A stretch of 64,000 nucleotides of DNA, from positions 36,614 to 100,613 of the forward strand of contig JBBPII010000021.1 of the NCBI GenBank assembly GCA_038040385.1. Direction: 5' to 3'. The position numbers and the translations under genes were made by a program. This stretch comes from Candidatus Gilichinskyi gelida. GTDB taxonomy: Bacteria > Acidobacteriota > Thermoanaerobaculia > Gp7-AA8. Below, piece by piece: positions 1-64,000 of the stretch (positions within the stretch are counted from its first letter, which is position 1; each line of letters opens with the position of its first letter). Below the pieces are notes generated by a model. It worked only from the letters and a program-made list of their open reading frames with translations. It was not told the DNA's origin and ran no database searches.

Positions 1-323
1 TCTTGGATGATGGCGTATTCGATGCTGGCGATGTCGAACGGGCTGGCGACGTTGCCCGCCGTCCGCACCACGAAGAGCTTCCCGATCGTTTGATTGAACA
101 CCAGCTCCGGCGGCACGCGGCTGTCGGCGCACGAGAGGACGGTGACCGCCGGCTGCTGCCCACCCGGCAATCTCTTGCTGACGTCCAAAGTCAGACTGGG
201 GCCTGCCGCGAACTTCCCGTTTTCCTTGATCAGTTCATCCCAAATCAAAGAGGGCTGTTGTTGGGCCGAAAGCGGAAGCGCGAGTGAAAATGCAACGATG
301 ATGACGATCAGCGACCTGCGCAT
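1..323 (-). CDS. beta-class carbonic anhydrase; 3' end runs off the window start
   Basis: My own minus-strand translation from the ATG (cat at 321-323) gives MRRSLIVIIVAFSLALPLSAQQ (signal peptide), then ...VLSCADSRVPPELVFN...GKLFVVRTAGNV. This matches the beta-CA CxDSR and VxRxAGN motifs. It is missing from the ORF track because it is truncated by the window edge. Confidence 0.55.
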   Translation of the reverse strand, partial: MRRSLIVIIVAFSLALPLSAQQQPSLIWDELIKENGKFAAGPSLTLDVSKRLPGGQQPAVTVLSCADSRVPPELVFNQTIGKLFVVRTAGNVASPFDIASIEYAIIQ

Positions 324-368
324 TGACGAACCTCCCCTTCTTGTCTGAACGTTAGAGGGACACAAGCG

Positions 369-1043
369 ATGAAACCGCCCGATCTTACCCTCGCCAGCCC
401 CGTTCACCTGCTCGTCCTCATCGGCGGCGGCGAGTTCTCCTTCGGCGAGACGCGCGAAATCGACGAGTTCCTCATCCGCTCCATGCCCGCCGACCGCCGC
501 ACCGTCGCCTTCATCCCCGCCGCATCGGGGTCCGCCGAGTACGCCACGCACCTCGGCGCCTACTTCAAGCAGATCGATCCGACCGTGGAGACCATCAACG
601 TGCCGATCTATCGAGGACGCGATGCACGGCGGCAGAAAAATCTCAACCATCTTCTCGGCGCCGGGATGATCTACCTCGGCGGCGGCGTGACCAACAACCT
701 GCTCGGCACGCTGCACGAGTCGGCCGCCGACATCGCCATGCGCGACGCCGCCGCGAACGGCGCGGTGATCGCGGCCATCGGCGCCGCCGCGGCATGCTTC
801 GGCACCCACGCCCGCGACATGCGCGGCGTCACCACCTCCCTCCCCGCTCTCGGCTGGATCGCCGATACCGTCATCGACACCGCGTTCGACCCACAAAACG
901 ACACCGCGCTGCGGCGGCTGATGTCCATTCCCGGCACGCAGCTCGGACTGGGCATCCCGCCGTCGACGGCGGTGGCCATTCACGGCGACGGATCGACCGA
1001 AATCATCGGCGCCGGAAGCATCGCCGCGTTCCGGAAGGGTTAA
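369..1043 (+). CDS. peptidase S51 (cyanophycinase/peptidase E)-like protein, possibly non-catalytic
   Basis: LVLIGGGEF...FIPAASGS...IYLGGGVTNNLL...GAVIAAIGAAAACFG follows the S51 pattern (GGGNT and GTSAGA regions). The nucleophile Ser position reads Gly/Ala. Confidence 0.45.
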   Translation: MKPPDLTLASPVHLLVLIGGGEFSFGETREIDEFLIRSMPADRRTVAFIPAASGSAEYATHLGAYFKQIDPTVETINVPIYRGRDARRQKNLNHLLGAGMIYLGGGVTNNLLGTLHESAADIAMRDAAANGAVIAAIGAAAACFGTHARDMRGVTTSLPALGWIADTVIDTAFDPQNDTALRRLMSIPGTQLGLGIPPSTAVAIHGDGSTEIIGAGSIAAFRKG

Positions 1044-1054
1044 TCTTCACGTCT

Positions 1055-1768
1055 ATGCTGCCGTGGAAAGAAGCCGCCGTCGCCGAACGGAACGCTCGCC
1101 AGGAGCTGCTGCGCCTCTTCCGCGGGCAGTCGCACGACCTGAAGTCGCCGCTCTTCGTCATCCAGGGATTCATCGAGCTGCTGCTCGCCGATCACGCCGA
1201 CAAACTCGACGAGGAAGGGCAGGATTTTCTCGGCCGCATCCGCGGCAGCAGCGATCAGATGAAGAAGGTCATCGATGAGATCTCCCACATCGTGAAGCTG
1301 CTCTCGCGACCGAACGCGTCGCGGCCCACGCCGCTGCGCGAGATCGTCGAGGAGGCCCTGCTCAAATACAACTATCTGATCGATGAGGGCGGCGTGCGCG
1401 TGGACCTCCCGGCCGATTTGCCGACCGTCAACGTCGATGAAGAGAAGATGCGCGAGGCCATCGGCGCGCTGATCTCCAACGCACTCTCGTTCAATGACCG
1501 CCCCAAGGGCGAGCGCACCATCGCCATCGACTGCAGCGCCGACCCCGCCGGCTACCGCCTCTCGGTGCGCGACAACGGGATGGGCATCGATCCCCGCTAC
1601 ACCCACCAGATCTTCGACCTCGGCCTCAAGCTCGACAAATCGCGCGGCGGCGGCCCCGGCTACGGCCTCTACCTCGCCAAACGCATCGCCGAAGGGCACG
1701 GCGGGTCGATCAACGTGGAGAGCGCGCTGGAGCAAGGGAGCACGTTTTCGATGACGATCCCGAGGTAG
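1055..1768 (+). CDS. soluble sensor histidine kinase (HisKA + HATPase_c only)
   Basis: H-box SHDLKSPL and N/G-box ...RDNGMGIDP...GGGPGYGLYLAKRIAEGHGGSI. There is no TM or sensor domain. The ATG at 1055 is in frame with ORF 794..1768. Confidence 0.8.
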   Translation: MLPWKEAAVAERNARQELLRLFRGQSHDLKSPLFVIQGFIELLLADHADKLDEEGQDFLGRIRGSSDQMKKVIDEISHIVKLLSRPNASRPTPLREIVEEALLKYNYLIDEGGVRVDLPADLPTVNVDEEKMREAIGALISNALSFNDRPKGERTIAIDCSADPAGYRLSVRDNGMGIDPRYTHQIFDLGLKLDKSRGGGPGYGLYLAKRIAEGHGGSINVESALEQGSTFSMTIPR

Positions 1769-1797
1769 TTGTCAGTTGCCAGTTCCCCGTTGCAACG

Positions 1798-2298
1798 CTA
1801 CGGCAGCGGCTCCTCGCCCGGCAGAGCGATGATGCGGACGTAAACCCAGCGGTCCTCGGCCACGTCGACGCCGAGGGCCCGGGCGGCGGACTGCGAGAGG
1901 TCGATGGCGAACTTCTTCACGTAGGGGCCGCGGTCGTTCACCCGCACGCGGATCGACTTCCCGGTCGCGCGCGACCTCAGCTCCAGCCAGCAGCCGAGAG
2001 GGAGGGTCAGGTGCGCAGCGGTCAACCGCCGGTGGCGGTAGCGCTCACCGTTGGCGGTCAGCGTCCCTTCCAACGACGTCGAGTAGTAACTGGCCAGGCC
2101 GCCGAGGCGGTGCTTGACGGCCAGCGCGGCGTATTTCAACAGGCGAAGCTTGAACGGGGCGGGCGTGACGACGGGGGCGGGCGGCGGGGCGGGCTCGGGG
2201 CGGAGCCGGTAGTGATCCTCGCAGAGGAAGGACTGTGCCTGCGCCGCCGACGCGCCCAATAACATGATTACGACCAGAAACCTCATAAGCGCAACCAT
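1798..2298 (-). CDS. rlpA: RlpA-like septal-ring lytic transglycosylase (DPBB domain) lipoprotein
   Basis: Signal peptide MRFLVVIMLLGASAAQA. The DPBB-like core is ...TANGERY...LTAAHLTLPLGCWLELR...SIRVRVNDRGPY. Confidence 0.7.
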   Translation of the reverse strand: MVALMRFLVVIMLLGASAAQAQSFLCEDHYRLRPEPAPPPAPVVTPAPFKLRLLKYAALAVKHRLGGLASYYSTSLEGTLTANGERYRHRRLTAAHLTLPLGCWLELRSRATGKSIRVRVNDRGPYVKKFAIDLSQSAARALGVDVAEDRWVYVRIIALPGEEPLP

Positions 2299-2344
2299 CT
2301 AAACATGTTTTAGCGGGCTCGGCCAAACTGGCACCTAACTTCTT

Positions 2345-3262
2345 ATGGATGAGCCGGTTATCGTGGCGCCTCGATTGCAAATAATCGTCAACATGGGTGA
2401 GCTGAAGACGTCCCGGCCATTTCAGCAGCGCTTTCTCGATGGCTACGACCGCCATGAACTTCGAAGTGAGGTCAGGAAGGTCAAACCGAAGCGTTCGCTG
2501 AGCGGTTTACGCAAAAAGTACGCGCCCTGGGCGCTCGGCGGAGCGCTGGCCATCGGCGGGATGGGAATCCCACTGAAGATCGGTCAAATGCTGAAGGACA
2601 CGCAGACGCCAGCGACCCGGCAGGCGCCCGACGGGGAGCCGGAAAAAGCCACCACCAGGCAAATCGAGAGCGACCTCAGCAGCGCGCAGCGCATCGCGTC
2701 CGCGGTTGCCGGCGGCGTCAGCAGCGCGGTGCAGGACGTCGCAGCGACGGTTGCGCCCACCAACGTGGCGGAAAGAGTCGCCGAGGCGCCGGTGAAACTG
2801 GCGCTGATGACCGAGGACGTGAAGCACGCCTTCTTCAAGGCGGAGATTCCGTTCGGGTCGCTGATCTACAGCGAGGCGAAGAAGAACAACCTCCCGCCTG
2901 AGCTGGTCGCCGCGGTGGCGCACACGGAGTCGAAGTTCGTTCCCACCGCGCGCTCGCACGCCGGCGCGGTTGGACTGATGCAGCTCGTCCCCCGCACCGG
3001 GCGGTGGCTGGGCGCGAAGAATCTCACCGATCCCGTGCAGAACGTTCAGGCGGGGGCGAAGTACCTTCGCTACCTGACCGACCGCTTCGACGGCAACACG
3101 CAAAAAGCGATCGCCGCCTACAACGCCGGCGAGGGCAACGTGCGTCGCTTCGGCGGCATCCCGCCGTTCCGCGAAACGCGAAACTACGTCTCGCGCGTAC
3201 AGAACTACCAGCGCGACCTCGGCGCGCGGTTCGACAACCACGTCGCGGGCCTCAGCGAGTAG
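2345..3262 (+). CDS. lytic transglycosylase (SLT domain)
   Basis: SLT catalytic region VAHTESKFVPTARSHAGAVGLMQLVP...AYNAGEGNV. The start is uncertain; an alternative is MGELK near 2393. Confidence 0.8.
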   Translation: MDEPVIVAPRLQIIVNMGELKTSRPFQQRFLDGYDRHELRSEVRKVKPKRSLSGLRKKYAPWALGGALAIGGMGIPLKIGQMLKDTQTPATRQAPDGEPEKATTRQIESDLSSAQRIASAVAGGVSSAVQDVAATVAPTNVAERVAEAPVKLALMTEDVKHAFFKAEIPFGSLIYSEAKKNNLPPELVAAVAHTESKFVPTARSHAGAVGLMQLVPRTGRWLGAKNLTDPVQNVQAGAKYLRYLTDRFDGNTQKAIAAYNAGEGNVRRFGGIPPFRETRNYVSRVQNYQRDLGARFDNHVAGLSE

Positions 3263-3542
3263 CCGGCGACTACAATGGCCCGCATGTCGGGCAAACGGCT
3301 GCTCGTCGGCGTCATCGTCATGGGCGTGCTCGTTCCATTGGCGATCTTCTACCTGCTAGGCCTCGATTCGCTCGGCCAGCTCTTCGCCATCGCCGCCACG
3401 ACCTTCACCGGCTGGGGAACCGCCGACCTCTTCGCCCATCCTGGAGCGTCCACGGTTGAAAGACCGCTCGCCGGGGGCATGCGTTTCGGGAGGATTGGGA
3501 GCGACGACGGGGCGAGTGACGGGTTAGAGAACCCGTCCCACA

Positions 3543-5108
3543 TCACATCCAGTCCGCCATCCTCTGAAGCAACTGATCGATGCTCAAGAGCCGCTCGGCG
3601 CCGTCGGACTCGCGGCGGAAGACAGCGTGGTACCACCCCTTCATCCCCACCGGGCGGTAGACGTCGTTGCCGAAGCGGAGCTTGCCGCCGGAGACGAGCT
3701 TGAGGAAGACCTGCTCGTAGGCGGAGCGGGTGAGGCGGCGGTCGGGGAACGGGACGCTGTACTGCTTGCGGCGGCGGTCGGCGCTGCGGCGGCGCTCGCG
3801 CGGGGTGGAAGCGCGCGGAGGCAGGAGGGCGGTGCCGCGACGGTCGAGGTACGGCGTCGGGCGCGGCGGGACCAGCCGGCCGGGCGTGTCGTTGCGACGG
3901 CGCGACGCGCGCGGCGGCGGCAGGAGCGATACGCGTTTCGGATCCTTCGTCGCGCTCACCGTCTCCAGCTCGGTGGTGAACGTCCGGCGCGCCTTTTCCC
4001 GCTCGACCACGTACTCGTCGATCGACTGACGCTCCCACGCCTGGCGCTTCTGCTGGAGCAGCGCCATCTCCGTCTCGTAGTCCTTCAGCTCGTGGATGAC
4101 CATCCCCCACTTGCAGAGGTTCCCGACGTCTTCGTACCCGGTGGGGCGGTCGATCAGCTCGAGCATCGACGGCGCGCGCCCCGAGAGGACCGCGAACAGC
4201 AGGCGCACGCTGAACGGATCGGCGTATTTGCGGATCATGTGGCGGAAGAACCACGCCACCTCGCCGGCGATGCAGCGCAGCGACTTCTTCTCGCCGTACT
4301 GCGTGGCCCAGATCGGCGCGTCGATGTCGGAGGTGTAGGGGCTCTGCGCGTAGTGGAAGTCCTTCGTCAGCCATCCCTTGCGCGTGGTGTGCTTTCCGGG
4401 GATGACGCCGGCGATGATCGGAATCGGCAGCATGCGCAGGAGCGAGAGCTCGTAGCTCGGCCACGACATCACCTCGCGCACGATGCCGACGATGAGCGTG
4501 GCGGTGGCGATCATCAGCCCCGGATCGGGGGTGAAGTCGACGGTGATCTCGATGCGGTTCCCGCGCGGCCGCACGCCGACGCCCGTCGAGCGGCGGTTGC
4601 CGCCCACCACCATCACCGGGACCGGAAGGATGTACGCGAGCAGAAGAGCGAGCTTTTGGATGTTGCGCCGGCGGTTCTGTTGCCGCCGGGGGATCTCGTA
4701 CGAGACGTTGTAATGGCTGCTGTACGCCTTGAGGCGGACGGTGTGGCCGTTTTGTTTCCCCCAGCGCGTGAGCTGATCGCGCACGAAGCCGATCTGCTCC
4801 CACAGATTCCGCACCATGCGCGCCGTCGACGCCGGCGCCAGCTCGATGACCGGCGTGACCACCTCGATCACGCCGCGGTCGAAGTAGACCGCGCCGCCGG
4901 TGGGGAGCTGCAATGACGACTTCTCCCGGACGAGCAGCGGCCGGTCGATGAAACTGCTGGGGTGCTTCCAGTAAGCCTCTGGATTGATCTCTTGTTCGTC
5001 CAGCCAGACGTTGAACTCGGACTCCATGCCGATGACCGGCATGTCCAGCCATGTGCGCCGCGCCCGAAGTCGCTCGCTGGCAATTTCGTCTTTTAGATTC
5101 AAAGGCAT
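3543..5108 (-). CDS. GCS2-like (glutamate-cysteine-ligase family 2 / carboxylate-amine ligase-like) protein with a Pro/Arg-rich linker and a conserved C-terminal domain
   Basis: The N-terminus ...PVIGMESEFNV...GVIEVVTPVIE...HYNVSY resembles the GCS2 G-x-E-x-E, VEIATP and HVHVGV regions. The true start is MPLNLKDE (cat at 5106-5108); the longer 704-aa track ORF is an upstream extension. The family assignment is tentative. Confidence 0.4.
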   Translation of the reverse strand: MPLNLKDEIASERLRARRTWLDMPVIGMESEFNVWLDEQEINPEAYWKHPSSFIDRPLLVREKSSLQLPTGGAVYFDRGVIEVVTPVIELAPASTARMVRNLWEQIGFVRDQLTRWGKQNGHTVRLKAYSSHYNVSYEIPRRQQNRRRNIQKLALLLAYILPVPVMVVGGNRRSTGVGVRPRGNRIEITVDFTPDPGLMIATATLIVGIVREVMSWPSYELSLLRMLPIPIIAGVIPGKHTTRKGWLTKDFHYAQSPYTSDIDAPIWATQYGEKKSLRCIAGEVAWFFRHMIRKYADPFSVRLLFAVLSGRAPSMLELIDRPTGYEDVGNLCKWGMVIHELKDYETEMALLQQKRQAWERQSIDEYVVEREKARRTFTTELETVSATKDPKRVSLLPPPRASRRRNDTPGRLVPPRPTPYLDRRGTALLPPRASTPRERRRSADRRRKQYSVPFPDRRLTRSAYEQVFLKLVSGGKLRFGNDVYRPVGMKGWYHAVFRRESDGAERLLSIDQLLQRMADWM

Positions 5109-5177
5109 GCGAAGAACCCGGGGAGGAACGAGGACTGCGGCAAGGTCAATTGCAAACGGTAAACCAGCCGATTTGGA

Positions 5178-5233
5178 CCAATGCAGGACGGGCTTCAGCC
5201 CGTCGTCTCGTCCGGACGGGCTGAAGCCCGTCC
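5178..5233. repeat. Family C hairpin element, tandem pair (caatgcag-GACGGGCTTCAGCCCGTC-gtctcgtcc-GGACGGGCTGAAGCCCGTCC)
   Basis: Two 18-nt perfect hairpins (7-bp stem GACGGGC/GCCCGTC, 4-nt loop) in opposite loop orientation. The M15A gene stop TGA sits in the first loop. The pair lies between the M15A and GCS2-like genes and is a possible terminator. Confidence 0.8.
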
Positions 5234-5917
5234 TACATCGTCCCCCGCGCGCCGCTCCCGCCTCCTGCGGTCCTCGAACGCGAACCGCGGACGGGCTTCC
5301 TGCGGTACTTCCATCCTGTCCTCGCTGATCTCCCGGGGGACGACTGTGATGTAGCCGAGGTCGACGTGGACATGATCGTCGGCGGTGTTGCCGGTGACGT
5401 GGCCGAACGGATAGACGACGATGTCGTCTGAGACGCCCTCGGCCACTTCGTTGAACTTCTCGATCGTGTCCTTCGTCTTCAGGATGGTCGCGCCGATGCG
5501 GTAGACGTCGGCGGCGGTGCCCCACATGTGCGGCGTGGCGTGCGTCGACATCTTGTGCATCGGCGAGCGGTAGCCGCCGTTGACGGCGACGTGCACCGAG
5601 GCGCCGGCGGCGGCGCGGAACTGCTCGAGGTAGAACGCCAGCACGCGGACGGCGCACGGGATGTAGCGGGGAAACTGCTGGAGCCGCTCCGCCTCCCGGA
5701 GGTCGACGAGGATGAATTCGTTGAGGCCGAAGTGCGGCGTCAGGCGGATGGCCTGCGCCGCTTCGTGCGACGGTACTTCGTAGAAGTATCGCGGGAGGCG
5801 ATGGCGGCGTTTCTGTTCGTCGAGCAGCATTTCGCCCGGTTTGAGGAGGGTGCGCAGCTCGTCGTCGAGGTCGCAGGCGTCGATCACTTTGATCGACTCG
5901 CCAAGGCCGTCACTCAT
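5195..5917 (-). CDS. peptidase M15A-like (YcbK/DUF882 or VanY-type Zn D,D-peptidase fold) protein
   Basis: NGGYRSPMHK...STHATPHMWGTAADV...DHVHVDLGY corresponds to the SGYRS / SxHxxGxAxD / HxH zinc-ligand motifs. There is no signal peptide. The low-complexity tail runs into a hairpin repeat. Confidence 0.55.
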   Translation of the reverse strand: MSDGLGESIKVIDACDLDDELRTLLKPGEMLLDEQKRRHRLPRYFYEVPSHEAAQAIRLTPHFGLNEFILVDLREAERLQQFPRYIPCAVRVLAFYLEQFRAAAGASVHVAVNGGYRSPMHKMSTHATPHMWGTAADVYRIGATILKTKDTIEKFNEVAEGVSDDIVVYPFGHVTGNTADDHVHVDLGYITVVPREISEDRMEVPQEARPRFAFEDRRRRERRAGDDVGRASARPDETTG

Positions 5918-6809
5918 AGATCATTCCGGCGAGCGTGTTGAAGATGTCTCGCGAGACGTCGGCCACCGCCGTCCCCCGCCCGCCTTCCGCCGCGAACTGC
6001 GTGAGGATCACCAGGACGTACGGCTTCCGGTTCTCGAGGTAGACGATCCCCGCGTCGTGGTGGACGGTGGAGATGTTGCCGGTCTTGTGCGCCACGCGCG
6101 CCGCTTTCGGCAGTCCTGCGGGAATGCCGCTGCGGTACTGCTGCTCGAGCAGGATGTTGAGCATCTCGTCGCAAGCATGCTTCGAATATGCCTTCCCCTC
6201 GGCGATGAGGCGAAGCAGTTTGAGGAGTCCGGTCGCCGTCACCTCGTTGTTCAGGCCCGCCTCGAACGCCGCCTGATCCTCGACGCCGCGGAGAATGCGT
6301 ATCCCGTCGATGTCCAGCTCGTCGAGCGCCTTCTGGATGATGTCGATGCCGAGGATGTCGACCAGAAGGTTGGTGGCGAGATTGCTCGACTTGGTGATCA
6401 TCCAGTACGCCAGCTCGCGCACGGTGAGCGTCTTGCCGAGATGGCCGTAGACGTCGGGATCGGCGTCGCGGGCGAGGTCCAGCATGAACGGCTCCCGATT
6501 GACGATGCTGGTGAAGCGGTTGCGCACGTGCACCGCCGAGTCGAGCGACAGATCCCCGCGCTCCACCTGCCGGAAAACGCCGAGGAGCACGGCGAGCTTC
6601 ATCGTCGACGCGGCGTGGAAGTAGAAGTCGGCGTTGTACGACCATTGAATGGTCGTCTCGGCGTCGAAGAAGGAGATGCCGAGGTTCTCCAGCCCGTGCT
6701 GCTGCTTGATCTTCAGGACGTTGCGGTACAGCGAGACCTCGGACGCCGCGACGGAATCTTTCGGCGCCGCGAGCGGGATCTTTGCTTCGACTGCGGCCAT
6801 CAGAGCCAA
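5910..6809 (-). CDS. class A beta-lactamase-fold serine hydrolase (cytoplasmic, no signal peptide)
   Basis: It has the SxxK (ASTMK), SxN (KSSN), E...N (EAGLNNE) and KTG (HKTG) motifs in canonical order and spacing. Its stop overlaps the start of the M15A gene (ATGAGTGA). Confidence 0.75.
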   Translation of the reverse strand: MALMAAVEAKIPLAAPKDSVAASEVSLYRNVLKIKQQHGLENLGISFFDAETTIQWSYNADFYFHAASTMKLAVLLGVFRQVERGDLSLDSAVHVRNRFTSIVNREPFMLDLARDADPDVYGHLGKTLTVRELAYWMITKSSNLATNLLVDILGIDIIQKALDELDIDGIRILRGVEDQAAFEAGLNNEVTATGLLKLLRLIAEGKAYSKHACDEMLNILLEQQYRSGIPAGLPKAARVAHKTGNISTVHHDAGIVYLENRKPYVLVILTQFAAEGGRGTAVADVSRDIFNTLAGMIYE

Positions 6810-6833
6810 TGGTAAGCAAGTTTCGGGCAGACG

Positions 6834-7949
6834 CTAGCGGCCAATCGCGCGGAGGTAGCGCCCAATTCTTTCGATGCCCGTCCCGATCTCCTCCGGCGGC
6901 GCGGCGAATGAGATCCGCACGAAGCCCTCGCCGAGCGCGCCGAAGGCCACGCCGGGGATGACCAGCACTGCCGCGTCGGTGGCCAGCGCTTTGGCGAGAT
7001 AGAGCGTGTCGCACGTCGGCACCGGAGCGAAGGCGTAGAACGCGCCGGCAGGCGGCGGCACCTTCGCCTCCAGCTCGCGCTCGATGGCGTAAAGCGCCGC
7101 CTCGCGCTGGTCGCGGAATTGCGCGCGGACGCCCTCGAGCCACCCGGCGTTCCACGCGGCGTCGGCCAGGATCATTTCGGCCAGCGACTGCGAGAACGAC
7201 GAGGCGCACGTGGCGATGTACTGGTGCGCGGTGACGATCGGCTTCATCAGCGCCTCGCGCGCCATCACCCATCCGAGGCGCAGACCGGTCATCGAATGGC
7301 TCTTCGACATCCCGTCGACGACGATGAAGTTGTCCGACATCCCGCGCATCGTCGGCGGCGGCGCGTCGTACCAGATCTCGCGATAGATCTCGTCGGCCAC
7401 GACGAGAGGCCCGGCCTCGGCGATCGCTTTCAGAGTTTCCTCATCGACGACCGCGCCGAGCGGATTGGACGGCGAGTTGATGACGATCAACTTCGTGCGC
7501 GCCGTGATCTTCGACAGCACGGCGCCGGCGGTGAGGCGCCACTCCGGCGGCTCGATGTCGTACGCCACCGGCGTCGCGCCCGCCAGCCGCGCGAGCGTGG
7601 CGTAGGAGACGAAGCCGGGATTCGGCACCAGCACCTCGTCGCCGGGATCGACGAAGGCCTGGAAGATGGCGAAGAGCCCCTCCTGCGTCCCCGCCGTGAC
7701 GCAGATCTCGCTCTTCGGATCGAACGGCGTTCCAGCGACGAGCAGCTTGCGCAAAGCGAGCGAGCCGGCGTTCGGCGTGTAGTGCCACGAGCCGGTGGTC
7801 GCCGCGCGGCGGGCGAAGTCGCGCAGGGTCTGGTCAGGCTCGATGTTCGGCTCGCCGATGCCGAGGTTGGTCGACAGCGGCGTCGCCAGGGCGTTGATCT
7901 GCCGGATGAGCGAGATCTCGATTCCGTCCATCCGGCGCGCGGCTTTCAT
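6834..7949 (-). CDS. class I/II pyridoxal-phosphate aminotransferase (AspC-like)
   Basis: ...LVPNPGFVSY...KLIVINSPSNPLGAV...VDGMSKSHSMTGLRLGW... is a typical fold-type I aminotransferase with the Schiff-base Lys in SKS. The start is MKAARRMDG (cat at 7947-7949). Confidence 0.85.
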   Translation of the reverse strand: MKAARRMDGIEISLIRQINALATPLSTNLGIGEPNIEPDQTLRDFARRAATTGSWHYTPNAGSLALRKLLVAGTPFDPKSEICVTAGTQEGLFAIFQAFVDPGDEVLVPNPGFVSYATLARLAGATPVAYDIEPPEWRLTAGAVLSKITARTKLIVINSPSNPLGAVVDEETLKAIAEAGPLVVADEIYREIWYDAPPPTMRGMSDNFIVVDGMSKSHSMTGLRLGWVMAREALMKPIVTAHQYIATCASSFSQSLAEMILADAAWNAGWLEGVRAQFRDQREAALYAIERELEAKVPPPAGAFYAFAPVPTCDTLYLAKALATDAAVLVIPGVAFGALGEGFVRISFAAPPEEIGTGIERIGRYLRAIGR

Positions 7950-7986
7950 GGCTGAGACTATACTCACGCCTCTCGGGAGGAGTGAC

Positions 7987-8562
7987 ATGAACCGCATTCT
8001 TCTTCTGCTCTCCGTCGTGATTCTGATCATTGCCTGCAACAAGGCGCCCGAACAGACCACCTCCGCCACCGCACCACCCACCGCCACCACCGCCCCCACC
8101 GCCGCTTCGGCGACCTCGGAGGCCGCACCTGCAGCCGCATCGGCAACATCGGCTCCCGCCGCTGCCGCGCCGGCGGCCGCCGGCGCGATCGCCACGCAGG
8201 AGACGAACTGGAAGGGGATCTCCGCCGCTGTGACCGAGTTCCGGCGCAAGGGGAACACCCTGACGGCGAAAGTACAAATCGTGAATCACGGCTTGGAGAG
8301 TCCGCAGGCCGAAGTCAAATTCGATGAGGTCTATCTCATCGATACCAGCGCGGGGAAGAAATACAACGTGCTCCGGGACGAGAAGGGCGCCTACATCGCC
8401 TCGCTGAGAAGCGGGTGGGGAGATCGCTGGTACGACACGATGAAACCGGGCGAGTCGTATCTGCTGTGGATGAAGTTCCCCGCCCCGCCGCCCGAAGTCA
8501 AAGTCATCTCGCTGCAGCTCCCCAGCACGCCGCCGTTCGAGGACCTCAACATTCAGGAGTGA
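7987..8562 (+). CDS. lipoprotein with an Ala/Pro/Thr-rich linker and a C-terminal beta-rich domain
   Basis: Lipobox MNRILLLLSVVILIIAC, with an RBS GGAGG 8 nt upstream. It is followed 4 nt later by an OmpA-family gene. Confidence 0.6.
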   Translation: MNRILLLLSVVILIIACNKAPEQTTSATAPPTATTAPTAASATSEAAPAAASATSAPAAAAPAAAGAIATQETNWKGISAAVTEFRRKGNTLTAKVQIVNHGLESPQAEVKFDEVYLIDTSAGKKYNVLRDEKGAYIASLRSGWGDRWYDTMKPGESYLLWMKFPAPPPEVKVISLQLPSTPPFEDLNIQE

Positions 8563-8565
8563 GGC

Positions 8566-9159
8566 ATGGGCGCGCTCCTCGCTCTCCTGCTGGCGTTCAC
8601 CGACCCGTGGGCGCCTGACACCGAAGCCGCCGCCGAGGCCGCGGTGGCGCGCCTCGGCGCGAACCGCGCGATGACCCTCGTGCCGCAGGTCCTCAACATC
8701 GTCGGCCTCGAGGCCATGGGACTCGTCGGCCAGTCGAGCGGTCTGGTGGCCAACGTGCAGGGACTGCAACAGGCCATGCGCGACCTCGGCGCGCAGGAGA
8801 CCGCGCTGGAGATCACGATCGACCTCCCAGCCGACGTGCTCTTCGACTTCGACAAGGCCGACATCCGCGCCGACGCGGCGAAAGCGCTCGCGCAGCTCGC
8901 CACGATCATCCGCGCGCAATCGAAAGGCCGCGCGCGCCTCGAAGGCCACACCGACTCCAAAGGCGACGACGCCTACAACCAGAAGCTCTCTGAGCGCCGC
9001 GCCGAGTCGGTGCGTAAATGGCTGGTGGAAAAAGAGGGCATCGACAACGCCCGGCTCAGTACCAAGGGATGGGGCGAGACGAAGCCGGTCGCGCCGAACG
9101 ACACGGACGCGAACCGGCAGAAGAACCGGCGACTACAGGCAATCGTGGAGAAAATGTAG
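8566..9159 (+). CDS. OmpA-family (OmpA C-terminal peptidoglycan-binding domain) protein
   Basis: LEGHTDSKGDDAYNQKLSERRAESVRKWL...NRRLQAIV is the OmpA_C signature. Confidence 0.8.
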   Translation: MGALLALLLAFTDPWAPDTEAAAEAAVARLGANRAMTLVPQVLNIVGLEAMGLVGQSSGLVANVQGLQQAMRDLGAQETALEITIDLPADVLFDFDKADIRADAAKALAQLATIIRAQSKGRARLEGHTDSKGDDAYNQKLSERRAESVRKWLVEKEGIDNARLSTKGWGETKPVAPNDTDANRQKNRRLQAIVEKM

Positions 9160-9163
9160 GACA

Positions 9164-9967
9164 TCAGCGCAACGCTTCTTCCAGCGCGGTAGCGCTATCG
9201 GTTTTCTCATCCCGATACTTCACGATCACCGGCGTGGTCATCGACAGCCCGTGCTGCTCGGCGAAGGCGCCCTTCATCGGACGCGAGCCGGGGATGACGA
9301 CGGCGCCGTATGGCACTTCACGGCGATAGATCTGGCCGCGCACGACGTCGTAGATCGGCGTCGACGCGGTGAGGATCACCCCCGCGCCGATCACGGCGCG
9401 CGAGCGGACCACGGTCCCCTCGTAGATGCCGCAGTTGCCGCCCACGACCACGTCGTCCTCGATGACCACCGGCAGGTTGCCGATCGGTTCGAGCACGCCG
9501 CCGATCTGCGCGGCGGCGCTCAGATGCACGCGCTTGCCGATCTGCGCGCAGGAGCCGACCAACGCGTGCGAGTCGATCATGGTGTCTTCGTCGACGTACG
9601 CGCCGACGTTCACGAAGGCCGGCGGCATCATCACCACCCCTTTGCCGATGTACGCGCCGCGCCGGATCGATGAGCCGCCCGGGACGATGCGGATGCCGTC
9701 GGAGGCCTTGAAGCGCCGCGGCGGGATGGTGTCCTTGTCGATGAAGGAGAGCGCGCCGGACGCGAACTCCGACGCCACACCGAATTTGAACGCCGCGAGA
9801 ATCCCCTGCTTCACCCACCCCTGCGCCTGCCACACGCCGTCTGCGTCGCGCACCGCGGCGCGGACCGCGCCCTTCTCCAGCTCCGCGAGGAACAACCCGA
9901 TCGTCTTCAACGCCTCGGTGCGGTCGGCGTTGGCCAGAGCGTAGACCCGTTCTTCGATGGTCGGCAT
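9164..9967 (-). CDS. dapD: 2,3,4,5-tetrahydropyridine-2,6-dicarboxylate N-succinyltransferase
   Basis: Hexapeptide-repeat acyltransferase with the DapD-like N-terminus [15 protein letters not shown]...[12 protein letters not shown]. Confidence 0.85.
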
Positions 9968-10882
9968 TTACTTGCTCACCGCATCGAACAACCCGCACTC
10001 CTGCAGGATCGCCTCGAGCTTCTTGCGGTTCGCCTCCGTGATCGGCGCCAGCGGAGGGCGGACGGTGTCGGTGGGGATGATGCCGAGCATCTTGCACGCG
10101 GCCTTCACCGGGATGGGACTCGACTCGATGAAATTGCCGGTCATCAGCGGCAGGAGGCGCTCGTGGATGCGGCGGGCACCCGAGAAGTCGCCCGCCAGCG
10201 CTGCGGCGACCATCGTCGACATCGGCCCCGGCACTTCGTTCGAGGCAACCGAGATGATGCCGTCGGCGCCCGCGCCGATGAGCGGCAGGGTCCAGGCGTC
10301 GTCGCCGCTCAGGACGGCGAAGCCCTTCCGCCGATCGCGCAGGATGCTGAGGATCTGCTCCATGTTCCCCGACGCCTCTTTCACGCCGATGACGTTCGGC
10401 ACCTCGGCGGCGATCTGCAGCGTCGTCGCCGCGGTCATGTTCACTCCGGTGCGGCCGGGGACGTTGTACATGATCATCGGGAAGCCGCTCTTCCGCTTCT
10501 CGATGGCCTCGGCCTGCATGCCGAAATGGCGGCGCAGCCCGTCGGGCGTCGGCTTGTTGTAGTAGGGCGTGATGGTGAGGACGCCGTCGGCTCCGAGCTC
10601 GATGGCCTGCACGGCGAGCTCGATGGCCCGGACGGTCGAGTTGCTGCCGGCTCCCGCGAGGACCGGCACGCGATGGTCGGCGGTCTCGATGACGATCTCC
10701 ACCACCCGGCGGTGCTCGTCGGGCGTCAGCGTCGGATTCTCGCCGGTGGTGCCGCACGGGACGAGGAAGTTGATGCCTTCCGCGATCTGCCACTCGACGA
10801 AGCGCGCCAGCGCGGCCTCGTCGAGCGCGCCCGATTCCTTGAAGGGGGTGACGAGAGCCGTACCTACGCCTCTGAACTTCAT
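9968..10882 (-). CDS. dapA: 4-hydroxy-tetrahydrodipicolinate synthase
   Basis: GVGTALVTPF...VPCGTTGE...YNVPGRTG...IGVKEASGN is the DapA/NAL family with the Schiff-base Lys. The start is MKFRGVG (cat at 10880-10882). Confidence 0.9.
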   Translation of the reverse strand: MKFRGVGTALVTPFKESGALDEAALARFVEWQIAEGINFLVPCGTTGENPTLTPDEHRRVVEIVIETADHRVPVLAGAGSNSTVRAIELAVQAIELGADGVLTITPYYNKPTPDGLRRHFGMQAEAIEKRKSGFPMIMYNVPGRTGVNMTAATTLQIAAEVPNVIGVKEASGNMEQILSILRDRRKGFAVLSGDDAWTLPLIGAGADGIISVASNEVPGPMSTMVAAALAGDFSGARRIHERLLPLMTGNFIESSPIPVKAACKMLGIIPTDTVRPPLAPITEANRKKLEAILQECGLFDAVSK

Positions 10883-10904
10883 GTTCTGCTCCCGGGTTGC
10901 GACC

Positions 10905-11570
10905 CTAAAACACCAATTCATCAAACCGAAAGAATCCCTTCCGCCCGCGGACCATCTCCGCAGCCAGGACCGCGCCGCGGGCGAAGCCGTCGCGGCTGCG
11001 AGCGCGATGGGAGATCTCGATCAAATCGTCGGACGAGTCGAAGAACAGCGTGTGCAGGCCGAATTCCGCGCCGACCCGCGAGGAGGCGATCGGCGGATCG
11101 AGCTTGCCGCCGCTCCCCTCTTTGACTTCGCTCGCCATCTTCAGCGCGGTGCCGCTCGGCTCGTCCTTCTTTTGCGAGTGATGGCGCTCCTCGATGCCCG
11201 CCTCGTACTGCGGGAATCGCGCGACCAGCTCTCCGGCGCGGCGCGCCAGCGCGAACGCCACGTTCGCGCCGGGCGAGAAGTTCGAGGCGTAGACGCAGCC
11301 GATGCCGGACTTCTCCACGTGCGCGCGAACGTCGCCGAGCTGCTCGTTCCAACCCGTCGTACCGATCACCAGCCCGATGCCGTTGTCGCAGGCCAGGCCC
11401 ACGGCGCGGCCGAGCGCCGAAGCATGCGAGAAGTCGATCAGCACCTCGGCGCCGTCGAGCGGCTCCTCGCGGTCGACGTCGAGGATACAGACCACCTCGT
11501 GGCCGCGCTCCTTCGCCATGTTCTCGATGGTCTTGCCCATCTTGCCGTAGCCGTGGATGGCGACTTTCAT
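10905..11570 (-). CDS. dapB: 4-hydroxy-tetrahydrodipicolinate reductase
   Basis: MKVAIHGYGKMGK (NAD(P)-binding) ...EERHHSQKKDEPSGTA (the DapB E-x-H-H-x-x-K-x-D-x-PSGTA motif). This is the true part of the long ORF 10905..12782. Confidence 0.85.
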   Translation of the reverse strand: MKVAIHGYGKMGKTIENMAKERGHEVVCILDVDREEPLDGAEVLIDFSHASALGRAVGLACDNGIGLVIGTTGWNEQLGDVRAHVEKSGIGCVYASNFSPGANVAFALARRAGELVARFPQYEAGIEERHHSQKKDEPSGTALKMASEVKEGSGGKLDPPIASSRVGAEFGLHTLFFDSSDDLIEISHRARSRDGFARGAVLAAEMVRGRKGFFRFDELVF

Positions 11571-12940
11571 GCCGGTACCGGCGCTTCGAACAGCGCGGCG
11601 TGAATGGCGCGCACCGCCTGGTCGGCGTCGCGCTCGTCGCAGACGATGGAGAGATTGAGACCGGACGTGCCGAGGGAGAACATCGACATCGGCACGCCAC
11701 GCATGGCGTCGAAGACCCGCGCGCCCACGGCGGAGTCCTTCATCAGATTCCGCCCCACGATGGCCACGATGCACTGGTTGTTGCGCACGTCGACGTCGAT
11801 GCCGTTCTTCTCCAGCCGCTCCTTCAGCGCGTCGATGTTGTGGCTTTCGTCGACGGTGACGGAGACCGAGACCTCCGAGGTGGTGATCAGATCGACGGAG
11901 ACATGCAGTTCGTCGAAGATGGCGAAAAGGCGCGCCAGGAAGCCGTACGCGCCGAGCATGCGGCTGGAGGTCATGTGCACCACGCTCACCCCCCGCTTGA
12001 GGGCCACCGCACGCGGGCCAGCCTCGCGCTGGTCGCCCTCGGCGCTCACCAGCGTCCCCGGGCTGGCCACGTTGTGCGTGTTGAGCACGCGCACCGGGAT
12101 GTTGCGCTCCACGGCCGGCGCGATGGTCTTCGGATGCAGGACTTTCGCCCCGAACCACGCCAGCTCCGCCGCCTCGACGTACGAGATGTGGTCGATGACC
12201 CGCGCGCCGGGGATGAGCCGCGGGTCGCAGGTCATCATGCCGTCGACGTCGGTCCAGATCTGGATCTCCTCCGCGCCGATCGCCGCGCCGACGATGGCCG
12301 CGCTGTAGTCGGAGCCGCCGCGTCCGAGGGTGGTGGTGGCGCCGTCGCGGGTGCGGCCGATGAAGCCGCCCATGACCGGGATGTGCCGCCGCTCGACGAT
12401 CGGGAGTAGCACGCGCTGGGCAGCGGCGCGCGTCTCGTCCATCAGGGGGCTGGCCTCGCCGAACTTGGCGTCGGTGAAGACGACCTCGCCGGAGTCGACC
12501 GGCTCGCCCGGCAGCGCCCGCATCATCATCGAGTAGGCGAAGAGCACCGACGAGAGCTGCTCGCCGATGGCCATCACTTTGTCCTTGGCCCGCGGGGTGA
12601 TCTCGCGCAGCAGGGCGATGCCGCGCAGGATGGTGTGGATCTCTTCGATCTGGCGGTGCAGTTTCTTGAGGAAGGCCTCGAAGAAGTCGAATTTCTGCTG
12701 CACCAGGCGCATGGCGACGTCTTCGTGCCGCTGCCGCACGCGGTCGATGATCTCTGCGACGCGCGCCTCGTCCCCGGCGCACGCCGCCTCGGTCGAGGCC
12801 ACGAGGTCGTTGGTGACGCCCGCCAGCGCGGAGACGACCACGATCGGATTGCGCTCCCGCCGCTCGGCAACGATGTCGATGGCGTTGGCCACGCGCTGCG
12901 CGTCGCCGACACTCGTGCCGCCAAACTTGATGATGATCAT
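11567..12940 (-). CDS. lysC: aspartate kinase
   Basis: MIIIKFGGTSVGD...VVVVSALAGVTN...GRGGSDYSAAIVGAA... with C-terminal ACT domains. It overlaps the dapB start by 4 nt. Confidence 0.9.
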   Translation of the reverse strand: MIIIKFGGTSVGDAQRVANAIDIVAERRERNPIVVVSALAGVTNDLVASTEAACAGDEARVAEIIDRVRQRHEDVAMRLVQQKFDFFEAFLKKLHRQIEEIHTILRGIALLREITPRAKDKVMAIGEQLSSVLFAYSMMMRALPGEPVDSGEVVFTDAKFGEASPLMDETRAAAQRVLLPIVERRHIPVMGGFIGRTRDGATTTLGRGGSDYSAAIVGAAIGAEEIQIWTDVDGMMTCDPRLIPGARVIDHISYVEAAELAWFGAKVLHPKTIAPAVERNIPVRVLNTHNVASPGTLVSAEGDQREAGPRAVALKRGVSVVHMTSSRMLGAYGFLARLFAIFDELHVSVDLITTSEVSVSVTVDESHNIDALKERLEKNGIDVDVRNNQCIVAIVGRNLMKDSAVGARVFDAMRGVPMSMFSLGTSGLNLSIVCDERDADQAVRAIHAALFEAPVPA

Positions 12941-12986
12941 GAGCCGCCCCCCACCCGGTTCGCAGTTGGCCGTTGGCCGTTGGCCG

Positions 12987-14081
12987 TCACAGCATGCCCT
13001 TCGCTTCCAGCAGCTCCGCGTTCAACAGCGCCGCCCCCGCCGCCCCGCGGACGGTGTTGTGCACCAGCGCGACCATGCGGTAGTCGAGGATGGGGCAAGG
13101 ACGCAGCCGGCCGACGCTCACCGCCATCCCACCCTCCCGATCGCGGTCGAGGCGCGGCTGCGGGCGGTCGGTCTCGTCGAGCACGTGGATCGGCTGCCGC
13201 GGCGCGGACGGCAACGACAGCTCTTGCGGCTCTCCGCGAAACTCGCGCAGCGCATCGATGAGCTGCGCGCTGCTCGCTGCCAGCCGCAACCTGAGAGAGA
13301 TCGTCATCAAATGCCCGTCGATCACCGGCACGCGATTCACCTGCGCGGAGATGGTCATCGGCGCCGGCTCGAAGCGGCCACCGCTCCACCGCCCCAGGAT
13401 CTTGCGCGGCTCGCTCTCGATTTTCTCTTCCTCGCCGCCGCCGATGTACGGGATCACGTTGTCGAGGATGGCATACGACGCCACGCCGTTGTAGCCGGCG
13501 CCGGAGATGGCCTGCATCGTCGTCACTTGCAGTTGCTCGATGCCGAAGGCGCGCTCGATCGGGGCGATGGCCATCGCCAGGCCGATTACCGAGCAGTTGG
13601 GATTGGTCACGATGGCGCCGCGGCCGCCGCGCCGCTTGCGCTGCTGCTCGATCGCCACCAAATGTTCGGCGTTGACCTCGGGGATCAGCAGCGGCACGTC
13701 GTCGTCCATCCGATGGTTGCGCGAGTTGGAGACCACTACGCAGCCGCGGCCGGCGTAGAGCTCCTCCGCCTCGCCGGCCACCGAGGAGTCGAGGCCGGAG
13801 AAGAGGAGGCGCGATTCGAGATCCGCGTTGAGCGGCTTCACTTCCAGCGACGACGCAGCGCGCGGGAGGAGCGTGTCGAGCCGCCAGTCGGCGGCGTCCG
13901 CGTAGCGCTTCCCGGCGCTGCGGTCCGAGGCCACCACTTCGTGGAGGCGGAACCAGGGGTGATTCTCGAGCAGTTGCACGAAGCGCTGCCCGACCGAGCC
14001 GGTCGCGCCGAGGACCGCGACCGGGATGCGTTCGCTGCGCGATGTGCGCGCGTCAGCCGGGAGGGTGAGCGTTTCGGTCAT
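12987..14081 (-). CDS. asd: aspartate-semialdehyde dehydrogenase
   Basis: VAVLGATGSVGQRF...NPNCSVIGL (active-site Cys)...QAISGAGY. Confidence 0.9.
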   Translation of the reverse strand: MTETLTLPADARTSRSERIPVAVLGATGSVGQRFVQLLENHPWFRLHEVVASDRSAGKRYADAADWRLDTLLPRAASSLEVKPLNADLESRLLFSGLDSSVAGEAEELYAGRGCVVVSNSRNHRMDDDVPLLIPEVNAEHLVAIEQQRKRRGGRGAIVTNPNCSVIGLAMAIAPIERAFGIEQLQVTTMQAISGAGYNGVASYAILDNVIPYIGGGEEEKIESEPRKILGRWSGGRFEPAPMTISAQVNRVPVIDGHLMTISLRLRLAASSAQLIDALREFRGEPQELSLPSAPRQPIHVLDETDRPQPRLDRDREGGMAVSVGRLRPCPILDYRMVALVHNTVRGAAGAALLNAELLEAKGML

Positions 14082-15588
14082 GCAAGAGAGATTCTAAGAC
14101 GAAGACGGCGGCCACCGCGCCGAGGTGAATGAGGCGCAGCGCAAGAAGATGCGACGCGAATGGCCCTACCGCCACGTGCGACAGATCGGCGGTGAAAGGG
14201 GCGTGCCATGGGCCCCAGCGAAACAGCCACCAGCCCGTGGCGGGAGAGGTGAGGCCGGCGAAGTCGTGAAAAAGCGCCCCTTCGTGGATGATCACGTCCC
14301 ATCCCACCAGCCAGCCGGCGGTGATCGCGATCGGCGTCATGGGAAAGAGCGTCGCCACAATTAGCGGCGCCAAGGCGTACCAGAACCACCCCTCCTTCCC
14401 CGCCGCCGGCAGCGCCAGGCCCATGGCGCGGGCGCGGCGGATGTACCCGCCGGCGTGGACGACCTGCGCGACGGTGAAGGCGGCCAGGCCGGCGAGCGGA
14501 AACAGCGCCAGCCGGCGCTGCTTCGAGCGCAGCACGCCGAAGACGATCAGCGCGAGCAGCGGCACGGCGTAGAGCAGCATGCCTCGCAGCGTCAGCGCAT
14601 TCCAGTGCTGCCCGCTGGTCCACACCGCGCTGGCGAGCGTCACCTTCACCATCTCGAAGTAGCGGATCGGCTGCGGCACTCCGGTGGTTGCCGCGGGGTC
14701 GAAGCCGAGGACGCCGAGGGGATTGTGCGTGCGCAGGGCGAGGTCGGCGATGGTGATGGCGATCGAGATCGCGCAGGCGATCGCGACGGTGATCACGCGG
14801 AGGCGCGGAGTACGTTGACGGATCCAGAACAGCAGCAGGATCACCAGCGCGGGCCAGGTGTAGAGCTTGGTCGCCAGCGCCAGCGCCCAGAAGAGCGCGG
14901 CACGCCATGTCGATCCGGCGAACGTGCATGCCAGCGCCAGCGCGAGGAGCATGCAGGCGAAGGCGTCGTTGCTTGCGCGCGCCACGAGCGTCAGCCACGT
15001 CGGGAGCGACACCAGCAGCGCCGCCGCCGCGATCCCGCGCATCCCGAAAAACGTCTCGCCGATGCGCGCGGTCGCCAGCACGATGACCGCGGCGAAGAGG
15101 ATGGACAGCATGCGCCAGAAGCGCAGCTCCGCGAGCTGCGTGCGATGAATGAGGCGCCCGAGGCGCCCGGCGATCGAGTAGTAGAGCCGCGGCTGCTGCG
15201 CCTCGATGTTGGAGCGGAGATAGTTGGCGGTCGTGGCGTGATCGACCACCACCGCGCGCCTGCGGACCACCTCCGGCCAACCGGCGTCGACGTGTCCGAA
15301 GTCGGCCGGGTACGCCGGATCTCCCGCCGTCGCCGAGGCGAGATACTGCGCCACGGAGGGTTCGCGGATGTCGGGATTGCGCCCCTCCTGCAGCACGAAC
15401 ACCAGCCGCGCCACGTGCCACACCTCGTCCAGCCCCGCGTACGGCGGCAGCGCCGCCACCTGCAGCATCAGGCGGGCCAGGGCGGCGGCGGCGACCAGCG
15501 CGTACAGCACGATCCGCGCGACGTCATCCTGAGCCGCGAAGACGGCGAAGGATCTCGGCCTACGCAACCTGAGATCCTTCCCCTTCAC
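14053..15588 (-). CDS. polytopic membrane protein, GT-C/ArnT-like glycosyltransferase fold (hypothetical)
   Basis: About 12 predicted TM segments and an aromatic-rich N-terminal region. The first ~20 codons (MKGKDLRLRRPRSFAVFAAQDD) are encoded by repeat element A1, so the true start is probably an internal GTG near 15513. Confidence 0.45.
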   Translation of the reverse strand: MKGKDLRLRRPRSFAVFAAQDDVARIVLYALVAAAALARLMLQVAALPPYAGLDEVWHVARLVFVLQEGRNPDIREPSVAQYLASATAGDPAYPADFGHVDAGWPEVVRRRAVVVDHATTANYLRSNIEAQQPRLYYSIAGRLGRLIHRTQLAELRFWRMLSILFAAVIVLATARIGETFFGMRGIAAAALLVSLPTWLTLVARASNDAFACMLLALALACTFAGSTWRAALFWALALATKLYTWPALVILLLFWIRQRTPRLRVITVAIACAISIAITIADLALRTHNPLGVLGFDPAATTGVPQPIRYFEMVKVTLASAVWTSGQHWNALTLRGMLLYAVPLLALIVFGVLRSKQRRLALFPLAGLAAFTVAQVVHAGGYIRRARAMGLALPAAGKEGWFWYALAPLIVATLFPMTPIAITAGWLVGWDVIIHEGALFHDFAGLTSPATGWWLFRWGPWHAPFTADLSHVAVGPFASHLLALRLIHLGAVAAVFVLESLLHDRNAHPPG

Positions 15589-15609
15589 TTCGTTCAGGGT
15601 CAGGATGAC
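15523..15609. repeat. Family A nested-hairpin REP/MITE-like element, copy A1
   Basis: gtcatcctgagc-cgcgaagacggc-gaaggatctc-ggcctacgcaacct-gagatccttc-...-gggtcaggatgac. Outer stem GTCATCCTGA/TCAGGATGAC; inner stem GAAGGATCTC/GAGATCCTTC. Confidence 0.8.
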
Positions 15610-16879
15610 GAGTATTTTTCATGTCGCATTAATATCATCGGTTATAATCGCGCTCATCGTTCCCGCCGATACCGCCTGGCTCCTGGTCGCCACCGCGCTG
15701 GTGCTCATGATGACCCCGGCCCTCGGATTCTTCTACGGCGGGATGGTCCGCGCCAAGAACGCTCTCAACACTTTGATGATGAGCTTCTCCGCGCTCGGCT
15801 TCGTCGGATTGGCGTGGGCCTTCTTCGGCTACTCCTTCGCCTTCGGCCGCGGATCGCAGTATTTCCTGCTGCGCGGCGTCGGCCTCGAGGCGAAAGGGAC
15901 GATCCCGCACCTCCTCTTCTTCGCCTACCAGGGAACGTTCGCCGTCATCACCGCCGCGCTGATCTCCGGCGCGATCGTGGAGCGGATGCGCTTCGGCCCG
16001 TACGTGGTCTTCATCACCATCTGGTCGCTGGCGGTCTACGCGCCGGTCGCGCACTGGGTGTGGGGCGGCGGCTGGATCGCCAACCTCGGCGCGCTCGACT
16101 TCGCCGGCGGCACGGTGGTGCACGTGAACGCCGCGGCCGCGGCGATGGTCTGCGCGGTGGTGGTCGGAGCCCGGAAGGACTACGCGCGCCAGGCCATCCT
16201 GCCGCAGAACGTACCGTTCACGCTCCTCGGCGCGGGACTGCTGTGGCTCGGTTGGTTCGGATTCAACGCCGGGTCCGCGCTGGCAGCGAACGGCATCGCC
16301 GCGCTGGCCTTCGTCAACACCATGCTGGCGCCGACGGCGACGTTGGTGGTCTGGACGATGCTCGACCTGATGCGCACGCGCAAGGCCACCGCGATCGGCG
16401 CGGCGACGGGCATCGTGGTCGGCCTGGTGGCCATCACCCCCGCCGCGGGATTCATCAGTCCGCGATTCGCCATCGTGCTCGGCGCGATCGCCGCGGTGCC
16501 GAGCTACTTCGCGCTGCTCTACCGGGCGAAGACTCGCCTCGACGACTCGCTCGACGTCGTCGCCGCGCATGGCGTCGGCGGCATCGTCGGCGCGCTGCTC
16601 ACCGGCGTCTTCGCCTCGAAGCAGTGGAACCCCGGCGGCGCCGACGGCCTCCTCGCCGGCAACGCGCGGCAGCTCGGCGTCCAAGCCATCGCCATCCTGG
16701 CCACGCTCGTCTACAGCGGCGTGGTGACGTTCATCATCGTGAAGCTCGTCGGCGTGGTGATGGCGCTGCGCACCAACACCCGCGACGAAGGCCTCGGCCT
16801 CGACGTCACGCAACACGGCGAGGAGGCGTACAGCAGGGGTGAGGGGGCCATTCTCGTGCTCGACGGGAGGAGCGATTGA
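15605..16879 (+). CDS. amtB: ammonium transporter
   Basis: DTAWLLVATALVLMMTPALGFFYGGMVR...YQGTFAVITAALISGAIVERM...GTVVHVNAAAAA. The hydrophobic, AT-rich signal-peptide-like N-terminus MTSIFHVALISSVIIALIVPA precedes the conserved TM1. Confidence 0.9.
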   Translation: MTSIFHVALISSVIIALIVPADTAWLLVATALVLMMTPALGFFYGGMVRAKNALNTLMMSFSALGFVGLAWAFFGYSFAFGRGSQYFLLRGVGLEAKGTIPHLLFFAYQGTFAVITAALISGAIVERMRFGPYVVFITIWSLAVYAPVAHWVWGGGWIANLGALDFAGGTVVHVNAAAAAMVCAVVVGARKDYARQAILPQNVPFTLLGAGLLWLGWFGFNAGSALAANGIAALAFVNTMLAPTATLVVWTMLDLMRTRKATAIGAATGIVVGLVAITPAAGFISPRFAIVLGAIAAVPSYFALLYRAKTRLDDSLDVVAAHGVGGIVGALLTGVFASKQWNPGGADGLLAGNARQLGVQAIAILATLVYSGVVTFIIVKLVGVVMALRTNTRDEGLGLDVTQHGEEAYSRGEGAILVLDGRSD

Positions 16880-16884
16880 CCACG

Positions 16885-16971
16885 TTTATCCTGAGCGCGA
16901 AGGGCGAAGGATCTGCCGCCCACTTGCGCAGCGCATATAGGCGCCAGATCCCTCGCTTCGCTCGGGATAAA
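16885..16971. repeat. Family A element, copy A2 (TTTATCCTGA subtype), exactly filling the amtB-glnK spacer
   Basis: gtttatcctgagcgcgaagggcgaaggatctg-ccgcccacttgcgcagcgcatataggcgc-cagatccctcgcttcgctcgggataaa. Confidence 0.8.
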
Positions 16972-16985
16972 TTAGTGAGGAGCGA

Positions 16986-17348
16986 ATGAAACTCGTCGTC
17001 GCCATCATCCGGCCCGACCGCCTCGGCAACGTGCTCGAGGAGTTGTTCCGCGCGAAGATCGCCGGCCTCACCATCAGCCGCGTGCAGGGGCACGGCGGCG
17101 AGACCGAGCGCGTGGAGACCTATCGCGGCACGACGGTCAAGATGGAGCTGACCGAGAAAGTGCGCATCGAGATCGGCGTCTCCGATCACTTCGTCGATCC
17201 GACCATCGACGCCATCATCGCCGGCGCGCGCACCGGCGACGTCGGCGACGGAAAGATCTTCGTGATGCCGGTGGAGCGCGTGGTGCGGATCCGGACCGGG
17301 GAGACGGACCGCGCGGCGGTGACGCCGGTGGGAGTCGCGCCGGATTGA
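16986..17348 (+). CDS. glnK: nitrogen regulatory protein P-II
   Basis: MKLVVAIIRPDRLGNVLEEL...GLTISRVQGHGGETERVETYRGT (T-loop)...GDGKIFVMPVERVVRIRTGE. RBS GAGGAG. It has an 8-aa C-terminal extension. Confidence 0.85.
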   Translation: MKLVVAIIRPDRLGNVLEELFRAKIAGLTISRVQGHGGETERVETYRGTTVKMELTEKVRIEIGVSDHFVDPTIDAIIAGARTGDVGDGKIFVMPVERVVRIRTGETDRAAVTPVGVAPD

Positions 17349-18574
17349 GCTCCGGCCACGACCCCTACGCCCCACTCCGCTACTCGAACTTCCGCTGGCT
17401 CGTGCTGGCGCACGGCACCTCCACCGTGGCGCGCGAGGCGCAGATCGTCGTCGTCGCCTGGCAGATCTACGAAGTCACCAAAGACCCGCTGTCGCTGGGA
17501 CTGATCGGGCTGGCCGAGGCGCTGCCGTTCGTGGCGGTGGCGCTGTATGCGGGACATGTGGCGGATCGCGCCAACCGGCGGACCATCGCCATCGCCGGGA
17601 CGCTGGGGCTGGCGATCTCCGCCGTCGCCCTGCTGCTGTTCACACTCAATCCGGCGCTGCTGCACAACGTCTGGCCGATCTACGGCGTGATCTTCGCCAG
17701 CGGCATCGCGCGGAGCTTCACCCGGCCGGCGGTCACCGCGCTCTCCGCGGAGCTGGTGCCGCGCGAGATCTACTCGGGCGCGGTGGCGTGGCGATCATCC
17801 GTGTGGCAGGGGGCGGCCATCGCCGGGCCGGCGCTCGGCGGCATGCTGTACGGCTTCTGGGGGCCGAGGCTGACCTACGGCGTGGTCATCGTCCTCTTCG
17901 CCGGCGCGCTCGCGGCGCTGCTGGCCATCACCCACCAGTCGGAGCCGCTGCCGAACGACATGCCGATCGGCGAGAGCCTGCGGGTCGGCCTACGGTTCCT
18001 CTGGCGTCAGCCGGTGCTCCTCGGCGCGATGACCCTCGACCTCTTCTCCGTCCTCTTCGGCGGCGCGGTCGCGCTGCTGCCGATCTTCGCCAAGATGCTC
18101 GGCGCCGGCCCGCAGGGACTCGGCGTCCTCCGCGCCGCGCCGGCGGTCGGCTCGCTCGCCGTCGGCGTCTACCTCGCCCACCGCCTACCCTTCCGCCGCG
18201 CCGGGCCGACGCTGTTCGTCGCCGTCGCCGTCTTCGGCCTGACGATGATCGGCTTCGCCCTGTCGCGCAGCTTCCTGCTCTCATTCGGCCTGTTGATGCT
18301 GAGCGGCGTGGCGGACAACGTCAGCGTCCTGATCCGCGGCACGCTGATGCAGACCCTCACCCCGCGCGAGCTGCTGGGACGGGTGGCGTCGGTGAACTCG
18401 ATCTTCATCGGCGCCTCGAACGAGATCGGCGCCTTCGAGTCGGGCGTCGCCGCGCGCCTCCTCGGCGTCGTGCCGTCGGTGATCTTCGGCGGGGTGATGA
18501 CGCTGGTGGTGGTGGCGGTGACGGCGGTGGCGTCGCCGCGGCTGCGGAAGATGCGAGAAATCCACTCCCTGTAG
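17345..18574 (+). CDS. MFS transporter (EntS/YbdA-like)
   Basis: 12-TM MFS pattern with FRWLVLAHGTS...GHVADRANRR. The track start is TTG, overlapping the glnK stop. Confidence 0.75.
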   Translation: MSSGHDPYAPLRYSNFRWLVLAHGTSTVAREAQIVVVAWQIYEVTKDPLSLGLIGLAEALPFVAVALYAGHVADRANRRTIAIAGTLGLAISAVALLLFTLNPALLHNVWPIYGVIFASGIARSFTRPAVTALSAELVPREIYSGAVAWRSSVWQGAAIAGPALGGMLYGFWGPRLTYGVVIVLFAGALAALLAITHQSEPLPNDMPIGESLRVGLRFLWRQPVLLGAMTLDLFSVLFGGAVALLPIFAKMLGAGPQGLGVLRAAPAVGSLAVGVYLAHRLPFRRAGPTLFVAVAVFGLTMIGFALSRSFLLSFGLLMLSGVADNVSVLIRGTLMQTLTPRELLGRVASVNSIFIGASNEIGAFESGVAARLLGVVPSVIFGGVMTLVVVAVTAVASPRLRKMREIHSL

Positions 18575-18605
18575 AAGAACTTGACCGCCACGCTACTCTG
18601 GCTTC

Positions 18606-19643
18606 GTGAGCGCGATCCACGGCCGCGGCGCGAGCTGGAATCCCCTGTCCCGATTCGAGACCATCGAGTACGTCCGCGACGACGAGGCGGAGGAGCAGCC
18701 GTCGCCGTCGACGATCTTCCTGCGCGATCCGACGCGCACGATCATCGCCCACAACGACAGCCCCGACGTCGGATTCGAGTCCAGCATCAATCCCTACCGC
18801 GGCTGCGAGCACGGCTGCATCTACTGCTTCGCCCGCCCCACGCACGAATACCTCGGCTTCTCCGCCGGCCTGGAGTTCGAATCGAAGATCATGGTCAAGG
18901 AGGACGCGCCGGAGCTGCTGCGCGAGGAGCTGATGTCGCCGCGGTGGAAGCCGCACCTCATCGCCATCAGCGGGGTGACCGATCCCTATCAGCCGATCGA
19001 ACGGAAGCTGGAGATCACCCGCCGCTGCCTCCAGGTCCTCGCCGAGTTCCGCAACCCGACCTGCATCATCACCAAGAACCATCTGGTGACCCGCGACATC
19101 GACGTCCTGCAGGAGCTGGCGAAGTACGACGCGATTTCGGTCAACCTCTCGGTCACCACCCTCGACCCCGCACTGGCGAACATCATGGAGCCGCGCGCCT
19201 CGACGCCGCAGCGGCGCCTGGAGGCCATCGAGGCGCTGGCGAAGGCGGGCATCCCGGTCGGCGCGATGGTGGCGCCGGTAGTCCCGGCGATCACCGATCA
19301 CGAGCTGCCGGGCATCCTCACCGAGGTGGCCAACGCCGGCGCCAGCTCGGCGGGCTACGTCCTGCTGCGACTGCCGTGGGCGGTCGCGCCGCTGTTCGAG
19401 CGATGGCTGGACGAGCACTACCCCGACCGCAAGCAGAAGGTGCTCAACCGGGTGCGAATTTTGCGCGACGGCAAGCTGTACGACGCGCGGTGGGGCGTGC
19501 GGCAGCGCGGCGAGGGCATCTTCGCCGAGCAGCTCGACGCAATCTTCGACATCACCTGCCGCAAACTGCATCTGAACGAGATCAGCCGCGACCTGTCGGC
19601 CGACGCGTTCCGGCGCCCCACTGCGCAGGCATCGCTGTTCTGA
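18606..19643 (+). CDS. radical SAM protein (PA0069/SplB-like DNA-repair-photolyase family)
   Basis: INPYRGCEHGCIYCFARP (CxxxCxxC)...ITKNHLVTRDIDVL...SVNLSVTTLD. Confidence 0.75.
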   Translation: MSAIHGRGASWNPLSRFETIEYVRDDEAEEQPSPSTIFLRDPTRTIIAHNDSPDVGFESSINPYRGCEHGCIYCFARPTHEYLGFSAGLEFESKIMVKEDAPELLREELMSPRWKPHLIAISGVTDPYQPIERKLEITRRCLQVLAEFRNPTCIITKNHLVTRDIDVLQELAKYDAISVNLSVTTLDPALANIMEPRASTPQRRLEAIEALAKAGIPVGAMVAPVVPAITDHELPGILTEVANAGASSAGYVLLRLPWAVAPLFERWLDEHYPDRKQKVLNRVRILRDGKLYDARWGVRQRGEGIFAEQLDAIFDITCRKLHLNEISRDLSADAFRRPTAQASLF

Positions 19644-19664
19644 AGGCTGTTCCGCATTCGGGCC

Positions 19665-20141
19665 TTATCGGAAGCGAACGCACCAGCAATGTGAGAGCGA
19701 GCCCTTGGGGAATGCTGCCGTGTTCCCCGCCATGTTCAACGTCCACGCGTTGGCGGGATTGGAGGCCGTCGTGTTGCTCCAGATCGCCTGACCCAGCCAA
19801 GCGGTGACGACGCCGAATGGATGGCCGGGCTCGAGATTGACCGGCGGATTCGGGATGGACAAGATGCTCGACAATTCGTGGATGGCCGGCACGCGCCAAC
19901 CCATGCGTCCACCGATGACGAGGTTGTTGCAACGCGTATGCGCCTGATCCCAAGTGAATGCGCCGGCGTTCGGCGTGCGCTCCCAAACGAGATCGGTTTC
20001 CTGATCAAAGACGGCTTGGTTCGCGAAGGCCGGGAGAACGAGAAAACGCGAGACGCTCTTGTGATCCCAGGCGTCCTGCGCGACCGCCGCCGAGGCGGCG
20101 GATAGCAACACGAGTGCGAGTACCCAACCACGACTCTTCAT
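19665..20141 (-). CDS. secreted DUF1566 (Lcl C-terminal domain)-like protein
   Basis: Signal peptide MKSRGWVLALVLLSAASAAVA...TRCNNLVIGGRMGWRVPAIHEL...SHCWCVRFR. The DUF1566 assignment is from memory of the W-R-L-P / C-N motif. Confidence 0.5.
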   Translation of the reverse strand: MKSRGWVLALVLLSAASAAVAQDAWDHKSVSRFLVLPAFANQAVFDQETDLVWERTPNAGAFTWDQAHTRCNNLVIGGRMGWRVPAIHELSSILSIPNPPVNLEPGHPFGVVTAWLGQAIWSNTTASNPANAWTLNMAGNTAAFPKGSLSHCWCVRFR

Positions 20142-20164
20142 GATGATCACTCCTTGTACGATTA

Positions 20165-20698
20165 GTGCAGGAGCGAGCGGGGGCGTTTCATATGAACATC
20201 GTCTACGAAGGCAAACACGTCGTCGTCCTCGAGCGCGACGGCTGGGAGTTCGTCGAGCGGAAGAAGGCAAAGTCCGCGGTGGTCATCGTGGCGCGCACTG
20301 ACGACGGAAAGATCATCCTCACCGAACAGTTCCGCCGTCCCGTCGACGCACGGGTCATCGACTTCGCCGCGGGACTGGTCGGCGACGAAGGCAACCACGA
20401 TGAAGAAGAGACCGCGCGCCGCGAGCTGGAGGAAGAGACCGGCTATCGCTGCGAAAGTATGCAGCGCGTGGCGAGCGGTCCAACCTCGCCGGGGATCACC
20501 AGCGAGATCGTGACCTTCTTCCTGGCCACGGGCCTCGATCGGCGCGGAGCGGGTGGTGGGGTGGGGAGCGAGAAAATCGTCGTGCACGAGGTTCCGCAAG
20601 GCGGGGTCGTGGAGTGGCTCCACGAGCGCGAACGTGAAGGCGTGCTCATCGACAACAAGATCTGGGCGGGATTCTACTTGCTCTCAAAAAGTACTTGA
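20165..20698 (+). CDS. NUDIX hydrolase (ADP-ribose pyrophosphatase-like)
   Basis: Nudix box GLVGDEGNHDEEETARRELEEETG. The start may be MNIVYEG at 20192. Confidence 0.8.
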   Translation: MQERAGAFHMNIVYEGKHVVVLERDGWEFVERKKAKSAVVIVARTDDGKIILTEQFRRPVDARVIDFAAGLVGDEGNHDEEETARRELEEETGYRCESMQRVASGPTSPGITSEIVTFFLATGLDRRGAGGGVGSEKIVVHEVPQGGVVEWLHEREREGVLIDNKIWAGFYLLSKST

Positions 20699-20730
20699 CA
20701 ACTCTCAGCGCGCGGCATAGATTGCCGGTC

Positions 20731-21264
20731 ATGAGAGCACTGGTCATCGCCGTGATTCTCCTCACCGCCTGCTACGCCGCCTCGGATTCGCAGTTCACTG
20801 ATCTCGCCAACTCCGCGCGGGCTGGCGATGTCGCGAAGATCCGGGAGCTCGCCGCGGAAGGCGCCGATCCCAACGCCGTCGCAGGCCAGAACAACTGGAC
20901 GCCGCTGCTCCACGCAATCCACAAGCATCAAAACGCCTCGGTCACCGCGCTCCTCGGCGCCGGCGCCGACGTCAACCGCGCCGGCCATGACGGCGTCACC
21001 CCGCTGATGATGGCCGCCGGCTACGGCTTCGACGACACCGTGCAACTCCTGCTGAAGCGCGGCGCGAACGCATCGCTCAAAGGCAGCGAAGAGGGATCGG
21101 CCCTCGACTGGGCGCTCCTCGGCACGACGGACATCGACCGCTTCACCTACTTCACCTGCCAGGACTCCACCGTTCGCCTGCTGCGCAGCGCCGCGCCGAC
21201 CCTGCAGCCGACGGCCGGCGCGCGGCGCTGGGCGAAGATGAAGCGCTGCGCTACGTCATCCTGA
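20731..21264 (+). CDS. ankyrin-repeat lipoprotein
   Basis: Lipobox MRALVIAVILLTAC. ANK repeats: NWTPLLHAIHKHQNASVTALLGAGADVN...GVTPLMMAAGYGFDDTVQLLLKRGA. Its stop codon lies inside repeat A3. Confidence 0.7.
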   Translation: MRALVIAVILLTACYAASDSQFTDLANSARAGDVAKIRELAAEGADPNAVAGQNNWTPLLHAIHKHQNASVTALLGAGADVNRAGHDGVTPLMMAAGYGFDDTVQLLLKRGANASLKGSEEGSALDWALLGTTDIDRFTYFTCQDSTVRLLRSAAPTLQPTAGARRWAKMKRCATSS

Positions 21265-21330
21265 GCGGAGCGAAGGATCTCAGTCTGCGCAGCCGGAGAT
21301 CCTTCGCCGTCTGCGCGGCTCAGGATGACG
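21254..21330. repeat. Family A element, copy A3, between convergent ankyrin and qor genes
   Basis: cgtcatcctgagcggagcgaaggatctc-agtctgcgcagccg-gagatccttcgccgtctgcgcggctcaggatgacg. Both genes' stop codons (TGA within ..cgTCATCCTGA) lie in the outer stem. Confidence 0.85.
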
Positions 21331-22294
21331 GGGAAACCCGCAGCACGATCTTCCCGAAATTCTCGTTCGCCGCCATCCGGCGGTGCGCCTCGGCCGCCTC
21401 TTCCAGCGGATAGACGCGGTCGATGACGGGCCGCACGCGGCCGGCGCGGAGGTGGTCGTCGAATCGCCCGAGAAACGACGCGACGATCGCCGCCTTCTCC
21501 TCGTTCGATCGCGAGCGTAGCGCGGAGCCGATGATCTGCTGCCGCCGCCCGAGGAGCTTCGCGACGTCGATCTCCGCGCGCGTCTCGCCGCCCATCGAGC
21601 CGATGATCACCACCCGCCCGCCCGCCGCCAGCGCCTCGAGATCGCGTACGAGGTAGCGCGCGCCGATATGGTCGAGGATCACGTTCGCGCCGCGGGCGCG
21701 CTCCACGAAGTCCTCTTCGCGGTAGTTGATCGCGTCGTCCGCGCCGTGCGCCAGGCAGCGGTCGCACTTCTCCTTCGATCCTGCGGTGACGATCACCCTC
21801 AAGCCGGCGAGCTTGCCGAGCGTCGTCGCCGCGGTGCCGACGCCGCTGCCACCGCCGTGCACCAGCAGCGTCTCACCCGCCGCCGCCCGCGCCAGGTCGA
21901 ACACGTTGGAAAACGCGGTGAGAAATACCTCGGGGAAGGCGCCCGCCTCGTCGTCGCTCAGCGCGTCCGGCACGCGCATCGTCGATCCGTGATGCGCCAC
22001 CGCCTCCTCGGCGTAGCCGCCGCCGGGAAGGAGGGCCATGGCCCGCTCGCCGGTTTTCCATCCGCGGACGTCGGCGCCGACCTCGATCACCTCGCCGGCG
22101 CACTCCAGGCCGAGGATCGTCGACGCGCCGGGCGGCGGCGGATAGCGCCCTTCGCGCTGGAGCAAATCCGCGCGATTGACGGCGGTGGCACGCACGCGAA
22201 TGCGCAACTGGTCGGGGGCGAGCAGCGGCGGATCGACGTCGCCGATCCGCAGGACGGACTCATCGCCGGGGTGATCGAAGACGATCGCTTTCAT
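21320..22294 (-). CDS. qor: NADPH:quinone oxidoreductase (MDR superfamily)
   Basis: MKAIVFD...GLECAGEV...LVHGGGSGVGTAATTLGKLAG (Rossmann)...KIVLRV. Its stop codon lies inside repeat A3. Confidence 0.85.
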   Translation of the reverse strand: MKAIVFDHPGDESVLRIGDVDPPLLAPDQLRIRVRATAVNRADLLQREGRYPPPPGASTILGLECAGEVIEVGADVRGWKTGERAMALLPGGGYAEEAVAHHGSTMRVPDALSDDEAGAFPEVFLTAFSNVFDLARAAAGETLLVHGGGSGVGTAATTLGKLAGLRVIVTAGSKEKCDRCLAHGADDAINYREEDFVERARGANVILDHIGARYLVRDLEALAAGGRVVIIGSMGGETRAEIDVAKLLGRRQQIIGSALRSRSNEEKAAIVASFLGRFDDHLRAGRVRPVIDRVYPLEEAAEAHRRMAANENFGKIVLRVSPSS

Positions 22295-22334
22295 GCACAC
22301 CGCTGTGTCATCAGCGGTGTATCTTCCCGCGAAC

Positions 22335-23258
22335 ATGCCCTCCGACGCCATCCTCTGCCGCAGTCTGAAAAAGTACTACGCCGACGTCAAAGCGGTCGAC
22401 GGGCTCGAGCTCTCCATCGCCGCGGGCGAGTGCTTCGGCCTGCTGGGGCCCAACGGCGCGGGCAAGACCACCACCATCGAGATCCTCGAAGGTCTCACCC
22501 CCGCCGATTCCGGCGACGTGGAGATCCTCGGCATGACCTGGCGCCGCGACGAGCGCGCGCTGCGCGAGCGCATCGGCATCTCGCTGCAGGAAACGCAGCT
22601 CGCCGAAAAACTGACCGTGCTGGAGACGCTACGCCTCTTCCGCTCCTTCTACCGCAACGGCCACGACCCCGACGAACTGCTCCGCGACCTCTCGCTCGAC
22701 GAGAAGCGCGACGCGCGCGTCGGCAAGTTGTCCGGCGGACAGCGTCAGCGCCTCGCCGCGGCCTGCGCGCTGGTCGGCGATCCCGACATCCTCTTCCTCG
22801 ACGAGCCGACCACCGGACTGGATCCGCAGAGCCGCCTGCAGCTCTGGGACGTGGTGCAGCGCTTCCGCCAGAAGGGCGGAACGGTGCTGCTGACGACGCA
22901 CTACATGGAGGAGGCCGAGCGCCTCTGCGACCGCGTCGCCATCATCGACCACGGCCATCTCATCGCCCTCGGAACGCCCGCGGAGCTGATCGGAAAGCTT
23001 GAGGCGCCGCACATCATCGAGTTCACCAGCGAGCCGCCGCTGTCCGAAGACATCTGGAAACGCCTCCCCGGCTGCCACGGCATGACGGCCAAGAACGGCT
23101 CGTGGATGCTGCGCGTCGACTCGCTCGCCGACGCCGTCCCGAAGCTGCTGGCGACCATCGACGAGCAGGGGTCGAAGCTGGTCACGCTGTCGACGCACGC
23201 GGCGACGCTGGAGGACCTTTTCGTGTCGCTGACGGGGAGGGAGCTGCGCGATGCCTAG
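22335..23258 (+). CDS. ABC transporter ATP-binding protein (ABC-2 exporter type)
   Basis: Walker A GPNGAGKTT, Q-loop, signature LSGGQRQRL, Walker B ILFLDEPTTGLD. Confidence 0.85.
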   Translation: MPSDAILCRSLKKYYADVKAVDGLELSIAAGECFGLLGPNGAGKTTTIEILEGLTPADSGDVEILGMTWRRDERALRERIGISLQETQLAEKLTVLETLRLFRSFYRNGHDPDELLRDLSLDEKRDARVGKLSGGQRQRLAAACALVGDPDILFLDEPTTGLDPQSRLQLWDVVQRFRQKGGTVLLTTHYMEEAERLCDRVAIIDHGHLIALGTPAELIGKLEAPHIIEFTSEPPLSEDIWKRLPGCHGMTAKNGSWMLRVDSLADAVPKLLATIDEQGSKLVTLSTHAATLEDLFVSLTGRELRDA

Positions 23259-24294
23259 CGAGGTCCGCCCCGCCCTCATCGAGCTCACCTCCGTCCGCAC
23301 CAAGGAGTTCCTGCGCGAGACCGAGGCGGTGTTCTGGGTGTTCGGGTTCCCGCTGATCCTCGCGCTGGCGCTCGGCTTCGCCTTCCGCGACAAACCGCCC
23401 GACCGCGTGCCGGTCGCGGTCATCGAAGGCCCCGCGGCGGCGGAGCAGCTCGCGGCGCTGAGCAAATCGCCGGCGTTGATCCCGCGGGTGATGAAGGAGG
23501 CCGACGCGCGCGAGGCGCTGCGGCACGGGAAGGTATCGGTGGTCATCGCCAACGACGCGAAAGGCGTCGTCTATCGCTTCGACCCCACCCGCCCTGAGGC
23601 GCGCGTGGCGCGCCAGGACGCCGACGACGCTCTGCAGCGCGCGCGCGGACGCCGCGACGTCGTGCCGGCGCACGAGGAGCACGTCCGCGAGCAGGGCGCG
23701 CGCTACATCGACTTCCTCCTCCCCGGCCTGCTCGGTATGAACCTGATGGGCACCGGCATGTGGGGGATGGGATTCACCATCGCCAACGCCCGGATGAAGA
23801 AGCTGCTCAAGCGCCTGGTGGCCACGCCGATGCGCAAGAGCGACTACCTCCTCGCGCAGTTCCTCTCGCGGCTGCTCTTTCTGATCGTGGAGACGACGGT
23901 GCTCGTTGCCTTCGGCTGGCTGGTGTTCGGCGTGCGGGTGAACGGATCGATCCTGCTGCTGATGCTGACCTGCATCGTCGGCGGCTACGCCTTCTCCGGC
24001 ATCGGCCTGCTGACGGTGTCGCGCGCCAAGACGCTCGAAGCGGTGAGCGGGATGATGAACCTGATCATGGTCCCCATGTGGATCTGCTCCGGCATCTTCT
24101 TCTCGTACGAGCGCTTTCCCGAGACGGTGAAGCCGGTGATCCGCGCGCTGCCGCTGACGCTGCTCAACGACGCGCTGCGCATGGTGATGAACGACGCCGC
24201 GGGGCTCGCTGAAGTCGCCCCGCGGCTTTTGGCGCTGGCGGTGTGGGGCGTGGTGTCGTTCCTGATCGGATTGAAGATCTTCCGGTGGCAGTAG
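23251..24294 (+). CDS. ABC-2 family transporter permease
   Basis: Six-TM ABC-2 permease pattern. It overlaps the ATPase gene by 8 nt. Confidence 0.75.
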   Translation: MPSEVRPALIELTSVRTKEFLRETEAVFWVFGFPLILALALGFAFRDKPPDRVPVAVIEGPAAAEQLAALSKSPALIPRVMKEADAREALRHGKVSVVIANDAKGVVYRFDPTRPEARVARQDADDALQRARGRRDVVPAHEEHVREQGARYIDFLLPGLLGMNLMGTGMWGMGFTIANARMKKLLKRLVATPMRKSDYLLAQFLSRLLFLIVETTVLVAFGWLVFGVRVNGSILLLMLTCIVGGYAFSGIGLLTVSRAKTLEAVSGMMNLIMVPMWICSGIFFSYERFPETVKPVIRALPLTLLNDALRMVMNDAAGLAEVAPRLLALAVWGVVSFLIGLKIFRWQ

Positions 24295-24305
24295 AGAACT
24301 AGGAA

Positions 24306-24398
24306 CGCCGCCGTCCCGGCGGCTGGCCGGGCGGCGTCCCGCCGCCCGCGCAGGCGAGGACGCCTGCGATCCAGCCGGCGTGGACGCCGGCGCTCCAC
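24306..24398. repeat. Family B ~93-bp MITE-like element, copy B1 (intergenic, convergent ABC permease/OMP)
   Basis: cgccgccgtcccggcggctggccgggcggcgtcccgccgcc...ccagccggcgtggacgccggcgctccac. Terminal inverted repeat is ~GCGCCGGCGTCC/GGACGCCGGCGC. About 85% identical to B2. Confidence 0.75.
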
Positions 24399-24402
24399 GC
24401 GA

Positions 24403-25071
24403 TCAGAACCGGAAGTACACCCCCGCGTTCGTTTCTCCCTGGTAGAACTGGCGATCGTTGTTGTAGGAGCAGACGCGGCAGAAGTCGTCGTTCGGCACAG
24501 CGGTGTAGTAGCCGCGGGCCTCGAGGCGCAGCCCGACGTTGTTGCCGAACGGCACCTTCACGCCAATGCCGCCGGAGGCGGAGAAGCGGTTCTCGGAGGT
24601 CGCGCCGGCGATCTCGGGGTTGAGGTTGGCGACACCGGCGCTGACGACGAAGTACGGCGTCGCCACGCGGCTCCGCGCGAACGGGACGATCAGTCCCGCG
24701 TGGTAGTAGGTGATGTCGAAGTCGGCGATGCGGTCGCTCGGCAGGAACAGCCCGCTGCCGGCGGTGAGGTGCGTGTCCTGACGGTTGACCATAAACTCGA
24801 TCTTGAATCCGTCGTTGCCGATGGGGACGGCGAAATTGGCGCCGTAGTTCATGCCGCTCTCCGCTTCGACGTCGCCGGTGAAGCCGGTCTGTTCGGAGAA
24901 GAGGGTGCCGCCGTAGCGGTAGCCGATGAACGGCGTCAGCTCGAAGGCGTTTTCGTTGCTGCGATAGCGGCGGTCGTCGCGGCCGCGACGGTTGCGCCAG
25001 TCATCTTCCTGAGCGAAGAGCGCGACGGGAAGGGCGAGGGCGAAGAGGGACAAGGCGAGCAGTTTTCTCAT
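24403..25071 (-). CDS. outer-membrane beta-barrel protein (OmpW/OmpA-like small porin family)
   Basis: Signal peptide MRKLLALSLFALALPVALFA. The rest shows an alternating amphipathic beta pattern and ends in ...GVYFRF (a C-terminal Phe). Confidence 0.6.
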   Translation of the reverse strand: MRKLLALSLFALALPVALFAQEDDWRNRRGRDDRRYRSNENAFELTPFIGYRYGGTLFSEQTGFTGDVEAESGMNYGANFAVPIGNDGFKIEFMVNRQDTHLTAGSGLFLPSDRIADFDITYYHAGLIVPFARSRVATPYFVVSAGVANLNPEIAGATSENRFSASGGIGVKVPFGNNVGLRLEARGYYTAVPNDDFCRVCSYNNDRQFYQGETNAGVYFRF

Positions 25072-25190
25072 GGAGGCCTCCAGTTGGACTCGGCGGGCTA
25101 CTGCGAAAACGGAGCCCGGGATTTAGGGCGTTTTACGGCCGCTTCGTCCGCGCGCGGGGACAAGCGTGGCGCATGACGGGGACAGGGTGC

Positions 25191-25224
25191 GAGACCCCGA
25201 GACCCCGCCGAGACCCCGAGACCC
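25191..25224. repeat. tandem octamer repeat (GAGACCCC)x4 immediately upstream of xthA
   Basis: gagaccccgagaccccgccgagaccccgagaccc, ending 15 nt before the xthA ATG. Confidence 0.8.
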
Positions 25225-25239
25225 ATAAAATCACCGCCC

Positions 25240-25986
25240 ATGAAAATCGCCACCTGGAACGTCAACGGGATTCGCGCGCGGCACGAGCAGTTTCTGGAGT
25301 GGGTCGACAGCGCGAAGCCCGACGTCGTCTGCCTGCAGGAGATCAAGGCCAAGATCGAGCAGGTGCCCGCGGCGATCTGCAACCTCGGCGGCTACTGGTG
25401 CTACTGGCACGGCCACAGCGGCTATTCGGGCGTGGCGCTGCACATACGGCGCGAAACGTTCCCGGAGGAGCCGCGCTTCTCGCATCCCGACTTCGACAAC
25501 GAGACGCGCATCGTGCAGGCGCAGGTGGGCGACACCGTCTACGCATCGGTCTACGTGCCGAACGGCGGGAAGGACTACGACGCCAAGGTGGGATTCATGC
25601 GCGCGCTGACCGGCTACGCGCGCGCGCATCGCGAGCAGGGACTGAAGCTGGTGATCTGCGGCGACTACAACGTCGCGCGGACCGACATGGACGTCCATCC
25701 GAAGGAGCGGAAGCCGGGCATCATCGGACAGCGCCCCGAAGAGCGCGCGCTGCTCGAGGGGATCATCGGCGAGGGGCTGGTCGACGTCGGACGGACGCTC
25801 AATCCGGGCGACGAGAGCTACTTCACCTGGTGGGCGCCGTGGCGCAACCTGCGGCAGCGCAACATCGGCTGGCGGCTCGACTACGTCCTCGCCAGCGAGT
25901 CGCTCGCCGAGCGCGCGACGTCGTGTCCGTCGTTCCGGGAGATCGGGACGAGCGACCACGCGCCGGTGGTGGCGACGTTCGAGTGA
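25240..25986 (+). CDS. xthA: exodeoxyribonuclease III
   Basis: MKIATWNVNGIRAR...DVVCLQEIK...ICGDYNVA...GWRLDYVLAS...SDHAPVVATF. Confidence 0.9.
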   Translation: MKIATWNVNGIRARHEQFLEWVDSAKPDVVCLQEIKAKIEQVPAAICNLGGYWCYWHGHSGYSGVALHIRRETFPEEPRFSHPDFDNETRIVQAQVGDTVYASVYVPNGGKDYDAKVGFMRALTGYARAHREQGLKLVICGDYNVARTDMDVHPKERKPGIIGQRPEERALLEGIIGEGLVDVGRTLNPGDESYFTWWAPWRNLRQRNIGWRLDYVLASESLAERATSCPSFREIGTSDHAPVVATFE

Positions 25987-26030
25987 AACGGATTGCGCCT
26001 CTCCTTCACTAATGAATGAAGGAGTGAGCC

Positions 26031-26540
26031 ATGAAAAACACCGTCTTTCTGTTCGTTCTCTTGTTTACCACGGTGGCTGTAGCGCAGCAGACCGCGACCA
26101 TCGCACCCCAGCCGCCGATCATCCCGAACTACGCCTACCAGTACGCGGCAAAGATCGTTTGCGGCCGGCCGGCGCCCACGCCGACGTATGCGTTCCAGGT
26201 CGGTGCGCACGGCACCTACTTCACGCAGGTGAACGTGCACAACCCGTCGCGCACGCAGGGCGTGAGCATTCGGAAGAAGTTCATCAACGCGCAGCCCGAC
26301 GAGCGACCGACCAAGCCGACGCAGTTCTTCGGGCTGGGGCTGGAGCCGGACTGGGCGACACAGATCGACTGCCACAACATCCTCAAACACCTCGGACTGC
26401 CGCCGGGAGCGTATGTCGAGGGTTTCGTGATCCTCGAGAGCACGCTGGAGATCGACGTCGTCGGCCTCTACACCGCAGACGGGCCGAGTGGTCTGATCAG
26501 CACGATGGAGATCGATCGCGTGCCGGCGCGGAAGTTCTGA
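26031..26540 (+). CDS. secreted hypothetical protein (lower GC than its neighbours)
   Basis: Signal peptide MKNTVFLFVLLFTTVAVAQQ. I recognise no domain. Confidence 0.45.
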   Translation: MKNTVFLFVLLFTTVAVAQQTATIAPQPPIIPNYAYQYAAKIVCGRPAPTPTYAFQVGAHGTYFTQVNVHNPSRTQGVSIRKKFINAQPDERPTKPTQFFGLGLEPDWATQIDCHNILKHLGLPPGAYVEGFVILESTLEIDVVGLYTADGPSGLISTMEIDRVPARKF

Positions 26541-26580
26541 ATGAAGTGGAGCGGCGGCCTTCCGGCCGCCGCCCACGAAA

Positions 26581-27225
26581 CTACTCCAGTACCACCAGCA
26601 CCACGCGACGATTCTCCGCGCGGCCCTTCTTCGTCTTGTTCGATCCCACCGGGGCGCTGTCGCCGTAGGAGATGGTCGACATCCGGTTGAGCGGGAGACC
26701 CTGGCTCTTGGAAAGGTAGCGGCGCACGGACTCCGCGCGACGCTCGCCGAGGTCTTCGTTGTAGCGCTTGCCGCCGACGTTGTCGGTGTGGCCCTGGATC
26801 TCGATGAAGTACGGCTCGGTGAGCGCCTTCACCTTCGCCGCGAACTCGTCGAGCGCCGCCTGCGCCTCCTTGTCGAGATCGTATTTGCCGCTCTTGAACT
26901 TCACGCGGTCTTCGCTAAAGGTCTGCTCGAAGACGACCTTCCCTTTGGCAAGGACGCCGGCATCCTGGGCGCGCTTGAGTGCATCCTGGGCGGTCTGGCT
27001 CAGCTCGCTGATCTTCTGGTCGGTCTGCGCCAGGTGCGCGTCTGTGGCTTTCTGCTTCTGCTGAAGGTCCTCGACCTGGGTCTCGACCGATTCGATCTTC
27101 TGGCTGTTCTGGGCCTGCGCTTCCGCGATCTTCTTGTCCACGGAGCTGGAGGAGGCGCACGCGCCGAGGGCGGCGGCGAATGCCGTAGCGGTGAGTAAAC
27201 GGAGTGCAATCTTGGTGGTCATCAA
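26581..27225 (-). CDS. OmpA-family lipoprotein with a coiled-coil spacer
   Basis: Lipobox LGAC; Q/E-rich coiled coil; C-terminus GHTDNVGGKRYNEDLGERRAESVRRYL...NRRVVLVV. Confidence 0.8.
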   Translation of the reverse strand: MMTTKIALRLLTATAFAAALGACASSSSVDKKIAEAQAQNSQKIESVETQVEDLQQKQKATDAHLAQTDQKISELSQTAQDALKRAQDAGVLAKGKVVFEQTFSEDRVKFKSGKYDLDKEAQAALDEFAAKVKALTEPYFIEIQGHTDNVGGKRYNEDLGERRAESVRRYLSKSQGLPLNRMSTISYGDSAPVGSNKTKKGRAENRRVVLVVLE

Positions 27226-28196
27226 CTTCCTTTCCTTTCGTTTTTCCCGCGGGAAGCAACCAAGGGGGGCTCGGTACCGAGGTAACCCGCGCGAACGCGC
27301 ACTGTCCGTACGCGATTGGCGAGCCTGAGGGAAATTCGGCGGTACTTTACCGCACCTTTTCCTGTCGGGGTGAAGCCGATCAAGTATTGTGCCCGCAGGT
27401 CTTTCTCGATGGCGGCGATCGCCAGCGAAATCTGATTGGGAGTACTGCCGAGGTACAACTTCCCGCCCGTTAGCCGGGCGACCTCATCGAGGATTCCGAC
27501 GTCCGACATCTCCTCGCGCGACCGCTTCGACTCGTCCTCTTTCTCCTTCGGATCGCGGATGCCGAGCGGATACATCGGAACGGCGACACCTTCGAGCTTC
27601 TGCGCCAGTTCGGGCCGGGTGATGGCCGAGGCGTTGTCGATGCCGTCGCTGAGGAGGATGACGGCGCGGGTGGGGTTGTTGCCGAGAGCGCTGAGCTCGG
27701 GCATGGTGGAGAGCGCGTCGAAGAACGCCGTCTTCCCGTACGGCTTGACCCTGGCCAGCGCGTCGGTGATCTCGCCCGGTTTCTCCGTGTGCGGCACGAG
27801 CTCGCGCGCCACCGACTCGGCGAAAACGTACAGCGCGAAGTCGTCGCCCGGCTTGCGATGCGCCAGCAGCGCGCCGATGGCGGCGCGCGCGGCGTCCATC
27901 TTGCCCGCCAGCGCCATGGAGCCGGAGCCGTCGAGCAGGATGGTGAACGACACCGGCGCGTTGTGCGACTTCTCGAACATGTCGCTGCGAGCCCGCGCGC
28001 CGTCGACGGTGAGGGAGACCTCGCCGGCGCGGAGGTCGGTGATCGCGCGCCCCTTGGGGTCGAGCGCCGTGAAGGGGATCATCACGTAGCCGACCGACAC
28101 CGACTCCGACATCTTCTGCTGCGGCTCGGCCGGGATCCGGACCTGGGCGATCGCCGGGAAGGCGATTAGCGCAAACACACTCCACACGCGACTCAT
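27222..28196 (-). CDS. von Willebrand factor type A (VWA) domain protein
   Basis: Signal peptide. MIDAS motif ILLDGSGSM...AVILLSDGIDN. It overlaps the downstream OmpA lipoprotein start by 4 nt. Confidence 0.8.
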   Translation of the reverse strand: MSRVWSVFALIAFPAIAQVRIPAEPQQKMSESVSVGYVMIPFTALDPKGRAITDLRAGEVSLTVDGARARSDMFEKSHNAPVSFTILLDGSGSMALAGKMDAARAAIGALLAHRKPGDDFALYVFAESVARELVPHTEKPGEITDALARVKPYGKTAFFDALSTMPELSALGNNPTRAVILLSDGIDNASAITRPELAQKLEGVAVPMYPLGIRDPKEKEDESKRSREEMSDVGILDEVARLTGGKLYLGSTPNQISLAIAAIEKDLRAQYLIGFTPTGKGAVKYRRISLRLANRVRTVRVRAGYLGTEPPLVASRGKNERKGS

Positions 28197-28232
28197 GACT
28201 GCGAATAACTCATTCGGTTCAACGGCGCATTT

Positions 28233-28290
28233 CAGTGTAGCGGCGCTCGCTTCGGGCGCCGGCGGCCGAAGCGGCCGCCGCTACACGTCT
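28233..28290. repeat. Family D hairpin element, copy D1 (coordinates approximate)
   Basis: gtgtagcggcgctcgcttcgggcgccggcggccgaagcggccgccgctacac: 11-bp outer stem GTGTAGCGGCG/CGCCGCTACAC with inner GC-rich stems. Confidence 0.7.
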
Positions 28291-28646
28291 TACGCACTAG
28301 GTATGAACTCCTCGTCGCCCTGCTGCTCGCGCTCCCATGTGAGGAACTCGTAGTAGCCGCACGTCGGGAACTCCGGGTACGACTTGCAGACGGCCGGACG
28401 CGCCTCGTACACCGTGCACCGGCGGGTCTTCAGGTCGAGGAACATGCAGGCGGTGTCGTAGATCTCGTCCTTCTTGTGCCGGAGGACCACTTCCCCGTCG
28501 ACGACCTTGGTGTAACGCTGCTCTGCGATCTCCAGGTCGACGCCGAAGTGCTTCGCCAGCCGGCTCAGGTCGCGCTTGGTAACGGCGATCGAATCGTAGC
28601 TGCAGCAGTACGCCGGGCACTTCGAGCAGTCGTAGCGGATTCGCAT
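28290..28646 (-). CDS. YkgJ-family CxxCxxCC putative Fe-S/zinc-binding protein
   Basis: [15 protein letters not shown]...[25 protein letters not shown]. The track ORF extends further N-terminally, to 28796. Confidence 0.6.
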
Positions 28647-28852
28647 CCATGCAGTGTAGATGCGAACAGCGAGCCCGGCGGCATCCACCGTGCTCAGCAA
28701 ACGTTGCGCATGGATCGACCGGCGGTGCTGCGAGCCGTCGTCGGGCGGCTCGGGGATCTCCTCGACCGCGGCGCCGCGCGGCGGCGCTGCGAGCAAGGGA
28801 TCGAGGTGGTGTCGCTCGAGCCGCGAGCGCGGAGGCCGCGGCGGCGGAAGTA

Positions 28853-28908
28853 GTGTAGCGGCGGCCGCTTCGGCCGCCGGCGCCCGGGAGCGGGCGCCGC
28901 TACACAGT
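28853..28908. repeat. Family D hairpin element, copy D2 (inverted relative to D1; coordinates approximate)
   Basis: gtgtagcggcggccgcttcggccgccggcgcccgggagcgggcgccgctacac is the near-exact reverse complement of D1. Confidence 0.7.
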
Positions 28909-28910
28909 GG

Positions 28911-30305
28911 TCAGCCCGAGACCACCACCCGATTCCTCCCCGCGTCCTTCGCCGCGTACAGCGCGTCGTCGGCGAGGCGGATCAACGCTTCCGGCTCCTG
29001 GTCGCGGCGCGGGACGCAATGCGCGACGCCGACGCTGATGGTGGTCGCGCCGAGCTCCGCGACAGCCGCGCGCAGCGCCTCGGCCAGGTCGCGCGCGTGG
29101 TCGCGGCCGACACCCGCCACCAGTACCGCGAACTCCTCGCCGCCGTAGCGCGCCACCAGATCGCCGGCGCGGTGAAGGCGCTCGCGCAGGACGTCGGCGA
29201 CGCGACGCAGGCAATCATCGCCCGCCTGGTGGCCGTGCGCATCGTTGAAGGCCTTGAAGCCGTCGATGTCGATCATCATCAGCGTGAGCGGAGACTGCGA
29301 GCGCGCCGCGCGGCGCCACTCGAGATCGATGGCGTCGTCGAACTGCCGGCGGTTCGCGGCGCCGGTGAGCGGATCGGTGGTGGAGAGCCGGTGCAGCGTC
29401 TCGATCGCCCTGGCCAGGTGCGCGTTGGCCTCCTCGAGGTCGCGCGTGCGCCGGTCCACGAGCTCCTTCATCGACGCCAGATGGATCGCGCCGGCGACCT
29501 GGTCGGCGAACGACTCGAAGGCGAGAACGCTGGCCGGCGTGAAGACCTCATCCGAGCGACTCTCGATTCGGAACACGCCGAGGGCCTCGCCGCGGAAGCG
29601 GATGGGAACGACGAGATCGGCGCAGTCCTCGACGCTCACGCCGGCCTGCGCGGAGGTGGCGACGCCGTTGAGGCGGATCGCCACCAGCTCCACGGCAAAA
29701 CGCTCATGGACGTAGCGCACGATGCGCTGCAGCAGCTCGCCGAGGTCGGTCGCTTCGAGCGCGGTGCGGGAGACCTCGCTCATCATCTGCATCAGCGCGG
29801 CGCGGCGGCTGGTCTGCTCGAACAGGCGCGCGTTGGCGATCGCGCCGGCGATCTGCTCGGCAACCGTGGTCAACAGCGCAAGCTGATCGTGGAACGCGCC
29901 GGCGCGCGTGCTCTCCAGATTGAGGATCGCCACCAGCCGACCGGAGTGCATGACCGGAACGCAGAGCTCCGACATCGCGCCGCGCATGGTCTCGACGTAG
30001 TTCGGCCATTGGCGCACGTCGTCCAGCAGGATCGGACGCTCGGTCGCCGCTACTTCGCCCACCACGCCGCTGCCGAGCGGACGGCTGTAGCCGGCGTATA
30101 TCTCCGTCTCCGCCTCGGTGGTGACCGCCTCGCAGACGAATGCGGTGCGGTCGGCGTCGACCATCACCAGCGCCACGAACTCCCATCCGAACTTCTGGGC
30201 CAGCGCGTCGGTGATGCGCTGCATCATCGGGCGCAGCTCGAGATCGAGCGAGGCGATGCGCGCGATCTCGTTAATCGTCTCCAGGCGCTGCTGAAGCGCG
30301 TTCAT
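28911..30305 (-). CDS. GAF-GAF-GGDEF diguanylate cyclase
   Basis: C-terminal GGDEF: LTGAANRRQFD...ARYGGEEFAVLV (GGEEF). The start is MNALQQR (cat at 30303-30305). Confidence 0.85.
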   Translation of the reverse strand: MNALQQRLETINEIARIASLDLELRPMMQRITDALAQKFGWEFVALVMVDADRTAFVCEAVTTEAETEIYAGYSRPLGSGVVGEVAATERPILLDDVRQWPNYVETMRGAMSELCVPVMHSGRLVAILNLESTRAGAFHDQLALLTTVAEQIAGAIANARLFEQTSRRAALMQMMSEVSRTALEATDLGELLQRIVRYVHERFAVELVAIRLNGVATSAQAGVSVEDCADLVVPIRFRGEALGVFRIESRSDEVFTPASVLAFESFADQVAGAIHLASMKELVDRRTRDLEEANAHLARAIETLHRLSTTDPLTGAANRRQFDDAIDLEWRRAARSQSPLTLMMIDIDGFKAFNDAHGHQAGDDCLRRVADVLRERLHRAGDLVARYGGEEFAVLVAGVGRDHARDLAEALRAAVAELGATTISVGVAHCVPRRDQEPEALIRLADDALYAAKDAGRNRVVVSG

Positions 30306-30318
30306 GGGGTCACCGAGT

Positions 30319-31152
30319 CTACGCGCGCCGGGAGGTTGCGGACTTAAACGAATCCACCAGCGACGCCGCCTCGTCCGCAATGGCGGTGAAGTGCGCCCGC
30401 TCCGCGGCATCGAATGTGCGCGATTCACTGAAGGTCCAGCCGATCACGCCGGTCGCGCGATCGCCGGCGAGGATGGGAACCGCCGCCAGCGCGGAGGTTC
30501 CGTTTTGGCGCCAGATCGGGATGAGCAGCGGATACTCTTCCGCGGCCGCACTGCTGAGCGCCGACATCCAAACCGGCCGGCCGTGGCGCACTGCGGCGCA
30601 GATCGGGTACGGCGCGTCGGCATTCAGCGGAAAGAACGTGTCGAGCAGGCCGGGCGCGTAGCCGAACGCCGAGACGAGCTCGAGCGTATCGCCGCGACGG
30701 AGCAGGATCAGTCCCGACTTCGCGCCGCAAACGACCGAGCGGCGAACGAAGGTCTGCGCGAGGTCGGACGTCTGTGGCGTCTCGTGGCGCGCGACGCGCT
30801 CCTGCACCGTCGCGAGGAGCTCGGAGAGGTCGAATGGCTTGCGCAGCACTGCGACCGCCGGGTAGCGGCCCCGTACGTCGCGCAGATGCGCCTCGGTCGC
30901 CGAGGAGATGACCACGATGCGTTCCAGCAGCGCGGGGCGGCGGGCGGCGACGTCGGCGAGCACATCGCCGCCGGTGCGGCCGGGGATCAGGAGGTCGAGC
31001 ACGACGGCGGAGTAGTCGACGCGCTCCAGCAGCAGCAGCGCGTCGTTGCCGGTGGCGACCGCGTCGGGTTCGAAGGACTCGCGGCGCAGGAAGATTTCGA
31101 GGAGGCGGCGCGTACCCGAGTCGTTCTCGACGACAAGTAAAAGCGGCTTCAT
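30319..31152 (-). CDS. response regulator (REC) with a C-terminal GAF domain
   Basis: MKPLLLVVENDSGTRRLL...VVLDLLIP...LRKPF, then a GAF-like region. Confidence 0.8.
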   Translation of the reverse strand: MKPLLLVVENDSGTRRLLEIFLRRESFEPDAVATGNDALLLLERVDYSAVVLDLLIPGRTGGDVLADVAARRPALLERIVVISSATEAHLRDVRGRYPAVAVLRKPFDLSELLATVQERVARHETPQTSDLAQTFVRRSVVCGAKSGLILLRRGDTLELVSAFGYAPGLLDTFFPLNADAPYPICAAVRHGRPVWMSALSSAAAEEYPLLIPIWRQNGTSALAAVPILAGDRATGVIGWTFSESRTFDAAERAHFTAIADEAASLVDSFKSATSRRA

Positions 31153-31201
31153 TTGACCGGGTTGGACCCTGGGCAGGATATGCCAGGCCGGAGAGCCGGG
31201 G

Positions 31202-31444
31202 CTAATCCGTCAACTGCTTCATCAGCTCGTTGACTTGATCGTAGACCCGGCGCACCGACGGCTCCACGCTGCTCAGGTGCCTGACGACCCTGGGGTCCTG
31301 GCGGAGCATGTCGAGGATCATGTCGCTGGCGAACATGATGTCGGCCAGTTTGTCGACGACCCGCTCCTGCAGAGGCAGCCGCTGCTCGGTGAAAATGTCC
31401 ACGCTCATCATGTCGGTATAAACGTCCAGTTCCATCATGGGCAA
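31202..31444 (-). CDS. small acidic hypothetical protein (80 aa)
   Basis: Intact ORF directly upstream of the REC-GAF gene. No recognisable domain. Confidence 0.3.
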   Translation of the reverse strand: MPMMELDVYTDMMSVDIFTEQRLPLQERVVDKLADIMFASDMILDMLRQDPRVVRHLSSVEPSVRRVYDQVNELMKQLTD

Positions 31445-31560
31445 TATGTCGCTCTGTCTAGGGGTGATTTATCTCCCGAAATCCCTACCCTCTTTGCGAA
31501 AAAAAGTTGTTGACAATTACTTTCACCGAACGTTTACGAAGTGGGAGGTATGGATTTGCC
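31445..31560. promoter_or_regulatory. AT-rich divergent intergenic region with a TTGACA -35-like box
   Basis: The only AT-rich stretch locally: ...aaaaaaagttgTTGACAattactttcaccgaacgtttacg. It lies between divergent genes. The promoter assignment is inferred. Confidence 0.3.
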
Positions 31561-31637
31561 CCGCTGCCGACACTCCGTAGGTGAGGGGTCTTCCCACCCG
31601 CGGATTCTCACGCCCGCCGACGCTGTTCTCAGGCCCC

Positions 31638-33308
31638 ATGCGTCGACTGCTTCCCGTCTCTCTCTTCCTTGCCGCGCTGCCGCTCGTCGCGGCGGACGTC
31701 CCCGCGCCGCTGTCGCGCGGCATGAAGGCGTTCAGCAAGACGGCGCTCGCTGCGCACGACCGCTTCCTCGCCAGCGATCTGCTCGAAGGCCGCGGCCCCG
31801 GCACCCGCGGCGATCGCCTGGCGCAGGAGTACATCGCCGCGCAGTTCGAGTCGTACGGCCTCGATCCGGCCGGCGACAACGGAACCTACTTCCAGCGCGT
31901 CCCGCTCCTCGGGTTGACTACTGATCGGGAGAAGACCTCACTCGCGTTCACCAAAGACGGCGCGCCGGTCATCGGTCCGCTGAAGATCGAAGAGGAGTAC
32001 GTCGGCCAGAACAAGTCGCAAGTGGAGACCGACGCGCTCGACTCCGAGGTCGTCTTCGTCGGCCACGGCGTCGTCGCACCCGAGTACCGCTGGGACGACT
32101 ACAAAGACCTCGACACGCGCGGAAAGACCCTGGTGATGCTGGTCGACGATCCGCCCGCCAGCGCGCAGGAGCCCGACCTGTTCAAGGGGAAGGCGCGCAC
32201 GTACTACGGCCGCTGGACCTATAAGTACGAGATCGGCGCGGCGAAGAACGCCGCGGGCGTCATCCTCATCCACACCACCGACGCCGCCGGCTACGGCTGG
32301 CAGGTGGTGTCGAATTCGTGGGGCGGCGAGAACTCGTTCACCAGGAACAAGCCCGGTGCGCCCGCGCTGCACTTCGCCGGCTGGATGACCGAGACGATCG
32401 CGCGCGACCTGTTCAAGCAGGCCGGGCTCGACCTCGGCGCGATGACCAAGGCCGCTGCATCGCGCGACTTCAAGCCGGTATCGCTCGGCGTGAAGTTCAG
32501 CGGCATCATCGCCACGAAGGTCCGCCCCTTCGACACGGCCAACGTCGTGGCCAAGATTCGCGGCAGCGATGCGAAGCTGCGCGACGAGGCCGTGCTCTTT
32601 TCCGCGCACCACGATCACCTCGGGATCGGGAAGCCCGACGCCACCGGCGACGCCATCTACAACGGCGCGATCGACAACGCCTCCGGCTGCGCGATCCTGC
32701 TGGAGATGGCGCGCGTCTGGAGCGAGACGAAGCCGGCGCCCAAGCGCTCCATCCTCTTCGCCGCCGTCGCCGCCGAGGAGCAGGGCCTCCTCGGATCGGA
32801 GTACCTCGGCCAGAATCCGCCCATCCCCGCCGGACGCATCGCGCTGGGGCTCAACTACGACGCAGTTCCGGAGCTCGGCCGGGTCCGCGACGTCGACATG
32901 AACGGCATCGAGCGCACCACGTTCTATCCGACGGCGCAGCGCATCGCCAAGGCCCTCGGCCTGACCATCGTTCCCGACCCCGAGCCGGAGCAGGGCAGCT
33001 ACTACCGCTCCGACCACTTCAGCTTCGGCAAAGTAGGCATTCCGGCCGTCTCCATCGACGCGGGACAGGACGTCATCGGCAAGGGGAAGGCTTGGGGCGC
33101 GAAGCAGTCGGATGACTACCGCGAGAACCGCTATCACCAGCCGAGCGACGAATTCGATCCGAAATGGGATTGGGCGGAGGCCGTGCAGATGGCGCAGCTC
33201 GGCTACTGGCTGGGGTGGGAGGCGGCGAACGCCGCGTCGATGCCGAACTGGAAGCCGGGCGATGAGTTTCGCGGGATCCGCGACCGGAGCGTGGCGGCGG
33301 CGCGATAA
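31638..33308 (+). CDS. M28-family zinc aminopeptidase with a PA domain
   Basis: Signal peptide MRRLLPVSLFLAALPLVAA...FSAHHDHLG...NGAIDNASG...AAEEQGLLGS...YYRSDHFSF (M28 metal ligands). Confidence 0.85.
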   Translation: MRRLLPVSLFLAALPLVAADVPAPLSRGMKAFSKTALAAHDRFLASDLLEGRGPGTRGDRLAQEYIAAQFESYGLDPAGDNGTYFQRVPLLGLTTDREKTSLAFTKDGAPVIGPLKIEEEYVGQNKSQVETDALDSEVVFVGHGVVAPEYRWDDYKDLDTRGKTLVMLVDDPPASAQEPDLFKGKARTYYGRWTYKYEIGAAKNAAGVILIHTTDAAGYGWQVVSNSWGGENSFTRNKPGAPALHFAGWMTETIARDLFKQAGLDLGAMTKAAASRDFKPVSLGVKFSGIIATKVRPFDTANVVAKIRGSDAKLRDEAVLFSAHHDHLGIGKPDATGDAIYNGAIDNASGCAILLEMARVWSETKPAPKRSILFAAVAAEEQGLLGSEYLGQNPPIPAGRIALGLNYDAVPELGRVRDVDMNGIERTTFYPTAQRIAKALGLTIVPDPEPEQGSYYRSDHFSFGKVGIPAVSIDAGQDVIGKGKAWGAKQSDDYRENRYHQPSDEFDPKWDWAEAVQMAQLGYWLGWEAANAASMPNWKPGDEFRGIRDRSVAAAR

Positions 33309-33384
33309 AACAGGAGTGCGGCTCCCCGACGCCGCCTTGCCGCACGTTTCACGGCGGCGGCGGGGCTACCGCACTCCATCCCTG

Positions 33385-34896
33385 CTACTGGTTGGCCGCG
33401 ACCCCCGAATCCTCCTGCGCGACGACCACGAAGGAATCGGCGGACACGTTGTCGTTGACCGCCGCGTAGACGTCGATCGGCGCGCTCGAGTCGAACGTCA
33501 GCGTCAATTTCCCCTGGCTCGTCAGGTCGGCGCCCGAGAAATACGTTCCGATCGAGTTCTGCTGGTGGCTGAGCGCCGCGAAATTCTGCGTGCTCGTGGC
33601 GACCAGGGCGCCCGTCTCGTTGCGCAGCTCGAGGCGCACCGTCACCGCGGCGCTGTTCGGATTGAAGAAGCCGACGTTGGTGCGGAAGTCGGCGTTGTTG
33701 GAGAGCTGCGGCAGCACACCGCGGCGCAGGGCGGCGGCGCGGGCGACACCCGGCAGGAACTGGCCGAAGGTGCCCTTCCCGGCCGAGCGCTGGTCGGAGA
33801 AGATGCGCGAGCTGGCGTTGATGGCGTTCGCGCTGGAGACGCGGATGGCGCCGATGCCGGCCGCGGCGTTCAAACCGGTGCTGCCGGTGACGTCGTCGAG
33901 GGTCGCCGTGCCGCGCGCCGGGATGTTGACCACCATGGTGTTCGTGGCGTTCGTATTGGCCGTGGTGCCGGCCGGGAAGTACTCGAGCAGCGCGGTGGTC
34001 GCCGCGTCGTACGACGGGTTGAAGACCCGGACGTCGGTGACGAACGTGCCGACCTTACCGGCCACGCCGAGGTCGACTTCCTTCGCCGCGGTGAGCTGTC
34101 CGCGAATCTCGCCGCCGCCGAAGGCGGTGGAGTGGACGTTGACGTAGAAATTCTGCGGAGAGTTTATGAGGTCATTCAGTTGGGTTGGAGTGAGACTGGC
34201 GATTGATATCGTCCCCTTCGTTCGTCCGCCCGTGATCTGAGAAGCGCCCGACGCAAAAGTGATGAGCGGGCTGCCGTTCACTCCCGCCACCCCCGGATGA
34301 ATGTGGGCCAGCGTCGGACTGGCGATGCCGCTGGTCGTCACTTCCCACGTCAGCGTGTTCGCGACCGTGTCGAAGCTCACGAACGCCGACCCGAACGCCG
34401 TGCTGGAGTTCGGCGGCACTTCATTCGAGCCCTTCAGCTCCGCCGCGTAGTTGATGACCGAGCCGCTGATCAGCGCTAGCTGTCCGCGTATGGCCCCGCC
34501 GGGGAACTGTGTCGTGTGGACGTTCGCGTAGAAGCCGGCCGGATTCGCGACGATGCGCGCCGCGACCGCGGGATCGATCGGAAACGTACCAGTCAGCTTG
34601 CCGCCGGTGAACGTGCCGCCGAGACCCTGCACGTTGAGAACGATCGAACCGTTCGCTCCCGCCTCTTTTTCGTGGATGTGATAACCGGAGATCGGCGCGC
34701 CGAGGTTGGCGACGGTCCAGTTGATGGTGACGTTCGCGCGGGTCGCGTCGAATGTCATCGTAAAGTTGCCGAACCCTTGCGACGTGGTGGGGGGAACTTC
34801 CTGCGAAGGCGTGAGAACTGCTCCGTAGGTTTGTGCGAGTGCCGTACCGGCGGGAAGAAGCAACAGAAACACGAAGGCGATAAGCGTGCGGCGCAT
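33385..34896 (-). CDS. secreted CHRD-domain protein (repeated CHRD modules)
   Basis: Signal peptide. Repeated modules of the form L(T/K)xSxEVPP...HIH....GxNGS... Confidence 0.7.
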   Translation of the reverse strand: MRRTLIAFVFLLLLPAGTALAQTYGAVLTPSQEVPPTTSQGFGNFTMTFDATRANVTINWTVANLGAPISGYHIHEKEAGANGSIVLNVQGLGGTFTGGKLTGTFPIDPAVAARIVANPAGFYANVHTTQFPGGAIRGQLALISGSVINYAAELKGSNEVPPNSSTAFGSAFVSFDTVANTLTWEVTTSGIASPTLAHIHPGVAGVNGSPLITFASGASQITGGRTKGTISIASLTPTQLNDLINSPQNFYVNVHSTAFGGGEIRGQLTAAKEVDLGVAGKVGTFVTDVRVFNPSYDAATTALLEYFPAGTTANTNATNTMVVNIPARGTATLDDVTGSTGLNAAAGIGAIRVSSANAINASSRIFSDQRSAGKGTFGQFLPGVARAAALRRGVLPQLSNNADFRTNVGFFNPNSAAVTVRLELRNETGALVATSTQNFAALSHQQNSIGTYFSGADLTSQGKLTLTFDSSAPIDVYAAVNDNVSADSFVVVAQEDSGVAANQ

Positions 34897-34961
34897 AAAA
34901 TCCTCCTCCTGAACTCAATCAGGGGAGCAATTTGCACCCGTTTTCCGAGTTTGGCAAGGGG

Positions 34962-35918
34962 TTAGCTGGAAATTACTGCCGGGCTCCTGCTTGGCCGCGG
35001 CGCCACCGCCGCGCGCATCGCCATCTCCGCCGCCCCCTCGACCGGCGTGTGGCGCGGCGGCGCGATCTGCGCTTCGGGCGCCTCGAGCAGGATCGCATTG
35101 CGCATCGGCTCGAGCAGGACGTCGCCCGCCCGGAACGCGCCGCCGACGTACGCCACCGGGAAGACGCTCTTGCTCAGCTTCAGGCGCCGGGCCACGGCGA
35201 GAACGGCCGAGGCGAGCTCCCGGCCGGCGCGGTCGAGGATGGTCATCGCCGTCTCGTCGCCGTCCTGCGCCGCCTCGATCACCATTCTCCCGAAGCGGGC
35301 GATGTCGTCGGTCTGCGTGGTCTGCGCATAGACGTATGGTGGCAGGTCCTCCGGCTTCATGTCGTAGCGCTCTTTGAGCGACTCGGTCATCTTCGTTGCC
35401 GGGCCGCGCCCGTCGTGCGCGCGGAGGATGGCCGCCAGTCCGGCGCGCGCGATGCCGTACCCGCTCCCCTCGTCGCCGATGATCGGCCCCCATCCCCCCG
35501 CCCGCGCCTCCGCCCCTTCCGCATTCCGCCCGTAAGCCACCGAGCCGGTACCGGCGATGACCACCACCCCGCCGCCGAAGCCGATCGCGCCGGTCAGCGC
35601 GATGCGCGCGTCGTTGTCGACGGTGAAGTTGCCGCGCGGGAAGAAGATGCTGAGCGAGTCGACCACTTCCTGGCGGTGGGCGGGGTGGTCGGCGCCGGCG
35701 ATGCCGCAGTAGGCCCAGTGGATCTCGCGGCTGGCGACGTCGGCGGCGACGAGCGCCTTGTTGACCGCGCGCTCGATGTTGCGCGCCGCGGTCTCGATGC
35801 CGACGCGGAGGTGATTCGACGGACCCGCGGCGCCGTTGCCGAGCGATTTGCCGCTTTCGTCGATGACCAGCGCGGCCGTTTTCGAAGCCCCGCCGTCGAC
35901 GCCCAGGAAGTACTTCAT
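34962..35918 (-). CDS. BadF/BadG/BcrA/BcrD-type ATPase (N-acetylglucosamine kinase-like)
   Basis: MKYFLGVDGGASKTA...CGIAGAD...IAGTGSVAYG...GGWGPIIGDEGSGY. Confidence 0.8.
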   Translation of the reverse strand: MKYFLGVDGGASKTAALVIDESGKSLGNGAAGPSNHLRVGIETAARNIERAVNKALVAADVASREIHWAYCGIAGADHPAHRQEVVDSLSIFFPRGNFTVDNDARIALTGAIGFGGGVVVIAGTGSVAYGRNAEGAEARAGGWGPIIGDEGSGYGIARAGLAAILRAHDGRGPATKMTESLKERYDMKPEDLPPYVYAQTTQTDDIARFGRMVIEAAQDGDETAMTILDRAGRELASAVLAVARRLKLSKSVFPVAYVGGAFRAGDVLLEPMRNAILLEAPEAQIAPPRHTPVEGAAEMAMRAAVAPRPSRSPAVISS

Positions 35919-35950
35919 GGGCGGTGATTATGCTGTAACCTCGCCATCCG

Positions 35951-36727
35951 ATGGCCGCCGAGCAGCCTGCCGACCTGCACATCCCCCCAAAGCCGCGCGA
36001 GGCACTCGAGGACCGCAAGCTCCTCGACCGCCCCAGCCGCGACGAGATGCTGCAGAGCGAGTCGTGGCGGGTGCTGCGCATCACCAGCGAGTTCGTGGCC
36101 GGCATCGACCACCTCACCGGCGTTTATCCGGCGGTGTCCATCTTTGGCTCGGCGCGGACGCAGCTCTCCAATCGCTACTACGCCGAGGCGGTGAAGACCG
36201 CCGAGCTGATCGGCCGCGCCGGATTCGCCATCATCACCGGCGGCGGCCCCGGCATCATGGAAGCCGCCAACCAGGGCGCCAAGCGCGCCGGCGCGCTGTC
36301 GATCGGCTGCAACATCGAGCTGCCGTTCGAGCAGCGCATCAATCCGTACGTCGACCGCTCCATGACCTTCCGCTACTTCTTCGTCCGGAAGACGATGTTC
36401 ATCAAGTACTCCGAGGCCTTCATTACCTTCCCAGGCGGCTTCGGCACGCTCGACGAGCTGATGGGCGCGCTCACGCTGATCCAGACCAAGAAGATCACCA
36501 ACTTCCCGGTGATCCTCTACGGCAGCGAATACTGGGCCGGGATGATCGAGTGGATGCGCAAGACCGTGCTGGCCGAGAACAACATCAAGCAGGAGGACGT
36601 CGACAGCATTCACATGGTCGACGATCCGGAGAAGGTGCGCGACATCGTGGTGGCCTTTCACGATCAGGCCATGCGGAGCAACGGGGATGAGGGGGATGCG
36701 CGCCCAAGCGCGGCGCGGTCCGATTAG
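35951..36727 (+). CDS. LOG-family cytokinin riboside 5'-monophosphate phosphoribohydrolase-like protein (TIGR00730)
   Basis: SIFGSAR...IITGGGPGIMEAANQGA...PGGFGTLDEL. Confidence 0.85.
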   Translation: MAAEQPADLHIPPKPREALEDRKLLDRPSRDEMLQSESWRVLRITSEFVAGIDHLTGVYPAVSIFGSARTQLSNRYYAEAVKTAELIGRAGFAIITGGGPGIMEAANQGAKRAGALSIGCNIELPFEQRINPYVDRSMTFRYFFVRKTMFIKYSEAFITFPGGFGTLDELMGALTLIQTKKITNFPVILYGSEYWAGMIEWMRKTVLAENNIKQEDVDSIHMVDDPEKVRDIVVAFHDQAMRSNGDEGDARPSAARSD

Positions 36728-36834
36728 AGGGCGCTCAACAGTTGCCGTCGGGGCGGTGGGGGCGCGTGTAGGTGGTCATCTGCGGGAGCATAGTCGACAT
36801 CCTCATCTGGGGTCAATTCAACCGCAATGCCCGG

Positions 36835-38100
36835 TCACGGTTTGTAATCTTTCATTTTACGTAGGTAGTCCTCGTAGAGTTCCGCGATTCTCTTGAGCGA
36901 CTCTGACTTCGAGGTGCTCAGCGCCTTCATATCATCGGTTCTTGCCTCCAGATCGGACAAGTCTGAACCATACCAGAAGCGCAACGTGAGATTCACTTCA
37001 TAGGCGATGATGTCGGCAAGCAGGCTGAGCGGGATTAGTGCCGTCTCCATCTCTCCGTTAGGCATTTTTTTCCAGTCGATCAGTCCTTGGCGCACCTTCC
37101 TCACTGCGTCAACCTTGATCCCGTTGCGATTGAACACGTGAAGTTCCGTGTAACGACCCACCGAGTCCTTCGCTTCTCCCAGAAGCAGGCGGTCGACGTG
37201 CGGATGGAGCGCGGTCAAGAACGCGTCCTCGCAATCGGCGACGAGTTGCTCACCTGGCTGCGACCTCAAGTAGAAGCCGCCGACTCGCTCGTAGAGAATG
37301 CGGGATCGTTTTCGGAACAGCAGAAGCTGGAACGTGATTCGGTTGAAAGAATCGGGGTTATTGACGTCCGCGGCCTTGAACGCCGCGGCGGTTTCGGCCG
37401 CTGCAGAGAAGTACGGCATGTAGTATTGCCCCGTGTAATCGTGAATCTTCGGGACCATGAGATTCCACGAAGCAGTCTTCTCCGAGTCGCGTTGTTGCCG
37501 GGTGATCAGGAAGGTCATCGCCAGCAGCATGAACGGCAGGACGAAATCCTTCAGATGGCCGACAACCGCTTTGCTCACCGAGTAAATGCGCGGCTCGGTC
37601 GCGCTGCGCACCGTGATTGGCCCGAGCGAGAAAGGCTGCTGATGCGTCACGTTACCGGTTAGCCATTCGAATTCTGCGGTCGCCAGGAACCGCTGCGGCG
37701 TCATGCTGGCAGTCAGCGGTCCGCGAGGGCGGAAGAAGAGGATCTGTCGTGCACCGAGTGGCTGCCCTGTCTTGGGCTCGAACTCCGCCGGCTGGAAGCC
37801 GCTTGCGGTCCATTTGCGGAGCCGAAGGTCGGTGATCGGGACATCGCCGGCGTTCTGGACCACGAACCAGCAGTCGACATTTTTCTGCCCCGGTTCCACG
37901 CGGTCGGCGCTGATGTGTCCTTGAATCCGAACGGCTTCGTCGGTGCCTCCTCCGACTGCTCTATCGACGGGATTCCCCGCCGCCTCATGTTCGTACCATG
38001 CCGCGAATATGCCGATGACAAGCGCGGCTAGGCTGACCGCGAGCAACACTGCGGCCAGGACTATCAGGATCTTGACCCACCACGATTGAGGTCTCCTCAT
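36835..38100 (-). CDS. hypothetical membrane protein (N-terminal TM, central TM, low GC)
   Basis: The start MRRPQSWWVKILIVLAAVLL (cat at 38098-38100) overlaps the CNNM gene stop (ATGA). GC is markedly lower than its surroundings. This is the C-terminal part of track ORF 36835..39207. Confidence 0.55.
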   Translation of the reverse strand: MRRPQSWWVKILIVLAAVLLAVSLAALVIGIFAAWYEHEAAGNPVDRAVGGGTDEAVRIQGHISADRVEPGQKNVDCWFVVQNAGDVPITDLRLRKWTASGFQPAEFEPKTGQPLGARQILFFRPRGPLTASMTPQRFLATAEFEWLTGNVTHQQPFSLGPITVRSATEPRIYSVSKAVVGHLKDFVLPFMLLAMTFLITRQQRDSEKTASWNLMVPKIHDYTGQYYMPYFSAAAETAAAFKAADVNNPDSFNRITFQLLLFRKRSRILYERVGGFYLRSQPGEQLVADCEDAFLTALHPHVDRLLLGEAKDSVGRYTELHVFNRNGIKVDAVRKVRQGLIDWKKMPNGEMETALIPLSLLADIIAYEVNLTLRFWYGSDLSDLEARTDDMKALSTSKSESLKRIAELYEDYLRKMKDYKP

Positions 38101-39431
38101 GATCCCGCCCCCGCTCCCTCCTCCACCCCTTCCACTGCCGGCGCCTGGGCCTGCACGATCACCCAGCGCACGCGGAAGCGCTCCGCCTCGATGACTTCGA
38201 TCGACAGGTCGCCGAGCAGCACGCGGTCGCCGGGGCTGACCTCCCTTCCCAGCCGCGCCGCGACGTAGCCGCCGACGGTCTCCTCGGCCGGCTCGCCGAC
38301 GTCGACCTTCAGCCGGTCGGCGAGGTCCTCGATGAGGTAGTCGCCGCGCACGCGGTACCGGCCGTTGCCGAGTGGCTCGATCTCCGGCCGCTCGCGGTCG
38401 AACTCGTCCTGAATCTGCCCGAACAGCTCCTCGGTAATGTTCTCCAGCGACACGATGCCGGACGCGCCGCCATACTCGTCGAGCACCACCGCCATGTGCG
38501 TCTTCTGCTCGATGAACTGCGAGAGCACGCCCTCGACGGTGGAGTTCTCCGGCACGAACAGGACGTCGCGCTTCAGCTCCGTCAACGACCGGCCCGGCCC
38601 GCGAAGCTGCGCGAGCAGCAGGTCCTTGACGTGGATGAGGCCGACGGTGCGATCCAGAGTCCCCTCGCAGAGCGGGTAACGCGTATGCCGCGTGGTGCGG
38701 ATGATCTCCAGGTTCTCTTCGATCGACTTGGTGGTCGATAGAACCGCCACGTCGGTGCGCGGCACCATGATCTGCCGCGCGGTGCGCTTCGAGAACTCGA
38801 AGACGCCTTCGATGATCTCGCGGTTTTCCTCGGAAAGGATGCCCGCCTTCTCGGAGTGCGCGAGGATGGCGCGCAGCTCGTCCGTCGACTGCACGACGTT
38901 CCCCTCTCCGCCCGGCCGCACGCCGAAAATGCGCAGCGCGCCGTTGGTCAGCTTCGTCAGCATCCAGTTGACCGGGAAGGTGACGACGTAGAAGGCCTGC
39001 AGAAGATGCGAGGTCCACAACGAGATGGCCACCGGCTTCTCGATGGCCAGGAACTTCGGCACCTGCTCGCCCAGGATGATGTGCAACGCGGAGATGACGA
39101 TGAAGGCGACGGTGGCGGCGATGGAGTGCGCGAGCGGCTCGGCAAAAATGCCGAGACCGCGAAAGAGCGGCAGGAGCAGCCATGAGAAGGCGGGAGCGCC
39201 GACCCATCCGAGGGCCAGGGAGGCGAAGGTGATCCCCACTTGCGCGGCGGAGAGGTAGGCGTCGAGGCGCTTGAGAATCCGGCGCGCCATGCGCGCGCGC
39301 TTGCTTCCCTTCGCCGCCAGCTCCGCGATCTGCGTCGGACGGATCTTGACGATCGCGAATTCCGCGGCGACGAAAAACCCGTTCGCCAAAACGAACAGGA
39401 AAGCGAGAAGCAGATACCAGCCGGGCATCAT
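38097..39431 (-). CDS. CNNM/HlyC-family transporter-associated protein (DUF21-CBS pair-CorC_HlyC)
   Basis: LLAFLFVLANGFFVAAEFA (DUF21)...MVPRTDV...CBS pair...CorC C-terminal ...RVRGDYLIEDL. Confidence 0.85.
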   Translation of the reverse strand: MMPGWYLLLAFLFVLANGFFVAAEFAIVKIRPTQIAELAAKGSKRARMARRILKRLDAYLSAAQVGITFASLALGWVGAPAFSWLLLPLFRGLGIFAEPLAHSIAATVAFIVISALHIILGEQVPKFLAIEKPVAISLWTSHLLQAFYVVTFPVNWMLTKLTNGALRIFGVRPGGEGNVVQSTDELRAILAHSEKAGILSEENREIIEGVFEFSKRTARQIMVPRTDVAVLSTTKSIEENLEIIRTTRHTRYPLCEGTLDRTVGLIHVKDLLLAQLRGPGRSLTELKRDVLFVPENSTVEGVLSQFIEQKTHMAVVLDEYGGASGIVSLENITEELFGQIQDEFDRERPEIEPLGNGRYRVRGDYLIEDLADRLKVDVGEPAEETVGGYVAARLGREVSPGDRVLLGDLSIEVIEAERFRVRWVIVQAQAPAVEGVEEGAGAGS

Positions 39432-39496
39432 TACCGCGCGCGCCCGGCCGTGCGACTAGGTCCGTCGTCCATGGTGAGGCGGTATTCTAGCAATCC

Positions 39497-40219
39497 GTGC
39501 GTTTCCTTCTGGCGGCGGTTCTTCTCGCAACTTCCGTGCAGGCGGAACAGATCGACGTCGCCGCGGCCGCCAGCCTCCAGGACGTTTTGCGGGCCATCGC
39601 GCCTCTCTACGAAGCGAAGACGCACGACAAGGTTGTTTACAATTTTGGTGCTTCGAACGCCCTGGCCAGGCAGATCCGGGCCGGCGCGCCCGCGGACGTC
39701 TTCTTCTCCGCCGACGAGGCGACGATGCATTCGGTCTCCACCGAGCCGCCCCACGTCATCCTCACCAACCGCCTGAAGATCCTCGGAAACCTCCGCACCG
39801 CACGCCGCGTAGCCATCGCCAATCCGAACGCGGTGCCCGCGGGGGTCTACGCGCGCCAGTACCTCGAGCGCGTCGGGCTTTGGCGGGAGGTCGCGCCGAA
39901 GGTGATCCCGGCGGAGAACGTCCGCGCCGCGCTGGCCGCGTTCGAAGGGGGGAACGTCGACGCCGCGATCGTCTACGCCACGGACACTTCTCGGCCCGGC
40001 ATCATCGTCACCGGCGCAAACGCCCCCGACATCCGCTACCCCGCCGCCGTGGTCCGCGACGCCCGCCACCCCGCTGCCGCGCGGCGGTTCGTGCAGTTCC
40101 TGCGCTCCCCCGAAGCGATGGCGGTGTTCAAGCGGTTTGGCTTTCTGCCACCACTTCCTCCAACGTCTTCCAAAACCTCGGGTACGACTTCGACACCACC
40201 CGCTCGTCCGCGATGGTGA
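39497..40219 (+). CDS. modA: molybdate-binding periplasmic protein ModA-like (orphan, no modBC)
   Basis: Signal peptide MRFLLAAVLLATSVQA. IDVAAAASL...NFGASNALARQI..GAPADVFFSAD. The 3' ~90 nt overlap aroA convergently. Confidence 0.65.
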   Translation: MRFLLAAVLLATSVQAEQIDVAAAASLQDVLRAIAPLYEAKTHDKVVYNFGASNALARQIRAGAPADVFFSADEATMHSVSTEPPHVILTNRLKILGNLRTARRVAIANPNAVPAGVYARQYLERVGLWREVAPKVIPAENVRAALAAFEGGNVDAAIVYATDTSRPGIIVTGANAPDIRYPAAVVRDARHPAAARRFVQFLRSPEAMAVFKRFGFLPPLPPTSSKTSGTTSTPPARPRW

Positions 40220-41396
40220 CGCCGCCGCGCGCCAGGCCGGCGACGGCGAAGGCCATGGCGATGCGGTGGTCGTTGTGCGTCTCGATGGTCGCGGGGGCGT
40301 CGCTCCATCCCGGTTGAATCAGCAGCGAGTCGGCGCGCTCCTCGACGGTGGCGCCGAGGCGGCGCAGCTCGGAGGCGACGGTGGCGATGCGGTCGGATTC
40401 TTTGACCCGCAGGTTCGCGACGTTGACGATCTCCACCGGCTCGGACGCCAGCGGCGCGATGGCGGCGAGGGTGGGGACGATGTCCGGCGAGGAGTTGCAG
40501 TCGAATCGGCCGCCGCGCAGCAGCGCGCCGGTGACCGTGATCTCCTCGCCGGCCGAGATCTCGCATCCCATCCGCACCAGCATGTCGAGAAATACCGCAT
40601 CGCCCTGAACCGACGGGTTTGCCAGGCCGCGCACGCGCATCGTTCCGCGCGTCGCTGCGGCGGCGGCGAACCAGTACGACGCGGACGAATAGTCGCCCTC
40701 GACGCGGTACTCCTCGCGGCGCAGCCGCGCCGCGCGCACCCGCACCACGCTGCCGCGCCGCTCCACCTGCGCGCCGAACGCGCCGAGGATGTCGGCGGTG
40801 ATATCGAGGTAGGAGGCGGAGGCGAGGGAGGTGAGGCGCAACGTGATGCCGTCGGGCAGCGTCGCGCCGGCCATCATCAACGATGACGCGAATTGGCTGG
40901 AGGTGTTGGCGGCGATCTCGACGTCGAATCCGCCGCGCATCTTTTTTCCGCGAATGCGCAGCGGCGGATAGCCTTCGCGCTCGACGTACTCCACCTCCGC
41001 GCCGATCGACAACAGGACGTCGACCAGATCGCCGATGGGTCGCTCGTGCATCCGCTGCTCGCCCAGCAGCAGGAACCGCCCCGGCACGAACGACAGCCAG
41101 CCGGTCAAGAATCGCATCGCCGTCCCCGCGTTGCCGACGAAGACCGGAACCTCGTTCGCGGAGATGCTCCTCCGCGGCCCGATGCGCACGCCGTCGCGCA
41201 GCGTGCCGTCGATCTCGAAGCCGATCGTCCGCAGCGCCTCGAGCGCGTAACGGGTGTCGTCCGAGTCGAGGCCGTTGGTGACGGTCGTGACGCCGTCCGC
41301 CATGGCCGAGAGGAGAAGCGCGCGGACGGAATACGACTTCGAGGGCGGCGCCGTGACCGTGGCGTCGAGGGTGCCGACTTTGGGGATGACCTTCAC
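40128..41396 (-). CDS. aroA: 3-phosphoshikimate 1-carboxyvinyltransferase (EPSP synthase)
   Basis: PPSKSYSVRALLLSAMA...VGNAGTAMRFL...DHRIAMAFAVAGL. Confidence 0.9.
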   Translation of the reverse strand: MKVIPKVGTLDATVTAPPSKSYSVRALLLSAMADGVTTVTNGLDSDDTRYALEALRTIGFEIDGTLRDGVRIGPRRSISANEVPVFVGNAGTAMRFLTGWLSFVPGRFLLLGEQRMHERPIGDLVDVLLSIGAEVEYVEREGYPPLRIRGKKMRGGFDVEIAANTSSQFASSLMMAGATLPDGITLRLTSLASASYLDITADILGAFGAQVERRGSVVRVRAARLRREEYRVEGDYSSASYWFAAAAATRGTMRVRGLANPSVQGDAVFLDMLVRMGCEISAGEEITVTGALLRGGRFDCNSSPDIVPTLAAIAPLASEPVEIVNVANLRVKESDRIATVASELRRLGATVEERADSLLIQPGWSDAPATIETHNDHRIAMAFAVAGLARGGVTIADERVVSKSYPRFWKTLEEVVAESQTA

Positions 41397-42157
41397 GCCA
41401 GCTCCAGCCGCAGTCCGTCATACGCCAGCCGTACCCCCTCCGGCAACGTCGCCTCCACCGTCGCGTGTTCAACCTCATGCGTCAGGTGGATGAGCCACGT
41501 GTGTTTCGCGCCGATCTTCTGTGCGCAGGCCACCGCCTCGTCGATGGTGAAGTGCGTGGGATGCCGCGGCGAGACGCGCAGGCCGTCGAGGGCCAGGTGC
41601 TCGACGTCGTGCAGCAGGAGCATAGTCGCGTCGGGGACGCCGTTGGTGTCGGTGATGTAGGCGAAGTTGCCGATGCGAAATCCGAGGATGGTCCAGTCGC
41701 CGTGACGGACGGGAAGGGGGACGATGTCGATGCCGTCGTGGGTGAAGGGGCCGTCGATCTCGTGCAGGTCGAGCTGCGGCTTGCCGCCGCCGATCTGCGA
41801 GTCGGACCAGATGTAGCCGAACGCGCGCCGCACCGCATTCGCCGTGGGCGGGCTGGCGAAGGCGTGGATGGTCTCGCGCTGGCGGAAGTTGAAGGGGCGG
41901 ATGTCGTCGAGTCCCATCAAGTGATCGGCGTGCGAGTGGGTGAAGAGGACGAAGTCCAGCCGCGGGATCGGCTCGCGCAGGAGCTGGAAGCGGAGATCGG
42001 GCGTGGTGTCGATGAGAAAGTACTTCCCGTTGGCCTCGACCTTCACCGACTGCCGCATCCGCTGGTTGCGCGGATCGTCCGAGGTGCAGACGGCGCAGGA
42101 GCAGCCGACGACGGGAACGCCCGTGGAGGTGCCGGTGCCGAGGAAGGTGACGATCAT
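41393..42157 (-). CDS. MBL-fold metallo-hydrolase (PhnP/GPMP-like)
   Basis: LFTHSHADHLMGLDD (HxHxDH). Confidence 0.8.
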   Translation of the reverse strand: MIVTFLGTGTSTGVPVVGCSCAVCTSDDPRNQRMRQSVKVEANGKYFLIDTTPDLRFQLLREPIPRLDFVLFTHSHADHLMGLDDIRPFNFRQRETIHAFASPPTANAVRRAFGYIWSDSQIGGGKPQLDLHEIDGPFTHDGIDIVPLPVRHGDWTILGFRIGNFAYITDTNGVPDATMLLLHDVEHLALDGLRVSPRHPTHFTIDEAVACAQKIGAKHTWLIHLTHEVEHATVEATLPEGVRLAYDGLRLELA

Positions 42158-42176
42158 GGCGGGTGAACTTCGAATT

Positions 42177-42899
42177 TCATATCTCTACGAACGAAAACTC
42201 GCCGGAAGCCGGATCAATCGCCATTGCCTCCCCCGTCTCATACCACGGCGGCAGAATCGTCACCCGCGCCCCCGCCGTGGGCAGCACGAGCTTCTGGTGG
42301 AAGTGCCCGAAGACGATGTCGGTGTAGCCCTCGGCGCCGCGATCGCGTCCGTAGGCCTCGAAGTGCGCCACCGGCAACTGCGACTTGTGCTTGAAGTTCG
42401 AGCGGGCCAGTCGGCGCTCCACGCGTTCGACGAACGAGCGGGCGGCGCGGCGAGGGACGAACTTCAGAGCGAAGCGGGAAGCCGCGTTCTTCGAGGCGAA
42501 GCGCCAGAAGCGGTACGGGTAGTCGTGGTCGTTGATCAGGTCTCCGTGGACGATGAGGTACTTCCGCGGCCCCGCCTCGACGGCGTACTCCAGCGCCACG
42601 TCGGTCACGGCCTTCTCGGCGAACGACCCCTCGAGGAAGAAATCGCGATTCCCTTCGATGTAGTGCACCGCGACGCCGCCATCGCGGAGCTGGCGAAAGC
42701 GGGCGAAGACCTTCTCCACCGAAGGCGTGTAGAACTTCGGATCGGCGATCAGATATTGAAAGAGGTCGCCGTTGAGGTAGAGCGCGCGCGGCTGCAGGGT
42801 GACGAAGCGGTCCAGCCAGGCGAGGATCGGCTTCTCGCTCCCCTCGGCGAGGCCGATGTGCGAATCGCCGATGACGAAGATCTGTCCCGCGGGGATCAC
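42177..42899 (-). CDS. LpxH-family metallophosphoesterase (UDP-2,3-diacylglucosamine hydrolase-like)
   Basis: FVIGDSHIG...YLNGDLF...GNRDFF...VHGDLIN...GHFH (calcineurin-like motifs). Confidence 0.7.
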   Translation of the reverse strand: MIPAGQIFVIGDSHIGLAEGSEKPILAWLDRFVTLQPRALYLNGDLFQYLIADPKFYTPSVEKVFARFRQLRDGGVAVHYIEGNRDFFLEGSFAEKAVTDVALEYAVEAGPRKYLIVHGDLINDHDYPYRFWRFASKNAASRFALKFVPRRAARSFVERVERRLARSNFKHKSQLPVAHFEAYGRDRGAEGYTDIVFGHFHQKLVLPTAGARVTILPPWYETGEAMAIDPASGEFSFVEI

Positions 42900-43297
42900 G
42901 GCGTGTCGAGCTCCTGAAGCACGCGATTGAACTCGTCGTGGGCCTGCGCGCTGAAGGCGCAGAAGACCACGCGCTGCAGCGAGCGCGCGTGCGCCCGGAA
43001 GTCTAGCGCGGCGCGGACCACGACGCGCCCCGCCGCGCCGCCCATCGTCGGCAGGGCCACCGAGGCCACGGCGAGCTCCTCGGCGCGGTGCAGAGCCGCC
43101 CAGATCGCGTCGCTCAGCTTGCGCTCCTCGTCCTCCTCGCCTTGCCGCGGGATGACCGCGGTGATCACGAACTTGCAGAGGACGTTGCCGCCGCTGGTGA
43201 CCGTGGCGGTGCCGACGTCGCCGCCGGAGGAGCGCGGATTGACGATGGCGTCGATCTTGAGCGACGTGATGTCGGCGCGAATCAGCTCTAGTTTCAT
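42896..43297 (-). CDS. short, degenerate macro-domain-like protein
   Basis: The N-terminus MKLELIRADITSLKIDAIVN matches macro/YmdB. The Gly-rich GGGVDGAIH loop is absent and the protein is only 133 aa. Confidence 0.45.
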   Translation of the reverse strand: MKLELIRADITSLKIDAIVNPRSSGGDVGTATVTSGGNVLCKFVITAVIPRQGEEDEERKLSDAIWAALHRAEELAVASVALPTMGGAAGRVVVRAALDFRAHARSLQRVVFCAFSAQAHDEFNRVLQELDTP

Positions 43298-43319
43298 TGC
43301 GGGGTTGCGGGACGAGACC

Positions 43320-44264
43320 TCACAGCGTCGCCTTCAAATTTGCTCTCGGATTCTCGATGTACTGCGCCTCCAGCGTGTCGACGGCGTCCATCGCGTCGGG
43401 CGCAACGCGCTTCGGCACGTGGACGTGCACGCGGTAGTAGTGGTCGCCGTGGCCGCCGCCTTTCTTCTTCACGCCCTTCCCCGAGATGCGAAAGGTCTGA
43501 CCTTCCTGCGTGCCGGCCGGGATTTTCGCCCGTACCGGACCGTGGATGGTGGGCACTTCGACCTCCGCGCCGCGGATTGCTTCGCCGACGGTGACCGGGA
43601 GGTCGATATAGATGTCGTCGCCGCGCCGCTCGAAGAGCGGATGCGGCCGGACGTGAATGAGCACGTTGAGGTCGCCGGCGGGTCCGCCGATCGAGCCCGG
43701 CGCTCCCTTGCCGCGCAGCCGGATGCGCTGCCCGTCCTTGACCCCCTCGGGGATGCGCACTTTGATCGAGGAGCCGTTGATGGTGAGGTCCATCGTCGCG
43801 CCGAGGACCGCGTCGCGGAAGTCGATGGTCAGCTCGGCCTCGAGGTCGGGCCCGCGCTCCGGCCCCGGCTCGTATCCGGCGCCCCCTCCGCCGCCAAAGA
43901 GGTCGGAGAAGATGTCGGTGAAGCCGCCCCCTCCCCCGCCCCCCGTCCGCCGCCCGCCCCGCGCCCGCCCGCCCGCGCGGCCGAACTGCTCGGCGAATTG
44001 CGAGAAGTCGAAGCCGCCGGCGCCGAAGGGACTGCCGCCGCTGAAGGCCTCGCGCCCGAGGCGGTCGTATTGCTCGCGCTTCTCCTTGTCGCTCAGAACC
44101 GCGTAGGCCTCGGAGATCTCCTTGAACTTGTTCTCCGCTTCCTTGTTCCCCTTGTTCTTGTCGGGGTGGTACTTCTTCGCCAGGGTCCGGTAGGCCTTCT
44201 TGAGCTCATCGTCGGTGGCGGTTTTCTTCACGCCGAGGATGTCGTAGTAGTCCTTCGCGGCCAT
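43320..44264 (-). CDS. DnaJ-domain co-chaperone (CbpA-like, no zinc finger)
   Basis: KDYYDILGV...[16 protein letters not shown] (HPD). A G/F-rich region follows, then two beta-sandwich C-terminal domains. Confidence 0.85.
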
Positions 44265-44307
44265 GGGCGGGGATGAGTATAGCGAGCGGCGTAGAATCGG
44301 CTCCGCA

Positions 44308-45576
44308 ATGTACGGTTCCCTCGCGCGGCGCAACGTCCTGACCATGATTCTGGCCGGCGGAATGGGGGAGCGCCTCTATCCGCTGACGCGCGATCGCGCG
44401 AAGCCGGCCGTTCCGTTCGGCGGCCGCTACCGGATCATCGACTTCGTCATCAACAATTTCATCAACTCCGGCTTCTTCAAGATCAAGGTCCTCACCCAGT
44501 TCAAGTCCAACTCCCTGATCGAGCACATCACGCGCACCTGGAGACTGGTGCCGGAGATCGGCCAGTACGTCGACGTGGTGCCGGCGCAGATGCGCAAGGG
44601 TCCCTTCTGGTTCCGCGGCACGGCCGACGCCGTGTTCCAGAATCTCGAGCTGATCTTCGACGAGCGTCCGGACACCGTCTGCGTCTTCGGCGGCGATCAC
44701 ATCTACAAGATGGACGTGAATCAGATGCTGCAGGAGCACCTGGCGACCGACGCCGACCTGACCATCGCCACCATTCCCGTGCCGGTGTCCGAGGCGCGCC
44801 ACTTCGGCGTGGTGGAGATCGATCCCGACTATCGCGTCACCGGCTTCGTGGAGAAGCCGAAGGAGGGGGCGAAGACCATCCCCGACCGGCCGGACATGAT
44901 CCTGGCCTCCATGGGCAACTACATCTTCAAGGCCAGCGTGATGATCGACGTGCTGCAGCGCAACGCCCTGCGCGACGCGGCGCACGACTTCGGCAAGGAG
45001 ATCATCCCCGACATGTACCCGCGCATGCACGTGCACGCGTACGACTTCGCCAAGAACTTCATCCCCGGCGAGGAGACCTACAACCGCGGCTACTGGCGCG
45101 ACGTGGGGACCGTCGACGCGTACTTCGACGCATGCATGGACCTGGTGTCGGTCACGCCGCTGTTCAATCTGTACAACCCGCAGTGGCCGATGGTCTCCGC
45201 ACCGCTGAATCTGCCGCCGGCGAAGTTCGTCTTCGCCGACACCACCACAAAACGCATCGGCCTGGCCACCGACTCACTCGTCTCCGACGGCGTGATCATC
45301 TCCGGCGGGACCATCAACCGCTCGGTGCTCCACCCGCGGGTGCGCATCCACTCGTACACCGACATCGATGAGTCGATCCTCATGGACGGCGTGGAAGTCG
45401 GACGCTCGGTGAAGATCCGCCGCGCCATCATCGACAAAGGCGTCAAGATCCCGTCGCATACCACCATCGGCTACGACTCCGAATTGGACCGCCAGCGGTT
45501 CACCGTCACCGATTCCGGTATCGTGGTCGTCTCCAAGGGGGCTGTGATCGAGGAGCCCGTACCGGTACCCGCATGA
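44308..45576 (+). CDS. glgC: glucose-1-phosphate adenylyltransferase
   Basis: [33 protein letters not shown]...FRGTADAV...C-terminal LbH. Confidence 0.9.
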
Positions 45577-46370
45577 CGACCATGACCACAACGACGAAAA
45601 CCCGCGCCGACGGCCGCGCGCCGAACGAAATGCGGCGCGTGACCATCACCCCCAACTTCACCAAACACGCCGAGGGCTCGGTGCTCATCGAGGTCGGCGA
45701 CACGCGGGTGATCTGCACGGCGTCGATCCAGGAGAAGGTGCCTCCCTTCCTCTACCGCACCGGCAAGGGGTGGATCACCGCCGAGTACGGGATGCTCCCG
45801 CGCGCCACGACCGATCGCGTGGAGCGCGAGGCGTCGAAGGGGAAGCAGGGCGGCCGCACCATGGAGATCCAGCGACTCATCGGCCGCTCGCTGCGCGCCG
45901 CGGTGAGCGCGGAAATGCTCGGGGAGCGGACGGTGTGGATCGACTGCGACGTGATTCAGGCCGACGGCGGCACGCGCACCGCCTCCATCACCGGTGCCTT
46001 CGTCGCCCTGGCCCTGGCCCTCGGCCGGAAGTACATCGACGGCAATCTCGCCAGTTGGCCGGTCAACGCCTTCGTCGCCGCGGTGTCGGTGGGCATCATC
46101 GGCGGGGTGCCGATGGTCGACCTCGACTACGCCGAGGATTCGAAGGCGCACGTCGACATGAACGTGGTGGCCACCGACAAGGGGCGCTTCGTCGAGCTGC
46201 AGGGGACGGCCGAAGGGGCGACCTTCAGCGAAGAGGAAATGACCGCCATGATGGCGCTGGCCAAGCAGGGCATCGCCGCGCTGGTGGAAACGCAGCGCCA
46301 GGTGCTGGCGCCGACGATGGCGCGCGTCGACGGCCTGGCGCGCGAGCGGCTCAACCGGAAGTTCCGCTGA
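45573..46370 (+). CDS. rph: ribonuclease PH
   Basis: [41 protein letters not shown]...[18 protein letters not shown]. Confidence 0.9.
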
Positions 46371-47991
46371 GCCGCAGCGCCACGATCTCGCCGCGGTGTA
46401 ATCCGAGAAAGCTTCTGAAGGGATAGCGCCCGACGACGGTGTACCCATCGAGCGGGCGAAAGGCGATCGCGTATGCGCGAGGCGGATGGCCGCGCCGCGC
46501 GACGGCGACCGGCGCGTCGGCCAGTTCGTAGAAGCCGAACGCCTCCGCGCCGCCGTCGATCTGCGCCGCCGCCACGCCGCGCGCGCGCAGATCGTGGAAC
46601 GCCGTCCACCGCGCGCGCTGCCAGCGGAAGTACTCCTGCACCGACAGCGTGGAGAAGACGGCGATGGCGATCAGCCCGGCGGCGGCGATTCCCCGCGCCA
46701 GCCGTTTCTGCCACGGCACGATCAGCGGCAGAGCGATCCCCACCGCCCACGCCGAGTCGAGCGAGTAGCGATCGTAGTAGTAGCCGGACGCGAAGAGCGC
46801 GAGAGTGCCCAGCGCCGCGGTGAGGATCGCCAGGCGAAGAGCGATGCTCCCCGCGGCGAAGACGCGGATCAGCGCCCACACCAGCAGCGTCGCCAGAAGG
46901 GCGCTGAGAACGGTGAGGACGATGCGGCCGGCGGTGCCCAGTCCGAACGGATACGGCAGCCCCAAATTGAAGGTGTCGAAGAGAAGCGGCGTGCCGATGC
47001 CGAAGTCGAAGAGGATGTTGCCCGGCAAGATGTCGGAGTAGAGCGACCGCGTGGTGTATGGCACGAAGTAGCCGGCGCGCGCCAGATCGAAGACCCGGAA
47101 GCCGACCACGCCGGCGATGATCGCCAGCGGCACCGCATCACGCATGCGCAGGCGGGCCAGGAGGACGACCAGCGCGGCGCTCAGCGGCAGAAAGAAGAGC
47201 GCGCAGTTCTGCGCGTTGAAGATGACGTAATGATCGAGGACCGAGATCTGCTGGGGAAGCCGGAAGCTCGACTCCTGCCACATCCGGTAGTGCACGGCGA
47301 ACATCTTCGGCGTGCCGCTCAGCCACGCCGGCTTCAGCAGCCACACCATGCCGAACAGCGCGACGAATGCGGCGATCACCGCGGCGAACGACCGCCAGCG
47401 CGGCGGCCGGTACATCAGGAGCAGAAGGAACGGCGCGCCGAGCAGGTAGAGGCCGTTCTGGCGCACGAAACAGGCCACAGCCACCGCCGCGCAGCCGGCG
47501 ACGAGCCACGACATCCGCTCCTCCTGCAGCGCGCGGACGAAGAAGTAGAACGCCACGGCCGAGGCGAACACGAACGGGACGTCGGTCATGTAGGTGCACG
47601 ACGCCCAGAGGAAGATCGGATGAAACAGCAGGGTGAGCGTGGCGAACATCCGCACGCCGCGCGCCGCGCCGGCGCGGGCCAGGGTGCGGTCGACGATCAG
47701 CAGCGTCGCCAACGAGAGCGTCAGCGTCGAGGCGCGCAGCACGTTGAACGACTCGCCGAACACCCACGTCCACGCCGCGCCCCACAAGACCTGCGCGCGC
47801 AGCGAAACGGCGGTGAACTCGGTGAAGTGAAAGTGCCCCGTCCGCGCGAAGTTCAAGGTGGCGATGGCGAAGTCCCAGTCGTCGTGCAGCGGGAAGTCGC
47901 CGCGCGGCGAGACGACGGCGATGGCCGCGGCCCACACGGCGGCGATGAGCGCGAGCTCACGTTTATCCTGATGCCGAGCGGAGCGAGGCAT
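46351..47991 (-). CDS. GT-C-fold membrane glycosyltransferase-like protein (PMT/ArnT/DUF2142-like)
   Basis: About 12 TM segments. The ATG start (cat at 47989-47991) and first ~10 codons lie within repeat A4, overlapping the upstream yfhO stop (ATGA). Confidence 0.5.
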
Positions 47992-48058
47992 CAGGATCTG
48001 GTGCCCACCTGCGCACGTGGGCGCCAGATGCTCCGGCGCTTCGCGCCGAAGCATAAAC
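47961..48058. repeat. Family A element, copy A4 (TTTATCCTGA subtype)
   Basis: gtttatcctgatgccgagcggagcgaggcatcaggatctg-gtgcccacctgcgcacgtgggcgc-cagatgctccggcgcttcgcgccgaagcataaac. It contains the yfhO-1 stop and the start of the downstream GT-C gene. Confidence 0.75.
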
Positions 48059-50402
48059 TCAAGACGGCCGCAATTGACGCGGCCAGCCCAAGATAGAACG
48101 TCAGCGGGAAGTAGTGAACGCGGACGTCCCACTCTCCCGGCGGCACGGTGAAGCCGAGGAACGGGCCGTTGACCGGCTGCGGCGCGACGCGGCGGCCGTT
48201 GCGCGTCACCCGCCACCCCGGCCACCACGGCTGGCTGCTGACGATCAGCGCGTGGCGCGGCGCGCGGATGTGGAGGAGGAAGTCGGTCGGATTCGCCTCC
48301 ACGATCGTCACCGACGGCTCCGGCGCCGTGAGCGGACGCGGGAGGAGGAGGTCGAGGCGCATCCGGTCGCTGTCGACCAGCAGGGTCTTCACCACCGCGG
48401 TCCGCGAGAAATCCTTCTGAGCGACCAGTCGCTGCACGAAGCGATCGCCCTTGAACTCCAGCACGATGTTGCGCGCGGGATAGAAGCGCGGCAGGACGTC
48501 GGTGTTCTCGAAGATGCGGCCGTCGCGGCCGTCGTAGACCAGGTGGAAGCGCTGCGGGTCGCGCATCTCCAGGTTGTGCGCGCCGACGACGTACTTCACG
48601 TTGAGGTAGTCGAGCAGCCGCGAGTCGAGGTCGTTCCACTTGGCGAAGTAGTCGTCGGTATTGACGTTTGCCATCAGCCGCAGCGCGCCGAGGTAGCGGC
48701 CGTTGGCCATCGGATCGTGCGCCCGGACGTCCTCGAAGCCGTAGATGGCATTGGTGTTCGGAAACAGCGCCGGCCCAATGCCGATGACCCGTGTAGGGGC
48801 GCCCGCTCCGGGCGCCCGCAGCTCAGCGAGTTTGTCGATCAGCGGCGTGCGTGGATACATCGCGCTCGCCGGGAGAACCGGATTCCACCCCGCGGCGGCC
48901 GCCCACAGCTCGCCGACGACCGCCGTGGCGAGCACACACGCGCCGAGATCGCGCCAGCGCACCGGCAGCGCGAGTAGCGCCGCAGCGGCCAGGGTGATGA
49001 TGCTCGGGAACATCGCCAGCATCGCCATGTCCACCGCCGCCTGCGTCGGAAACGCCGTGGTCATCACCAGATAGAGGAGGCCCGCGCCGGTGATGCCGAC
49101 CCCCGTCAGCAGCCAGACCGGGCGCTCGCGGCGGGTGATGTCGACGATCGCCGCCGCCATCAACGCGATGACGAAACAGAACAGCAGGCGCAGGCGCGCG
49201 TTCGCCGCCAGGCGGAAGACGAAGTGGAAGAACGACCCGACGCCCGGCCAGTCGAGGATGACGGCGAGCACGAACAGCGCGGCGACGACGAAGAAGAACT
49301 CGCGGTCGCGGAAGCGCCGCAAGGCGATGGCGCGCAGCAGCAGCGCGAACCAGGCCGCGACGCCGAGCGCGCCGGCGAAGCCGCTGATCGACTCCGCGGC
49401 CGGCGCGGTGCTCCACGGCTTGTCCGCCGGCAGATGACCGAAGAAGTGCGGCTGGAAGAGCACGATCATCGACGGGAAGTCGGAGAAGGGGACGTCGACG
49501 TTGAGCTGCGGATTGGCCTTTAGCTCCTGGTATCTTTTCGACTTGGTCACTGCCTCGGCGAAGGTCGCCAGGAACGGCGCGGCGACGATGGCGGCCACGG
49601 CGATGGCGCCGGCCAGCGCGCCGATCGCGCGCCACCCACCTTTCCGCTCCACGAGCACGATCCATAGTCCAAACAGCCCGCAGAGCAGCGTGACGTGCGA
49701 GACGGTCTCCGGGTGTCCGCCGAACAGCATCACCGCCCACACCACGACGGCGAAGACGAAGCGCGCGTATGTGCGCCGCTCGAAGAGGAGGTCGACGGCG
49801 AGCATGGCCGCCGGCAGCCAGACGCCGACGGTGACCAGCGGAAAGTGCAGCCATGTATTGTTGAACGTGCAGAAGGCGAAGCAGATCGCGCCGACGGCGC
49901 TCGGCAGCTCGGCGTACCGCCGCCGGCCCAGCAGGTACATGAACGTCAGCGCGATCAGCAGCTTCATCGCCGCCTCGGCGGTCATCGAGTAGCCGAGCGG
50001 CAGCGGCAGCGCGAGGAGGCGAATCGGCGACAGCGCCGAGCTCTGACCGTTCGCCAGCAGCGGGTAACCGGCTCCGGAGAGGTGGTTCCACAGCGGGAAG
50101 TGCAGCGAGCGCCACGACGCGCGAACCTGGTGGGCCCACGGTACGATCTGCATCGGCAGGTCGTTCATGATCGGATTCGAGGGATGCGGCCGCGCCCCCA
50201 CTTCGCTCCACGGCGGCAGGATGCGGACGAAGTCGACCGGGACGTTGACCGCGTCCTGGGTCATGGGGCGGAAGAGGAACAGAAGCACCAGAACGTAGAA
50301 GAACGCGGCGACGCCCCACGGCAGATCGACGCCCCGCTTCCGCGCGAGCCAGACGGCCAGCGCGTAGAGCGCGGCGACGTACAGCCAGGTGGGGTTAAAC
50401 AC
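47991..50402 (-). CDS. YfhO-family membrane protein, paralogue 1
   Basis: Long polytopic protein homologous along its whole length to the upstream paralogue: ...NPTWLYVAALYALAVWLARKRG...PMQIVPWAHQVRASW...PFLATFAEAV.... The inferred GTG start at 50402 overlaps paralogue 2's stop (GTGTTTAA). The YfhO family assignment is from memory of its size and topology. Confidence 0.65.
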   Translation of the reverse strand: MFNPTWLYVAALYALAVWLARKRGVDLPWGVAAFFYVLVLLFLFRPMTQDAVNVPVDFVRILPPWSEVGARPHPSNPIMNDLPMQIVPWAHQVRASWRSLHFPLWNHLSGAGYPLLANGQSSALSPIRLLALPLPLGYSMTAEAAMKLLIALTFMYLLGRRRYAELPSAVGAICFAFCTFNNTWLHFPLVTVGVWLPAAMLAVDLLFERRTYARFVFAVVVWAVMLFGGHPETVSHVTLLCGLFGLWIVLVERKGGWRAIGALAGAIAVAAIVAAPFLATFAEAVTKSKRYQELKANPQLNVDVPFSDFPSMIVLFQPHFFGHLPADKPWSTAPAAESISGFAGALGVAAWFALLLRAIALRRFRDREFFFVVAALFVLAVILDWPGVGSFFHFVFRLAANARLRLLFCFVIALMAAAIVDITRRERPVWLLTGVGITGAGLLYLVMTTAFPTQAAVDMAMLAMFPSIITLAAAALLALPVRWRDLGACVLATAVVGELWAAAAGWNPVLPASAMYPRTPLIDKLAELRAPGAGAPTRVIGIGPALFPNTNAIYGFEDVRAHDPMANGRYLGALRLMANVNTDDYFAKWNDLDSRLLDYLNVKYVVGAHNLEMRDPQRFHLVYDGRDGRIFENTDVLPRFYPARNIVLEFKGDRFVQRLVAQKDFSRTAVVKTLLVDSDRMRLDLLLPRPLTAPEPSVTIVEANPTDFLLHIRAPRHALIVSSQPWWPGWRVTRNGRRVAPQPVNGPFLGFTVPPGEWDVRVHYFPLTFYLGLAASIAAVLSLCFGAKRRSIWRPRAQVGTRS

Positions 50403-52533
50403 GGGCGCGGATGATATACGCCGCCAGCGCGAGAGCCGTGGCCAGCGCGACGGCGAACGCGGCGTAGATGTGCAGCGGACGATAGCGGACGCGGACGACG
50501 TGATGTCCGGCGGGGACGTCGAACTCAACGAACGGAGCGCCGGCGTCCCGCCGGCTGGCCAGGCGGCGTCCCGCCGCCGCGGGCGGGGACGCCCGCGAGC
50601 CAGCCGGCGAGGACGCCGGCGCTCCACTCACTTGCCACCCCCGCGCCCACCCGACCGTGCTCATGATCCGCGCGGGTTTCGCGGCGTCGATGACGAGCGT
50701 GTAATCGGTCGGCGTAGCTATAGTAACGGTTACTATAGCGCCATCGGAGTAGAACCGCGGCTTGGCGTTCCGGTTCTCGTAAAGGCGTCCGTCGGGACCG
50801 TCGTAGCGAAGAACGTACGGCGCATCGCGTCCCGGCTCGGTTAGAACCCAGCGGAAGTCCTTCGCCTCGGTCCACTTCACGTAGTAGTCGTTCGCGTTCA
50901 GACCCATGGCCTGGACGTAGCGCGCCGGCACCATCGGGTCGTGGAAGCGAACGTCCTCGATGCCGAAGATGACGTTGGTATTCGGGAAGAGCACCGGGCC
51001 TATGCCCACCACCTGCCCGCGCACTTTTGTCACCGCATCGATGAGCGGCGTGCGCGGATAGAACGTGCTCGCCGAGCGGACGGGATTCCATCCGATGGTG
51101 ACCGCGCAGATCTCGACCGTCACCGCCAGGAGAACGAGCATCGGCGCGAACCGCCAGCGGAAGAACATCGCCGTGGCGACGACGAGTGCGATCGCGCTCG
51201 GCACGGCGCCGGCGAAGCCGAAGTGCCGGCCGACGTACAGCAGCACCGCCGCCCCGAACGCCAGCCCCACGCCGAGCGCGACACTCCGAACGCGCTCGAC
51301 CAGCGCCGCCGTGAGCACGGCCAGCATGAACGCGAGGAGAAACCGAAGGCGCATATTCGCGGCGAGGCCGAAGACGACGTCCGCCACGCGCGTCGCCGGA
51401 TGCCAATTGGCTAGCACCAGAAAGACGAACAGCGACGCGGCGACGAAGAAGAGCTCCGCGCGATTTCGTTTGCGAACCGAGTCGATGGCCACCGCCAGCC
51501 ACGCCGCGATCCCCAGGATCCCGGCGAAGCCGGTGATCGACTCCGCGCCGGCGGGGTTCTGGCGGCCGAACAGCCGCGGCTGCGCCAGCAGCGCCAGCGA
51601 CGGGAAGTCGGAGAACGGCACCTCGCGGCTCCACTGCTTCACCTGCTGGTAGCGATACGACTGCGGGATGGCCTCCCCCATCGCCACCAGCAGCGGCAGC
51701 GCAAGCAACACAGCGACCATCGCCGCCGCGGCAAATCGCCCCAGCGACCGCGGATGCATCACCAGCGCGTAGAGCGCCGCGAATGCTGCGATGTGCAGCC
51801 CGGTCTCCGGATGCCCGCCGAAGACCACCAGCGCTCCGGTCACCGCCATGAACGCGAATCGCGCAGGTGCCTGCCCTGAGCGAAGCCGAAGGGTCCGCGT
51901 CTCCGCGAGCAGGTCGATCGCATACAGCACCGCCGGCAGGAACACCGCGGTCGTGGCGATGGCGAAGTGCAGCCAGACGATGACGAACGGCCCGAAGCCG
52001 AAGCAGATCGCCGCCAGCACGCTCGGCACGACGCCGTATCCGCGTCGGCGGCAGTAGAGAAAGGTGAAGGTGAGCGCGATGAGGATCTTCATCGCCCCTT
52101 CCGCCGTGATGGCGTACTTCAGCGGCAGCGGCAGCGCGAGCATCCGCAGCGACGAGAGCGCCTGCGCCTGCCCGTTGCCGAGGAGCGTGTAGCCGCAGCC
52201 GGTCAGCTCGTTCCACAGCGGCAGCCGGCCGTGGCGCCACGCCTCGCGCACCTGGTGCATCCACGGCACGAGCTGCATCGGCACGTCCTGGGTCTCGAAG
52301 TTCGAGACCTGGTACTTCGTGAATCCCGGCGCGCTCGCCGACCACGGCGGGATGAGCTTCGGGACGTCGGTGGCGATGTTGACGAAGTCGCCGGTCATCG
52401 GCCGGAAGAGGAAGGCGACCGTGAGGACGTAGAAGAGCAGCGCCACGCGCCGCGGCAGCTCGACGCCGCCGCGCCGCGCCAGCCACACCGCCAGGGCGCA
52501 CAGCGCGCCAACGTACAGCCAGGTGACGTTCAT
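50395..52533 (-). CDS. YfhO-family membrane protein, paralogue 2 (carries an in-frame repeat-B insertion near its C-terminus)
   Basis: The start is MNVTWLYVGALCALAVWLARRGG (cat at 52531-52533). Relative to paralogue 1, the C-terminal region gains ~28 aa (APASSPAGSRASPPAAAGRRLASRRDAG) encoded by repeat B2. Confidence 0.65.
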   Translation of the reverse strand: MNVTWLYVGALCALAVWLARRGGVELPRRVALLFYVLTVAFLFRPMTGDFVNIATDVPKLIPPWSASAPGFTKYQVSNFETQDVPMQLVPWMHQVREAWRHGRLPLWNELTGCGYTLLGNGQAQALSSLRMLALPLPLKYAITAEGAMKILIALTFTFLYCRRRGYGVVPSVLAAICFGFGPFVIVWLHFAIATTAVFLPAVLYAIDLLAETRTLRLRSGQAPARFAFMAVTGALVVFGGHPETGLHIAAFAALYALVMHPRSLGRFAAAAMVAVLLALPLLVAMGEAIPQSYRYQQVKQWSREVPFSDFPSLALLAQPRLFGRQNPAGAESITGFAGILGIAAWLAVAIDSVRKRNRAELFFVAASLFVFLVLANWHPATRVADVVFGLAANMRLRFLLAFMLAVLTAALVERVRSVALGVGLAFGAAVLLYVGRHFGFAGAVPSAIALVVATAMFFRWRFAPMLVLLAVTVEICAVTIGWNPVRSASTFYPRTPLIDAVTKVRGQVVGIGPVLFPNTNVIFGIEDVRFHDPMVPARYVQAMGLNANDYYVKWTEAKDFRWVLTEPGRDAPYVLRYDGPDGRLYENRNAKPRFYSDGAIVTVTIATPTDYTLVIDAAKPARIMSTVGWARGWQVSGAPASSPAGSRASPPAAAGRRLASRRDAGAPFVEFDVPAGHHVVRVRYRPLHIYAAFAVALATALALAAYIIRARV
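50538..50630. repeat. Family B element, copy B2, inserted in frame in yfhO paralogue 2
   Basis: gcgccggcgtcccgccggctggccaggcggcgtcccgccgccgcgggcggggacgcccgcgagccagccggcgaggacgccggcgctccac. Confidence 0.75.
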
Positions 52534-53285
52534 GACAGGCGGCGGACCAGCGCCTTCGCGCGCGCGAACGCGTCGGCGTCGCCGTCGAGGATGGCGCGCG
52601 CCGCGTCCATCAGCGCGTCGAGGTGCGGCGCGATGTTCTCGCGGTTCGCCGCCAGCACCGGCATCCACACCGCCGCGTCGCTTTCGGCTAAGCGGAGGAA
52701 GGTCTTCAATCCGCTCCCGGCGAATCGCTCCAGGCCGCCGCGCTCGCCGATGACCGTAGCGAGTGCCGTCGACAACACCTGTGGCAGGTGGCTGGTCAGC
52801 GCCACCGCGCGGTCATGCTCTTCGGCCGAGACACGCTCGGAGCGCGCCCCGCATGCGTCGATGATGTCGGCGACCAGTTGCTCATCGCGGTCGACGAACC
52901 ACGGCTTCCCCACGAACAAATCACCGCGCGCTGCGACCAGACCGCGGCGCTCGGAGCCGGCCAGGGGATGCCCCGCTACAAACGAGACGTGACTGGCGTC
53001 CGCCACCGCGCGCAGCGGCCCCATCACGCTGCAGACGGAAGTCAATGTAGGACGGGCTTCAGCCCGTCGAACCACATCAACAGCCGCATCGACCGGCATC
53101 GCCAGAATCACGACGTCCGCGCCTTGGCGATCGTCGTCATCCGCAGCGCCCGCGGCGCGCGCCTCGTCCAGCGCGACGTTCGGGTCGTCGAAGCTGACGC
53201 GCCAGCCCGCGCGGCGCAGCGCGATGCCAATCGATCCTCCGATGAGGCCCAAACCGGCGATCAGCGCATGCCGCGCGGTGGGCAT
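52530..53285 (-). CDS. tyrA: prephenate dehydrogenase
   Basis: ALIAGLGLIGGSIGIAL (NAD-binding)...VVILAMPVDA...SVCSVMGPL...FVAGHPLAGSE. It contains the repeat-C hairpin in frame. Confidence 0.8.
   Translation of the reverse strand: MPTARHALIAGLGLIGGSIGIALRRAGWRVSFDDPNVALDEARAAGAADDDDRQGADVVILAMPVDAAVDVVRRAEARPTLTSVCSVMGPLRAVADASHVSFVAGHPLAGSERRGLVAARGDLFVGKPWFVDRDEQLVADIIDACGARSERVSAEEHDRAVALTSHLPQVLSTALATVIGERGGLERFAGSGLKTFLRLAESDAAVWMPVLAANRENIAPHLDALMDAARAILDGDADAFARAKALVRRLS
53042..53068. repeat. Family C hairpin, single copy inside tyrA coding sequence
   Basis: tcaatgtagGACGGGCTTCAGCCCGTCg is 26/27 identical to 5178-5204. It is read in frame as ...RRAEARPTLT... in TyrA. Confidence 0.75.
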
Positions 53286-53821
53286 CAGCGCGCCATCAGG
53301 ATGATCGTGCGGTCGACCACCTGCGAGGTGGTGATGTCAAAGTACGGCCGCTGGATGGTGACGCGCGGCCGGTTCGGCTTCGGCGCGATCTCCGCCGCAC
53401 GATACGTGCCGGCGGCCTTCGACGTGTCGACCTTCAGGTTCAGCTTCTGGATCATGTCGGCGGCCGCCTTGATGTCCGTCGCCATGTCGCCGGTCCGGTA
53501 GTACGCCGGCGGCTTGGCCGCGCTGAGGTCGTTCGTCGCGTCGGGCGCGATAGACGGGTATCCATACGCCTTGGCGTAGAACTGCGCGACCTGATCGACC
53601 GAGGCTTCGCTGTCGTACACCGCCATCGGCGGGATCTCCTCGGTCGGGTGGTAGGCCTTGGAGGCCTGTTTGAACAGTTCGGTGACCTGCTGGAGGTACC
53701 GCGATCCGGGGTAGATCGTGAACTGGAAGGTCGCCGGCTCGGTCGATTCCGGCTTCGTTTCGCCCTTGCAACCGGCGATGGCCACGACCGCAACCAGCAT
53801 TAGATATTTGAGGTTACGCAT
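53285..53821 (-). CDS. hypothetical lipoprotein
   Basis: Lipobox MRNLKYLMLVAVVAIAGC. Confidence 0.5.
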   Translation of the reverse strand: MRNLKYLMLVAVVAIAGCKGETKPESTEPATFQFTIYPGSRYLQQVTELFKQASKAYHPTEEIPPMAVYDSEASVDQVAQFYAKAYGYPSIAPDATNDLSAAKPPAYYRTGDMATDIKAAADMIQKLNLKVDTSKAAGTYRAAEIAPKPNRPRVTIQRPYFDITTSQVVDRTIILMAR

Positions 53822-53834
53822 GATCGGGAAGATT

Positions 53835-54149
53835 TCACAGTCCGGCGTACTTCGCAAGCGGCGTCCCGACGGCGTCTTCGAAGCGCTGCGCGTACGACTT
53901 GATGGCGCCCGAGGGCTCGTCGAGGAAGATCCGCTCGACGCGAAAAAGCGGCACGAACATGGTGATCAGATCGAGGTTCGGCTCGTCTCCGTGCGCCACC
54001 TGCCGCACCCAATCGTCGAATGAGTCGAGGTTGATGGCCCGCAGGGTGATCCCCGCCGCCGACAGCGCCGTCAGCACGCCGAAGAACTTCTCCTTCGGAT
54101 TGACCAGATTGATGATCACCAGCGCGTTCTTGTCGAAACCTTCGATCAT
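53835..54149 (-). CDS. small hypothetical protein (104 aa)
   Basis: Intact ORF tightly packed between an MCE-like gene and a lipoprotein gene. I recognise no domain. Confidence 0.35.
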   Translation of the reverse strand: MIEGFDKNALVIINLVNPKEKFFGVLTALSAAGITLRAINLDSFDDWVRQVAHGDEPNLDLITMFVPLFRVERIFLDEPSGAIKSYAQRFEDAVGTPLAKYAGL

Positions 54150-54562
54150 GTGTCATCCCGAGCGAAGTCGAGGGACTCGCTCAACTCGATCAGCACGCCG
54201 TTGCCGGCCGCCGGATGCAGGAACGCCACGCGGCACCCGTGCGCGCCCGGCACCGGCGCCTCGTCAACGAGGCGAAAGCCCGCCGCCTTCAGACGCACCA
54301 GATGCTCCTCGAGATTCGTCACCTGCAGGCAGATGTGGTGGATCCCCTCCCCTCGCTTCTCGATGAACTTCGCGATCGGGCTGTCAGCGCCCGTCGGCTC
54401 GAGCAGCTCCAGGTTCGCATCGCCGGCGGAGAGGAACGCCGTGCGCACGCCTTGTGTCTCGACCGTCTCGACGTGGTCGATGGTGAGGCCCAACGCCTCG
54501 TAGATTTTGGCGGCGTCGATCGATCGAACGGCGATCCCGATGTGATCGAGTACCGGTTTCAT
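54146..54562 (-). CDS. methylmalonyl-CoA epimerase-like VOC/glyoxalase-fold protein
   Basis: [12 protein letters not shown]...GEGIHHICLQV...GVLIEL. Confidence 0.7.
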   Translation of the reverse strand: MKPVLDHIGIAVRSIDAAKIYEALGLTIDHVETVETQGVRTAFLSAGDANLELLEPTGADSPIAKFIEKRGEGIHHICLQVTNLEEHLVRLKAAGFRLVDEAPVPGAHGCRVAFLHPAAGNGVLIELSESLDFARDDT

Positions 54563-55191
54563 ACCCCGCGCGCCTCCGCCCCCCAGATGTGCTTGTGCAA
54601 CTGTGTCTGCAGCCGCGCGGCGACGCGGTCGGCGAGCATCCATTCGGCGAGCGATTTCATGTCCATCTCTCCCCACACCGGCGAAAAGAGCACCGTCCAG
54701 CGATCGAGATTCTTCTCCGCCACGATGCGTTTGGCGAAATCGTAATCGGTACGATCGGCGATGACGAACTTGATCTCGTCGTGCGGCCGCAGCGCGTCGA
54801 GGTTCTCCCAGCGGTTCTTGGCCGCCTCGCCGGAGCCGGGGCACTTCACGTCGAGGATGATCTTGGCGCGACGGTCGACGGGCGTGATGTCGATCGACCC
54901 CGAGGTTTCGATCAGAACTTCGAAGCCCTCGTCGCAGAGCTTTCGGATCAGATCGAACGCCTCGCTTTGCGCCAGCGGCTCGCCGCCGGTGATCTCCACC
55001 AGCTTGCAGCCGTAGCCGCGCACGCGCGCCAGGACGTCGTCGAGCGACATCTTCTCGCCGCCGGTGAACGTGTATTCCGAGTCGCACCAACGGCAGCGCA
55101 GGTTGCAGCCCGTGAGGCGGACGAAGACGCACGGACGGCCGGCGTGGCTCGACTCGCCCTGGATGCTGTGGAAGATCTCAGTGACGCGCAT
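54559..55191 (-). CDS. queE: 7-carboxy-7-deazaguanine synthase (radical SAM)
   Basis: [14 protein letters not shown]...[15 protein letters not shown]...EITGGEP. Confidence 0.85.
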
Positions 55192-55852
55192 ACGTCGTGG
55201 GATCGGGAACGCCCGCCTCCTCGAATCCCTTCCGGCGCAGGATGCACGAGTCGCAGTGCCCGCACGCCCGTCCCTCCCCGTCGGGGTCGTAGCAGGAATG
55301 GGTGAGCGCATAGTCGACGCCCAACTCGGTGCCGCGACGGATGATGTCCGCCTTCGACATGGTCATGAGCGGCGCGACGATGCGCGGCTCGCCGCGCTCG
55401 ACGCCGCTGCGCGTGCCGGTGACGATCACCCGCTGGAAGGCGTCGATGAACTCCGGCCGGCAGTCGGGATAGCCGCTGAAGTCCACCGCGTTCACCCCCA
55501 GCCAGATCTCCCCTGCCCCCCGCGCCTCGGCGAACCCCAGCGCGACGGCCAGGAAGATCGTGTTCCGCGCCGGCACGTACGTCACCGGGATCCCCGGCGC
55601 CCCCACCGCGTCCTTCGGCACCGCGACGTTGCCCGTCAACGCGCTCCCCCCAAACAGCCGCAGGTCGATCGGAAAGACGATGTGCTCCTCCACCCCCATC
55701 GCACCCGCCACCCGCCGCGCCGCCGCCAGCTCGATCTCGTGCCGCTGTCCGTAAACGAACGACAGCGCGTGGCAGGTGCTCCCCTCGCGTTTGGCAAGGG
55801 CGAGGACGGTGGCGGAGTCGAGGCCGCCGGAGAGGAGGATGACGGCTCTCAC
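55178..55852 (-). CDS. queC: 7-cyano-7-deazaguanine synthase
   Basis: [18 protein letters not shown] (PP-loop)...C-terminal zinc ligands [18 protein letters not shown] prefer a GTG start overlapping the hicB stop (GTGA); the alternative ATG is at 55918. Confidence 0.8.
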
Positions 55853-56067
55853 GCGTACATCAGGCGTCCACGAGGCTCCGGGATCGTCCTCCCCAACTCG
55901 CGGGCCGTTTGAATCCACTCGCTGATGACAACCTTCACGTTTGCGATCGCCGCCTCGTACGTCGCGCCGTCCGCGGCACAGCCGGGGAGCTCCGGCACGT
56001 CTGCGATGAAGGCGTCGTCTTCAGCGCTCCAGTAAATGATGACTTCGTAGCGCGGGTCAGGTTCCAT
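55849..56067 (-). CDS. hicB: HicB-family antitoxin (UPF0150-type, short form), orphan
   Basis: [60 protein letters not shown] found no hicA-like ORF in any frame of the 210-bp upstream gap. Confidence 0.65.
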
Positions 56068-56281
56068 CGATCTCTCCCGACAGGTCAGAGATGTTCAGGT
56101 TAGAGCTACCGGGCGGATCTTCGCCAGAAGCTTCGCCCGAGCAGACACCGGCAGGAAGATACCAGAGGCGGCGGTCTTCGGAGAGTAGACGACTCCGCGC
56201 ATAGCGCTCTGCATCGTGGCAATTCCTGGCTGCACAACCGGTGGAGCCTCAGCGAATCTGCTATCGTCTCCGAGAGGACAA

Positions 56282-57001
56282 ATGCGAGTGGCTGCTGTCG
56301 ATCTATACGAGGGAAGAGACCCGCGCGACATCCCCGCCTACTCCTTCAGAGAAGTGGCGCTCAGCATCGGTGTGCCTGCGTCGACTGTGCGCGCCTGGTG
56401 CCTCGGGCAATCGAACTTCAAGTCACTGCTCGGACTCCCTGCACAGTGGAGCCACTATCACGCATTGTCGTTCTTCAACCTGATCGAGATGCAGGTGATC
56501 GCGGAGCTTCGACGCGAGCACAAGGTCTCCATGAGCCGGGTACGCGAAGCGCTGCGCTTTCTCGCGAAGAATGTTCCGGTCCGTCACCCCCTCGTCGAGA
56601 GCGAGCTGTACGTCACGCCGAATCAGCGCGTGTACATCGTTCACGCCGGACGCCACATCGACATATCCGCGGGAGGTCAGTGGCCTCTCGATGCCGTGAT
56701 TCGTAACTTGCTTCGCCGAGTCCACCGCGGTCGCAATGGGATCCTGGCGTTCTTTCCGCGAGTCACGCCCCCGAAGGGCACTTCGCTGGTGGAAGATGAA
56801 TATGCCCCGATCATGGTCGATCCCGAGATCTGTTTCGGCAGACCGGTCATCGCTGGAAGCGGGATTCCGACCGACGTGATCGCAGACCGTTATCTCGGCG
56901 GTGATGCGCCGAGGAAGATGGCGGAGGACTACGATCTCTCCGAAGAGCAGATTGCGGCAGCGCTCCGGTTCGAGCGCGTCATCGAACCTGACGCAGCTTG
57001 A
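56282..57001 (+). CDS. HTH-extended DUF433-domain protein (antitoxin-like)
   Basis: The C-terminus PEICFGRPVIAGSGIPTDVIADRYLGGDAPRKMAEDYDLSEEQIAAALRFE matches the DUF433 pattern (GRPxIxGTRIxV...EDYP.L..E.I.AAL.YA). The N-terminus AYSFREVALSIGVPASTVRAWC is HTH-like. RBS GAGAGGA. Confidence 0.6.
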   Translation: MRVAAVDLYEGRDPRDIPAYSFREVALSIGVPASTVRAWCLGQSNFKSLLGLPAQWSHYHALSFFNLIEMQVIAELRREHKVSMSRVREALRFLAKNVPVRHPLVESELYVTPNQRVYIVHAGRHIDISAGGQWPLDAVIRNLLRRVHRGRNGILAFFPRVTPPKGTSLVEDEYAPIMVDPEICFGRPVIAGSGIPTDVIADRYLGGDAPRKMAEDYDLSEEQIAAALRFERVIEPDAA

Positions 57002-57038
57002 CCCGCCGGGCATCACGTACTTCTTCGATTGCACGAAC

Positions 57039-57401
57039 ATGGTGCGCGAGTTGGCGGATGCGCTCCATCAACGTGGCCGGCTCGTCCACATGCACAATCA
57101 GGTGTTCCCCGATGAGACCCCGGACCGGATTTGGATTCCGACGGTTGCCCGGCGAGGCTGGATCATCGTGACCCGCGACCGCAGACTGCAATACAGGCAT
57201 CTGGAGTGGATGGCATTCTTGCGCGCCAAGGCGCGAGTTTTGTGGTTCAAGGGAGATCGAGCCTCGAACATTGAGATTACAGACGGCTTTCTCGGCGCAC
57301 TGACCGAGATTGACCAGATGACAGCGGTGCTATCGCCGCCGTACATCGTCAAAGTGACTCCAACGAGTCACGTCGCGCAGGTTTACCCCGAAGACGTCTA
57401 G
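57039..57401 (+). CDS. DUF5615 (PIN/Mut7-C-like) putative toxin partner of DUF433
   Basis: ...LADALHQRGRLVHMHNQVFPDETPDRIWIPTVARRGWIIVTRDRRL... fits the DUF5615 pattern (basic-Gly-His...D..I...A..eg.ilvT.D.dF). The conserved N-terminal F-x-D lies upstream of the ATG, so the start may be non-canonical. Confidence 0.5.
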   Translation: MVRELADALHQRGRLVHMHNQVFPDETPDRIWIPTVARRGWIIVTRDRRLQYRHLEWMAFLRAKARVLWFKGDRASNIEITDGFLGALTEIDQMTAVLSPPYIVKVTPTSHVAQVYPEDV

Positions 57402-57610
57402 AGGCCTAACTCACGTCGAGGCCTCTGCTTCTCTTTCAGCAGGACGGCGTCACGCTCGAAGGTGTAACGATCTCGCTCCGGATCTCCGGTTGCCGGATCG
57501 GGATGGGGAACGCCGAGGACGTCGCAGAGATCCCGGAGGAACGAATCCTTGTTCGCCCTTTCCGACGCGCCCGACTGTTTCCACTTGTCGATAAAGGAGG
57601 AGATTTCCAC
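57398..57610 (-). pseudogene. N-terminal remnant (~55 aa) of a YeeA/MmeI-like class I SAM-dependent DNA methyltransferase / type IIG RM gene
   Basis: VEISSFIDKWKQSGASERANKDSFLRDLCDVLGVPHPDPATGDPERDRYTFERDA matches the conserved N-terminus (EFIxKW...ERxxAQSHFxDLCxLLGVP.P...DP.GEWYxFEKGA) of ~1000-aa methyltransferase/RM proteins. It then terminates. Confidence 0.5.
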
Positions 57611-57864
57611 GGGGCTGAAGTCTATCGGAAGGCGTACGTCTTCACGGTTCGCTCGGCTCCGGGTCGGGCGGAACTGCAGGAAGAAGAACGCGGAGTGTGG
57701 AAACGATCCGTGGCACGAAATCAGTGGCGATCACGAAGATCCTGTTGTGGTCGATCTCGTCATACTCGTGCATCAATACATTTCGTAAGGGAATTGGGCT
57801 GAACTTGACACCATCGGAAATGGAGTGTCACAATGCGGTCCGGCGTGATAGGTCGCAGCGGCTG

Positions 57865-58791
57865 CTATGGCTCTTGTGTGTCGTTCTGTTGGCTGGATGT
57901 CGAAATGGCAGCCTGACGCGGAACCCATTCATCGTCAGTCCCGTTTCCTTCGCTGCACTGCGTGAATACGTCCTGAATGGCGTTCCAAACGAAGCGAAAC
58001 TCAGTCCAGTGAGCGGCGTCAAACACGTCGACGTAGTCGATTCGTCCGTCAACAAATACCTTGCTCATGCCGACCTGAATCGAGGCGACGTTGGCCTTGG
58101 TCAGCGTAGTCATTTCTACTCCGGCACGTACATAATTTCGCAGATGATTCAGCGCGTTCGGAAAGAAAATACCGTCACTTCGCGTGCCACCCGGTACCCA
58201 AGCCGCGTCAGCGAGATCGGGCTTCATGAACTCGGGCAGCATTCGCACTCTCATCTTAACCGTTCCTTTAGCAGGAGTCTTTCCGCTGTTAATTATATTC
58301 ACTCCAACCTCAAAGGGAAAATCGGACACCAGAGCGGTATGCATCACACCTACAACTCCAACCCAAGCGCGTTGATCCAGCCGAGCTATTCGTACCGTTT
58401 CCTCCATACGCTTGGCTTGGAGCAAGGCAGCGTCGGCGCTTTCTTTAGCGGCCTCGGCGGACTTGATGACCGCTTTCGTCTGATGCCAGCCGATAAAGAA
58501 CAGGCCGATATAGACGATAAGGATCAGCATCGTGATTACGGCTACCGGGTCATCTATAGCTCGTTGCCACCATTGTGTCGTGTTGGGTTTTGCGCTATAG
58601 GGACGATTCTCGCGACTTATGGCTGGAAGCGCTGGTTTCTTCGTGGCAGATGGTTGACCGGCCTGAGCCTGCTGCTGTGTGCTGGTATTTTGTTTCTTCT
58701 CGCTCTGTCCCGCACTTTGTGAGGGCGCTATGAAGAAGAGTATGAGAAGCGTGGTGGAGGAGCCGATAAACAAGGAACGGTTCATGACCAT
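57865..58791 (-). CDS. hypothetical membrane protein X1 (signal/TM + second TM + ~200-aa soluble domain), low GC
   Basis: MVMNRSLFIGSSTTLLILFFIAPSQSAGQ...AVITMLILIVYIGLFFIGW.... It lies 8 nt downstream of an XRE regulator gene. No recognisable domain. Confidence 0.5.
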   Translation of the reverse strand: MVMNRSLFIGSSTTLLILFFIAPSQSAGQSEKKQNTSTQQQAQAGQPSATKKPALPAISRENRPYSAKPNTTQWWQRAIDDPVAVITMLILIVYIGLFFIGWHQTKAVIKSAEAAKESADAALLQAKRMEETVRIARLDQRAWVGVVGVMHTALVSDFPFEVGVNIINSGKTPAKGTVKMRVRMLPEFMKPDLADAAWVPGGTRSDGIFFPNALNHLRNYVRAGVEMTTLTKANVASIQVGMSKVFVDGRIDYVDVFDAAHWTEFRFVWNAIQDVFTQCSEGNGTDDEWVPRQAAISTSSQQNDTQEP

Positions 58792-58798
58792 CGCGTTT

Positions 58799-59029
58799 TC
58801 AGAACGCCTTGAACAACTCGCCGGGTGGCACTCCGAGCGCCTTCGCGATCTTGACGACGTTGAAGATCGCAACGTTCCGCTGCCCGCGCTCAATCATGCC
58901 GATGTAGTTGTGGTCGAGTCCCGCCTTGTCCGCGAGCGCCCACTGCGAGAGGCCACGTTCCGTCCGCAGGTCGCGGAGCGTCTTTCCGAATTTGGTGAGA
59001 ACTGTTTCGCGCCGCTGCATGCTTCCCAC
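58799..59029 (-). CDS. XRE-family helix-turn-helix transcriptional regulator
   Basis: LRTERGLSQWALADKAGLDHNYIGMIERGQRNVAIFNVVKIAKALGV. Confidence 0.75.
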   Translation of the reverse strand: MGSMQRRETVLTKFGKTLRDLRTERGLSQWALADKAGLDHNYIGMIERGQRNVAIFNVVKIAKALGVPPGELFKAF

Positions 59030-59075
59030 ATTTGGGGGTTGCGCGGGGCGTCGCCGCTACATACTATGAGTAGTC

Positions 59076-59555
59076 ATGAATCCGAGTATGCGAGGCTCGG
59101 AGCGGCGAAAACGCATTCAGACTCTTTTTCTACATCCCGTGGAGTTCTACCGTCTCAGCGAGGGAGCAAGGCTTCTAGGGATCACGCCCTACGCGCTGAA
59201 ACGGGAGGCGGAACAGGATCGCCGCGAGGACTATCGGGCGGGCGGAACGTGGCGCTTCACGTGGCGGCAACTGGCGTACGTCGCCTTTCGGACGTGGACG
59301 CTCGCGGAGATTCAGGAGGCGTTGGGGCCGGAAGCCGCTCGCGTGTTACCGCCGCTCTTGGCGCTTCGCTCCGTCACCGCCCGGCTGCCGGAGTTCCTGC
59401 TGCGAGCGATGGAGATTGCCGCAGAGAACGATGGCACGACGCTCGATGCATGGCTGCACTTCGAGATGATGGACTTCGCCAGCGGCGTCGTGGAGCGGAT
59501 GGAAACGGTCCTGCCCGGCTACTCGCGGGCGTTCCACTACCCCGGCGTCGCGTAG
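59076..59555 (+). CDS. hypothetical protein X2 with an N-terminal HTH-like segment
   Basis: FYRLSEGARLLGITPYALKREAE resembles an excisionase/MerR-type HTH. The remainder is unknown. It is divergent from the XRE gene. Confidence 0.4.
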   Translation: MNPSMRGSERRKRIQTLFLHPVEFYRLSEGARLLGITPYALKREAEQDRREDYRAGGTWRFTWRQLAYVAFRTWTLAEIQEALGPEAARVLPPLLALRSVTARLPEFLLRAMEIAAENDGTTLDAWLHFEMMDFASGVVERMETVLPGYSRAFHYPGVA

Positions 59556-59583
59556 GCGCTACTCTTTCGGCTATCCTGCCCGA

Positions 59584-60405
59584 ATGCCACCAGTCAATCT
59601 ACGCGATCCAGTGCGGGCCGCCGTCTGGACAGCGGCTGCACTCTCATGCGGGTCTATTGGCGTGACCGCGAGCTATCCGCATCCGTGGCTGCCTGCCGAG
59701 GCCGGTGTTTTGATCAGCATCACTTTTTTGATTTTGGCCGTGCTCTCAGCGATAAGGGCTTTGCGCTATTGGTACACGGGCGCACACGCGTCCGGTTTCG
59801 CCGTGCCATACCCGCAGTTCATGAAAACACGCGAGCAGTTGCGGGGAGAAATTCAAGCCCTTACATTCGAACTACGCGCAGTAACAGCGGCACACGAGAC
59901 ACTTGTAATGAAGTTGGTGGCAGATCAGCCAAGGCACATAGATACCGTGGCGAAGGCGCAGTTCGGTTACGACATCCAGATCAGTTTGACACCCGAACAG
60001 AGGGACATAGACGTAATCGTGTACGCCGTGCCTACCGTGAAGGATAGTGCGGCGTTAGCGGCCGATATTGTGGATTTGCTCTCTTTTGGTCGCATCGAAC
60101 GGGCTCAATTCGTGCCGCAGGGACGACGCGCCGGTGGCGGCGATATCATAGAAAAAGTACTGTACGGTAGCGGTATTTGGATTGTTGGAAGGCTCGATGG
60201 TGTCTTAGAGCGGGCGTTAGTCAAGTTGTTTTTGGCGATGGGATTCGATGCGTATATTGACGAATCCCGTAACCACAACCTACCAACTATTGAAATCATT
60301 GTGGGTAGTCGCGGCTCTGATCCGTTCGATGGCGCCGACAGACGGAAAGTGCGTCATATGTTCTTGACGACTCCGATACCGAAACTGGAAGACGATGTTA
60401 GCTGA
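59584..60405 (+). CDS. hypothetical membrane protein X3 (2 N-terminal TM + ~200-aa cytoplasmic domain), low GC
   Basis: VRAAVWTAAALSCGSIGVTA / GVLISITFLILAVLSAIRAL, then a domain I do not recognise. It lies 28 nt downstream of X2. Confidence 0.45.
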   Translation: MPPVNLRDPVRAAVWTAAALSCGSIGVTASYPHPWLPAEAGVLISITFLILAVLSAIRALRYWYTGAHASGFAVPYPQFMKTREQLRGEIQALTFELRAVTAAHETLVMKLVADQPRHIDTVAKAQFGYDIQISLTPEQRDIDVIVYAVPTVKDSAALAADIVDLLSFGRIERAQFVPQGRRAGGGDIIEKVLYGSGIWIVGRLDGVLERALVKLFLAMGFDAYIDESRNHNLPTIEIIVGSRGSDPFDGADRRKVRHMFLTTPIPKLEDDVS

Positions 60406-60559
60406 CGTTACTCTTTCGGGGGCTTCTTCGTCGCGCGTACAAGCATCCGCATGGCTGAATCAAAGTCAAGCGGATGCAGGGAGAGTGGCGTCAACCGCTT
60501 TTTCTTCCTCCGCTGTTTTCCCGCCGCAATCTGCGTTACTCGCTTCTTCGCGGCGGGCA

Positions 60560-60901
60560 TTATGCTTGCCGGATCACGCGCTCAAACATGTCCGGGTCCT
60601 TTCTGGCGTTGTGGCGGAAGCTGAACTCTGCAAGGTAGAGCGGCAGGTAATCCTTGGAAACTTGGTGGTAGCTCCCCATGATGCCGCGCTTGATGAGTGC
60701 CCAAAACGAATCGATGCTCGCGGTGTAGACGTTGCCGCGCACGTACTCATGGGCGCTGTGTTTGACGGAATCATGCGGCCGGTCCATGCCGACGTAGCCG
60801 GGATGGTCATCCGTCGCGACCAGCTTCACGCGATCGGACACGGCCTCATTCACAAAGCCCTGAAGCGTCGCGGCGTCCGTGTTGTCGATAACACGCGCAA
60901 C
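60560..60901 (-). mobile_element. IS1595-family (ISXO2-like) transposase gene fragment (3' third only)
   Basis: See the hepT pseudogene. I see no N-terminal transposase part or IS terminal inverted repeats. Confidence 0.5.
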
Positions 60902-61132
60902 AACCCAGCCGATGATGCTTCGCCATCCGATCTCCGGATGTGCGCCGCGGAATGCCTCGCTCATCCGTTTCGTCGCCTCGCCGAGGACTGGCAATTGTCG
61001 CTCTACGGCCGCCCGCAACATCGAGTCCGCGAGGTAATCATCGAACGTCTTGGCTGCGACATAGAGCGCGATCGCTTCGCCCGCCTCGATGACATCCCAG
61101 AAGTGCGCCGCGTCGCGGTCTTCAGGCCGCAT
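60560..61132 (-). pseudogene. hepT: hepT (DUF86/HepT toxin) 5' portion fused in frame to the C-terminal ~110 codons of an IS1595/ISXO2-like transposase
   Basis: Residues 1-76 (...RAAVERQLPVLGEATKRMSEAFRGAHPEIGWRSIIG) carry the DUF86 pattern but lack the R-x4-H-x-Y motif. Residues ~78-190 (TDAATLQGF...HSAHEYVRGNVYTASIDSFWALIKRGIMGSYHQVSKDYLPLYLAEFSFRHNAR) carry the ISXO2-like transposase C-terminal signature. Confidence 0.6.
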
Positions 61133-61451
61133 AGATGACTTGGCGGGTCGTCAGAATGTGATGGCGTCGGAAGGGATTCTTAACCAGGCGCTTTTCGACA
61201 AAATCGACCTTGCGGACGAACATCCTCTGGAGCTCCTCTTCCATCTCCTGCAGCTCGCCCATCCATGGCCCGAACGACCGGTGCGGATCCTGAAACGTCA
61301 CCAGAAGGTCGACGTCGCTGTCAGGTCGGAAGTCATCGCCAAGAGCGGAACCGAAGAGCGCCAGCTCCTTGATCTGCCACTTCCGGCAGAACTCGGCGAT
61401 CCGCTCCGGTTCGACGCCGAGACGGTTGCGAACGATCTCCTCGACGGTCAT
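61122..61451 (-). CDS. mntA: MntA-type nucleotidyltransferase antitoxin
   Basis: LALFGSALGDDFRPDSDVDLLVTF (GSx9-13DxD). It overlaps the hepT start by 11 nt. Confidence 0.75.
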   Translation of the reverse strand: MTVEEIVRNRLGVEPERIAEFCRKWQIKELALFGSALGDDFRPDSDVDLLVTFQDPHRSFGPWMGELQEMEEELQRMFVRKVDFVEKRLVKNPFRRHHILTTRQVIYAA

Positions 61452-61490
61452 CTGTGGAGAGTGTAGCGGAGGGCACTACAATCCGGCCCC

Positions 61491-62807
61491 ATGGCAGACC
61501 TCAACGTCTACGAAGTCCTCAACCGCAAGCGCCGCGGCGGGCCGCTCGAGCCGCGCGAGATCGAGACCTTCATCGACCTCTACACCCGCGGGGAGATCCC
61601 CGATTACCAGATGTCCGCGCTCCTGATGGGCGTGGCCATCAATGGCATGACCGCCGAGGAGATGGCCACGCTAACGCAGGCCATGCTGCGGTCGGGCGAG
61701 CAGTGGCACCTGCGCGACCAGTACGACTTCATCGCCGACAAGCACTCCACCGGCGGCGTCGGCGACAAGGTCTCGCTGGTCCTCTCGCCGTGGGTCGCGG
61801 CGTGCGGGGTGAAGATCGGGATGCTCTCCGGCCGCGGCCTCGGCCACACCGGCGGCACGCTCGACAAACTGGAAGCCATCCCGGGCTTCAACGCCCGCCT
61901 CTCGCGCGACGACTTCGAGCGCTCCGTCGCCGACGCCGGCTGCGTCATCTCCACATCGACCGAGGGCATTGCGCCCGCGGACAAGAAAATCTACGCCCTG
62001 CGCGACGTCACCGGTACCGTCGAGTCGCTGCCGCTGATCACCGCATCGATCATGTCGAAGAAGCTGGCCATGGGCGCCTCCGCGCTCATCCTCGACGTCA
62101 AGACCGGCAGCGGCGCGTTCATGCGCAAATACCAGGACTCCAAGGCGCTGGCGCAGAGCCTCATCGCCGCCGCGAACGGCTCCGGCACGCGCGTCGAGGC
62201 CCTCATCACCGACATGGACCGACCGCTCGGCATCGCCGCCGGCAACGCGAACGAGATCATCGAGACCATCGACTGCCTCAAGGGCAGCGGCCCCGAGGAT
62301 GTGATGGAGGTGACGCGGGCGCAGGCGGTCAGGCTCATGGTGATGTCCGGCCGCCACGACGAGGCTTCCGCCGGCAAGGCGCTCGACGACGCGCTCACCT
62401 CCGGCCGCGCGCTCGAGCAGGCGCGCAAGTGGATCGTTGCGCAGGGCGGCGACGCGCAGATCGTCGACGACTACTCGCGCCTCCCGCAGCCCAAGACCAC
62501 CATCGAGGTCAAGGCGCCGCGCAGCGGATTCATCACCGCCATCGACACCTACCAGGCCGGCATGTTCACCGTCGACCTCGGCGCCGGTCGCAAGAAGGCC
62601 GACGACCAGATCGACTACGCCGCCGGCGTGATGTTCGACCGCCGCACCGGCGACGCGGTGAAGAGCGGCGACGTCATCGCCCGCATCCAGCTCGGGACCG
62701 GCAAGCGCGACGCGGACGAGACTCGGGCGCGTTTCCTGGCGTTCGTCGAATTCGGCGACGCTCCGCCGGAGACGCGGCCGCTGGTGCATGAACACCTCAC
62801 TTCCTGA
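61491..62807 (+). CDS. deoA: thymidine (pyrimidine-nucleoside) phosphorylase
   Basis: DKHSTGGVGDKVSL...GRGLGHTGGTLDKLE...SIMSKKLA. Confidence 0.9.
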   Translation: MADLNVYEVLNRKRRGGPLEPREIETFIDLYTRGEIPDYQMSALLMGVAINGMTAEEMATLTQAMLRSGEQWHLRDQYDFIADKHSTGGVGDKVSLVLSPWVAACGVKIGMLSGRGLGHTGGTLDKLEAIPGFNARLSRDDFERSVADAGCVISTSTEGIAPADKKIYALRDVTGTVESLPLITASIMSKKLAMGASALILDVKTGSGAFMRKYQDSKALAQSLIAAANGSGTRVEALITDMDRPLGIAAGNANEIIETIDCLKGSGPEDVMEVTRAQAVRLMVMSGRHDEASAGKALDDALTSGRALEQARKWIVAQGGDAQIVDDYSRLPQPKTTIEVKAPRSGFITAIDTYQAGMFTVDLGAGRKKADDQIDYAAGVMFDRRTGDAVKSGDVIARIQLGTGKRDADETRARFLAFVEFGDAPPETRPLVHEHLTS

Positions 62808-63321
62808 GCCAGGCCGCGATCGCGAGCGCCCCCGCGACGATGAACGACCCTCTCGAGATCGTCTGCTTGATCAACGTGCACACCGATCCGAGCCACGGGA
62901 TCCCGTCGAGGGACACGCCGCGCTCGAATCGGCCGAGCATCGCGAGCGCGCTGAAGTTCTCGCCGTAATCCGCGAGCGCGGCGATCAGCGGAAGGATCAC
63001 GATCCAGCGCGGCAGCTTGGTGCCGGGGGCGAGCAGCGCGAGCGCAAAGGCGAGGAGAAAGCCGTAGATGAGCGGGAAGACGAGATCGAGCTGGATCTCC
63101 TGGCTGCGGTATACGTTCCGCCCTTTCGGACCCAACGCTTCGAGCTTCGCGCGGGCGGCGTCCGGCGTATAGAACCAGCTTCCATCGAACGTGCTGAAGC
63201 ACGGCGGATAGCTCTTCGCCTTCATCTGAAAGAAGACGGTGAAGACGAGCGCCACGGCGAGCAGCGTAAAGACGATCCAGGGGCGCGCGGCGGCATAAAT
63301 CCAGTCGACCAACTGCGTCAT
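62797..63321 (-). CDS. hypothetical membrane protein
   Basis: 4-5 TM segments. It overlaps deoA convergently by 11 nt. Confidence 0.45.
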   Translation of the reverse strand: MTQLVDWIYAAARPWIVFTLLAVALVFTVFFQMKAKSYPPCFSTFDGSWFYTPDAARAKLEALGPKGRNVYRSQEIQLDLVFPLIYGFLLAFALALLAPGTKLPRWIVILPLIAALADYGENFSALAMLGRFERGVSLDGIPWLGSVCTLIKQTISRGSFIVAGALAIAAWLRK

Positions 63322-63332
63322 AATCGCCTCCC

Positions 63333-64000
63333 ATGTCGAAGAGACGCGCGATCATTCTCGTTTGTGACTCCCTGGGCGTCGGCGAGCTCCCCGATGCCGC
63401 CGACTTCGGCGACGAGGGCTCCAACACCCTCGGGCACGTACTCGAGTCGCAGCATCCCCACCTCCCCAACCTCGCGCGGCTCGGGCTGCTGCACACCCTA
63501 CCGGAGCCGGCGACGAGCGAGAACCCCGTCGCGGCATTCGGGCGGATGGCGGAGGTCAGCGCCGGCAAGGACACGACCACCGGCCATTGGGAAATGATGG
63601 GCCTCATCGTCGCCGATCCGTTCCGCACCTACCCGCACGGCTTCCCGGCCGAGGTGATCGCGGAGTACGAGTGGCGCATCGGGCGGAAGACGCTCGGCAA
63701 CAAGGCGGCGTCGGGCACCATCATCCTCGACGAGCTGGGCGAAGAGCACGTGCGCAGCGGCGCGCCGATCGTCTACACCTCCGCCGACTCGGTTTTTCAA
63801 GTCGCTGCACACGAAGAGGTCATCCCGGTCGAGGAGCTGTGGCGCATCTGCGCCGAAGCGCGCGAGCTGATGCGCGGTGAGAACAACGTGGGGCGCATCA
63901 TCGCCCGGCCGTTCCTCGGCAGCGGCAAGGGGCACTTCAAGCGCACCGCGAACCGGAAGGACTTCTCCGTGCGACCCACCGGCGAGACCGTCGTCGAGCG
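63333..64000 (+). CDS. deoB: phosphopentomutase; 3' end runs off the window
   Basis: My own translation from the ATG at 63333: [36 protein letters not shown]...[10 protein letters not shown]...[15 protein letters not shown]. This is the DeoB/alkaline-phosphatase-like family. Not in the ORF track because it has no stop inside the window. Confidence 0.8.

Follow-up and report, generated by a model that had tools for sequence, protein, structure and literature searches.

A co-conserved trio of serine-hydrolase-like, M15-like and ligase-like genes in Thermoanaerobaculia and Gemmatimonadota, with a possible role in murein-type peptide processing

The 64,000-nucleotide stretch of Candidatus Gilichinskyi gelida DNA analysed here (the window) carries an undescribed operon of three genes that is conserved as a unit across phyla. 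Judged from their sequences, its products are a cytoplasmic class A beta-lactamase-like (BLA-like) serine hydrolase, an M15A-like peptidase and a putative ligase of the PafA/Dop/GCS2 fold. A fourth gene, encoding an aminotransferase (AT), lies beside these three in the window, and a first-pass annotation had read all four as one self-contained pathway. This description holds for a three-gene module, from which the AT has to be removed.

Gene layout and conservation of the trio

The cluster consists of the following features:

6834–7949, minus strand: aminotransferase (AT), 371 aa, class I/II PLP type
5910–6809, minus strand: BLA-like serine hydrolase, 299 aa from a TTG start, or 296 aa from the ATG at 6800
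5195–5917, minus strand: M15-like (M15A, LAS-type) zinc-peptidase-like gene, 240 aa
5186–5233, no strand assigned: long palindromic hairpin, a REP/MITE-like repeat that runs into the M15-like gene at its 3' end
3543–5108, minus strand: ligase-like gene, 521 aa

The four linked minus-strand genes at 3543–7949 were confirmed with exactly matching ORF ends, as was the overlap of the BLA-like stop codon with the M15-like start, which reads ATGAGTGA at 5917–5910. Because only 24–33 nt separate the AT stop from the BLA-like start on the same strand, the AT and the trio are probably co-transcribed in this genome. A hairpin pair had been assigned to the spacer between the M15-like gene and the ligase gene; the pair is real, but it is not confined to this spacer. 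Its two 20-nt palindromes (5186–5205 and 5214–5233) together form one stem of ~29 bp (dG -57.6 kcal/mol, z -9.7), which reaches beyond the 86-nt spacer to cover the M15-like stop codon together with the ~13 codons before it. The hairpin is a repeated element with a further half-copy at 53045–53069. It is followed by no T-run and does not match the intrinsic-terminator pattern, and it is not conserved as a component of the three-gene module.

The order BLA, M15, ligase on a single strand is kept in 67 of 70 Thermoanaerobaculia genome loci, and the same order and strand are found in 49 of 50 diverse metagenome loci; start and stop codons within the trio frequently overlap. Carriers belong to the Thermoanaerobaculia (Acidobacteriota), the Gemmatimonadota and at least one further lineage, and close homologues are named at NCBI as Gemmatimonadaceae, Longimicrobium and Thermoanaerobaculia. 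The flanks of the trio fall into at least six mutually unrelated contexts, Gemmatimonadota included. The trio is chromosomal and usually single-copy, gives no PADLOC match and is present in none of the viral contigs; by sample source, its carriers are soil heterotrophs. While the three genes are thus co-conserved across phyla and contexts, no trio locus outside the Thermoanaerobaculia includes the AT, and the conserved unit is therefore a three-gene module and not a four-gene pathway.

Folds and families of the three proteins

The BLA-like protein matches Beta-lactamase2 (PF13354) at 5.7e-52 (176.6 bits, cut-off 22), which bears out the class A fold assigned to it. Against the NCBIfam model bla_class_A (NF033103) it scores 105.7 bits, under the cut-off of 200, and with this cut-off missed and no secretion signal seen, a true class A resistance beta-lactamase was rejected as an identification. 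Its best solved relative is PBP-A Tll2115 (2j7v, 2e-19), and the sequence points to a class A beta-lactamase fold closest to DD-peptidases of the PBP-A type. PBP-A acts as a DD-carboxy/endopeptidase with specificity for D-iGln muropeptides (PMC11189452). The BLA-like motifs STMK (SxxK), SSN (SxN) and KTG align to S70/K73, S130/N132 and K234/G236 of TEM-1, and all three are invariant in seven orthologues from different lineages. In the omega-loop segment, RGVED is invariant and xG[LI]NN near-invariant. Class A beta-lactamases need the omega-loop general base Glu166 (ExxLN) for fast deacylation. MAFFT places neither Glu of the BLA-like omega-loop on TEM-1 E166, the loop being longer and the alignment ambiguous there. 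All four class A motifs had been claimed for this protein; SxxK, SxN and KTG stand, while the Glu166-type motif is only plausible. By inspection, neither the window protein nor its orthologues have a hydrophobic N-terminal segment, and such a segment is likewise absent from the M15-like and ligase translations, in agreement with the earlier reading of the operon as cytoplasmic. The BLA-like protein is probably cytoplasmic because it has no signal peptide.

The M15-like protein of the window has no Pfam match at E<=0.1. Weak matches to PF08291 (Peptidase_M15_3) occur in 11 of 14 family members (best E 0.0015), one orthologue (L145:4368-4964) passes the cut-off of this model (29.0 bits, cut-off 23.2), and the window protein matches the endolysin PHROG 894 at 9.4e-6. 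It also contains the zinc motif H-x(6)-D...H (H130-MWGTAA-D137 and D181-H182-V-H184), which aligns to the metal-site segment of 1LBU and includes the catalytic H/D expected two to three positions ahead of the final His. The M15A call is upheld by the orthologue, the endolysin match and the LAS motifs; the predicted fold model is of low confidence. In orthologues of the Gemmatimonadota type, Asn takes the place of the expected zinc ligand D137 (about 58 of 127 instances of the motif), so that the peptidase may be unconventional or inactive there. Within the Thermoanaerobaculia a basic C-terminal tail is conserved, and the family has >1,500 database matches. LAS enzymes include the Streptomyces albus Zn DD-carboxypeptidase, phage L-Ala-D-Glu endolysins, VanX/VanY, MepK and MepA.

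The ligase-like protein of the window has no sequence match in Pfam, NCBIfam or the PDB. Its predicted structure comprises a core of glutamine-synthetase/GCL/PafA fold (about residues 20–335), an Arg/Pro-rich, disordered and Thermoanaerobaculia-specific insert (about 336–453) and a small conserved beta domain at the C-terminus (about 454–521). PafA and Dop are the top structural matches of the model by two independent methods, at 11–15% identity in the structural alignments. Invariant residues (E29, E31, D77, E82, H132, N134, R180, R182, R185, E187 and D191) lie on the predicted sheet, and the N-terminal motifs GMESEF and GGAVYFDRGVIEVVTP may resemble PafA/Dop signatures. Among 16 diverse members, neither Pup_ligase (PF03136) nor GCS2 (PF04107) gave a match at E<=10, and an hhalign comparison of the family profile with E. 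coli YbdK returned nothing meaningful (probability 0.2%). Membership in the GCS2/YbdK family (PF04107) was rejected on the missing profile match and on a structural rank behind PafA and Dop; the original label of a GCS2-like ligase survives at the level of the modelled fold. The model thus indicates a carboxylate-amine ligase fold of the GS/GCL/PafA type, nearer to PafA/Dop than to GCS2, and the protein represents a new family inside a known superfamily. GS, GCL, YbdK, PafA and Dop all work through an acyl phosphate, and their target is a glutamate gamma-carboxylate or a carboxamide. The ligase is conserved like dapD, with 59–79% identity to the window protein in 80 species genomes under two phylum labels, and two different queries retrieved >3,400 and >5,400 database matches in overlapping sets.

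Genomic neighbours and candidate functions

In Gemmatimonadaceae-type loci, an Mpl equivalog (TIGR01081; 399 bits, cut-off 388.7) lies convergent downstream of the trio, and genes for SBP_bac_5 and an Opp-type permease lie directly upstream; among 63 such loci, these neighbours occur in 26, 20 and 25, respectively. Opp/MppA-type and YejBEF/YepA-type ABC importers are described as transporters of murein-peptide recycling (PMC10622912, PMC9790009). In a third lineage the trio is flanked by a POT di/tripeptide permease, a Peptidase_C26 of gamma-glutamyl hydrolase type and DUF885, and an S51 peptidase is among the neighbours in some lineages. In the Thermoanaerobaculia, genes for an SLT-domain lytic transglycosylase and RlpA adjoin the trio, both in the window and in 54–61 of 81 relatives. 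Because several contexts carry Mpl, Opp-type components, POT, Peptidase_C26 or SLT/RlpA, the neighbourhoods point to murein or peptide metabolism, and D-amino-acid, gamma-glutamyl or muropeptide substrates agree with them. Each association is lineage-specific, with Mpl adjacency confined to the one group, and could derive from inherited synteny. Other contexts lack the Mpl, importer and SLT/RlpA neighbours, the trio also stands in contexts free of cell-wall genes (L085, L087 and L171), and ampG, ampD, ldcA and nagZ were not seen beside the trio within about 5–10 kb of flank per locus. In flanks of the same size, recurrent neighbours include no proteasome, Mpa/ARC, pup or conserved small ORF, and regulators, exporters and core biosynthetic genes do not recur beside the trio. 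Ligase homologues that occur without the BLA-like and M15A genes are convergent to a MepA-like Peptidase_M74, a further type of LAS murein peptidase (29.6 bits, cut-off 25); these distant pairs lie in variable islands, one of them adjoining NRPS genes.

The trio may process small D-amino-acid or gamma-glutamyl peptides, most likely stem peptides of peptidoglycan that the cell imports or that wall turnover releases; we hold this reading tentatively, at a little less than an even chance. The PBP-A-like serine enzyme would strip the C-terminal D-Ala as a DD-carboxypeptidase does, and the LAS enzyme would cut a second bond, D,D or L,D. With ATP, the GS-fold enzyme would convert a glutamate-type carboxylate to an acyl phosphate and then either form an amide by ligation or amidation, or, like Dop, hydrolyse one by deamidation or isopeptide cleavage. 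Mpl could re-use these products, or the cell could catabolise them. The analysis shows the gene structure, the fold and family assignments and the co-conservation; which substrates are used, in what sequence the enzymes act and which way the ligase reaction runs are points that we infer. The role of the ligase is the weakest step of the recycling reading, because the recycling pathways known to us need no GS-fold ligase. A more specific version, which we consider doubtful, is that the ligase founds an unrecognised PafA/Dop-like family acting on stem peptides instead of a protein tag, with the trio as an alternative route of murein-peptide salvage upstream of Mpl, in place of trimming by LdcA-type enzymes. 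Its reaction might be deamidation or amidation of D-iGlu/D-iGln, or re-formation of the gamma-D-Glu-mDAP bond, and the family would number thousands of proteins among soil Acidobacteriota and Gemmatimonadota.

That the AT belongs to the same pathway, making an unusual (D-)amino acid or keto-acid for the ligase to conjugate and the peptidases to trim, is highly improbable and largely refuted by co-occurrence. The AT matches PF00155 at 1.6e-52, in support of the PLP aminotransferase call, and it lies <200 bp from the BLA-like gene in 35 of 62 related loci, besides the short gap in the window. In 23 of these 62, however, insertions of 0.8–5 kb separate the two genes by >500 bp, whereas the AT overlaps or abuts dapD within the class and lies <200 bp from it in 40 of 51 related loci. 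The neighbouring dapD (succinyl type), dapA, dapB, lysC and asd (9164–14081) all score over their NCBIfam cut-offs and form a succinylase-branch set that is complete except for dapC. The AT is thus most likely, on sequence and position, the dapC (N-succinyl-LL-diaminopimelate aminotransferase) of the adjacent DAP/lysine operon. It reaches no NCBIfam equivalog cut-off (best matches GntC and aminotransferase A), and its substrate specificity is one that we infer. Its tie to the trio is positional and restricted to the Thermoanaerobaculia.

The structural ranking of PafA and Dop, the two N-terminal motifs (which may resemble PafA/Dop signatures) and an extra C-terminal domain and disordered linker, by which a macromolecular partner might be bound, would also suit a Pup-like tagging system, in which the enzyme couples a peptide or protein, by its C-terminal Glu, to lysines or other amines, or removes it, and the peptidases mature or deconjugate the tag. 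Against this stand the missing Pup_ligase matches, the lack of a small ORF, proteasome or Mpa/ARC among recurrent neighbours, and invariable partners that are murein-type peptidases and not proteases of a degradation system, which make such tagging decidedly improbable. A role in making a small metabolite of beta-lactam, D-peptide or gamma-glutamyl type, or in self-protection from one, following tabtoxin- or van-type logic, is improbable as well. The ligase would then build or rebuild a dipeptide-like compound which the BLA-like and LAS enzymes activate or detoxify, or the trio would reprogramme precursor termini as vanA/X/Y do. The combination of a cytoplasmic ligase, a LAS D,D-peptidase and a second hydrolase of D,D-peptidase type indeed parallels vanA-vanX-vanY, and the ligase–M74 pairs in variable islands fit such a role, but the chromosomal, usually single-copy trio with its dapD-like conservation has no recurrent regulator, exporter or core biosynthetic gene and no link to PADLOC systems or viral contigs. 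Nutritional catabolism of imported D-amino-acid or gamma-glutamyl peptides, from necromass peptidoglycan or poly-gamma-glutamate, with the GS-fold enzyme as an ATP-dependent amidase and without recycling of the own wall, is unlikely. In its favour, Opp-type and POT importers, Peptidase_C26 and the S51 peptidase neighbour the trio in different lineages, and the carriers are soil heterotrophs. The adjacency of Mpl and the lytic transglycosylase better suits recycling. This catabolic reading departs from the preferred one, the processing of stem peptides, only in where the peptides come from and what becomes of them.

A good understanding of peptidoglycan recycling is limited to a few proteobacteria. 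Thermoanaerobaculia and Gemmatimonadota are soil bacteria that occur in abundance and are for the most part uncultured. If stem-peptide processing is correct, the trio brings an enzymatic step that is new to the metabolism of cell-wall peptides and extends the use of the Pup-ligase fold beyond pupylation. Two large 'hypothetical' families without a Pfam domain, the ligase-like and the M15-like proteins, gain names and testable activities, and annotators are warned that the BLA-like gene is not a resistance gene.

Comparison with known systems

The BLA-like protein shares SxxK, SxN and KTG with PBP-A, but differs from it in low sequence identity, in the lack of a signal peptide and in a longer, acidic omega-loop (RGVED, ExGLNN), whose residues PBP-A lacks in the alignment. 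Unlike known M15A/LAS enzymes, the M15-like protein of the window is below Pfam detection, cytoplasmic by prediction, and extended by a conserved N-terminal region of ~60 residues and the basic tail. The ligase is set apart from PafA and Dop by the absence of PF03136 similarity, by a different C-terminal domain and by murein-type peptidase partners in place of nearby Pup, proteasome or Mpa genes, and from YbdK/GCS2 and glutamate-cysteine ligases by the absence of a PF04107 or NCBIfam match.

Murein recycling proceeds by MppA/Opp or YejBEF-YepA import, LdcA trimming and Mpl ligation. The trio encodes homologues of none of LdcA (S66), Mpl (Mur ligase) and VanA (ATP-grasp). By analogy with both murein recycling and vanA-vanX-vanY, its carboxypeptidases and ligase would handle D-Ala-terminated stem peptides in the cytoplasm, and in Gemmatimonadaceae-type loci the likeness to recycling extends to the flanking Mpl and Opp-type importer genes.

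Gene arrangement and a dispersed hairpin repeat

The first-pass annotation described four linked genes on the minus strand at 3543-7949, and the ORF coordinates confirm them:

6834-7949, minus strand, aminotransferase (AT)
5910-6809, minus strand, beta-lactamase-like hydrolase (BLA)
5195-5917, minus strand, M15-like peptidase (M15)
3543-5108, minus strand, ligase-like protein (LIG)

The reported overlap of the BLA stop and the M15 start is also present in the sequence, both sharing ATGAGTGA, and the spacing between AT and BLA is 24-33 nt. The hairpin pair that had been placed between M15 and LIG is real, but it reaches into the coding end of the M15-like gene. At 5186-5233, two 20-nt palindromes, inverted copies of each other, form a single stem of ~29 bp (dG -57.6 kcal/mol, z = -9.7), from which the M15-like gene takes its final ~13 codons with the stop codon; the C-terminal residues encoded there are not conserved in homologues. 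The repeat is dispersed, with a third half-copy at 53045-53069, 48 kb off. It is GC-rich, its copies have the core GGACGGGCTTCAGCCCGTCC and a 5' flank ATGTA in common, and it looks like a REP/MITE-type element. A scan of 3200-8400 for promoters and terminators gave no pattern above shuffled expectation.

An ORF on the plus strand (3275-3703) encodes a small protein with two TM segments, of which only the first ~58 residues are kept in relatives. The window ORF overlaps the 3' end of LIG in antisense over 161 nt, and its end as annotated may therefore be an artefact of high GC.

Conservation and genomic contexts of BLA, M15 and LIG

A search for LIG relatives in one genome per species yielded 396 genomes, the best 80 of which are all MAGs of Thermoanaerobaculia/Acidobacteriota. 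Of the 70 genome loci with enough upstream sequence, 67 have BLA, M15 and LIG (hereafter the trio) side by side in this order. Since the whole region of ~13 kb is syntenic in Thermoanaerobaculia, more distant relatives were examined. When 1.8 billion cluster representatives were scanned in full with HMMER, only 370 clusters matched, including several full-length members with 36-51% identity. Among the contigs of distant clusters and 80 metagenome loci, 50 loci have sufficient flanking sequence and 49 of them contain the trio, whose flanks are entirely different between lineages.

Genomic contexts of the trio
Thermoanaerobaculia: dapA-dapD-AT on one side; SLT, RlpA, histidine kinase and S51 peptidase on the other
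Gemmatimonadota (NCBI names): SBP_bac_5 and an Opp-type permease directly upstream; a convergent Mur ligase downstream, which passes the Mpl equivalog cut-off (399 vs 388.7 bits)
Third lineage (GC 0.53-0.56): Peptidase_C26, DUF885 and a POT permease beside the trio
Single loci: transglutaminase/M16 genes; MacB efflux genes; galK; an amino-acid permease with HigBA (Longimicrobium)

Window genes flanking the four-gene stretch
369-3262, S51 cyanophycinase-like peptidase (below cut-off), histidine kinase, RlpA-family protein and SLT lytic transglycosylase, all four syntenic with the trio across Thermoanaerobaculia
9164-14081, minus strand, complete succinylase-branch lysine/DAP set of dapD (succinyl type), dapA, dapB, lysC and asd, all above NCBIfam cut-offs

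The histidine kinase has no obvious sensor domain. In the window, an Ala/Pro-rich gene (7981-8562, plus strand) and an OmpA-domain gene (8566-9159, plus strand) are inserted between dapD and AT, and the same two-gene insertion is found at L035, a relative's locus.

AT was correctly recognized as a PLP aminotransferase (Pfam Aminotran_1_2, 1.6e-52), with no NCBIfam equivalog reaching its cut-off. It lies within 200 bp of dapD in 40 of 51 Thermoanaerobaculia loci, with overlapping codons in several, and inserts of more than 500 bp separate it from BLA in 23 of 62 loci of this class. Because AT abuts dapD and the adjacent dap, lysC and asd genes score above their cut-offs, AT is likely dapC. Neither AT nor dapD was seen at trio loci outside Thermoanaerobaculia, whereas the trio is kept across lineages. 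Thus, of the proposed co-conservation of four genes, only the part concerning BLA, M15 and LIG stands, and the self-contained four-gene pathway gives way to a three-gene unit, with AT probably belonging with dapD. These three genes almost certainly constitute a conserved functional module that excludes AT. A defence-system or phage origin of the trio is unsupported, since it has no relatives on viral contigs and no PADLOC matches, although the LIG homologues paired with Peptidase_M74 (below) are found in variable islands.

Family assignment of the three proteins

BLA matches Pfam Beta-lactamase2 (5.7e-52) and stays below the NCBIfam class-A beta-lactamase equivalog (105.7 bits, cut-off 200). 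Its nearest solved structure is PBP-A/Tll2115 (2e-19), and PBP-A has DD-carboxy/endopeptidase activity, with amidated muropeptides as its specific substrate (PMC11189452). The SxxK, SxN and KTG motifs align with those of TEM-1 and are invariant across orthologues of several lineages. The class-A fold and these three of the four motifs initially assigned to BLA are therefore upheld, but the Glu166 equivalent is a candidate only. By inspection, no signal peptide was seen in BLA.

The M15-like protein of the window has no match in direct Pfam or NCBIfam scans and matches PHROG 894 'endolysin' (9.4e-6). Weak matches to Peptidase_M15_3 occur in 11 of 14 diverse family members, and one orthologue passes the gathering cut-off (29.0 vs 23.2 bits). 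The GGYRSP...HxWGxAAD segment of the family profile aligns on the metal site of the Streptomyces Zn DD-carboxypeptidase 1LBU, a marginal alignment and the only M15-like match in phmmer and profile hmmsearch runs against PDB sequences. H130 and DH182xH184xD are invariant in the family. An hhalign comparison of the family profile with a single E. coli MepK sequence was not significant, yet was placed on the expected GYRS...HxxGxAxD segment. The M15A-like call is accepted, as a sequence-based prediction of an LAS/M15A-like protein, on the strength of the above-threshold orthologue, PHROG 894, the 1LBU metal-site alignment and the invariant His/Asp residues, with the caveat that the expected Zn ligand Asp137 (HMWGTAAD, window residues 130-137) is Asn in the Gemmatimonadota-type orthologues (relatives' loci L092-L170). 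The Asn form (HAWGTAAN and variants) accounts for about 58 of 127 motif instances. Compensation of D137N by Cys131 was rejected, as HAWGTAAN is the commonest N-form in a motif count over all loci.

LIG has no relative by sequence in Pfam, NCBIfam or PDB, including phmmer and hmmsearch with profiles of 16-36 sequences, and hhalign of its family profile with a single E. coli YbdK sequence found nothing significant. The core of its AF2 model is confident, and the top nine Foldseek matches of this model are all PafA or Dop (Pup ligase/depupylase). For this reason, LIG is placed, by its predicted structure, in the carboxylate-amine ligase fold superfamily, where it forms a new family; it appears to resemble the pupylation enzymes more closely than GCS2. 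The former label of a GCS2-like ligase accordingly holds for the fold superfamily but not for the GCS2 family. A small C-terminal beta domain is kept across the whole LIG family. An Arg/Pro-rich, disordered insert of ~115 residues (window residues ~336-453) is confined to Thermoanaerobaculia, as is a basic Arg-rich tail of the M15-like protein (residues ~194-223); these matched extensions, both conserved and strongly basic, suggest a common binding partner or the binding of a polyanion. Database entries homologous to LIG or to the M15-like protein are all labelled 'hypothetical' and lack a Pfam domain.

LIG homologues with 36-40% identity also occur without BLA or M15A, in relatives' loci L081 (6001-7577) and L083, L084 and L091 (6001-8064). 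They are convergent to and overlap a gene that lacks a signal peptide and exceeds the threshold of Peptidase_M74 (MepA, murein endopeptidase). These pairs reside in variable islands, one with DndB/QueC/QueD and one with a MqsA antitoxin, ParA-like and NRPS genes. The LIG family is thus partnered with two murein peptidase subfamilies of the LAS clan, M15A in the trio and M74 elsewhere.

A possible role in murein peptide processing

Three enzymes that are probably cytoplasmic, BLA, M15 and LIG, are passed on as a unit. Characterised members of the BLA and M15 families cut D-Ala-terminated or D-Glu-containing murein peptides. LIG shares its predicted fold with GS, GCL, YbdK and PafA, which activate the gamma-carboxylate of glutamate with ATP, and with Dop, which hydrolyses the corresponding amide. 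The neighbours that recur in independent lineages are related to murein turnover (Mpl, SLT, RlpA), peptide import (Opp-type, POT) and gamma-glutamyl hydrolysis (C26). Murein peptide recycling is known to use ABC importers of the Opp/MppA and YejBEF/YepA types (PMC10622912, PMC9790009). The trio is tentatively viewed as a module for murein/D-peptide processing, at somewhat less than even probability. Such a module would take in imported or recycled stem peptides, from which the PBP-A-like enzyme would take off the terminal D-Ala; the LAS enzyme would then remove or cleave the next D-residue bond. The GS-fold LIG may re-form or modify a Glu-linked amide, by ligation, amidation or Dop-like deamidation of D-iGln-type residues, and the end product would be fit for use by Mpl or for catabolism. 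The model is weakest at the ligase step, because the known murein recycling routes need no GS-fold ligase.

A purely nutritional use of D-peptides, which would be set apart from murein processing only by where the peptides come from and what becomes of them, is unlikely. Metabolite biosynthesis or resistance, following van- or tabtoxin-like logic, is conceivable but improbable: the trio lies on the chromosome, matches dapD in its degree of conservation, is accompanied by no recurring regulator, exporter or biosynthetic core, and produced neither PADLOC nor viral hits. The structural neighbours of LIG suggest a Pup-like tagging system, but no Pup, proteasome or Mpa gene and no conserved small ORF was found among the neighbours of the trio, and the LIG family lacks a PF03136 signal, which makes this reading quite improbable. 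A single pathway that also includes AT is largely refuted by co-occurrence and is highly improbable.

The searched literature, which excludes most subscription journals, has no account of these three genes together or of a family resembling PafA/Dop in the phyla concerned. The parts of the trio fall in known superfamilies, and its novelty lies in a new enzyme family, LIG, and in an undescribed operon of predicted function. Murein recycling and van systems follow the same overall logic, in which peptidases and an ATP-dependent amide-forming enzyme act on wall-type peptides.

Follow-up and report, generated by a model that had tools for sequence, protein, structure and literature searches.

A new family of probable CGTC-REP/Ssn-related hairpin dimers at four gene junctions in a 64-kb bacterial sequence

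Some ORFs in the stretch of DNA analysed here (64 kb in full, hereafter the window) begin or end inside nested-hairpin repeats, which raises the question of whether these repeats are signals kept by the host for the genes beside them or sequences that have inserted at gene ends. An initial annotation, made from the letters alone, had counted four copies of one such family (family A) in the 64 kb. A profile built from the four copies and searched with nhmmer recovered exactly these and no others in the window (A1 to A4, E-values from 4e-17 to 2e-22), the next-best match having an E-value of 0.65. In every copy a variable spacer of 14–29 nt separates two half-sites that are inverted relative to each other, heads outward:

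15519–15614, no strand: element A1, a head-out dimer (nhmmer E 1.9e-22)
15522–15556 and 15571–15610: left and right half-sites of A1, with the spacer between them
16880–16975, no strand: element A2, separating the amtB stop from the glnK start (nhmmer E 7e-21)
16883–16915 and 16945–16971: left and right half-sites of A2
21251–21334, no strand: element A3 (nhmmer E 3.7e-17)
21254–21281 and 21296–21330: left and right half-sites of A3
47958–48060, no strand: element A4 (nhmmer E 1.8e-20)
47960–48000 (11-bp stem) and 48025–48058 (12-bp stem): left and right half-sites of A4

The interval 21254–21330, under which the family had been entered in the initial annotation, corresponds to the two half-sites of A3. 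Two sub-types can be told apart, A1 and A3 having a CGTCAT head and an ATCTC tail, and A2 and A4 a CGTTTAT head and an ATCTG tail; this division does not appear in the initial annotation.

A half-site is about 30–40 nt long and follows the scheme (C)GTC-AT(C)CT-GA-apex-GA-AG(G)AT-C, the apex often being GCGNAGC. When folded as DNA, the eight half-sites of the window are all alike: a 5-bp stem beginning with A-T and T-A pairs (ATCCT/AGGAT) is followed by a 2x2 GA/GA internal loop, whose positions we infer to form sheared pairs, and then by a GC stem of 2–4 bp (the stem being 11–12 bp in A4) closed by an apex loop of either 3 nt or 6–11 nt. The apex motif GCGNAGC, present in 4 of the 8, is known as "mini-hairpin DNA" and has been called extraordinarily stable (PMC13037366). 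A conserved C directly follows the palindrome in all eight. The layout GTC-AT...AT-C is found in the half-sites of A1 and A3, while those of A2 and A4 carry TTT where GTC stands.

Whole copies folded as single strands far better than shuffled sequences (z -4.7 to -7.7), and their RNA hairpins reached -46 to -63 kcal/mol on both strands. Taken singly as DNA, 6 of the 8 half-sites folded no better than shuffles, the two of A4 being the only ones that did (z -4.1 and -3.6), so that the case for the half-site hairpin is carried by covariation. Among 212 half-sites, gathered from loci chosen by protein similarity, stem position 3 was complementary in 165 against 77.6 expected, the pairs being T-A (91), C-G (61) and G-C (12). 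The stems in the window are ATCCT/AGGAT (6 half-sites), ATCCC/GGGAT (A2 right) and ATGCT/AGCAT (A4 right), and both of the deviating stems keep the pairing within the half-site while weakening that between the left and right arms. Complementarity between the two arms at variable positions was at or below expectation, and covariation in favour of a long hairpin is weak or absent at the informative positions. Since the covariation lies inside the half-sites and not between the arms, the conserved and constrained unit is the half-site hairpin and not the long nested hairpin.

Related sequences allowed filled and empty sites to be compared. For the amtB region, two syntenic contigs were found by means of the window's proteins (L203 and L204, with 88.8% and 89.4% nucleotide identity, respectively, and 93% amino acid identity in AmtB), and for the region of the yfhO-like and GT39 genes three relatives were used (L205, L206 and L207, with 89.5%, 90.5% and 82.0% nucleotide identity). 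No family-A element was found in L203, L204, L205 or L207, which are syntenic (with the same genes around each site in L203 and L204), and the breaks in the BLAST alignments coincide exactly with the elements at all four sites (15509/15613 at A1, 16858–16879/16984 at A2, 21250/21336 at A3 and 47958/48070 at A4).

A3 makes up the entire gap between the convergent genes for an ankyrin-repeat (Ank) protein and a Zn-dependent oxidoreductase. As the initial annotation had stated, the TGA of both genes lies in the element, one in each arm:

21262–21264, + strand: stop TGA of the Ank gene, in the left head (ACG TCA TCC TGA, ...TSS-stop)
21320–21322, - strand: stop TGA of the oxidoreductase gene, in the right head (CCG TCA TCC TGA, ...PSS-stop)

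Both stops are the TGA of TCATCCTGA. A3 is missing from L203 and L204, and in the latter there is a 23-nt overlap between the two genes. The Ank protein has the native C-terminus ...KRCAAA-stop in L204 as against ...KRCATSS-stop in the window, and the oxidoreductase ends in ...KIVLRVS-stop in L203 as against ...KIVLRVSPSS-stop in the window.

In A4, the left half-site contains the end of the yfhO-like gene and the beginning of the GT39 gene, as had also been read from the letters:

47989–47993, - strand: TGATG, combining the yfhO-like stop (47993–47991) with the GT39 ATG (47991–47989)

The two genes overlap by 37–40 nt in L205 and L207, from which A4 is missing, and GT39 has there the native N-terminus MRDSAPRQTAIE (L205) or MRRRDQVE (L207). 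L206 carries A4 too, and in both this relative and the window the element encodes the ~20 C-terminal residues of the yfhO-like protein (FGAKRRSIWRPRAQVGTRS-stop) and the 11 N-terminal ones of GT39.

A2 separates amtB from glnK, two genes which in L204 have no spacer at all, the amtB TGA and the glnK TTG overlapping as TTGA. In the window a 13-bp direct repeat surrounds the element, so that the junction is present once for each gene:

16867–16879, + strand: left copy of the repeat (GAGGAGCGATTGA), with a Shine-Dalgarno sequence and the amtB stop
16977–16989, + strand: right copy of the repeat (GAGGAGCGAATGA), 12/13 identical to the left, with a Shine-Dalgarno sequence and the glnK ATG

The same junction is occupied in L203 by an AT-rich palindrome unrelated to family A. 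Contigs from short-read assemblies of the same strain as the window, L121 among them, start inside A2 and end inside A3, as expected of a repeat with many genomic copies.

A1 lies in a divergent promoter region, after codon 3 and within codon 4 of the gene for a membrane protein, and its site is empty in both L203 and L204. Four codons are relevant to the two genes beside it:

15605–15607, + strand: ATG in the right arm of A1 (CAGGATGACG), the first in-frame start of the amtB ORF
15647–15649, + strand: ATC at the position where AmtB orthologues have their start codon (M/V/L), a candidate for the true amtB start
15586–15588, - strand: GTG inside A1, the only in-frame start joining the element to the membrane-protein CDS
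15620–15622, - strand: native ATG of the membrane-protein gene, separated from its CDS by A1

Both observations made initially on A1 were confirmed, namely that one arm holds the amtB ATG and that the other encodes the beginning of the divergent membrane-protein ORF; in the mechanically called ORF the latter amounts to the first 23 codons from GTG 15588, the next in-frame start (GTG 15510) lying beyond the element. The native ATG (15622–15620) now opens a dead end of 20 residues, MKNTRHPDPERSEGEGSQVA-stop, which runs into A1. From the equivalent of this ATG L203 and L204 read MKNKRVLLYALVA..., and the native N-terminus of the membrane protein in relatives is MKNKRVLLY….

On the amtB side, the ORF that begins at ATG 15605 gains 14 codons (codons 2–15) with a GC3 of 0.29, against 0.93 for the remainder. 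L203 and L204 possess the same AT-rich leader without an in-frame ATG, and ATG 15605 is therefore not ancestral for amtB. Orthologues of AmtB begin 7 codons ahead of the D of DTAW, which in the window is the position of ATC 15647. In L203 and L204, as in the window, no canonical in-frame start was found between the ATG of the divergent gene and TM1. Judging from these alignments, the amtB ATG at 15605 is most likely a mis-extension, and the true start may be a non-canonical codon. The closest AmtB homologue (P0001) has an MTSIFH... extension as well.

By comparison of filled with empty sites, A1 to A4 are shown to be recent insertions at four junctions with little or no intergenic DNA, where six ORFs now have replaced or additional terminal codons. 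The warning in the initial annotation that starts and stops beside the elements need care is borne out, the element-encoded residues not being ancestral according to the element-free relatives. No target-site duplication was detected at A1, A3 or A4. Since the flanking direct repeats of 158 distinct dimers from many genomes were no longer than those of shuffled controls, the 13-bp duplication around A2 is an exception and not a signature of insertion. That the TGA and ATG in the heads are an adaptation to landing at gene junctions received no support from this sample: of the 4 ORFs that enter an element, only 2 end at the TGA of the head, the expectation being 1 in 3.

How far the repeat extends beyond the window was assessed with the pattern TCATCCTGAGC-N(3-20)-GCGAAGGATCT, which contains 22 specified bases from the left half-site. 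At least 120 stretches of species-representative genomes, belonging to at least 10 phyla, matched the pattern; the matches listed include Acidobacteriota, Chloroflexota, Bacillota, Bacteroidota, Omnitrophota, Planctomycetota, Gemmatimonadota, Cyanobacteria, CPR and several proteobacterial classes. Most copies elsewhere are headed TGTC or CGTC. Contigs carrying the long half-site of A1 and A3 (GAGCCGCGAAGACGGCGAAGG) were all from Thermoanaerobaculia, the class named for the closest homologues of the window's AmtB and GT39. Three Planktothrix plasmids matched, each across one half-site, and no match was found among phages. Rfam contained no family for the elements, either at the gathering threshold or at E<=1, and a literature search with sequence strings of the element and its typical translations returned unrelated primer matches only.

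We found that in several other genomes the half-sites lie beside or on both sides of a small gene. In four loci (L094, L063, L007 and L061) this ORF encodes a GIY-YIG protein of 93–97 aa consisting of a lone PF01541 domain (E-values from 4e-18 to 5e-15). Eighty metagenome loci were then collected by similarity to the GIY-YIG protein alone, without use of the DNA motif, and searched for a 12-mer resembling GTCATCCTGAGC (<=2 substitutions, within 250 bp of the gene). It preceded the gene in 66 of the 80 and followed it in 71, with 60 having it on both sides. Away from these flanks the loci showed a background of 0.49 per kb, and about 0.075 per kb would be expected by chance. As the 80 were the top-scoring matches to a single protein clade, other parts of the family may show a weaker link. 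The commonest layout was a head-out left half-site, the gene and a head-out right half-site (27/81), and whole dimers beside the gene were also frequent. The window itself contains no GIY-YIG gene in its 64 kb, and none of the best 120 homologues is named as coming from Thermoanaerobaculia.

Taken together, A1 to A4 are probably non-autonomous, REPIN-like dimers of a pan-bacterial CGTC-REP/SRM repeat, recently inserted and served in trans by a cognate Ssn-type nuclease. It is proposed that i) the repeat belongs with the ~95-aa single-domain GIY-YIG gene that its half-sites bracket in genomes other than that of the window, ii) recognition of the half-site, on single-stranded DNA, would be the work of a cognate nuclease whose gene lies in another part of the genome, by analogy with SsnA, iii) this nuclease would drive or maintain the spread of the repeat, in parallel to the RAYTs with REPINs, iv) the two sub-types may answer to two nuclease specificities, and v) terminator, attenuator or translational effects of the hairpins would be side effects, an incidental effect on transcription being one that they may have. 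Against this, what is published on Ssn nucleases is cleavage that limits transformation in Neisseria, and not mobilisation of their repeats. A further step, which we put forward tentatively and consider rather doubtful, is that the dimers and the GIY-YIG gene constitute a distinct and very widespread class of single-stranded DNA mobile elements, in which the Ssn-type GIY-YIG protein would take the role played by the Y1 transposase in REPINs and IS200/IS605. If so, the window and its relatives would provide the first filled-site/empty-site pairs for the class, in which the elements enter gene junctions, mostly without duplicating the target, and TGA or ATG is donated by the head (TCATCCTGA or TCAGGATGA).

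The initial annotation had interpreted the elements as bidirectional terminators or attenuators, which would make them intrinsic signals kept by the host and overlapping the ORF ends only secondarily. The very stable RNA hairpins on both strands, the position of A3 exactly between convergent genes and the published observation that REP-type repeats lie mostly between convergent or co-directional ORFs and near 3' ends (PMC3733652), are consistent with this interpretation, but sequence, position, conservation and covariation all run contrary to it. A T/U tract follows the stem in none of the four elements and a terminator scan called none; only A3 stands at the end of a transcription unit, and A1 lies within the 5' codons of a gene; A2 and A4 split pairs in which stop and start, or the coding regions, overlap in element-free relatives; close relatives (~89% nucleotide identity) do without elements at all four sites; the covariation favours half-site hairpins over the long stem; and the same sequence occurs in at least 10 phyla, beside a nuclease gene. 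Of the initial interpretation, the overlap with ORF ends and the caution over annotation thus stand, whereas a terminator or attenuator function is very improbable.

Slightly better placed, though still unlikely, is the possibility that the elements serve the host as single-stranded DNA tags, as proposed for the Neisseria NTS, with Ssn cutting modulating recombination or transformation at the marked genes. An NTS-gene-NTS arrangement around membrane-protein genes and an effect of SsnA on transformation have been published (PMC11893778), and the membrane-protein gene amtB has A1 on one side and A2 on the other. However, this is the only bracketed gene in the window, and copies that vary between close relatives and damage gene ends, as A1 does by severing a start codon, look selfish. 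Least likely of all, to the point of being scarcely credible, is that the elements are classical MITEs, i.e. deletion derivatives of insertion sequences with a DDE transposase, terminal inverted repeats and target-site duplications; despite the ends resembling inverted repeats and the direct repeat around A2, the flanks of the 158 dimers match shuffled controls, the other three copies have no duplication and the accompanying gene encodes a GIY-YIG nuclease and not a transposase.

Several consequences follow for annotation and for the study of such repeats: 1) Gene callers will go on adding element-derived residues to real proteins, as ...SS-stop tails and MT... heads, and calling small spurious ORFs from the repeat in many phyla. 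2) The comparison of filled with empty sites pinpoints the non-ancestral residues, making this a well-documented annotation hazard. 3) Four dated presence/absence differences between genomes that are ~89% identical are direct evidence that such repeats move. 4) The SRM kind is extended to a half-site missed by the published pattern, so that published counts of Ssn-linked repeats are probably too low. 5) The elements may matter for the expression of amtB-glnK and of the glycosyltransferase cluster.

With respect to known systems, family A adds a new sequence family to a kind already known, that of the CGTC-REPs and Ssn-related repeats, and the overlap of REPs with ORF ends, which they modify, has been described before. 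The 94-aa GIY-YIG nuclease SsnA, a single-domain protein of Neisseria meningitidis, binds the NTS hairpin (CGTCATTCCCGCGMAVGCGGGAATCYRG) solely as single-stranded DNA and cleaves a few nucleotides upstream of it; the three bases preceding the palindrome matter for cleavage, and the C just after it for binding (PMC11893778). Its homologues are found across many phyla, flanked by their own Ssn-related motifs (SRM). The published function is the restriction of transforming single-stranded DNA in Neisseria, insertion-sequence-like behaviour of the repeats being a suggestion (PMC11893778). The window elements share with the SRM (Neisseria NTS/dRS3; Chenal et al. 2025, PMC11893778) an oriented hairpin with a GTC head, a palindrome beginning with AT and then a C, the occurrence in multiple copies outside genes or at their edges in many phyla, and a repeat family that flanks, on one or both sides, a ~95-aa single-domain GIY-YIG gene, the product of which is a candidate member of CDD family cd10448. 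The published SRM pattern, HGTCWYN(0-2)YYVSBRHN(0-5)WNVSBRGN(0-2)RNCYNB, had no match in the window on either strand, and the two differ in that the SRM has a perfect 8-bp stem and a 4-nt loop, whereas the half-sites of the window have the GA/GA internal loop and a variable apex and occur only as head-out dimers, without a nuclease gene in the 64 kb. The heads of A2 and A4 (GTTTAT) also depart from the GTC that matters for cleavage by SsnA. In L116, near-consensus NTS repeats flank a GIY-YIG gene whose product is 47% identical (E 6e-27) to the partner of a half-site of the window type.

The CGTC-tagged REPs (Di Nocera et al. 2013, PMC3733652) comprise dRS3, the Rickettsia repeats RPE-4 and RPE-6, and others, with stems beginning with AT and a 3-bp tail; they are mostly inverted dimers, for which no enzyme was found associated, and REPs in general often adjoin or overlap ORFs, their termini being able to donate stop codons (PMC3733652). 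Features in common with family A are the CGTC or TGTC head, first pairs A-T and T-A, the short tail, copies abutting or entering ORFs, and inverted dimers able to form either two hairpins or a single long one. The CGTC tag itself is present in A1 and A3, A2 and A4 deviating from it (CGTT), and dimers account for all four copies in the window, 158 distinct ones being present in the loci fetched. In contrast, the four families described have 8–9 perfect base pairs and a loop of 4–5 nt, none of which fits the stem and loop found here, and the stop codon donated by GTAG REPs is TAG (PMC3733652), whereas that given by the window elements is the TGA of TCATCCTGA.

REPINs and their RAYTs (Bertels & Rainey 2011, PMC3116915) resemble the present elements in that two inverted REP hairpins and a spacer form the non-autonomous unit, a single-copy enzyme gene lies amid the repeats, and copies are polymorphic between close relatives. 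Their head is GTAG and their enzyme a Y1 (HUH) transposase, whereas here the head is of the CGTC type and the enzyme a GIY-YIG nuclease. The Rickettsia palindromic elements (RPE) are likewise palindromic repeats tolerated in coding genes, to which they add residues; they are mostly in-frame internal insertions, whereas the copies in the window stand at gene termini, where they give stops or starts.

The amtB|glnK junction, which holds the family A hairpin dimer A2 in the window, has apparently served as a landing site more than once. In one syntenic relative without family A (L203), the counterpart of window positions 16880-16985 is an AT-rich palindrome at 9162-9237 (GAATTTCGAATTTCGA...TCGAAATTTGAAATTCGAAATTC) that bears no relation to A2, and in another (L204) the spacer is absent altogether. 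In the window (15611-15656), as in L203 and L204, the DNA from the ATG of the divergent gene to TM1 offers amtB no canonical in-frame start. The position aligned with the amtB orthologue starts is an ATC (15647) in the window, and the leader has 30% GC, with TATAAT at 15642-15647. These data suggest that translation of amtB starts at a non-canonical codon or that its 5' end is unusual.

The yfhO-like/GT-C membrane genes adjoining dimer A4 appear to be tandem paralogues, since window positions 48600-52600 contain direct repeats of 90-180 nt (70-74% identity) spaced by about 2.1-2.2 kb, for example:

50229-50407 with 52363-52541, direct-repeat pair
48665-48789 with 50889-51013, direct-repeat pair

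At 2657-2692 of L205, an element-free relative, the 'native' N-terminal codons of GT39 (ATGCGTGATTCCGCTCCGCGCCAGACC) are similar to a decayed right half-site, i.e. one hairpin of a dimer (GATTCTTCGCTCCGCTCAGAATGAC); an earlier insertion may already have been taken up into the L205 coding sequence.

The repeat-linked GIY-YIG protein has close homologues in at least about 8000 clusters. Most of these homologues (proteins P0241-P0360) come from contigs only about 1 kb long, suggesting that assemblies routinely break within the repeats around their genes. The only plasmid matches to the consensus dimer were single half-sites in Planktothrix agardhii (NZ_LR882964.1, NZ_LR882951.1 and AP017994.1), where they coincide with genes annotated as methyltransferases (MmeI-type and BREX PglX) or as a hypothetical protein, and there were no matches among phage records.

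Near 28 kb, a stretch of about 550 nt (28296-28843) is bracketed by inverted repeats that include TGTAGCGGCGGCCGCTTCGGCCGCCG, a GTAG head plus GC hairpin:

about 28236-28295 and 28844-28886, inverted repeats of 43 nt with 93% complementarity

A hairpin repeat distinct from family A, GGACGGGCT(G/T)(A/C)AGCCCGTC(C/G), occurs three times in the window versus 0.01 expected:

5186-5205, hairpin repeat
5214-5233, hairpin repeat
53050-53069, hairpin repeat

TACA/TGTA lies next to it at 5215-5247 and 53036-53068, so that it has a GTAG-type head. This repeat has the appearance of a classical GTAG-REP (RAYT-type) family co-resident with family A.

Follow-up and report, generated by a model that had tools for sequence, protein, structure and literature searches.

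REPIN–RAYT systems, REPtrons and BIMEs have been described in Pseudomonas fluorescens and E. coli (PMC3116915, PMC3337134, PMC6006769). Intragenic REPs of the GTAG and CGTC types are found in Opitutus terrae, Thauera, Xanthomonas and Stenotrophomonas; their dimers or groups code for 20–30 residues and their clusters for 43–82, and genes for DNA repair proteins or helicases are frequent hosts, and orthologues repeatedly have them at roughly the same place (PMC3733652). The same survey cites RPE-1 to RPE-8, the Rickettsia palindromic elements; no dedicated transposase is known for either RPEs or CGTC-type REPs (PMC3733652). Its mention of Acidobacteria is confined to RAYT-like genes with long TIRs on either side, and the family reported here is not listed. 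Bacterial MITEs residing in coding regions include Correia/NEMIS elements and the QMITEs of Coxiella (PMC5896051; PMC10969869, PMC2229807).

The locus considered here is a tandem pair of yfhO-like genes from Acidobacteriota. It lies in a stretch of 64 kb, the whole of which was analysed and is called the window below. The features concerned are as follows.

50395–52533, minus strand: host gene, yfhO-like paralogue 2, coding for a GT-C fold membrane protein of 712 aa
47991–50402, minus strand: yfhO paralogue 1, directly downstream (PF09586, E 7.8e-17)
50534–50625, minus strand: copy A, a palindromic element of 92 bp, absent from five orthologous loci
50626–50634, minus strand: nine junction bases, CAAGTGAGT on the gene strand, defined by the alignment of occupied and empty sites

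On the gene strand, paralogue 1 begins with a GTG located 3 nt before the TAA that ends paralogue 2, and copy A is 132 nt upstream of the paralogue 1 start. The protein of paralogue 2 is identical to the NCBI MAG protein P0001 (Acidobacteriota, AABO58_24615). It has no Pfam match to PF09586, even at E 0.01; homologues at 44–86% identity contain PF09586 or are named YfhO, and its structure model resembles the GT-C enzymes AftD and ArnT. Copy A codes in frame for G637 to about P667 of the 712 residues (GAPASSPAGSRASPPAAAGRRLASRRDAGAP), and the frame stays open across it; the 44 C-terminal codons that follow have homologous counterparts in paralogue 1 and in all orthologues. The original prediction thus placed the element correctly in the C-terminal region with the frame unbroken, and quoted the inserted peptide correctly; its limits for the element, 50538–50630, were wrong by a few bases. 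Predicted peptides across or after the insert include ASPPAAAGR and FVEFDVPAGHHVVR.

The ends of copy A read GGAGCGCCGGCGTCC...GGACGCCGGCGCTCC. Its terminal inverted repeat is perfect over 15 bp, not 12 bp as first proposed, and self-complementarity extends beyond the terminal repeats across nearly the whole length. The predicted RNA has a minimum free energy of −95.4 kcal/mol (z = −9.4), and none of 200 shuffled sequences was as stable. At one end only, on the gene strand, there is a GTGG foot; the final GT of CAAGTGAGT may belong to the element as part of this foot. The fold comprises four hairpins.

50539–50555, no strand: hairpin H1, GCCGGCG-TCC-CGCCGGC, from the family alignment
50562–50578, no strand: hairpin H2, GGCGGCG-TCC-CGCCGCC, with compensatory changes in 3 of 6 pairs
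50579–50596, no strand: hairpin H3, GCGGGCG-GGGA-CGCCCGC, with compensatory changes in 5 of 5 pairs
50603–50620, no strand: hairpin H4, GCCGGCG-AGGA-CGCCGGC, from the fold and the family alignment

For H1, the local pair between columns 18 and 26 of the family alignment is kept in 30 of 30 sequences with CG/GC covariation. The invariance of H4 among the sampled copies follows from the search pattern, in which this hairpin was fixed. Rfam, searched at gathering thresholds over the whole window, matched no family.

A second copy is intergenic and separates two convergent genes.

24302–24396, no strand: copy B, 95 bp, intergenic, between convergent genes
23251–24294, plus strand: gene for an ABC-2 type transporter permease, its TAG 7 nt before copy B
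24403–25071, minus strand: gene for an outer-membrane beta-barrel (OMP) protein, its TGA 6 nt from copy B

The intergenic copy had been predicted at 24306–24398; it is real, with slightly different limits. Copies A and B are identical in 83 of 95 aligned columns (87%), and have a GC content of 88% and 84%, respectively; neither contains a stop codon in any of its six frames. The RNA fold of copy B is also stable (−77.1 kcal/mol, z = −5.9; 0 of 200 shuffles as stable). Each copy was found by the two-sequence profile made from them (nhmmer, E 1e-18 to 1e-22), and this profile detected no third full copy in the 64-kb window. A tblastn search of the window yielded no RAYT gene.

Comparison with orthologous genes identifies the segment as an insertion into coding sequence, since five orthologous loci with 77–90% protein identity do not contain it (L001, L003/L004, L108, L109, L110) and a further locus has the same junctions. 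This locus, L002, is on an independent metagenome contig (JGI), and the occurrence of identical junctions there and in the NCBI MAG excludes an assembly artefact. With two occupied and five empty loci, the site is polymorphic for presence and absence. The orthologue comparison had been set beforehand as the test that could refute an insertion, and it upheld it. At the five independent empty loci the protein reads GWARGW-APSKPGV-FVSF and the DNA TGG-GCTCCGTCGAAGCCGGGGGTA-TTCG, while more distant orthologues have a longer ancestral beta-hairpin at the insertion site. The 21 nt (GCTCCGTCGAAGCCGGGGGTA) are replaced by the nine junction bases, copy A and base 50533. In sum, 21 nt of host DNA were exchanged for 102 nt, a net gain of 81 nt or 27 codons. 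The proper reference for the insert is therefore the 7-residue APSKPGV of the orthologues and not the NGRRVAPQPVNG segment of paralogue 1, to which it had been compared before.

The alignment of occupied and empty sites revealed no target-site duplication, direct repeat or clean insertion point. The exchange was not a clean cut-and-paste: 21 host nucleotides were lost, and no source was found for 7–9 nt at one junction. The empty site and the element's right end share the 7-nt sequence GCTCCGT, a match that is indistinguishable from chance and would still require a 15-nt deletion. In the AlphaFold2 model of paralogue 2 (pTM 0.88), the insert lies in the C-terminal beta domain between strands 633–636 and 671–673, with pLDDT below 50 at residues 642–655 and 659–662. 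This agrees with the expectation that the inserted peptide falls in a loop; the model predicts a surface loop, rich in Ala, Pro, Ser, Arg and Gly, which is probably disordered.

The element has relatives outside the window. An exact 21-mer from its arm was found in more than 102 stretches of GTDB representative genomes among the matches listed; at least 82 of these stretches have Acidobacteriota-type titles and at least 36 contain full-length copies. A single MAG of 6.3 Mb contains at least 13 full-length copies. Judged from these matches, the family is widespread in Acidobacteriota MAGs. Pattern matches in Streptomyces, Blastococcus, Rubrivivax and others were dropped and treated as chance in GC-rich DNA, because the family profile did not confirm them.

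A family unit consists of a short closing stem, GGAnC...GnTCC, around four GC-rich hairpins. The loops carry GTCyC in H1 and H2 and its complement GrGAC in H3 and H4, the left half (H1–H2) and the right half (H3–H4) being inverted copies of each other. Dispersed elements are about 95–105 bp long. In the family alignment, 91.7–95.1% of the cells are paired and 10–11 pairs show compensatory changes; none of 500 shuffled alignments reached the observed values, and slid controls were 32–61% paired. About half of the family members have a GT[AG]G foot, which in L009 is GTAG; others have CGG or ACGG. Membership in the CGTC-tagged REPs was considered, as CGTC occurs in every loop, and rejected: in the CGTC families as defined, the tag sits at the foot and the stem begins with A/T positions (PMC3733652), unlike in the present elements. 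Freedom from stop codons is mostly due to the GC content of 81%, as family copies have on average 5.2 open frames compared with 4.6 in shuffled sequences.

Of 35 independent full-length copies, at least 6 lie inside real genes and keep the reading frame. The copies in other genes are the following.

L032: in frame in a C-methyltransferase gene, with Pfam domains on both sides
L106: in frame in a LigB/RidA gene, with Pfam domains on both sides
L009: in frame in an Lhr helicase gene, with Pfam domains on both sides
L057: in frame in another yfhO gene, with Pfam domains on both sides
L035: in frame in a membrane protein gene, as judged by GC3

The in-frame copies have no preferred coding frame; both orientations and all phases occur. 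Lhr helicase was dropped as a second comparison of occupied and empty sites: the loop is hypervariable and offers no unambiguous empty allele because almost every orthologue has a different insert. The proposed RPE-like behaviour is borne out by a family which is dispersed, polymorphic for presence and absence, and repeatedly found in frame in genes.

In five related genomes, halves of the element bracket a single-copy Y1/HUH RAYT gene. The gene in L019 (5152–5730) matches Pfam Y1_Tnp with 37.6 bits (cut-off 23) and NCBIfam REP_Tyr_transpos with E 2.3e-20, at 73 bits and thus below the curated cut-off of 80. Its product contains the motifs HVH and YIEANP, and its homologues are named RayT at JGI. 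A RAYT motif scan of the 4,638 ORFs of all loci detected the L019 gene alone. In L019, L114, L116 and L117, the H1–H2 half is upstream of the RAYT gene and the H3–H4 half directly past its stop. L115 is an exception, with a complete element upstream and only the H4 arm after the stop. As the same halves flank the RAYT gene, the dispersed element of about 95–105 bp corresponds to this arrangement minus the gene. RAYT and dispersed copies occur together in the MAGs DATLOL01, CAWGHO01 and DASPMO01. The original prediction had called the element a MITE. By its sequence features it is of the REP/REPIN type and not a strict TIR/TSD MITE, because there is no target-site duplication, 21 host nucleotides are replaced, and the halves flank a Y1/HUH RAYT gene.

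We consider it probable that copy A is a member of an Acidobacteriota REP/REPIN family which was mobilised by a RAYT and entered a loop of YfhO-2 in frame. The RAYT would move hairpin DNA as single strands, as in IS200/IS605 and REP systems, and mobilisation of this kind would leave no target duplication. A single event would have struck the C-terminal domain of YfhO paralogue 2 at a loop joining two beta strands, which was short and variable beforehand, swapping the 21 nt for 102 nt with the net addition of 27 codons. The gene stayed open because the element, with 88% GC, lacks stop codons in all frames and the net gain is divisible by three. As predicted from the reading frame, the element would be translated as a probably disordered and presumably harmless loop. 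Selection retained the gene, and the insertion passed to at least two diverged lineages.

An origin as a classical MITE, that is, a deletion derivative of a DDE-transposase IS which is mobilised in trans via its TIRs and generates a target-site duplication, would account for the 15-bp perfect TIRs of copy A, the small size and the multiple copies. It is most improbable, as the junctions have no direct repeat and host bases were lost instead, the inverted symmetry spans the whole element and not just its ends, and the halves flank a Y1/HUH and not a DDE transposase gene at all five loci examined. There is next to no likelihood that the segment is ancestral coding sequence or a local duplication resembling the intergenic repeat by chance. 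High-GC genomes do readily yield low-complexity stretches rich in Ala, Pro and Arg, but the segment is absent from the five orthologous loci, outgroups have either an APSKPGV-like sequence or a longer, unrelated beta-hairpin, and beyond the 83 of 95 identities to copy B, the profile matches dozens of copies in foreign genomes.

Two further alternatives concern the fate of the gene and of the element, and the selection and conservation figures that bear on them come from one sequence pair, the window and L002. The insertion might have killed the gene, yfhO-2 being a pseudogene or its functional end lying before the element, with the open frame an accident at 88% GC. The missing Pfam YfhO match would fit this, and a hairpin of −95 kcal/mol could hinder expression. 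We regard it as very unlikely: some orthologues without the insert likewise have no precomputed Pfam hit, the protein retains its C-terminal TM helix and the gene its conserved stop/start junction with paralogue 1, and divergence after the insertion is mostly at third positions (7.0, 4.2 and 22.6% at codon positions 1, 2 and 3). The 44 codons past copy A have 2, 0 and 11 differences at the three positions, which indicates selection on the downstream frame; this substitution pattern indicates that the host gene was kept under purifying selection after the insertion. The suggestion of an active or recent family is not established, as the insertion is older than the split of lineages whose flanks have diverged by 11%. 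The element itself is identical in 91 of 92 nt, compared with 88.9% in the flanks (P = 2.4e-4); none of its 32 third positions has changed, compared with 22.6% in the flanking codons, and the single change, C to T, retains a G-U pair on the mRNA strand. Beyond mere tolerance, copy A could thus have been retained for a function of its DNA or RNA structure, and may serve as a barrier to 3′–5′ decay, in translational pausing or in polarity control. Copy B, at 87% identity to copy A, gives no obvious sign of wholesale homogenisation. Such exaptation is nevertheless unlikely: the support is a single pair of sequences, and conversion from an unseen master copy or RAYT-dependent maintenance would yield the same conservation pattern. 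The combined proposition, that copy A is constrained at the nucleotide level apart from its protein and belongs to an Acidobacteriota REPIN–RAYT system with about one-sixth of its copies translated, is likewise unlikely. If true, copy A may have been recruited within the tandem yfhO operon for its DNA or RNA structure, RAYT-driven hairpins would be a regular source of new protein loops and even of gene fusions (Phd-ParE, LigB-RidA), and the family would be a tractable model for the movement of RPE-like coding palindromes. Conservation of the element above that of its host gene makes it possible to test specifically if intragenic REPINs are used or merely tolerated.

Palindromes within coding sequence have counted as a curiosity ever since the RPEs of Rickettsia. 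Under the preferred reading, insertion of a RAYT-mobilised REPIN, the family ties the translated palindrome to the REPIN–RAYT mechanism in a soil phylum that is large and little studied. It enters genes in frame repeatedly, and its cognate RAYT is identifiable in the same genomes. Inserts of this type also affect annotation, as they give rise to ‘hypothetical’ proteins and may impede domain recognition; the YfhO of the window has no Pfam hit, though some orthologues lacking the insert have none either.

The family shares with the REPIN–RAYT systems GC-rich REP hairpins which combine, inverted relative to each other, into a larger hairpin, the dispersal of copies, and the lack of a target duplication; REPIN copies are often within 20 nt of the 3′ ends of convergent genes, as is copy B. 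It also shares a single-copy Y1/HUH RAYT gene in conserved synteny, with the hairpins on both sides of the gene and the motifs HuH, WQ and YI..NP. In contrast to those systems, there are two hairpins per half and four per unit, it is the loops that carry the conserved motif (GTCyC), conservation of the GT[AG]G foot is only partial, and the hosts are Acidobacteriota and not Proteobacteria. Further, about one-sixth of the sampled copies are intragenic and in frame, in contrast to the extragenic position described for REPINs. With bacterial MITEs the family has in common that it is small, non-autonomous, bounded by inverted repeats and occasionally in frame. Those elements have TIRs and target duplications and derive from DDE-type IS, whereas the Acidobacteriota family has no TSD and its partner gene encodes a Y1 tyrosine transposase.

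RPEs are AT-rich alphaproteobacterial elements. With 88% GC and a host of another phylum, it is implausible that copy A belongs to RPE-1 to RPE-8 by sequence, and the resemblance is one of functional analogy only. Both are palindromes of about 100 bp found in frame in unrelated protein genes, with coding and non-coding copies, which lengthen the protein by some tens of residues but do not destroy it; for YfhO-2, we infer that function is kept. Unlike RPEs, the Acidobacteriota family has an associated RAYT, and its host is free-living with a large genome. The analogy to Rickettsia, drawn in the original prediction, is apt, but the rarity of such insertions was overstated (PMC3733652): in-frame behaviour is less exceptional because intragenic REPs are documented outside Rickettsia. 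These the family resembles in the hotspot in the Lhr helicase loop, and it differs from the intragenic GTAG and CGTC REPs in phylum and in its four-hairpin architecture. The in-frame palindrome is a real event, but of an already known type; it is the phylum that is new.

The window, with a GC content of 66%, holds two copies of a GC-rich palindromic element, one inside a yfhO-like gene (copy A) and one between genes (copy B), identical in 83 of 95 aligned columns. Both copies named in the original prediction are present, with their true boundaries 4–5 bases further left. A profile built from copies A and B found no third full copy in the window. The features concerned are as follows.

24302-24396: copy B, 95 bp, GC-rich palindromic, related to copy A
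TAG 7 nt before the start of copy B: end of an ABC-2 permease gene
TGA 6 nt beyond the end of copy B: end of an outer-membrane beta-barrel gene
50534-50625: copy A, 92 bp, GC-rich palindromic, related to copy B
50395..52533, minus strand: yfhO paralogue 2, 712 aa, containing copy A
47991..50402, minus strand: yfhO paralogue 1, directly after paralogue 2, its GTG start 3 nt upstream of the paralogue 2 TAA

Copy A has a perfect terminal inverted repeat of 15 bp (GGAGCGCCGGCGTCC) and is self-complementary across almost its entire length. Folded as RNA, both of its strands reach about −95 kcal/mol (z = −9.4 and −8.0; 0 of 200 shuffles as stable), and copy B gives −77 to −84 kcal/mol (z of about −6). 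Neither copy contains a stop codon in any of the six frames, and an Rfam search of the whole window gave no match. Copy B fills the gap separating two convergent genes, where REPs are typically located according to PMC3733652. Two further hairpin repeats were seen in the window. A second REPIN-like pair at 5181-5238, from a REP family other than that of copies A and B, consists of two inverted GTAG-tagged hairpins (GTAGGACGGGCTTCAGCCCGTC; 24-nt arms, 96% complementary) and contains the stop codon of ORF 5195..5917(−). The other, at 28235-28286 (GTGTAGCGGCG...CGCCGCTACAC; 26-nt arms), has a GTAG foot as well and separates two ORFs of the same strand.

The paralogue 2 protein has an identical counterpart in an Acidobacteriota MAG (P0001, annotated as hypothetical), and its homologues are YfhO-family (PF09586) proteins from Thermoanaerobaculia and other Acidobacteriota. 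Paralogue 1 and many orthologues match the Pfam YfhO domain, but paralogue 2 does not, even with E 0.01 allowed. In these proteins the YfhO profile fits well only over the C-terminal ~70 residues, a stretch broken up by the element; the match is also missing from some orthologues without the insert, so that the insert is no more than a possible cause.

At the insertion site, close orthologues (P0003-P0011, 75–90% identical in the alignment) read GWARGW-(A/V/T)PS(K/R/D)(P/E/Q)GV-FV.F. The sole one of these proteins to share the inserted 28-residue peptide is P0002, which comes from an independent JGI metagenome. In the DNA, the site is occupied in the window and in the independent contig L002, and empty in L001, L003/L004, L108, L109 and L110; the distant orthologues L107 and L111-L113 carry a longer, unrelated beta-hairpin segment there, as does paralogue 1. 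The empty allele, TGG-GCTCCGTCGAAGCCGGGGGTA-TTCG, has become TGG-CAAGTGAGT-(92-bp element)-G-TTCG, with 21 nt out and 102 nt in (net +81 nt, or +27 codons). This comparison revealed no target-site duplication at copy A. The frame stays open through copy A and on into 44 codons (FVEFDVPAGHHVVRVRYRPLHIY... and the terminal TM helix), which all paralogue 2 orthologues conserve. The proposed insertion with preservation of the frame is borne out. The site was variable beforehand; in the paralogue 2 clade, the longer hairpin had already been cut to seven residues when the element arrived.

The same junctions occur in two independent assemblies, which rules out an assembly artefact. As judged from the aligned alleles, repeated precise losses are a far less parsimonious account than a single gain in the ancestor of both occupied lineages. 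Between the occupied genes of the window and L002, 7.0%, 4.2% and 22.6% of codon positions 1, 2 and 3 differ, and the 44 codons that follow the element show 2, 0 and 11 differences, respectively. This position bias past the element indicates purifying selection on that frame since insertion, and so argues against paralogue 2 being a pseudogene. The element itself is conserved more strongly: 91 of 92 positions are identical, compared with 88.9% for the remainder of the gene (binomial P = 2.4e-4), none of its 32 third positions has changed, and the sole difference, C to T, leaves the position paired on the mRNA strand, as G-U. Since the adjoining flanks (86.7% and 90.6%) are not unusually similar, a tract of recent recombination is unlikely. 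Constraint on structure or sequence could account for this conservation, as could conversion by other copies.

The junction of paralogues 2 and 1 (50392-50415, minus strand; ATCATCCGCGCCCGTGTTTAACCC), comprising the ...IIRARV end, the TAA stop and the GTG of the next gene, is identical in 11 of 11 loci examined, including L107 and L111-L113, where protein identity is only ~50%. This conservation is far beyond what coding constraint alone explains, and the junction may be a translational-coupling signal.

An AlphaFold2 model of paralogue 2 (54-sequence alignment, pTM 0.88) matches the GT-C glycosyltransferases AftD and ArnT. Residues 637–667 are modelled as a loop (pLDDT <50 at 642–655 and 659–662) between beta strands 633–636 and 671–673 of the C-terminal domain, just ahead of the last TM helix. 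Going by GT-C enzymes, this domain presumably faces outwards.

The family was searched by an exact match to one arm (CCAGCCGGCG, 0–1 nt, GGACGCCGGCG) across genomes that each represent one species. More than 102 stretches were found, 82 of which, among the matches listed, bear Acidobacteriota-type names (Thermoanaerobaculia, Terriglobia, Holophagales, unclassified). Arm matches in Streptomyces and similar genomes were rejected, as the family profile did not confirm them. A profile search of the arm-search loci gave at least 96 matches, at least 36 of full length.

In an alignment of 30 full-length copies, the closing stem is GGAnC/GnTCC with a covarying n (CG 14, AU 6, GC 4). The two positions flanking it often complement each other (T..A or C..G), which yields GTGG/GTAG or CGG feet. 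Each unit has four hairpins (H1–H4) with variable, covarying stems and conserved loops, GTCyC in H1/H2 and GrGAC in H3/H4. A closing stem with four local hairpins (95.1% of cells paired, covariation score 0.185) scores slightly above a long stem with a Y-shaped tip (91.7%, 0.144); 0 of 500 shuffles reached either value. The H1 pair 18:26 is retained in all 30 copies (CG 22, GC 8), while its alternative long-range partners are mismatched in 22. H4, being fixed by the search pattern, is uninformative.

A motif scan of all ORFs of the loci identified one HUH/Y1 protein, encoded at L019 5152-5730, with the motifs NHVHVMV, WQREYFDR and YIEANP. It matches Pfam Y1_Tnp with 37.6 bits (cut-off 23) and the NCBIfam ‘REP-associated tyrosine transposase’ (RAYT) with E 2.3e-20 and 73 bits, slightly below the 80-bit cut-off. 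Its homologues number thousands, many named RayT and several from Thermoanaerobaculia MAGs. Nearly every one was seen on one contig, as expected of a vertically inherited, domesticated transposase.

L019 5152-5730 and L114-L117 1501-2079: RAYT gene, in conserved synteny across MAGs with genes for a dynamin-like GTPase, a class II aminoacyl-tRNA synthetase and RNase J

Element halves lie on both sides of the gene in L019, L114, L116 and L117: the left half (foot-H1-H2) ~60–130 nt upstream, and the right half (H3-H4-foot) immediately past the stop codon, the outer sequences being complementary (in L116, GCGGAACGCCGGCG... before the gene and ...CGCCGGCGTTCCGC after it). In L115, the upstream element is complete and an H4 arm follows the gene. 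RAYT and dispersed copies occur together in three MAGs; the window contains no RAYT. By analogy with the REPIN–RAYT literature, we infer that the element would be mobilised by RAYT.

We checked 35 independent full-length copies for an ORF open through the element with coding GC3 on both sides. At least six (~17%), the paralogue 2 event included, are in-frame intragenic events, with the L103 junction in addition. Pfam domains flank the element on both sides in four loci (L032, L106, L009 and L057).

L032 3495-3653: C-methyltransferase; 159-nt variant with extra central hairpins, preceded by Methyltransf_13/23 and followed by Methyltransf_14, coding in frame for 53 residues where Methyltransf_14 begins
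L106 3137-3241: LigB dioxygenase domain before, RidA after, the element as linker
L009 925-1025: Lhr helicase, WH_Lhr domain split
L057: orthologue of yfhO paralogue 1, at a different site from the paralogue 2 insertion
L035: 728-aa membrane protein, GC3 support only
L103 5022-5129: Phd/YefM antitoxin frame and ParE toxin frame joined by the element in one ORF

L103 and L106 may be repeat-mediated gene fusions. In-frame copies use both orientations and all phases; the element has no dedicated coding frame. The best explanation for their survival is that selection filters insertions, letting through those that lack stops, have a length divisible by three and sit in a permissive loop. Elements have on average 5.2 open frames, compared with 4.6 in shuffles; freedom from stops is largely due to the GC content of 81%.

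The winged-helix loop of Lhr (‘AQQIVA.CA...GWDEDE’) is an insertion hotspot: L009 and P0245 have the family there, P0246 has half an element, and at least four orthologues (P0241, P0243, P0248, P0255) have unrelated inserts of 20–80 residues. This agrees with Xanthomonas recB genes, where REPs recur at about the same site; repair genes are often targeted (PMC3733652). Other paralogue 2 orthologues contain other in-frame hairpin repeats at other sites. P0004, which is without the insert studied here, has two, at L003 10748-10850 (GCGTCCCGC loops, −94 kcal/mol) and 11105-11190 (GTTGCC-rich, −65 kcal/mol). Together with further inserts in P0008, P0009 and P0011, these make paralogue 2 a repeated insertion target.

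The element resembles a REPIN (paired inverted REPs) in its workings and a Rickettsia palindromic element (RPE) in its behaviour. The initial description as MITE-like does not hold in the TIR/TSD sense, as there is no target-site duplication at copy A and the only gene found between element halves is a RAYT gene, not one of a DDE-type IS. The RPE-style in-frame coding behaviour stands; membership of the Rickettsia RPE families is implausible, judging by their different phylum and composition. The RAYT gene with its flanking halves corresponds to the arrangement known as REPtron/REPIN (PMC3116915, PMC6006769). By its WQ and YI..NP motifs, the L019 protein fits class 2 (TnpA-REP-like) of PMC6006769 and not class 3, which is reported there from Acidobacteria. 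REPs lying in frame inside genes have been described from Opitutus, Thauera, Xanthomonas and others (PMC3733652), so that a translated in-frame palindrome is a known phenomenon. New are the phylum, the four-hairpin architecture with conservation in the loops, the explicit RAYT link for a frequently translated family, and the strong nucleotide-level conservation of the intragenic copy.
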